From: Dysosmobacter sp. HCP28S3_G4
Lineage (GTDB): Bacteria > Bacillota > Clostridia > Oscillospirales > Oscillospiraceae
NCBI RefSeq assembly: GCF_052065175.1
Contig: NZ_JBQHUP010000046.1
Coordinates: forward strand, 1 to 21,279
Direction: 5' to 3'
Length of the DNA: 21,279 bases
This document shows, piece after piece, positions 1 through 21,279 of the stretch (positions within the stretch are counted from its first letter, which is position 1; every line of letters starts with the position of its first letter). The notes beneath the pieces were generated by a model. The model ran no database searches. It saw only the letters and a list, made by a program, of their open reading frames with translations, and was not told where the DNA came from. Both the position numbers and the translations under genes were made by a program.

Positions 1-129
1 TTTCTGTATCCACGATTTCTACGATTCCACGATCCAGCTTCCCTCGTTCAAGCATCTTTCATCACCCATGCTTATTTTACCATATAAATGCGAAAAAGCC
101 CAGCTATGCTCAACTTTTTCGACAGCCTG

Positions 130-161
130 AGCGGTCCCGGTTCCTCTGAACCGGGACCGCT
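130..161 (-). terminator. Stem-loop 22 nt downstream of the amidohydrolase stop; possible terminator, but without a clear U-tract
   Basis: Perfect 13-bp inverted repeat AGCGGTCCCGGTT (130-142) / AACCGGGACCGCT (149-161) with the 6-nt loop CCTCTG. On the minus strand the sequence after the hairpin is not T-rich, so terminator function is uncertain. Confidence 0.35.
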
Positions 162-182
162 GCTATCGGGTCATTCTGAGAT

Positions 183-1796
183 TCAGCCAAACACTTTCTT
201 TCCGCCCAGATAGGTGGCGTGGACGGGAATGTCCTTGATCTCCTCCACATCCACCGCGAAGGGGTTCTGGTCCAGCACCACGAAGTCCGCCAGCATGCCC
301 TTGCGGATCCTGCCCTTCCGGTCCTCCTCAAAGCTGCCCTCGGCACCGCGGATGGTGTAGCTGTCCAGGGCCTCCTGAACGGTGAAAGCCTCCTCCGGCA
401 GATAGGGACCCTTGTGGTCCCGCAGGGTGCTTCTGGTCACGGCGCACTGCATGCATGCCATGGCGTCCGGCAGCTCCACCGGGCAGTCGGTGCCGTTGCT
501 GACGGAGATGCCGTTCTTCATCAGGGTCTTCCAGCTGTAGCTGGTGGAGGCCAGCTCTTTGCCCACGCGCTCCTCCACGATGTGGATGTCGTAGTCCAGG
601 AAGATGCTCTGGGCATAGATATGCAGCTGCATGTCCTCGATCTTCTTCAGCTGGTCCGGGCGGGTGATCTGGCAGTGGACGATACCGTGACGATGGTCCT
701 TTCTGGGATGGGCGGCCAGCGCCTTTTCATAGGCGAACAGCACACGGTCCAGGCAGGCGTCGCCGATGGTGTGGACCGCCACCTGCATTCCGTGGGCGTT
801 GGCGTAGTCGATCATCTCGTCCATGGTCTCCTGGGTAAATACCGGGATGCCGCAGGTGGACGGATCGTCCGCGTAGGGACGGCTGAGATAGGCGGTGCGG
901 GGACCCAGAGCGCCGTCGCCCAGCATCTTCAGGGGGCCGATCTTGAACAGCTCCGTGCCCACGCCGGTGTTGCAGCCGGATTCCACGAATTCCTTCAGGC
1001 TCGGCAGGTCCGTGAAGTTGCTCTGCTCATACACACGCACCGTCAGCTCGCCGGATGCTTCCAGCTCCTGATAGGCGGCGTTGACCTCCTGCCAGGGGAT
1101 CTTGCGGTAGACGCAGTAGTCGTCGGTCTGGCTGCTGGTGACGCCGTAGGCGTTCAGCGCCTTGCAGGCGGAGCGGATCATGTCCTTCAGCTCCTCCCTG
1201 CTGGGCTCCGGGATGGCGTCGTAGACCCGGTCCATGGCGTTGTCGAAGAACCGGCCGTCCGGCTCGCCGTTCTCCAGGCCGATCCGGCCGCCGTCCGGCT
1301 GGGGCGTATCCGCCGTCACGCCCAGCAGCTCCAGTGCTTTGCTGTTGACCACCAGACAGTGGCCGCAGGCCCGCACCGCGCAGATGGGCACCTCGGTGGA
1401 CACCTTGTCCAAGTCGTAGCGGTTGGGCATCCGGTGGACATCGGTGAAGTAGTCCTGGTTCCAGCCGCGGCCCAGCAGCCATGCGGAGCCGGTGTGGGGA
1501 TGGGCGGCTTCAAACTCCCGCAGGCACCGCAGAAGGTCCTCCAGACTGGCGGTGTGGGCGGCCAGCTGGGCGGTGTGCAGCGCGTTGCCGAAGTTCAGCA
1601 GGTGCATGTGGCTGTCGTTGAAGGCGCTGCACACGAATCTGCCCTCCAGATCCACAATCTCCGAATCTCCCTCCGCATAGGACAGTGCCTCCCGGCTGCT
1701 GCCCGCGAACAGAAATTCATCGCCCTCCACGACGAAGGCCTCCGCAAGGGGAAGCTCCCCCGTGTAAACCACGCCATTGTGATAAATGGTCCTCAT
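183..1796 (-). CDS. Metal-dependent amidohydrolase, YtcJ-like (Amidohydrolase-3 family), 537 aa
   Basis: ORF 183..1868 trimmed to the internal ATG at 1796 (MRTIYHNGVVYTG...), which is the typical family N-terminus and is preceded by AAGGGG. Family motifs are visible in the translation: the HxH metal site FNDSHMHLL, then VHTIGD, GIVHCQ and SNGTDCPVE. Length fits the family. Confidence 0.85.
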   Translation of the reverse strand: MRTIYHNGVVYTGELPLAEAFVVEGDEFLFAGSSREALSYAEGDSEIVDLEGRFVCSAFNDSHMHLLNFGNALHTAQLAAHTASLEDLLRCLREFEAAHPHTGSAWLLGRGWNQDYFTDVHRMPNRYDLDKVSTEVPICAVRACGHCLVVNSKALELLGVTADTPQPDGGRIGLENGEPDGRFFDNAMDRVYDAIPEPSREELKDMIRSACKALNAYGVTSSQTDDYCVYRKIPWQEVNAAYQELEASGELTVRVYEQSNFTDLPSLKEFVESGCNTGVGTELFKIGPLKMLGDGALGPRTAYLSRPYADDPSTCGIPVFTQETMDEMIDYANAHGMQVAVHTIGDACLDRVLFAYEKALAAHPRKDHRHGIVHCQITRPDQLKKIEDMQLHIYAQSIFLDYDIHIVEERVGKELASTSYSWKTLMKNGISVSNGTDCPVELPDAMACMQCAVTRSTLRDHKGPYLPEEAFTVQEALDSYTIRGAEGSFEEDRKGRIRKGMLADFVVLDQNPFAVDVEEIKDIPVHATYLGGKKVFG

Positions 1797-1891
1797 TTTT
1801 TCTGATACCCCTTTTCCAGTTTTCCCAATGCCAAGGCCAGCTTTTCGTAAAGTCGCTCGATCCTTCACGAAAAGCTGGCTTGCTGGCGTTA

Positions 1892-3388
1892 TTATTTGCT
1901 TGTCTTTCCGGCTGCCGCGGCATCCTCATAGAACAGCCGCATGTTCTCGTCCACCTTGCCGATGCCCAAGTAGCGCGCCTTGTAGTCCTTCAGCAGCTTG
2001 AAGTACTGATTGGACAGGATCAGGATCACGGCCACGTTGACGAAGGTGGGGATGGCGGAGGTAATGTCCACCAGCGTCCAGATGAAGCCCTGGTTGTCGG
2101 TCTTCACCAGATAGATGGTCCACAGCAGGCCCGGCAGAACGCGGATGGCGTAGAAGATCTTCATGATGATGGTCTTCAGCAGGCCCTCCTTCTTGTAGAG
2201 GTGCTCCAGGATGGCCAGATAGTAGGTGAACCAGCCGCCGGAGGTGGTGACGGTGAAGATCACCATGATGACTGCCAGCAGCAGGCTTCCCACGGTCCCG
2301 AAGCTGCTGGAGAAGGCGCTCAGCGCCAGGGTGCCGCCGTTGGTGCCGTCGGTCCACATGCCGCTGAGAATCACGGACAGAGCGGTGATGCTGCAGACGA
2401 CGAAGGTATCGAAGAAGACCTCGAAGGAGCCCCACAGGCCCTGCTCCACCGGATGCCGGGTCTTGGCGGAGGCGTGGATCATGGGAGAAGTGCCCCAGCC
2501 GGCCTCGTTGGAGTACACGGACCGGGCCATACCGACGCGGACCATCTGGCTGACGGCGCAGCCGGCGAAGCCGCCGACGGCCGCGGTGCCGGTGAAGGCG
2601 TTGGTGAAGATGGAAGCCACAGCGGCGGGAGCAGAGGTGATGTTGGCCAGGATCATGGCAATGCCCATCAGGATGTACAGGGCGCTCATGAAGGGGACCA
2701 GCTTGCTGAAGATGTTGGCGATCCGCTTCGTGCCGCCGCCGGTGATGACGAAGGTCAGTGCGCAGACCAGGATGCCCACGATGATGACGCCCTCGATCTT
2801 CATGCCGCCGATGGTGATGCCGTCAAAGTGGAAGGCACCAGCCACCACCTGAGAGGCGGTCAGCGTGGAGGAAGTCACGAAGAAGGTGGAGAAGATGCCG
2901 ATACCGAAGATGACAGCCGGGATCAGCCACAGCTTGCCCCAGTGGCGCTCCTCGCCGAGGCCGCGCTCCATGTAGTAAGTGGGGCCGCCGTAGTAGTCGC
3001 CCTTCTCATTTGTCCGGCGGTAGTAGCAGCCCAGGGTGACCTCCACCTGCTTCAGGATCATGCCGAGGCACGCGGTGAGCCACATCCACAGGACAGCGCC
3101 CGGGCCGCCCGCGGCCACTGCGGTGGCGACGCCGGCGATATTGCCGAAGCCCACCGTGCCGCCGATGGCGGTGGAGATGGCCTCGAAGGCGCTCAGCATA
3201 CCCTTTTCGTTCTCATTTTCCGTATCCTTCTGGAAGATCTTTCCGAAGGTACGCTTCATAATCCAGCCGAAATAGCGGAACTGGAAGAAGCCGGAACGGA
3301 CCGTAAAGTACAGTCCGGTCACGATCATGAGTACAATGAGCGGTAATCCCCAGAGAATACCGTCAAGCCAATTTAAAAAATCAATCAC
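1892..3388 (-). CDS. Sodium:alanine (AGCS) family amino-acid:cation symporter, 498 aa
   Basis: The N-terminus ILWGLPLIVLMIVTGLYFTVRSGFFQFRYF and the multi-TM body are characteristic of alanine/glycine:cation symporters. The start codon is GTG at 3388-3386, preceded by GAGGAG with a 6-nt spacer. Confidence 0.9.
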   Translation of the reverse strand: MIDFLNWLDGILWGLPLIVLMIVTGLYFTVRSGFFQFRYFGWIMKRTFGKIFQKDTENENEKGMLSAFEAISTAIGGTVGFGNIAGVATAVAAGGPGAVLWMWLTACLGMILKQVEVTLGCYYRRTNEKGDYYGGPTYYMERGLGEERHWGKLWLIPAVIFGIGIFSTFFVTSSTLTASQVVAGAFHFDGITIGGMKIEGVIIVGILVCALTFVITGGGTKRIANIFSKLVPFMSALYILMGIAMILANITSAPAAVASIFTNAFTGTAAVGGFAGCAVSQMVRVGMARSVYSNEAGWGTSPMIHASAKTRHPVEQGLWGSFEVFFDTFVVCSITALSVILSGMWTDGTNGGTLALSAFSSSFGTVGSLLLAVIMVIFTVTTSGGWFTYYLAILEHLYKKEGLLKTIIMKIFYAIRVLPGLLWTIYLVKTDNQGFIWTLVDITSAIPTFVNVAVILILSNQYFKLLKDYKARYLGIGKVDENMRLFYEDAAAAGKTSK

Positions 3389-3489
3389 AATTTTCTCCTC
3401 TTTTCACACTTGTTTTGAGTTTTCCCTTTCCTTTGCACGGATCCGTTCAGCGAAAGGGCCGGCTTCCTTTCGTCAAAGAGGAATTTCGC

Positions 3490-3531
3490 ACAAAAAACAG
3501 AGCAGTGGTTTCCGTGAAAAGACCACTGCTC
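3490..3531 (-). terminator. Intrinsic terminator in the 5' leader of the symporter gene (riboswitch expression platform)
   Basis: On the minus strand: GAGCAGTGGT-CTTTTCACGGAA-ACCACTGCTC followed by TGTTTTTTGT. That is a 10-bp perfect stem (plus coordinates 3500-3509 / 3522-3531) with a T6 run at 3492-3497. It lies about 100 nt upstream of the GTG start, so it is an attenuator rather than a gene-end terminator. Confidence 0.8.
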
Positions 3532-3547
3532 CAATAAACAAATGAAA

Positions 3548-3710
3548 CAATAGCTCCTCCACCATGCGGTGAGAGTGCACAGCCTGTTCGACTGTACCCC
3601 AACTGCGGTGACACATGGGATGCCACCGGTTTCGGCGAAGCGTCCTTTCCCCGTCCATCTCCGGCCCCATTGCCTCCGGACAGGTACTGATACGATCCGC
3701 GCCTCTATTG
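3548..3710 (-). promoter_or_regulatory. Candidate lysine riboswitch (L-box) aptamer
   Basis: The minus strand reads CAATAGAGGCGCGG..TATCAGTACC..GGAGGCA..GGAGATGGACGGGGAAAGGACGCTTCGCCGAAACCGGTGGCA..TGTCACC..ACAGGCTGTGCACTCTCACCGCATGGTGGAGGAGCTATTG. The P1 helix closes with CAATAG/CTATTG. The blocks AGAGGCGC, AGTA, GATGGA, GGGGAAAGG, TCGCCGAA, AGGCTGT and GGAGGAGCT line up with conserved L-box blocks as I recall them from B. subtilis lysC and T. maritima. This was matched by eye only; no covariance model was run. Confidence 0.6.
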
Positions 3711-3743
3711 CTGAATCTTTATTTAATTCTTTAATTCGACAGA

Positions 3744-3772
3744 ATTATACAATCAATTCTCCCGTGTGTCAA
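3744..3772 (-). promoter_or_regulatory. Sigma-A/sigma-70 type promoter driving the riboswitch-symporter leader
   Basis: The minus strand reads TTGACA (3772-3767), a 17-nt spacer, then TATAAT (3749-3744). Both hexamers are consensus. The promoter lies about 35 nt upstream of the aptamer P1. Confidence 0.6.
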
Positions 3773-4632
3773 TAAATTTATTGGGACGGTCAGGAAAAAC
3801 TTGCCGCAGCGGGCGCGGCGGCGTCCATCTCCGGGCCGCTTCCGGCGTCGTGGATATGCAGAATATGCAGCATCAAAATATACGGATCTGCTCTGATGCG
3901 CGGCCCTCGGGTTCTTGAGAAGGCGTTTATATGTGCCTGATGTTTGCCTAGATATGAAACGCGTCTGCCGGAGACGGCAGACGCGTTCAGCAGACTTTCG
4001 CCGAATTTACGGAGTTTTTCACCGCACATCGCTGTGCAGGGAGGCAACTGAATACCTCCTACGGTTTGCCGCAGATCTGTATTTCTCCGGCGGGTGATGC
4101 GGCCTGACCGACGGTACTGCCTGCGGCGGCACTCCCCGATGCACACAGGGCCAGGATCAGCAGGGGGATCAGCAGCAGAGCCAGGAATCGTTTTACGCGC
4201 TTCCCGGTTGAACTCTTTTGACGCGGCATGTTTTTGATTGCTTCGGCCTGCCGGAACATGCGATCCAGCAGAGTCTCAATTGTTTTTCCCAGCAGCCAAT
4301 TGAGAAGCTACCTGCCCCAGTATTGAAGCACTGAGGCAACTCTTACCATATTTTTCATATGATCTGTTCAAGTTGTTGCGCCGTGGAATACGGCGGTCAC
4401 ATCATTTCTGTGTGACTCTTGCGGTCGCCCGCAAGTTCAGACTGTGCCTTCATCCGCGTGGGATGCTCCGTGTCCAGTCGTTACACCTTCCCAGAAGGGC
4501 TTGGCCCGGCGTTTTCTGCTGTGGATCCATCATAGCAGACAGGCTCCTGATTTGCAACAGGTCGGGCATCTGAAAAGGCCCGAAGGATACGGAACAGAAA
4601 TACTTCTGCCAGTGCGTTTCCGGAACCGCCGG

Positions 4633-5781
4633 TCAGTTTTTCATCGCTTTTCCCTGAGACATCAGTTCTTCGATGTACTCGTCAATAAGCCGGAGTCCCT
4701 TCGCCAAATCATGGGCATGGGAGAGCGTGATCCGGAACGAATGCGGGATATTGAAGCAGTCACCGTGGCAGACCAGCACGCCCTTCTGATCCAGCAGACC
4801 GTCGCAGAACTCCTCCGCCGGAACCTCCAGGTCGTAATGCACCAGGCAGGTGGTTGCATACGAATCGGCATATTGGTGCAGATATGGATTATCCGCGATC
4901 CATTTGTCGATGACCGCTTTATTGGCGCTGACGATCCGGCGGGATCGCTGAAAGATCTTGTCCACATGCTCCAGGGCGATGGCAAAGATCCACTCGTCAA
5001 ACACACCCCCGCAAATGGAATCATAGGAACGCCAGTTGAACAGTTTGAACCGGGTATCCGGATCGTGGCAAATGATCCAGCCCACCCGTGTACCTGCCAT
5101 GGAGTAGATCTTGGAAGAACTGGCCGTAACGATGGCCTTTTCGTAGAGGTCGGCGAAGGAGGGCATGTACTCTTCCTTCAGGCCCCGGTACATCTCGTCA
5201 CAGATGACCCATGCGTCCACGGAGCGGGCAATCTCCACGATCTCCTGCATTTCCTCCAGCGTGAGGAGAGAGCCGGTGGGGTTGTTGGGGTTGGTGAACA
5301 GGATGGCTTTCGTATTCTGATCCACCGCCCGCCGGACCTCTTCGATATCCAGACGGTATCCGGCCTCGGGCTTCAGGTCAATCTTCCGCACCTCGGCGCC
5401 GATGGACTTGGGAATGGAGAAGAACTGCTGGTAGTTGGGCATGATGGAGATCACATTGTCCCGGGACTCGATCAGGGCATAGCACACAGTACTGTTGGCT
5501 CCCGTGCCGCCGTGACAGAGGATCACTTCCTCCGGCTCTACCTTCCGGTATAGCTTTTCCGCGATGGCCCGTCTGGTCCGCGGTGTCCCATCGAACCGGC
5601 CATAGCCCAGATCCATATGCCGCAGTTCCTGAAAGAAGTCCTCCATGCTCTCGCCAGTGAGCTGGAATAGTTCCTCCACTGTCATAGGCAGCACGCAACT
5701 GCCGCCCAGATAGATTTTGTTCTTCTCACTGTCGCACGCCGGATTCAGCCAGTTTTCCAGGGTGAAATCATCAATCTTCAT
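4633..5781 (-). CDS. PLP-dependent aminotransferase, class I/II fold, 382 aa
   Basis: Carries the NPNNPTG motif (FTNPNNPTGSLL) and the PLP-lysine motif SSSKIYSMAGTRVGW. The RBS is AAAGGAG with a 6-nt spacer before the ATG at 5781. Only 36 nt separate it from the upstream OCD-family gene, so co-transcription is likely. Confidence 0.85.
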   Translation of the reverse strand: MKIDDFTLENWLNPACDSEKNKIYLGGSCVLPMTVEELFQLTGESMEDFFQELRHMDLGYGRFDGTPRTRRAIAEKLYRKVEPEEVILCHGGTGANSTVCYALIESRDNVISIMPNYQQFFSIPKSIGAEVRKIDLKPEAGYRLDIEEVRRAVDQNTKAILFTNPNNPTGSLLTLEEMQEIVEIARSVDAWVICDEMYRGLKEEYMPSFADLYEKAIVTASSSKIYSMAGTRVGWIICHDPDTRFKLFNWRSYDSICGGVFDEWIFAIALEHVDKIFQRSRRIVSANKAVIDKWIADNPYLHQYADSYATTCLVHYDLEVPAEEFCDGLLDQKGVLVCHGDCFNIPHSFRITLSHAHDLAKGLRLIDEYIEELMSQGKAMKN

Positions 5782-5817
5782 ATTACGCTCCTTTCCGCAC
5801 CTCAGCCTGGGCCGTTG

Positions 5818-6828
5818 TTATAGGTCAATGGCGTGGGCCGGATCGTCCCCTGCCCCTTCAACGACCATCTTCGCCACCGCCAGATCCAGCAGCGCCAGAC
5901 CCGTGGCGTCAAATACCGTAATCTCCCGGTCACTCCTGCGGCCGGGCTTCGTTCCCAGCAGCACCTCACCGATCTGACCGATGATGCTCGCCCGGGTGAT
6001 GAAGCCGCCTTTCACAGCAAGCTCGCACTCACCGGCGTTGACGCACTGGTCCACATCATCCACATAGATCGCAGCATCCCGCAGAATGGCGGGGTCGATC
6101 TCCTCCTTGCCGGGCATATCTGCGCCAATGCAGGAGAAATGGGTGCCGGGTCTGACCCATTCCCGTTTGATGACAGGAGCGGTAGCCCGGGTGATGGTGA
6201 TGATGATGTCGCTGTTGCCGACGGCTGCGGTCAGGTCTTCCACAGGGAGAAACTCCACGCCGGAGGCGTCAATGCCGAAGCCGTCCCTCAGACGGCCGGG
6301 TGCTTTCTCCGCGTAGACTGCCGCAGCAGACGGATGGATGGGCTCGGCACAGTACACTTTTTTGATCTGCGGCAGAGCGGTCAGGGCCGCGGCGATCATA
6401 AATATGGACTGACGTCCGGTCCCCAGGACCAGCAGCGTCTCACTGTCCCGGCGCGCCAGAGCACGGGCGGCCACCGCTGCGGCGGAGCCGGTACGCATGG
6501 AGGTGATATACGAGGCGTCCATGATCCCCAGCGGCAGCCCCGTTTTCCCGTCCATGGCCACAAGGATGCCGCTGAATGGAGGCAGCCCCAGCTGTTCATT
6601 CTGTGGGAATGTTGCCAGTGCCTTCAGGCCGTATACCTCACTTCCGCGGTCATAGCCGGAGCGGATATCCATGACGCCGCCGCGATCCTCAAAGTGGTGG
6701 GTCACAGTAGGCCAGACAACGGTCTCCCCCCGTGCCTTGGAACGATAAACGCCCTCCACAGCTTCGATCACCTCCGGCAGCCGGAGTCTCTGTTCGAGAG
6801 CAGCGCGGTTATAGAAACTGACTTTCAT
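5818..6828 (-). CDS. Ornithine cyclodeaminase / mu-crystallin family NAD(P)-dependent enzyme, 336 aa
   Basis: ORF 5818..6924 trimmed to the ATG at 6828 (MKVSFYNRAAL...), which is preceded by GGGAGGAG with a 5-nt spacer. The family signature YITSMRTGSAAAVAARALA and the Rossmann motif LLVLGTGRQS are both present. Confidence 0.85.
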   Translation of the reverse strand: MKVSFYNRAALEQRLRLPEVIEAVEGVYRSKARGETVVWPTVTHHFEDRGGVMDIRSGYDRGSEVYGLKALATFPQNEQLGLPPFSGILVAMDGKTGLPLGIMDASYITSMRTGSAAAVAARALARRDSETLLVLGTGRQSIFMIAAALTALPQIKKVYCAEPIHPSAAAVYAEKAPGRLRDGFGIDASGVEFLPVEDLTAAVGNSDIIITITRATAPVIKREWVRPGTHFSCIGADMPGKEEIDPAILRDAAIYVDDVDQCVNAGECELAVKGGFITRASIIGQIGEVLLGTKPGRRSDREITVFDATGLALLDLAVAKMVVEGAGDDPAHAIDL

Positions 6829-7052
6829 AACGACTCCTCCCTGTTGAAAAAGATTAAGCGCACAGGTTTGTTTGCAATCAGGATATCGTTTTGATACTCC
6901 AACTGCAACGGATATTTTTAGCACAGACGATAAAAGTATAGAAATTCAAATTAACGGGATTTTTTATTATTCAAACATCGAGTCCGTCAATGAATCCTTG
7001 ATGGGTGATTAGTCGCTTACATTCAATGCAGGTTATCGTTCCCTGTCCGCAT

Positions 7053-9863
7053 TCACTTTCCGGAGAGACTGCGCCTGCCCGCCGCAGCCTGCCGCTTCAG
7101 CTGCTCTTCATATTTCGAGACCAGCTTTTCCTTCTGCTCTTTCAGATACGCCTTCTCCTCCTCGCTGTACTCTTTGCAGTCGATCGCCGCCGCCTGAATG
7201 ATCTTCAGATCTTCCCGATTCAGGTCGCACCATCCCCGGCTCTCATAAAAGCAGTACAGGATCGGAAAGTCCAGAATCCGGAAGCGGATGGCTTTCTTCT
7301 TTTTGGACTGGAAGCGGTCAAGGCGGGCTTTCCGCGCTTTCGGCCACGGTGCGTTCTCCACGTCCTTGTATTGATGCGGTTTCCCTTGCACATCCCCAAA
7401 ATAGGCGATCGTCCATGAGCGGTGCACCAGATCCGCCTCGGAGCCGGGAATCAGCGTCTTTGCGTATTCCAGTGCGATCCTGGAGGGGCCTGTCAGAACC
7501 GCGCCATACGCCAGGTCCAGCTTCAAATAAGGGTCCCGCTCACATTCGTAAGCCTTCTCCACAAACTCTGGAATGTCCTTTGACAGCATGGGAAGCCTGG
7601 TCACAAAATAGAGCAGCTCATTTTTCAGGGAGAACAGCCCCTCTCCGGACAAGTTATCCAGAAGACTCCGCGTCTCGGCGTCCAGGCTCGACTCGTCCGG
7701 CCGGACCGTGTACAGATAGATGTCCATCAGGTTCTTTTGGAGCCTGCGCAGTTCTTCCTCGTCCCGGATGGTACTGATGGCTCCCCGCACATAGTCGGTG
7801 ATATCATTTCGCAGCGTCTGCCGCAATACACTGACCACCGCCGCGCCGCCTTGCTGGAATGCGGTGAAGACGCTCTCGGCGTAGAAATAGGCACAGAGGC
7901 TGCGGTGATAAAACCCGGTAGCCGTCTTCGCTCCGTCTTCGGAAAATCCGGAGAATGTCAGCAAGCCTGTAATGGCAGTATCCTGATATCGGACGCTGCA
8001 GCACGGCCCATAGTAGAGCTCCTGCGCAATTCCCTGCAACGCATCCATGATCTTATCGTCCGTCATACAGCTTGTCTTCCGGGCCCGCTCCTTTTTCAGC
8101 CAGCAGCGGAAGAACGAGTGGTACAACAGATAGAGCGGCTGATCCGCCGTGACCAGGCTCTGGACAACGCCGCCGGTCAGTCCGTCATTTTCCAGAAGAT
8201 AGATCAGCAGCGTCAGCTGGAACGGCGTCTCCGTAAAGCCGGTCATCGCCAGGTTTACGTCCATTGCCTTGTTGAAATCCTCCAAAAGCTTTTCATTCCG
8301 GGTCTGCTTGGCATAGTTCCTGGCATATCGCTCCGCCATACGGAAATCCCACTTTTGCAAGGTTATGACATTTTCAATATAGCGGCTCAGGTCCGGGGAT
8401 TCCTGGTGGTAATAGTGCTCCGTCCGCCAGCCGAACCAAACTGTCGTGTTGGAGCCCGGTTCCGACAGTCTGGAGAGCAGCTTCGGCAGGCCGTCAAAGA
8501 ACCTGGTATCGCTCACCTCATCCATGCCGTCCAGCAGGATGATCCGATGCTGTGAGGGCCTGGCCTCTCCCCGCAGATAGCCGGCGACGCACCGTTCGTA
8601 GGGGGTCATCTCTTCCCTTTGCAGGGCGGAGGCGTGGAGGTACAAAAATTCCCGAGACTGGTTCTCAAAGAGATACAGGTATTTCAAAAGAGTCGTCTTT
8701 CCGAAGCCGGCGTCGCCGGAGATCACGATGTGCTTGTTCCGATACTGCACCCGGAGGCTGCGGTAAGGGATGCTCCTTTTGACCTTTTGACCTCTCAGGT
8801 TGGGCGTGATGAACAGTTTGGGAAACAGTCCCCGGAAGGACGCGCTCTGCTTCATCCACGGAAGGAGGAGATCGTTTTTCAGCAGTTCCTGGTTTTCCGT
8901 GACCATTTTTCCGGTCAGGCGGACACGGGTGGGCAGAGCGGTTTTTTCGCGGATGCTGTCGTTAAACTGTCCATACTCGCTCCAGCCTGTTTTGGCGCCG
9001 AACTTGCCGTCCCACTGGTATGCGGTATATGTCTGTGTCCGGGTGTCGCCATAGAGGAACGCCGCCTGGGCGCCGGTTTCCTGCTTCAGGCACCCCATGG
9101 TGATCTCCAGGTGATTGCCGACGGAACGCCACCAGACGTTGTGGGCGTCTCCGCAAAGATACAGGCGCACAGGATAGTCTTGGAAGATGCTCTCTACTGC
9201 CTGCCGTTCCTCCGGCGACAGATACTCCAGGGCGTGGTGGGCCAGTACGATGATGGGACATTGGGGATGTTGCGCTTTGATCTCCTCCAGCAAGCAGGCC
9301 AATTCGTTGTTGCCGATAATCAGCTCGCCCCGGCTGCTATCACTGACGTGCATGACGGCAGTGTTCAAGGTCAGCAGGATCATATTCCCAACCACTTCGT
9401 ACTGGTGGAGCGGCTGGTCCTTCCACGGATCCTTCGCTCCATACAGCCTGCCGCAGACCGTGTAAAAGAATGAGAACTCTGATTTCAGGAACTTCAGATC
9501 CTCAGTGGAAAAGGTGCCTTTCGCATAGTCATACGCTTTTTGGATCTTCTCATACCGTTCCGCCGCAGCTCCTTCGCTGCGCCTGCGGTCATGGTTCCCC
9601 GGCGCCAGATGGATATGTTCCGCCTCTGTGATCCCGGCGGCTTCCGCGATCTTCCAAATGTACTCCACCGCATTTGCGGCCGTCTCCTCCTCGGGCGCAT
9701 CCTTTTGAAAGAAGGCATGGCGGTAATCTCCGGTGACGAACAGCTCGTCCGCCTCCAGTTTGTTTTTCCGGATAAACTCCGGCAGATAGTTCCGGAGGTT
9801 CCGTGCGGAACGCCCGTCCCCTTCCGGATTGTAATGGATATCTGATATGTGCAAAAACCTCAT
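7053..9863 (-). CDS. Fusion protein of 936 aa: N-terminal calcineurin-like metallophosphoesterase, NACHT/STAND P-loop NTPase, and an unassigned C-terminal domain. Candidate NLR-like defence protein.
   Basis: The start was chosen at the ATG at 9863 (MRFLHISDIHY) because GGAGGG lies 6 nt upstream; the 71-codon extension in the ORF track has no RBS. MPE motifs I-V are present: SDIH (res 7-10), GDYRH (45-49), GNHD (89-92), AHH (208-210), GDAH (238-241). NACHT features are Walker A GDAGFGKT (res 383-390, nt 8694-8717), Walker B IILLDGMDEV (res 441-450, nt 8514-8543, with the DGxDE signature), a downstream WRTEH sensor-like arginine, and a TPFQLTLLIYL helix. Confidence 0.85.
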   Translation of the reverse strand: MRFLHISDIHYNPEGDGRSARNLRNYLPEFIRKNKLEADELFVTGDYRHAFFQKDAPEEETAANAVEYIWKIAEAAGITEAEHIHLAPGNHDRRRSEGAAAERYEKIQKAYDYAKGTFSTEDLKFLKSEFSFFYTVCGRLYGAKDPWKDQPLHQYEVVGNMILLTLNTAVMHVSDSSRGELIIGNNELACLLEEIKAQHPQCPIIVLAHHALEYLSPEERQAVESIFQDYPVRLYLCGDAHNVWWRSVGNHLEITMGCLKQETGAQAAFLYGDTRTQTYTAYQWDGKFGAKTGWSEYGQFNDSIREKTALPTRVRLTGKMVTENQELLKNDLLLPWMKQSASFRGLFPKLFITPNLRGQKVKRSIPYRSLRVQYRNKHIVISGDAGFGKTTLLKYLYLFENQSREFLYLHASALQREEMTPYERCVAGYLRGEARPSQHRIILLDGMDEVSDTRFFDGLPKLLSRLSEPGSNTTVWFGWRTEHYYHQESPDLSRYIENVITLQKWDFRMAERYARNYAKQTRNEKLLEDFNKAMDVNLAMTGFTETPFQLTLLIYLLENDGLTGGVVQSLVTADQPLYLLYHSFFRCWLKKERARKTSCMTDDKIMDALQGIAQELYYGPCCSVRYQDTAITGLLTFSGFSEDGAKTATGFYHRSLCAYFYAESVFTAFQQGGAAVVSVLRQTLRNDITDYVRGAISTIRDEEELRRLQKNLMDIYLYTVRPDESSLDAETRSLLDNLSGEGLFSLKNELLYFVTRLPMLSKDIPEFVEKAYECERDPYLKLDLAYGAVLTGPSRIALEYAKTLIPGSEADLVHRSWTIAYFGDVQGKPHQYKDVENAPWPKARKARLDRFQSKKKKAIRFRILDFPILYCFYESRGWCDLNREDLKIIQAAAIDCKEYSEEEKAYLKEQKEKLVSKYEEQLKRQAAAGRRSLSGK

Positions 9864-10274
9864 AGCCATCCCTCCCACACAGGAAATACACACCGTCCGG
9901 ACTGGCCGCACAAAATTCAAATGCCCAGTCGCTCTCTGGGGACAGTTTATCACAAAATTTTCCTCAATAAAAGGTACAGATTCATATGAGGGAGTATTCT
10001 GTTTCCAGATAGATTTTCTTTCGGTCTGCGTGCAGCAGCCTGATTGCTTACCTGTAATTGCAATGCGTCTCCTCATAGACTAGCACAGATATAGGTACGA
10101 GTCATTACATTACCATATCCAACCATGCGCAGATGGCCAGCTTTGTGGCACTGAACAGAACCTTCTATAACAGTCTCAGTGATGATGAGGACAAGGCCAT
10201 TCTGGACGCATCAAGGGCGAGGGCTTTTCTTCAGACTCGCCGCTCTGCGGAATGGTCCTTCCTCGAAAAAGCAC

Positions 10275-10303
10275 TTGTGTTTTTCCACAGAATGGCGTAT
10301 AAT
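10275..10303 (+). promoter_or_regulatory. Sigma-A type promoter for the thiC leader
   Basis: TTGTGT (10275-10280), a 17-nt spacer, then consensus TATAAT (10298-10303). It lies about 30 nt upstream of the TPP riboswitch. Confidence 0.55.
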
Positions 10304-10329
10304 CACTTTGCCAAGGAGAATAAAATGCA

Positions 10330-10415
10330 GAAAAAGGGAGCTCGCAAACGGGCTGAGAGGAAGCTGTGCGCTTCGACCTGTGACCTGATTTGGGTAATGC
10401 CAACGTAGGGAGATA
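10330..10415 (+). promoter_or_regulatory. TPP (THI-box) riboswitch
   Basis: AGGGAGCTCGCAAACGGGCTGAGAGGAAGCTGTGCGCTTCGACCTGTGACCTGATTTGGGTAATGCCAACGTAGGGAG contains the hallmark THI-box blocks GCTGAGA, ACCTGAT.TGG.TAATGCCA.CGTAGGGA. It is located upstream of thiC, the classic regulated gene. Confidence 0.8.
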
Positions 10416-10431
10416 AAGCACCGGTATCAAA

Positions 10432-10484
10432 TGCCGTGGGAATGTCTTTCCTCACCCTGCGAAAGACGCCCACGGCATTTTTCT
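10432..10484 (+). terminator. Intrinsic terminator (expression platform of the TPP riboswitch)
   Basis: TGCCGTGGG (10432-10440) pairs with CCCACGGCA (10469-10477). An inner extension pairs GTCTTTC (10444-10450) with GAAAGAC (10461-10467). The stem is followed by TTTTTCT. Confidence 0.75.
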
Positions 10485-10771
10485 ATCATGCGGCCCGCGG
10501 AGGTCCTGCGTTTCTTCTCCGGCCGCGGTGGATCGGGGGCACCACCTTCCGCCGCGCAAGAAAATTCCATTCTGTGCAGAAAAGGAGAACTCTATGAGAA
10601 CAGCATGGAACAGCGCCGGGATATCCGGTGCAGGCGCCGGGAATCTGACAGACAGCAGAAGGCCCCACAGAATGGCCGCTGCCCAGGCACCTCCCGGCGC
10701 TGCGTCCAGGCTCCTGTGGGAGCCGCGGGACACGACAACAGCGAATCAGAAAACTTTGGGAGGAATTTGAA

Positions 10772-12079
10772 ATGGATCGTACTTACACCACACAGATGGA
10801 CGCCGCCCGCAGGGGCATCGTCACGCCGGAACTGGAGACCGTGGCCAAAAAGGAACGGATGACCGCCCAGGAGCTGCTGCCCCTGGTGGCATCGGGCAAG
10901 GTGGTCATCCCCGCCAACCGCCTGCATACCTGCCTGGACCCCGAGGGCATCGGCTCCATGCTCCGCACCAAGATCAATGTCAACCTGGGCGTCTCCCGGG
11001 ACTGCAAGGACTACAACGTGGAGATGCAGAAGGTGCTCTCCGCCGTGAACATGGGGGCGGAGGCCATCATGGACCTGTCCAGCCACGGCGACACCGGCCC
11101 CTTCCGCCGGAAGCTCACCGCGGAGTGTCCGGTGATGATCGGCACTGTGCCGGTCTATGACAGCGTCATCCACTATCAGCGGGATCTGGACACCCTGACC
11201 GCCAAAGACTTCATCGACGTGGTCCGCCTGCACGCCCAGGAGGGTGTGGACTTCGTCACACTCCACTGCGGCATCACCCGCAAGACCATTGACCAGATCC
11301 GCAAGCACAAGCGGAAGATGAATATCGTCTCCCGGGGCGGCTCCCTGGTGTTCGCCTGGATGTGCATGACCGGCGAGGAAAATCCCTTCTACGAGTATTA
11401 CGACGAGATCCTGGACATCTGCCGGGAGTACGACGTGACCATCTCCCTGGGCGACGCCTGCCGTCCCGGCTGTCTGGCCGACGCCACCGACGTGTGCCAG
11501 ATCGAGGAGCTGGTGCGTCTGGGCGAGCTGACCAAGCGGGCCTGGGAGAAGGACGTCCAAGTGATGGTGGAGGGTCCCGGCCATGTGCCCATGGACCAGA
11601 TCGCCGCCAACATGAAGGTGCAGCAGACCATCTGCATGGGCGCCCCCTTCTATGTTCTGGGCCCCCTGGTGACGGACATCGCCCCCGGCTACGACCACAT
11701 CACCGCCGCTATCGGCGGCGCCATGGCCGCCATGAACGGTGCCGCGTTCCTCTGCTATGTGACGCCGGCGGAGCATCTGGCCCTCCCCAATCTGGACGAC
11801 GTGAAGCAGGGCATCATCGCCAGCAAGATCGCCGCCCACGCCGCCGACATCGCCAAGGGCGTCCGGGGCGCCCGTGAGATTGATGACAAGATGGGCGACG
11901 CCCGCCGCGCCCTGGACTGGGATGCCCAGTGGAAGTGCGCCCTGGACCCGGAGACGGCCAAAGCCATCCGGGATGACCGCTCCCCGGAACACGACGACAC
12001 CTGCTCCATGTGCGGCAAGTTCTGCGCGGTGCGCAGCATGAACAAGGCCCTCAACGGCGAACACATCGACATTCTGTGA
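10772..12079 (+). CDS. thiC: Phosphomethylpyrimidine synthase ThiC (radical-SAM HMP-P synthase), 435 aa
   Basis: Full-length short-form ThiC ([22 protein letters not shown]...) with the C-terminal Fe-S cluster motif CSMCGKFC. The RBS is GGAGG with an 8-nt spacer, and a TPP riboswitch lies upstream. Confidence 0.95.
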
Positions 12080-12121
12080 CGGCCCGGGGGTGTTCCCCCG
12101 AGGCCTGTGAGAAAACAACCG

Positions 12122-12160
12122 TGCCGGGATGCAGCGTTGACTGCATCCCGGCATTTTTAT
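12122..12160. terminator. Bidirectional intrinsic terminator between the convergent thiC and YibE/F-like genes
   Basis: A 13-bp stem TGCCGGGATGCAG (12122-12134) / CTGCATCCCGGCA (12141-12153) with loop CGTTGA. It is followed by TTTTTAT on the plus strand and by GGTTGTTTTCT on the minus strand. Confidence 0.8.
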
Positions 12161-12184
12161 GGAAACGTCTTCCCTTCCGGACCG

Positions 12185-13480
12185 TCACGCCGTCCGGCGA
12201 GTCAGCAGAAGACCGCTGGTGATGGCCGTCAGGGGCGCCACCGTCACCAGGCCGAAGGAGCCCACGATGGTGTGGACGATCTCCGCTGCCACATACTTGT
12301 AGTTCAGGATGAACTCCACCGGCGTGCCCTGGGCCATGAACACCATCAGCAGGGCGATGTAGCTGCCGGAATAGGCCAGCAGCAGCGTGGTGGTCGTGGA
12401 ACCGCAGGCGGCCCGGCCCACGGCGAAGCCCGAGGAGACGGCCTCTCGGGCGCCGATGTCCGGCCGCTTCTGCACCACCTCGTACACGGCGGAGCAGATG
12501 TCCACCGACAGGTCCATCACCGCGCCGGAGGAGCCGAGAAAGATGGAGGCCATGAAGATCTGCGTCAGGTCCAGATTCTGATATCCGGCGTACAGCAGGC
12601 TCTCGCTGGACTCCATGACGGCGCCGTGGATGCGGAACAGGTTCGTGAACACCACGCCCAGCACCGCCGTGACGGCGATGCCCAGAGCCGCGCCAGAGGT
12701 GGCGGCCAGGCACCGGCGGTCAAAGCCGTAGATCAGGCTGAGGATCAGCGCCGTCAGCGCCAGCACCATGGCAAGAGCCAGCCATACCGGGTTCCAGCCC
12801 CGCAGCAGACAGGGCACCAGCACCTTCCACATCAGCAGAATGGTGTCCACGAAGGAGAGGATTGCCCGGACGCCGGTCCATCCGGCAAACAGCACCAGCT
12901 GCAGCAAAAACAGTCCCGCCAGAAGCGCCTCCTTGTCCAGCCGGTAGTGGTCGGTCATGGAGACCACGGAGATGACGCCTCCGCTGTGGCTGACGGTGAC
13001 AAAGGCGATGTCGCCGGGGGCAAACAACTTGTCCTGGGCCAGGGAGCCGTTGAGCCGGTTGACGGCCTCCACCGTCTGTCCCTCAAAATGGCCGCCCAGC
13101 AGCTTCACCGTGCACCGCTGTTCGCCGGTGCGGATCAACCCGGTGTCCACGATGTCGCTCTCGTCGGTGGCCAGCACCTCCGCCCGGACACGGTCGGCGT
13201 TCTGATAGGTCAGCCTGCCCTCAAAACCCGTGGGCAGCATCAGTTCCTCTGCGGTCATGTGGGTCTTGTTGTCCCGCATTTCTCTGGACAGTAGCATCTG
13301 GTCCGCCAGGGAGCCCACCCGCACCATGAAAAACTCGTCCAGATTGCTCTGGTAGATGGAGGCGAAAGTCAGCCGCTCACACAGCGGCACGCTTTCGCTC
13401 TCCGCCTCCTCCAACACCCGTTCATTGAATTTCAGCCAGGACAGTTCCCGGTTCAAATAGGTATTCATCCCTCGCCCCAC
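12185..13480 (-). CDS. Chimeric ORF: polyphosphate kinase 1 (PPK1) N-terminal ~80 aa fused in frame to a YibE/F-family multipass membrane protein
   Basis: Residues ~7-80 ([51 protein letters not shown]...[10 protein letters not shown]) align almost block for block with the PPK1 N-terminus (E. coli: [51 protein letters not shown]). From about residue 85 onward the sequence is a typical YibE/F protein: a soluble beta-rich segment ending ...MTDHYR followed by about 7 TM helices. The junction lies at roughly nt 13225-13250. Confidence 0.7.
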
Positions 13481-13693
13481 ACTTTCTCCATGATTCTCAG
13501 ACTCTGCTCAGTATAAAAAAAGCGGCGGCACTTCGACACCGTTCTCCCGTAAAAGCTCCGTTAAATCGTCGTAAAGTGCATCGGCGGCAGACGCACTTTA
13601 CACACACCTTACAAACCTTTTACAGCCTGGCGGTGGCTGCCGGCTCCTCCCCACGGTAAAATATCTGAAGCAGAAGAAAGAGAGGTCCACGGA

Positions 13694-14647
13694 ATGGATA
13701 TTCGTCTTCAGGACATCACCAAATCCTACGGCGGGAAGGCTGTGATCCGGCCCACTACGCTCCGGATCGACAGCGGCAGCTTCACCACCCTCCTGGGGCC
13801 GTCGGGCTGCGGCAAGACCACCCTGCTCCGCATGATCGCCGGATTGGAGACACCGGACACGGGCGAGATCTTCTTCGATGACCGCTGTGTCTTTTCCCAG
13901 GAGAAAAGGATCAGCGTACCGCCGGAAAAGCGGGGGCTGGGATTCGTGTTTCAGGACTTTGCCCTGTGGCCCCACATGAGCGTCTTTGAAAATGTGGCCT
14001 TCGGCCTGCGGGCTTCGGGAGACACCAAAGACCTGGACCGGCGGGTAAAAGACGCGCTCCACGCCGTGCAGCTGGACGAATTTGCTCAGCGGTATCCCCA
14101 TCAGCTCTCCGGCGGTCAGCAGCAGAGGGTGGCCTTTGCCCGGGCTATCGTCATCGAGCCCCAGTGCATCCTGTTCGACGAGCCCCTGTCCGCCTTGGAC
14201 GCCCTGCTCCGGGAGGAAATGCGCACGGAGTTGCGGGAGCTGACCTCGCGGCTGGGCATCACCTCCGTCTTCGTCACCCACGACCAGACGGAGGCCATGA
14301 GCATGAGCGACCGGATCGCCGTCCTCTCCGGCGGCGCGGTGGAGCAGTACGACAGTCCGGAGATCATCTACTCCGCGCCCAAAACAGAATTTGTGGCCCG
14401 TTTTGTGGGAGCCTCCAACTGGATCGACGATCACCACATGTTCCGCCCGGAAAAAGCCGCTCTGCGATTTGCGGAGCATACCCAGCGGTTCGACGCCCAG
14501 GTCCAGTCCGCCCAATTCCTGGGCAGTTCCTATCAACTCCATCTGAAATACCGGGGCCAGAACTGGGTGCTGCCGTCTGCGGAAAAAATGTCTGTCGGGA
14601 CATCCCTCCCGATTTACATAGAGGAACAAAACATCATCACACTTTAA
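13694..14647 (+). CDS. ABC transporter ATP-binding protein (PotA/FbpC/ThiQ-like importer ATPase), 317 aa
   Basis: Carries Walker A GPSGCGKTT, the Q-loop, the signature LSGGQQQRVAFARA, Walker B ILFDEPLSALD and the H-loop VTHD. Confidence 0.9.
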   Translation: MDIRLQDITKSYGGKAVIRPTTLRIDSGSFTTLLGPSGCGKTTLLRMIAGLETPDTGEIFFDDRCVFSQEKRISVPPEKRGLGFVFQDFALWPHMSVFENVAFGLRASGDTKDLDRRVKDALHAVQLDEFAQRYPHQLSGGQQQRVAFARAIVIEPQCILFDEPLSALDALLREEMRTELRELTSRLGITSVFVTHDQTEAMSMSDRIAVLSGGAVEQYDSPEIIYSAPKTEFVARFVGASNWIDDHHMFRPEKAALRFAEHTQRFDAQVQSAQFLGSSYQLHLKYRGQNWVLPSAEKMSVGTSLPIYIEEQNIITL

Positions 14648-14664
14648 GGAAACGAGGTTTGAAC

Positions 14665-15714
14665 ATGAAAAAAATGCTCGCGTTTTTGCTGGCCGGTGCC
14701 ATGTGCCTTGGTCTGGCCGCCTGCGGCAGCAGTGCCGCACCTGCCGGTACCAGCACCGACAAGCCCGCCGGATCCCAGAGCGCCGATGTGCAGGAGCCTG
14801 CCGGGACCAAGGAGCTGTCCGGCAAAGTGACCGTCTACATGCCCTCCCCCGCCGGTCTTGCGGACAAGATCGCCGCCGGCTTCACCGCCGCCACCGGCGT
14901 GGAGGTGGAGCAGTTCCAGGGCACCACCGGCGAGATCCTGGCCCGTCTGGAAGCGGAAGAGGCCAATCCCGTGGCCGATGTGGTCATTCTGGCCTCCTGG
15001 TCCGACGGCCTTTCCATGAAGCAGGACGGCAAGCTCGTCTCCTACATCCCCGCCAACGCCGACAAGGTAGCGGACGGCTGGATCGACGAGGATTCCACGC
15101 TGTTCGGCTACAGCGCCTCCGCCGTGGGCGTCATCTACAACACCTCCGTGATCCCCGAGCTGTCCGCCGACTGGTCCGAGCTGAGCGACGCCCAGTACAA
15201 GGATCAGCTGGCCATTCCCGACCCGGAGAAGTCCGGCGCTTGCAAAGATTTCGTGGCGGGATACGTCAACGCCAACGGCTGGGATGACTTCCAGGCCATG
15301 GCCGACAACGGCATGACCGTCCCCGGCGCCAACAAGGCCGCTCTGGAGGCCGTCACCACCGGTGAAGTGGGCATCCTGGTGGCCGGCGTGGACTACAACG
15401 CCTATTCCTCCATCAACAAGGGTGAGCCTCTGAACATCTACTATCCCGCCGGCGGCACCGTGGTCAATCCCCGTCCGGCCATGATCCTGAACACCGCCCC
15501 CAATATGGACAATGCCAAGGCCTTCATTGACTATCTGTTCTCCGACGAGGCCCAGCAGCTGGTGGCTGACGCCTATCTGCTGCCCGGCCGCAGCGACGTA
15601 AAGTGCGAGGGCCGCACCAACCTGGAGGACATCCCCCAGATTGAATGCGACTGGGACGCCATGATGGCCATTGCCTCCGACTCCGCCGCCAAGATCAACG
15701 AGATCTGCCAGTAA
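14665..15714 (+). CDS. ABC transporter extracellular solute-binding lipoprotein (Fe3+/thiamine/polyamine-type SBP), 349 aa
   Basis: ORF 14164..15714 trimmed to the ATG at 14665. The N-terminus MKKMLAFLLAGAMCLGLAAC GSS is a lipoprotein signal peptide with lipobox LAAC. The body resembles family-1 Fe3+-type SBPs. The start lies 18 nt after the ATPase stop. Confidence 0.85.
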   Translation: MKKMLAFLLAGAMCLGLAACGSSAAPAGTSTDKPAGSQSADVQEPAGTKELSGKVTVYMPSPAGLADKIAAGFTAATGVEVEQFQGTTGEILARLEAEEANPVADVVILASWSDGLSMKQDGKLVSYIPANADKVADGWIDEDSTLFGYSASAVGVIYNTSVIPELSADWSELSDAQYKDQLAIPDPEKSGACKDFVAGYVNANGWDDFQAMADNGMTVPGANKAALEAVTTGEVGILVAGVDYNAYSSINKGEPLNIYYPAGGTVVNPRPAMILNTAPNMDNAKAFIDYLFSDEAQQLVADAYLLPGRSDVKCEGRTNLEDIPQIECDWDAMMAIASDSAAKINEICQ

Positions 15715-15726
15715 GCGGAGGTATCC

Positions 15727-16581
15727 ATGGACATCAGAGTCAAGAAACAGCTGCCTCTCGCGCTGCTGGCCGCTGTACTCTGCTTTCTGATTGTCTGCCC
15801 TTTGATCATGATATTTGCCAAGGCGGTCATTGCGGATGGCCGCCTTGACTTCTATTCGGCGTGGCAGACTCTGACAGAGAGCGAAAACGCGGTGATGATC
15901 GGCAATTCCCTTCTGCTGGGCGTTTTGGTGGTGCTCCTCTCCACGGCCATCGCCGCGCCCCTGGCCTATCTCTTCTCCCGGACCTGCTTTGCCCGGTACC
16001 GGGCCTTTGATATCATCTTCATGATCCCCTTTATGACGCCGCCCTATATCGCCTCCATGGGCTGGATCTTATTCATGCAGAAGCGGGTCACCGGCGTCTG
16101 GAACAGCGGCCTGGATGGCGCAACCCTGACCCTGGCTGCCTTCGAGACCGGCATTGGCTCTCTCGGCCGGATCATTCTGGCCCTCGGCGTGTTCCTGTTC
16201 GGCCTGACCACCTCCAGCGGCGTCTATGCCCAGATTGAGGTCGTCGTCCGTTACCTGGTGGGCAACTCCCCCCTGAAGGATGCGATTCTGAAGTTCTATA
16301 AGTGGACCTATCCCATTCCGAGCCTGGGCATGGTCGTGATCGCCGTCTATTACGGCTTCCCCGGCGCGACGCTGTGGCTCTTCTCCGACGCATCCACAGC
16401 ACTTCCCATCTTTGCCAATATCATCACACTGTTCATTCTGACTCCGCGCTTCCTCGCCCTGATCAAGGACTACATGGCGAGATACCGGAAAGTCGGAACT
16501 GTCGATCCGGATTTCCCGATCTTCTTCGAGAAAGATCAGGATGCCGAGGTCAAGGCCCGGGCGGAGTGGGCCAACCAGTAA
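15727..16581 (+). pseudogene. Chimeric ORF: N-terminal ~118 aa of the ABC importer permease fused in frame to the C-terminal ~165 aa of an AGCS sodium:alanine symporter
   Basis: Residues 1-~118 (…NSLLLGVLVVLLSTAIAAPLAYLFSRT…FMIPFMTPPYIASMGWILF) are a typical FbpB/ThiP-type permease N-terminus; such permeases normally run ~500+ aa. From VTGVWNSGLDGATLTLAAF... to the end, the sequence is colinear with the C-terminus of the intact symporter at 1892-3388 (compare SGMWTDGTNGGTLALSAF…LILSNQYFKLLKDYKARYLGIGKVD with …FILTPRFLALIKDYMARYRKVGTVD). The junction lies at about nt 16075-16090. Confidence 0.65.
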
Positions 16582-16645
16582 GCTCCGGCTCCTTCCCCAC
16601 TGTCAAAAGACTTTACGCAGACGTATTGTGACCAACCTTTTATAA

Positions 16646-16693
16646 GCCGTAGGGCATCCTGGCACAAGGCCTGGGATGCCCTACGGCTGTTTG
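16646..16693 (+). terminator. Intrinsic terminator after the AGCS-derived ORF
   Basis: A 14-bp stem GCCGTAGGGCATCC (16646-16659) / GGATGCCCTACGGC (16674-16687), followed by TGTTTGGGG, which is a weak U-tract. Confidence 0.65.
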
Positions 16694-16736
16694 GGGTGCC
16701 GGTGCGACGTATTCTCCCCTTTCGGATATATCAACT

Positions 16737-16775
16737 CCCCCTATGGAAGACGAATCTTCTGTCTTCCATAGGGGG
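16737..16775 (-). terminator. Strong stem-loop downstream of the YheO-like regulator gene (probable terminator)
   Basis: A 15-bp perfect stem CCCCCTATGGAAGAC (16737-16751) / GTCTTCCATAGGGGG (16761-16775) with a 9-nt loop. It lies 23 nt beyond the stop at 16798 on the minus strand. The trailing sequence is only moderately T-rich. Confidence 0.45.
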
Positions 16776-16797
16776 AGCCTGTTTTTGCCCTTGTCCT

Positions 16798-17439
16798 TCA
16801 CGAACCGGCGGTGAAGCCCAGTTCCCGCAGATAATTGTACACCGTGAAGCGGGAGATCTTCAGCCGTTCCGCCACATAGGGGACCGCCTTCTGCATCTGG
16901 AACACATTCCGCTCATGCAGCATCCGGATGACCCGCATCCGGTCGTGCTTTCCCATCTCCTCCACCGGGACCCCCACTTGGCTGATGCTCTCATTCAGGA
17001 TCTGGTTGATGCTCTGGCGGGAGTGCAGCTCCTCCGCCAGCTCCGTGGAGGTGGAGATCAGCTTGTCCAGCGCGTCCCGCATGCCCGCGTAGGAGGAAAT
17101 ATCAAAGTTGATGCCCAGGCCGTAGTGGTAGTTCTCCCCCTTGAAATAGACGGTGGAGGATTTGATGGTCTTTCCCCCGGTGGTCACCACCTGACAGTTC
17201 ATATAGTTGGTGCCCGGATCGATGTTCGCAAAGGCATCCTCCGGAACAGGGTCGCCGGTGACATACACGCAGTCTCCCTTTTTCCGCCCGGATACGTGCC
17301 CGTTGTAGATGGCCGCGATAAAATTCTCGTAGTGTTCGCAGTCGTGGATCACCGTCTCACAGTGATAGCCGAAGGTCTCCGAGATCATCTTGGCGATCTC
17401 ACACAGATTGTTGAACATCTCTTTGTCTTCCATGCCCAT
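16798..17439 (-). CDS. YheO-like transcriptional regulator (PAS-like sensor domain plus C-terminal HTH), 213 aa
   Basis: The N-terminal segment LCEIAKMISETFGYHCETVIHD...IAAIYNGHVSGRKKGD and the C-terminal HTH AVPYVAERLKISRFTVYNYLRE match the YheO/DauR-type architecture as I recall it. The gene is divergent from PFOR. Confidence 0.7.
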   Translation of the reverse strand: MGMEDKEMFNNLCEIAKMISETFGYHCETVIHDCEHYENFIAAIYNGHVSGRKKGDCVYVTGDPVPEDAFANIDPGTNYMNCQVVTTGGKTIKSSTVYFKGENYHYGLGINFDISSYAGMRDALDKLISTSTELAEELHSRQSINQILNESISQVGVPVEEMGKHDRMRVIRMLHERNVFQMQKAVPYVAERLKISRFTVYNYLRELGFTAGS

Positions 17440-17557
17440 CCCATCTCCGCTCCGCAGACGTTTTCCGCATTATATCATCTCCAAATCAGAAAAACAACAT
17501 GGTCTATCTGCACAAGAAGTCATCTGCTTTTTCGTCAGTTGTATGACCTCACAAATA

Positions 17558-17586
17558 TTGACAATCCGTTTATATGTTATTACAAT
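17558..17586 (+). promoter_or_regulatory. Sigma-A type promoter upstream of PFOR
   Basis: Consensus TTGACA (17558-17563), a 17-nt spacer, then TACAAT (17581-17586). It lies about 60 nt upstream of the PFOR start. Confidence 0.55.
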
Positions 17587-17647
17587 TTGTTTATACAATT
17601 GATACAATACCGCCTCGGGCGAAAAATGAAGAAAAGGGGTCCTAACG

Positions 17648-21154
<3,507 letters not shown>

Positions 21155-21187
21155 GTCCGCCGGTCACCCATCTTTTACAAGAGCGGC

Positions 21188-21219
21188 GGGGGGGGGGGGT
21201 GGGCGGGGCCCCCCCCCCC
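21188..21219. repeat. Adjacent homopolymer tracts G12 and C11 (a self-complementary G/C block)
   Basis: Counted directly: a G run at 21188-21199 (12 nt), then TGGGCGGGG, then a C run at 21209-21219 (11 nt). The block is followed by an A-rich stretch and lies within 60-90 nt of the window end. Confidence 0.9.
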
Positions 21220-21279
21220 TGACATAAACAAAAAAAATAAACTATCAAACACAAACACACCACCCCCCGTCCGGGCTGG

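Follow-up and report, generated by a model that had tools for sequence, protein, structure and literature searches.

RESULTS

A gene for a metallophosphoesterase–NACHT–α-solenoid protein

The window, that is the whole 21,279-nucleotide stretch of Dysosmobacter sp. HCP28S3_G4 DNA that was analysed, carries on its minus strand a gene for a protein of 936 aa (9863..7053). An earlier note on this DNA had given the interval 7053-9863, which is a real open reading frame, but had left the strand unstated; the plus strand of 7053-9863 has many stops throughout. The longest minus-strand ORF around the gene is 10076..7053 (1007 aa), and we placed the start codon at 9863, giving the N-terminus MRFLHISDIH..., because the sequence reads GGAGG just 5′ of this ATG, because nearly all of 28 aligned full-length homologues start at the same Met (one is 5′-truncated and one is 17 aa longer), and because RefSeq holds an identical 936-aa product of this strain under the name ‘metallophosphoesterase’. 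Conservation was judged in an alignment of 29 sequences (the window protein and these 28 homologues), and the fold in an AlphaFold2 (AF2) model with a mean pLDDT of 87.5. The features are listed below with the evidence in brackets; MPE denotes metallophosphoesterase and NBD the nucleotide-binding domain.

9871..9875, minus strand, Shine-Dalgarno-like GGAGG, 7 nt upstream of the ATG at 9863 (sequence reading)
7053..9863, minus strand, complete CDS, 936 aa plus stop, WP_441033681.1, MPE–NACHT–α-solenoid protein (ORF, homologue alignment, RefSeq)
8976..9863, minus strand, calcineurin-like MPE (effector), residues 1-296 (Pfam PF00149, motifs, Foldseek, PADLOC PDLC00736)
9834-9842, minus strand, MPE motif DxH (coordinates checked)
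9726-9731, minus strand, MPE motif GD (coordinates checked)
9588-9599, minus strand, MPE motif GNHD (coordinates checked)
9234-9239, minus strand, MPE motif HH (coordinates checked)
9141-9152, minus strand, MPE motif GDAH (coordinates checked)
8799..8975, minus strand, linker and conserved pre-NBD segment (N..LLPW...S......FP.LF..P), residues 297-355 (alignments)
8349..8798, minus strand, NBD, residues 356-505 (motifs, alignment, AF2, Foldseek to NOD2, NLRC4 and NLRP3)
8694-8717, minus strand, Walker A GDAGFGKT, residues 383-390 (coordinates checked)
8517-8543, minus strand, Walker B IILLDGMDE, residues 441-449 (coordinates checked)
7908..8348, minus strand, helical and winged-helix-like part of the NACHT module, residues 506-652 (AF2 secondary structure, alignment, long Foldseek alignments)
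7056..7907, minus strand, all-helical ARM/HEAT-like α-solenoid, presumed sensor, residues 653-936 (AF2 model)
7179..7427, minus strand, best-conserved segment of the whole protein, residues 813-895 (alignment identity)

The N-terminal domain is a calcineurin-like MPE by profile, motifs and fold, and its catalysis is predicted. Pfam Metallophos (PF00149) matched residues 1-242 over profile positions 1-190 of 191, with 53.7 bits against a gathering threshold of 21.5 (E 4.7e-14). All the motif residues that the earlier note had read from the translation were found in place, namely D8-I-H10, G45-D46, G89-N90-H91-D92, H209-H210 and G238-D239-A-H241, and the alignment shows little or no variation at them; motif V is GDxH instead of the canonical GHxH, a form shared by the whole family. 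In Foldseek searches with the AF2 model, the MPE part matched YydB (E 1.5e-15), Rv0805 (6e-8, TM on target up to 0.71), GpdQ (1e-7), SMPDL3A/B (1e-7) and purple acid phosphatase (8e-6). The PADLOC 2.0 matches to the window protein include PDC-S60 and the CBASS effector PDLC00736, and of all sequence profiles it is the latter that fits the MPE domain best (75.9 bits).

The P-loop unit that follows is a NACHT-type STAND NTPase module, for which nucleotide-dependent oligomerisation is predicted. Both the Walker A motif GxxxxGK[ST] and the NACHT-type Walker B motif hhhhD[GAS]xDE are present, as had been proposed, and G383, G388, K389, T391, D445, D448 and E449 are invariant in the alignment, together with R480 following the strand 473-480 of the NBD and P547 within an E[ST]PFQL motif in residues 506-652. 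Apart from MPE proteins, the best Foldseek matches were NOD2 (E 1.2e-9), NLRC4 (1.4e-9), NLRP3 (7.6e-9) and NAIP, all four at E 1e-9 to 1e-8; these NLR alignments span 530-670 columns and rank above Avs4 (8.7e-7) and AAA+ proteins. The AlphaFold and Foldseek check that had been suggested recovered both the MPE fold and the NACHT NLRs, whereas the Pfam check succeeded for Metallophos only, since the NACHT profile (PF05729) scored 16.2 bits with the window protein, under its gathering threshold of 26.7. In the set of 59 module-sharing proteins, however, NACHT was the commonest NTPase match (29 of the 59 at E <= 1e-3, best 8.4e-9), followed by NPHP3_N, nSTAND5 and nSTAND1. The module is also longer than the ∼370-560 first assigned to it, and comprises the pre-NBD segment, the NBD and the helical and winged-helix-like part; the pre-NBD segment goes with the NTPase module and not with the effector, being kept also in TIR, SIR2 and other variants.

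Because the NACHT module reaches residue 652, the C-terminal domain has ∼284 aa rather than the ∼375 residues estimated before. The AF2 model of residues 560-936 has a pLDDT of 91.7. The solenoid had no match at E <= 1e-3 among PDB structures, the best being ARM-repeat proteins, and these weak structural echoes include the NMN/NAD-sensing ARM domain of SARM1. The segment 813-895 (RSWT.AYFGDV...Y.D....W...R.AR.....K..RFR..D.P...) is rich in Arg and aromatic residues, its mean identity to the window protein is 62% compared with 43% in the NBD, and it is retained in variants with other effectors.

Both halves of the protein recombine with known defence domains

When residues 320-936 were used as query, an exhaustive HMMER search gave 285 cluster representatives, whose N-terminal and C-terminal extensions sort into distinct classes. 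The effector domains matched among 59 scanned representatives were TIR_2 (8), Metallophos (8), SIR2_2 (6) and PNP_UDP_1 (3), and more rarely Mrr_cat (2), SEFIR (1) and the glycosyltransferase GT4-conflict (1). The siblings with effectors other than Metallophos (e.g. P0140, P0081, P0129 and P0158) can be aligned with the window protein along nearly the whole of residues 320-936 (E 1e-36 to 1e-160), including the conserved pre-NBD and C-terminal segments, but differ from it in the effector domain, which PNP variants carry C-terminally. Conversely, the same MPE module (37-47% identity) fills the effector position in diverse conflict systems, where it is joined to Avs2, a SAVED domain, NB-ARC+TPR or NACHT+WD40; in P0048 and P0070 the partner is a genuine Avs2 (PADLOC Avs2, 1019 bits). 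Hence both halves of the MPE–NACHT protein recombine with known defence domains.

In PADLOC 2.0 and NCBIfam 20, the NACHT+sensor module of the window protein and of nine representatives with other effectors had no significant match; the effector domains were matched in those searches, and otherwise only the EruA NACHT appeared below threshold (25-32 bits against a cut-off of 1000). The PADLOC check of the earlier note was positive for the effector and negative for the receptor module.

Genomic context

Neighbours of the homologues include KwaA/KwaB (Kiwa), AbiEi/AbiEii, restriction-modification genes with AAA_13, T4SS/ICE genes and serine-recombinase/Mob elements, in a sample of eight neighbourhoods that is anecdotal and has no background statistics. 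A homologue of 70% identity has flanking DNA entirely different from that of the window, and when ∼20 metagenomic loci were compared that carry the orthologous OCD-aminotransferase operon (73-78% identity) and extend 3 kb or more upstream, every one of them lacked the gene. Defence and mobile-element genes are seen around homologues but not in the window, where the gene is flanked by OCD, aminotransferase and thiC, all of ordinary metabolism, and where a span of 7-11 kb around it contains neither kind.

Comparison with known systems

The closest known design is DS-8, a DefensePredictor system (E. coli WP_032203427.1, 1014 aa; NCBIfam NF053861 ‘DS8_antiphage’) that is probably the PADLOC candidate PDC-S60. 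In DS-8 a single protein combines metallophosphatase and NACHT, and experiments have validated it: it guards E. coli against phage and needs both domains, defence being lost in the catalytic mutants D52A and N84A and in the Walker A mutant K375A. The window protein, from a gut Clostridia member and not from E. coli, likewise has an N-terminal metallophosphatase and then a NACHT P-loop in one polypeptide, with D46, N90 and K389 collinear with D52, N84 and K375; this likeness was judged through the NCBIfam profile and the published residues. The profile matched residues 5-465 (E 3.9e-15) over its positions 1-468 of 994, and the score, 54.7 bits, is far under the 790 bits set as cut-off for this equivalog; in the helical, winged-helix and sensor half no relationship can be recognised. 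Given the low score and the end of the alignment at residue 465, the sensor halves of the two proteins are either unrelated or have diverged beyond detection.

The effector of Metis and PUA-Cal-HAD (MisA, of the DS-9A type; NCBIfam NF053862) is a homologous ‘conflict’ calcineurin-like MPE with a killing or depleting role, and the effector family bears the name Calcineurin-CE (Nicastro et al. 2023). MisA (Metis) converts NAD+ to NMN + AMP, and PUA-Cal (PUA-Cal-HAD) converts dNDP to dNMP and also NAD+ to NMN + AMP; the two preprints are at odds over the physiological substrate (NAD+ versus dNTP/dNDP). NF053862 (DS9_1 anti-phage phosphoesterase) matched the window protein with 28.6 bits (E 6e-7, cut-off 420), limited to residues 2-120 with motifs I-III. 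Unlike the window protein, MisA/PUA-Cal has no STAND NTPase; it is fused to a PUA-like m6-dAMP sensor, has a HAD phosphatase as partner and forms hexamers or filaments.

The bNACHT and Avs/AVAST proteins have the same order of effector, STAND and sensor and a NACHT-type Walker B, and the window protein is structurally akin to Avs4 as it is to NOD2, NLRC4 and NLRP3. The Avs4 models, however, gave only 14.5 bits (PADLOC, E 1e-3) and 17.1 bits (NCBIfam, cut-off 1500), both matches being confined to the P-loop region, and the sensor of the window protein differs as a compact α-solenoid (∼280 aa) with no significant solved-structure match. CBASS MPE-SAVED effectors such as P0077 (Blautia hominis) have a like MPE but a SAVED-like C-terminus, and are presumably activated by a SAVED-bound cyclic oligonucleotide and not by an NTPase switch. 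Kibby et al. also report calcineurin-like phosphoesterases among bacterial NACHT effectors and class them as ‘nucleotide-signal-generating/degrading enzymes’, so that such effectors were already in the literature of 2022-23. The view in the earlier note that metallophosphoesterases are an uncharacterised effector class is out of date in the light of DS-8, MisA/PUA-Cal, Kibby et al., the Calcineurin-CE family and the PADLOC models.

DISCUSSION

A probable NLR-like receptor with a predicted nucleotide-cleaving effector

We conclude that the gene very probably encodes a receptor of antiviral immunity. The order of MPE effector, NACHT switch and C-terminal sensor, and with it the antiphage, NLR-like logic put forward at first reading, is upheld by profile searches, structure prediction, domain swapping and gene context. 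On balance we favour an antiphage receptor that acts alone and is NLR-like, of the NACHT clade of STAND proteins, and whose MPE would most likely hydrolyse phosphoanhydride bonds of free nucleotides. What we infer of its protection, oligomerisation, trigger and substrate is as follows. The resting protein would be monomeric and autoinhibited, and the C-terminal α-solenoid would recognise an infection cue, by default a conserved phage protein as in Avs and bNACHT. The NACHT module would bind ATP through K389 and the Walker B residues D445/D448/E449, the protein would oligomerise, and clustering would turn on the N-terminal di-metal phosphoesterase, which would be one of the ‘conflict’ calcineurin-like effectors (the Calcineurin-CE family of DS-8 and MisA/PUA-Cal). 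The chemistry measured for MisA/PUA-Cal is the best lead to the substrate; the reaction would most likely be NAD+ to NMN + AMP and/or (d)NDP to (d)NMP, and the collapse of metabolite pools would abort infection.

The same receptor could instead carry a cyclic-nucleotide or cyclic-oligonucleotide phosphodiesterase that destroys a signal molecule and not bulk metabolites, which we consider unlikely. Rv0805, a cAMP/cGMP phosphodiesterase, and SMPDL3A/B are among the nearest solved enzymes, and the HH-containing motif IV (VLAHHALEY) resembles the HHPP of class III cNMP phosphodiesterases. The authors of DS-8 proposed cyclic-nucleotide cleavage from a resemblance to SMPDL3A, and the class chosen by Kibby et al. 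agrees with it. However, the effector slot of the siblings holds cell-killing or pool-depleting TIR, SIR2, PNP and Mrr domains, no cyclase or other signal-generating partner adjoins the gene in any neighbourhood examined, and the sole biochemistry on a homologous conflict MPE is cleavage of pyrophosphate bonds in NAD+ and dNDP.

The MPE superfamily also includes the Mre11/SbcD nucleases, two siblings have Mrr nucleases in the same slot, and PADLOC labels PDLC00736, the best-matching effector model, ‘Endonuclease’. An effector of this kind that degrades phage or host DNA or RNA, an option in the earlier note, is nevertheless quite unlikely: the 50 best Foldseek matches contain no Mre11/SbcD structure, and the MPE matches there are all small-molecule phosphodiesterases or phosphatases, SbcD and Mre11 families are absent from the Pfam and NCBIfam matches even at E <= 1, and the PADLOC label is a putative annotation. 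That the protein is no immune receptor but a STAND NTPase with a task in housekeeping or regulation, like the MalT- and AfsR-type regulators, or that it is the product of a decaying, non-functional gene with an MPE domain, would fit its place alone between metabolic operons, its bare RefSeq name and a C-terminal conservation unusual for a phage sensor, but is very improbable given the lack of a DNA-binding output domain, the catalytic and ATPase residues all intact and kept down to 42% identity, the recombination of both halves with bona fide defence domains, the variable, defence-rich or mobile-element-rich contexts of the homologues and the missing gene at the orthologous locus in sister lineages.

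Returning to the favoured nucleotide-hydrolysing receptor, a further idea concerns its module and its trigger. The NACHT+α-solenoid module matched no model of PADLOC 2.0 or NCBIfam 20, and MPE, TIR, SIR2, PNP, SEFIR, Mrr or a glycosyltransferase can take its output slot; there is a slim chance that it defines an uncatalogued receptor family and that its sensor reads a small, conserved ligand, which might be anionic or derived from a nucleotide, and not a variable phage protein. The idea about the ligand is prompted by the segment 813-895, the last ∼80 structured residues, which outconserves the ATPase core, and by the weak ARM/SARM1 echoes. If true, the protein would be a bacterial NLR gated by a metabolite, and its output would be a nucleotide pyrophosphatase.

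Significance

The MPE–NACHT architecture is already predicted, and is experimentally validated in the E. coli relative DS-8; the Dysosmobacter protein is a distant new member of this known design, with a receptor module outside the PADLOC 2.0 and NCBIfam 20 models. The addition is incremental and not conceptual, since neither the design principle nor the effector class is new to the literature. We know of almost no defence systems that have been tested in gut Clostridia. The protein offers a clean single-protein system for the question of the in vivo substrate (NAD+ to NMN + AMP, dNDP/dNTP, or cyclic nucleotides), and its siblings with TIR, SIR2 or PNP on the same sensor are a natural comparison set. 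If it is protective, the Calcineurin-CE effector class, thus far tested in E. coli systems only, would reach a STAND receptor of gut Clostridia.

Gene model and catalytic motifs

When both strands were read for open frames, 7053–9863 proved open on the minus strand only, and the coding sequence of the metallophosphoesterase (MPE)–NACHT gene was assigned as follows.

7053–9863, minus strand: MPE–NACHT coding sequence, start ATG at 9863, 936 aa, WP_441033681.1

The start at 9863 was preferred because a GGAGG lies 7 nt 5′ of this ATG in the sequence, because Met at this position is the start in nearly all aligned full-length homologues, and because RefSeq WP_441033681.1, named ‘metallophosphoesterase’ and assigned to Dysosmobacter sp. 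HCP28S3_G4, a gut isolate in culture, is exactly the 936-aa product; a 1007-aa ORF starting at 10076 was dropped on these grounds. The five MPE motifs that the earlier note had read from the translation lie at the residues it named (D8xH10, G45D46, G89NHD92, H209H210 and G238DAH241, by sequence check), as do the claimed NTPase motifs, Walker A GDAGFGKT (383–390) and Walker B IILLDGMDE (441–449). When 29 full-length homologues, with identity down to 42%, were aligned, the catalytic and Walker motifs were invariant or nearly so, and motif V, of which the canonical form is GHxH, is fixed as GDxH across the family. A second MPE–STAND gene in the window was rejected, as the window does not encode the protein in question (P0053), and the minus-strand ORF 17642–21055 is an antisense shadow of the pyruvate:ferredoxin oxidoreductase gene.

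Domain architecture and structural comparison

An AlphaFold2 model built from the family alignment was confident (pLDDT 87.5) and divides the protein into five parts.

Residues 1–296: β-sandwich MPE
Residues 297–355: linker with a conserved segment
Residues 356–505: P-loop nucleotide-binding domain (NBD)
Residues 506–652: helical and winged-helix-like part
Residues 653–936: all-helical C-terminal domain

The MPE fold was borne out by Pfam Metallophos (53.7 bits versus a gathering threshold of 21.5, residues 1–242). For the NTPase region, Pfam gave sub-threshold matches only (NACHT 16.2, nSTAND3 18.5 and NPHP3_N 19.1 bits). Searches of PDB sequences, with the single sequence and with a 29-sequence profile, returned generic P-loop matches and nothing further, and thus the informative PDB comparison was the structural one. 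Here the top Foldseek matches of the NTPase were NOD2 (1.2e-9) and NLRC4 (1.4e-9), followed by the NLRP3 NACHT (7.6e-9) and NAIP/NLRC4, all ahead of Avs4 (8.7e-7) and AAA+ proteins, in agreement with the NACHT core proposed in the earlier note. The protein combines an intact di-metal site and NACHT ATPase motifs with an NLR-like fold.

The MPE itself matched B. subtilis YydB best in Foldseek (1.5e-15), with further matches to the cyclic-nucleotide phosphodiesterase Rv0805 (6e-8), SMPDL3B/3A, GpdQ, acid sphingomyelinase and purple acid phosphatase. That the MPE is a cyclic-nucleotide phosphodiesterase, as the Rv0805 match might suggest, we consider unlikely. An Mre11-like nuclease, the fold being shared with Mre11/SbcD, appears slightly less probable still, and no Mre11/SbcD structure was found in the first 50 Foldseek matches to the PDB. 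The YydB match (21% identity, residues 1 to ∼310) sits in an integrative YydD–YydB model (PDB 9a6c_B); a literature search for functional work on YydB/YydD returned nothing useful, and the pair may be an unrecognized related system.

Exchange of effector and receptor modules

The N-terminal ∼310 residues recur at 32–47% identity on quite different receptors (37–47% in the fusions named here). NB-ARC+TPR proteins account for 13 of the MPE-module matches, and the module is also found on other NACHT proteins, on a NACHT-like+WD40 protein (P0076), on a SAVED-bearing CBASS-type effector (P0077), and on genuine Avs2 proteins (P0048 and P0070, for which PADLOC Avs2 models give 1019 and 1010 bits). 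The best PADLOC profile for the MPE was likewise a CBASS effector (PDLC00736, 75.9 bits), and the next was the candidate system PDC-S60.

The converse search, an exhaustive HMMER run with residues 320–936 against 1.84 billion cluster representatives, gave 285 relatives, in many of which the NACHT+sensor module begins at residue ∼150–230 or at the N-terminus. The extra regions were clustered, and 59 representatives were scanned with Pfam.

Pfam effector classes among the 59 scanned representatives
TIR_2: 8
Metallophos: 8
SIR2_2: 6
PNP_UDP_1, mostly C-terminal: 3
Mrr_cat: 2
SEFIR: 1
GT4-conflict: 1

Several extra domains without a Pfam assignment were also present. NACHT was the commonest NTPase family match (29/59, best E 8.4e-9); at the family level this backs the NACHT assignment. 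In nine alternative-effector representatives, the effector domains matched PADLOC 2.0 or NCBIfam 20 models, the NACHT+sensor module had no significant match there, and the EruA NACHT model matched weakly, below threshold. As judged from sequence, both halves of the protein are interchangeable modules of defence proteins. Within this one receptor family two effector placements are unusual: P0158 (1054 aa) carries a ‘GT4-conflict’ glycosyltransferase at the N-terminus, and in the P0129/P0135/P0144/P0174 group the PNP/nucleosidase domain is shifted to the C-terminus, behind the sensor.

The presumed C-terminal sensor domain

Modelled alone, the C-terminal domain was predicted with a pLDDT of 91.7 and had no Foldseek match to the PDB at E ≤ 1e-3; the nearest structures were armadillo-repeat proteins, and a match to the SARM1 ARM domain (E 0.016, TM ∼0.25) was set aside as too weak. 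Residues 813–895 are the most conserved stretch of the whole protein, above the active site and the P-loop: mean identity to the window protein is 62% there, 52% in the MPE and 43% in the NBD. This stretch contains many invariant Arg, Trp, Asp and Tyr residues, is kept in the TIR, SIR2, PNP and other effector variants, and includes a confidently modelled loop (822–840). It is unusual for a sensor to be conserved above the motor. The segment may bind a conserved cue as a ligand pocket, or may serve as an interface in autoinhibition or oligomerization.

Genomic context

Within the window the gene stands as a monocistronic unit, flanked on one side by the leader of the divergent thiC and on the other by an operon in its own orientation that encodes an ornithine-cyclodeaminase-family (OCD) protein and an aminotransferase; no defence or mobile-element genes were found near the gene. 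The following features were annotated around it.

1892–3388, minus strand: sodium:alanine-symporter-family gene, lysine riboswitch upstream
3543–3715, minus strand: lysine riboswitch (Rfam RF00168, 97.4 bits)
10324–10428, plus strand: TPP riboswitch (53.4 bits versus Rfam gathering 54.3), ∼340 nt 5′ of thiC
10772–12079, plus strand: thiC
12185–13480, minus strand: chimeric-looking ORF, polyphosphate-kinase N-terminal domain (8–80) and YibE/F membrane domain (186–422)
15727–16581, plus strand: chimeric-looking ORF, C-terminal third of a sodium:alanine symporter (residues 117–255)

The lysine riboswitch lies just downstream of the OCD and aminotransferase genes, and the riboswitch–symporter unit may form with them a lysine-regulated transport/catabolism cluster. 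A 91-aa ORF in the thiC leader (10133–10408, plus strand), whose 3′ end overlaps the TPP riboswitch, is probably a spurious gene call. The first ∼115 residues of the ORF at 15727–16581 have no Pfam match and are ABC-permease-like by eye only; both chimeric-looking ORFs recur in an independent Logan assembly, and are either real fusion/deletion scars or a shared assembly artefact.

A 70%-identical homologue from an Oscillospiraceae MAG has the gene in common with the window and not the flanks. Elsewhere, P0012 lies directly 3′ of KwaA–KwaB (Kiwa) and a 1438-aa WD40 protein, P0019 adjoins AbiEi/AbiEii, with two methyltransferases, an ICEA nuclease, an AAA_13 ATPase and Mob/TnpV genes close by on one contig, P0028 has a type IV secretion/conjugation module as its immediate neighbour, P0025 and P0016 are in elements bearing serine recombinases and relaxases, and P0006 is in a GNAT/APH-rich island. 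These contexts, eight neighbourhoods without a statistical background, are suggestive of a defence or mobile setting and not quantitative. No homologues were found in IMG/VR viral contigs, and the plasmid collection gave two matches, both remote and MPE-only. In the gut-metagenome contig L022 (3875–12826), the 1438-aa protein (two WD40 propellers), KwaA–KwaB and P0012 stand in a row, which looks like a compact defence island. In L001, directly 5′ of the 70%-identical homologue (10001–12769), a separate MPE gene (453 aa; PF00149, E 1e-13) is followed by a 329-aa protein without a Pfam match (7055–9418, plus strand), and the pair may be another MPE-based two-gene system.

Orthologous loci were scanned in metagenomes with the neighbouring OCD protein as query (42 loci). 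About 20 of these have an OCD of 73–78% identity, the aminotransferase beside it and 3–7 kb of upstream sequence, and the MPE–NACHT gene was absent from all of them; among the OCD loci, it was present at a 98%-identical locus only. At strain level, identical-OCD contigs with upstream sequence all carry the gene, which is thus stable there, and accessory status hence rests on the distant loci. Fixed housekeeping synteny, which the earlier note held would speak against a defence role, was not seen; because homologue contexts differ and the gene is missing from these ∼20 loci, we regard it as accessory. Five of ten identical-OCD assemblies (L032, L033 and L035–L037) break ∼25–230 nt 5′ of the OCD gene, which places the break at the 3′ end of the MPE–NACHT gene or shortly beyond it; this could reflect strain heterogeneity at the junction or low coverage.

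Relation to known systems and proposed function

The window protein matched NCBIfam DS8_antiphage (E 3.9e-15, residues 5–465 on profile 1–468/994) at 54.7 bits, where the cut-off is 790, and DS9_1 ‘anti-phage phosphoesterase’ (E 6e-7, residues 2–120); its kinship with DS-8 is known here through the NCBIfam model. DS-8 (WP_032203427.1, 1014 aa; record NZ_RRWS01000004.1) is a single-protein metallophosphatase–NACHT system of E. coli, in which D52A, N84A and K375A mutants lost protection; its authors, who likened the effector to SMPDL3A, did not settle on a substrate. Earlier, Kibby et al. had placed calcineurin-like phosphoesterases among bacterial NACHT effectors, the PUA-Cal-HAD preprint credits Nicastro et al. 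2023 (NAR, gkad879 / PMC10681802) with defining the Calcineurin-CE family, and a STAND census (Nature, 2026) gives 589 clades. The Metis preprint reports that m6dAMP-activated MisA splits NAD+ into NMN and AMP and does not cleave ATP; the PUA-Cal-HAD preprint confirmed the NAD+ reaction in vitro, and argues that the in vivo reaction is dNDP to dNMP, with collapse of dNTP pools.

On the model of Avs and bNACHT proteins, the C-terminal solenoid would bind a ligand, ligand binding would drive ATP-dependent oligomerization, and the oligomer would activate the MPE by proximity. The MPE would then hydrolyse phosphoanhydride bonds of nucleotides (NAD+ and/or (d)NDP/(d)NTP), and the infection would abort; this output is suggested by the homology to DS-8/MisA and by the TIR, SIR2, PNP and SEFIR domains in the same slot. 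An antiphage STAND receptor with an MPE effector is very likely, nucleotide-pool depletion as its chemistry has about an even chance, and for the two combined we lean towards acceptance. That the gene is non-immune or degenerate is improbable.

The observation in the earlier note was correct and its antiphage interpretation largely right; the effector class proved not to be new, the kind being already known and recently validated. The window protein is a distant addition to this MPE–NACHT kind, and what is modestly new is the receptor family itself, without a significant match in PADLOC 2.0 or NCBIfam 20, the gut-Clostridia host and the conserved C-terminal segment.
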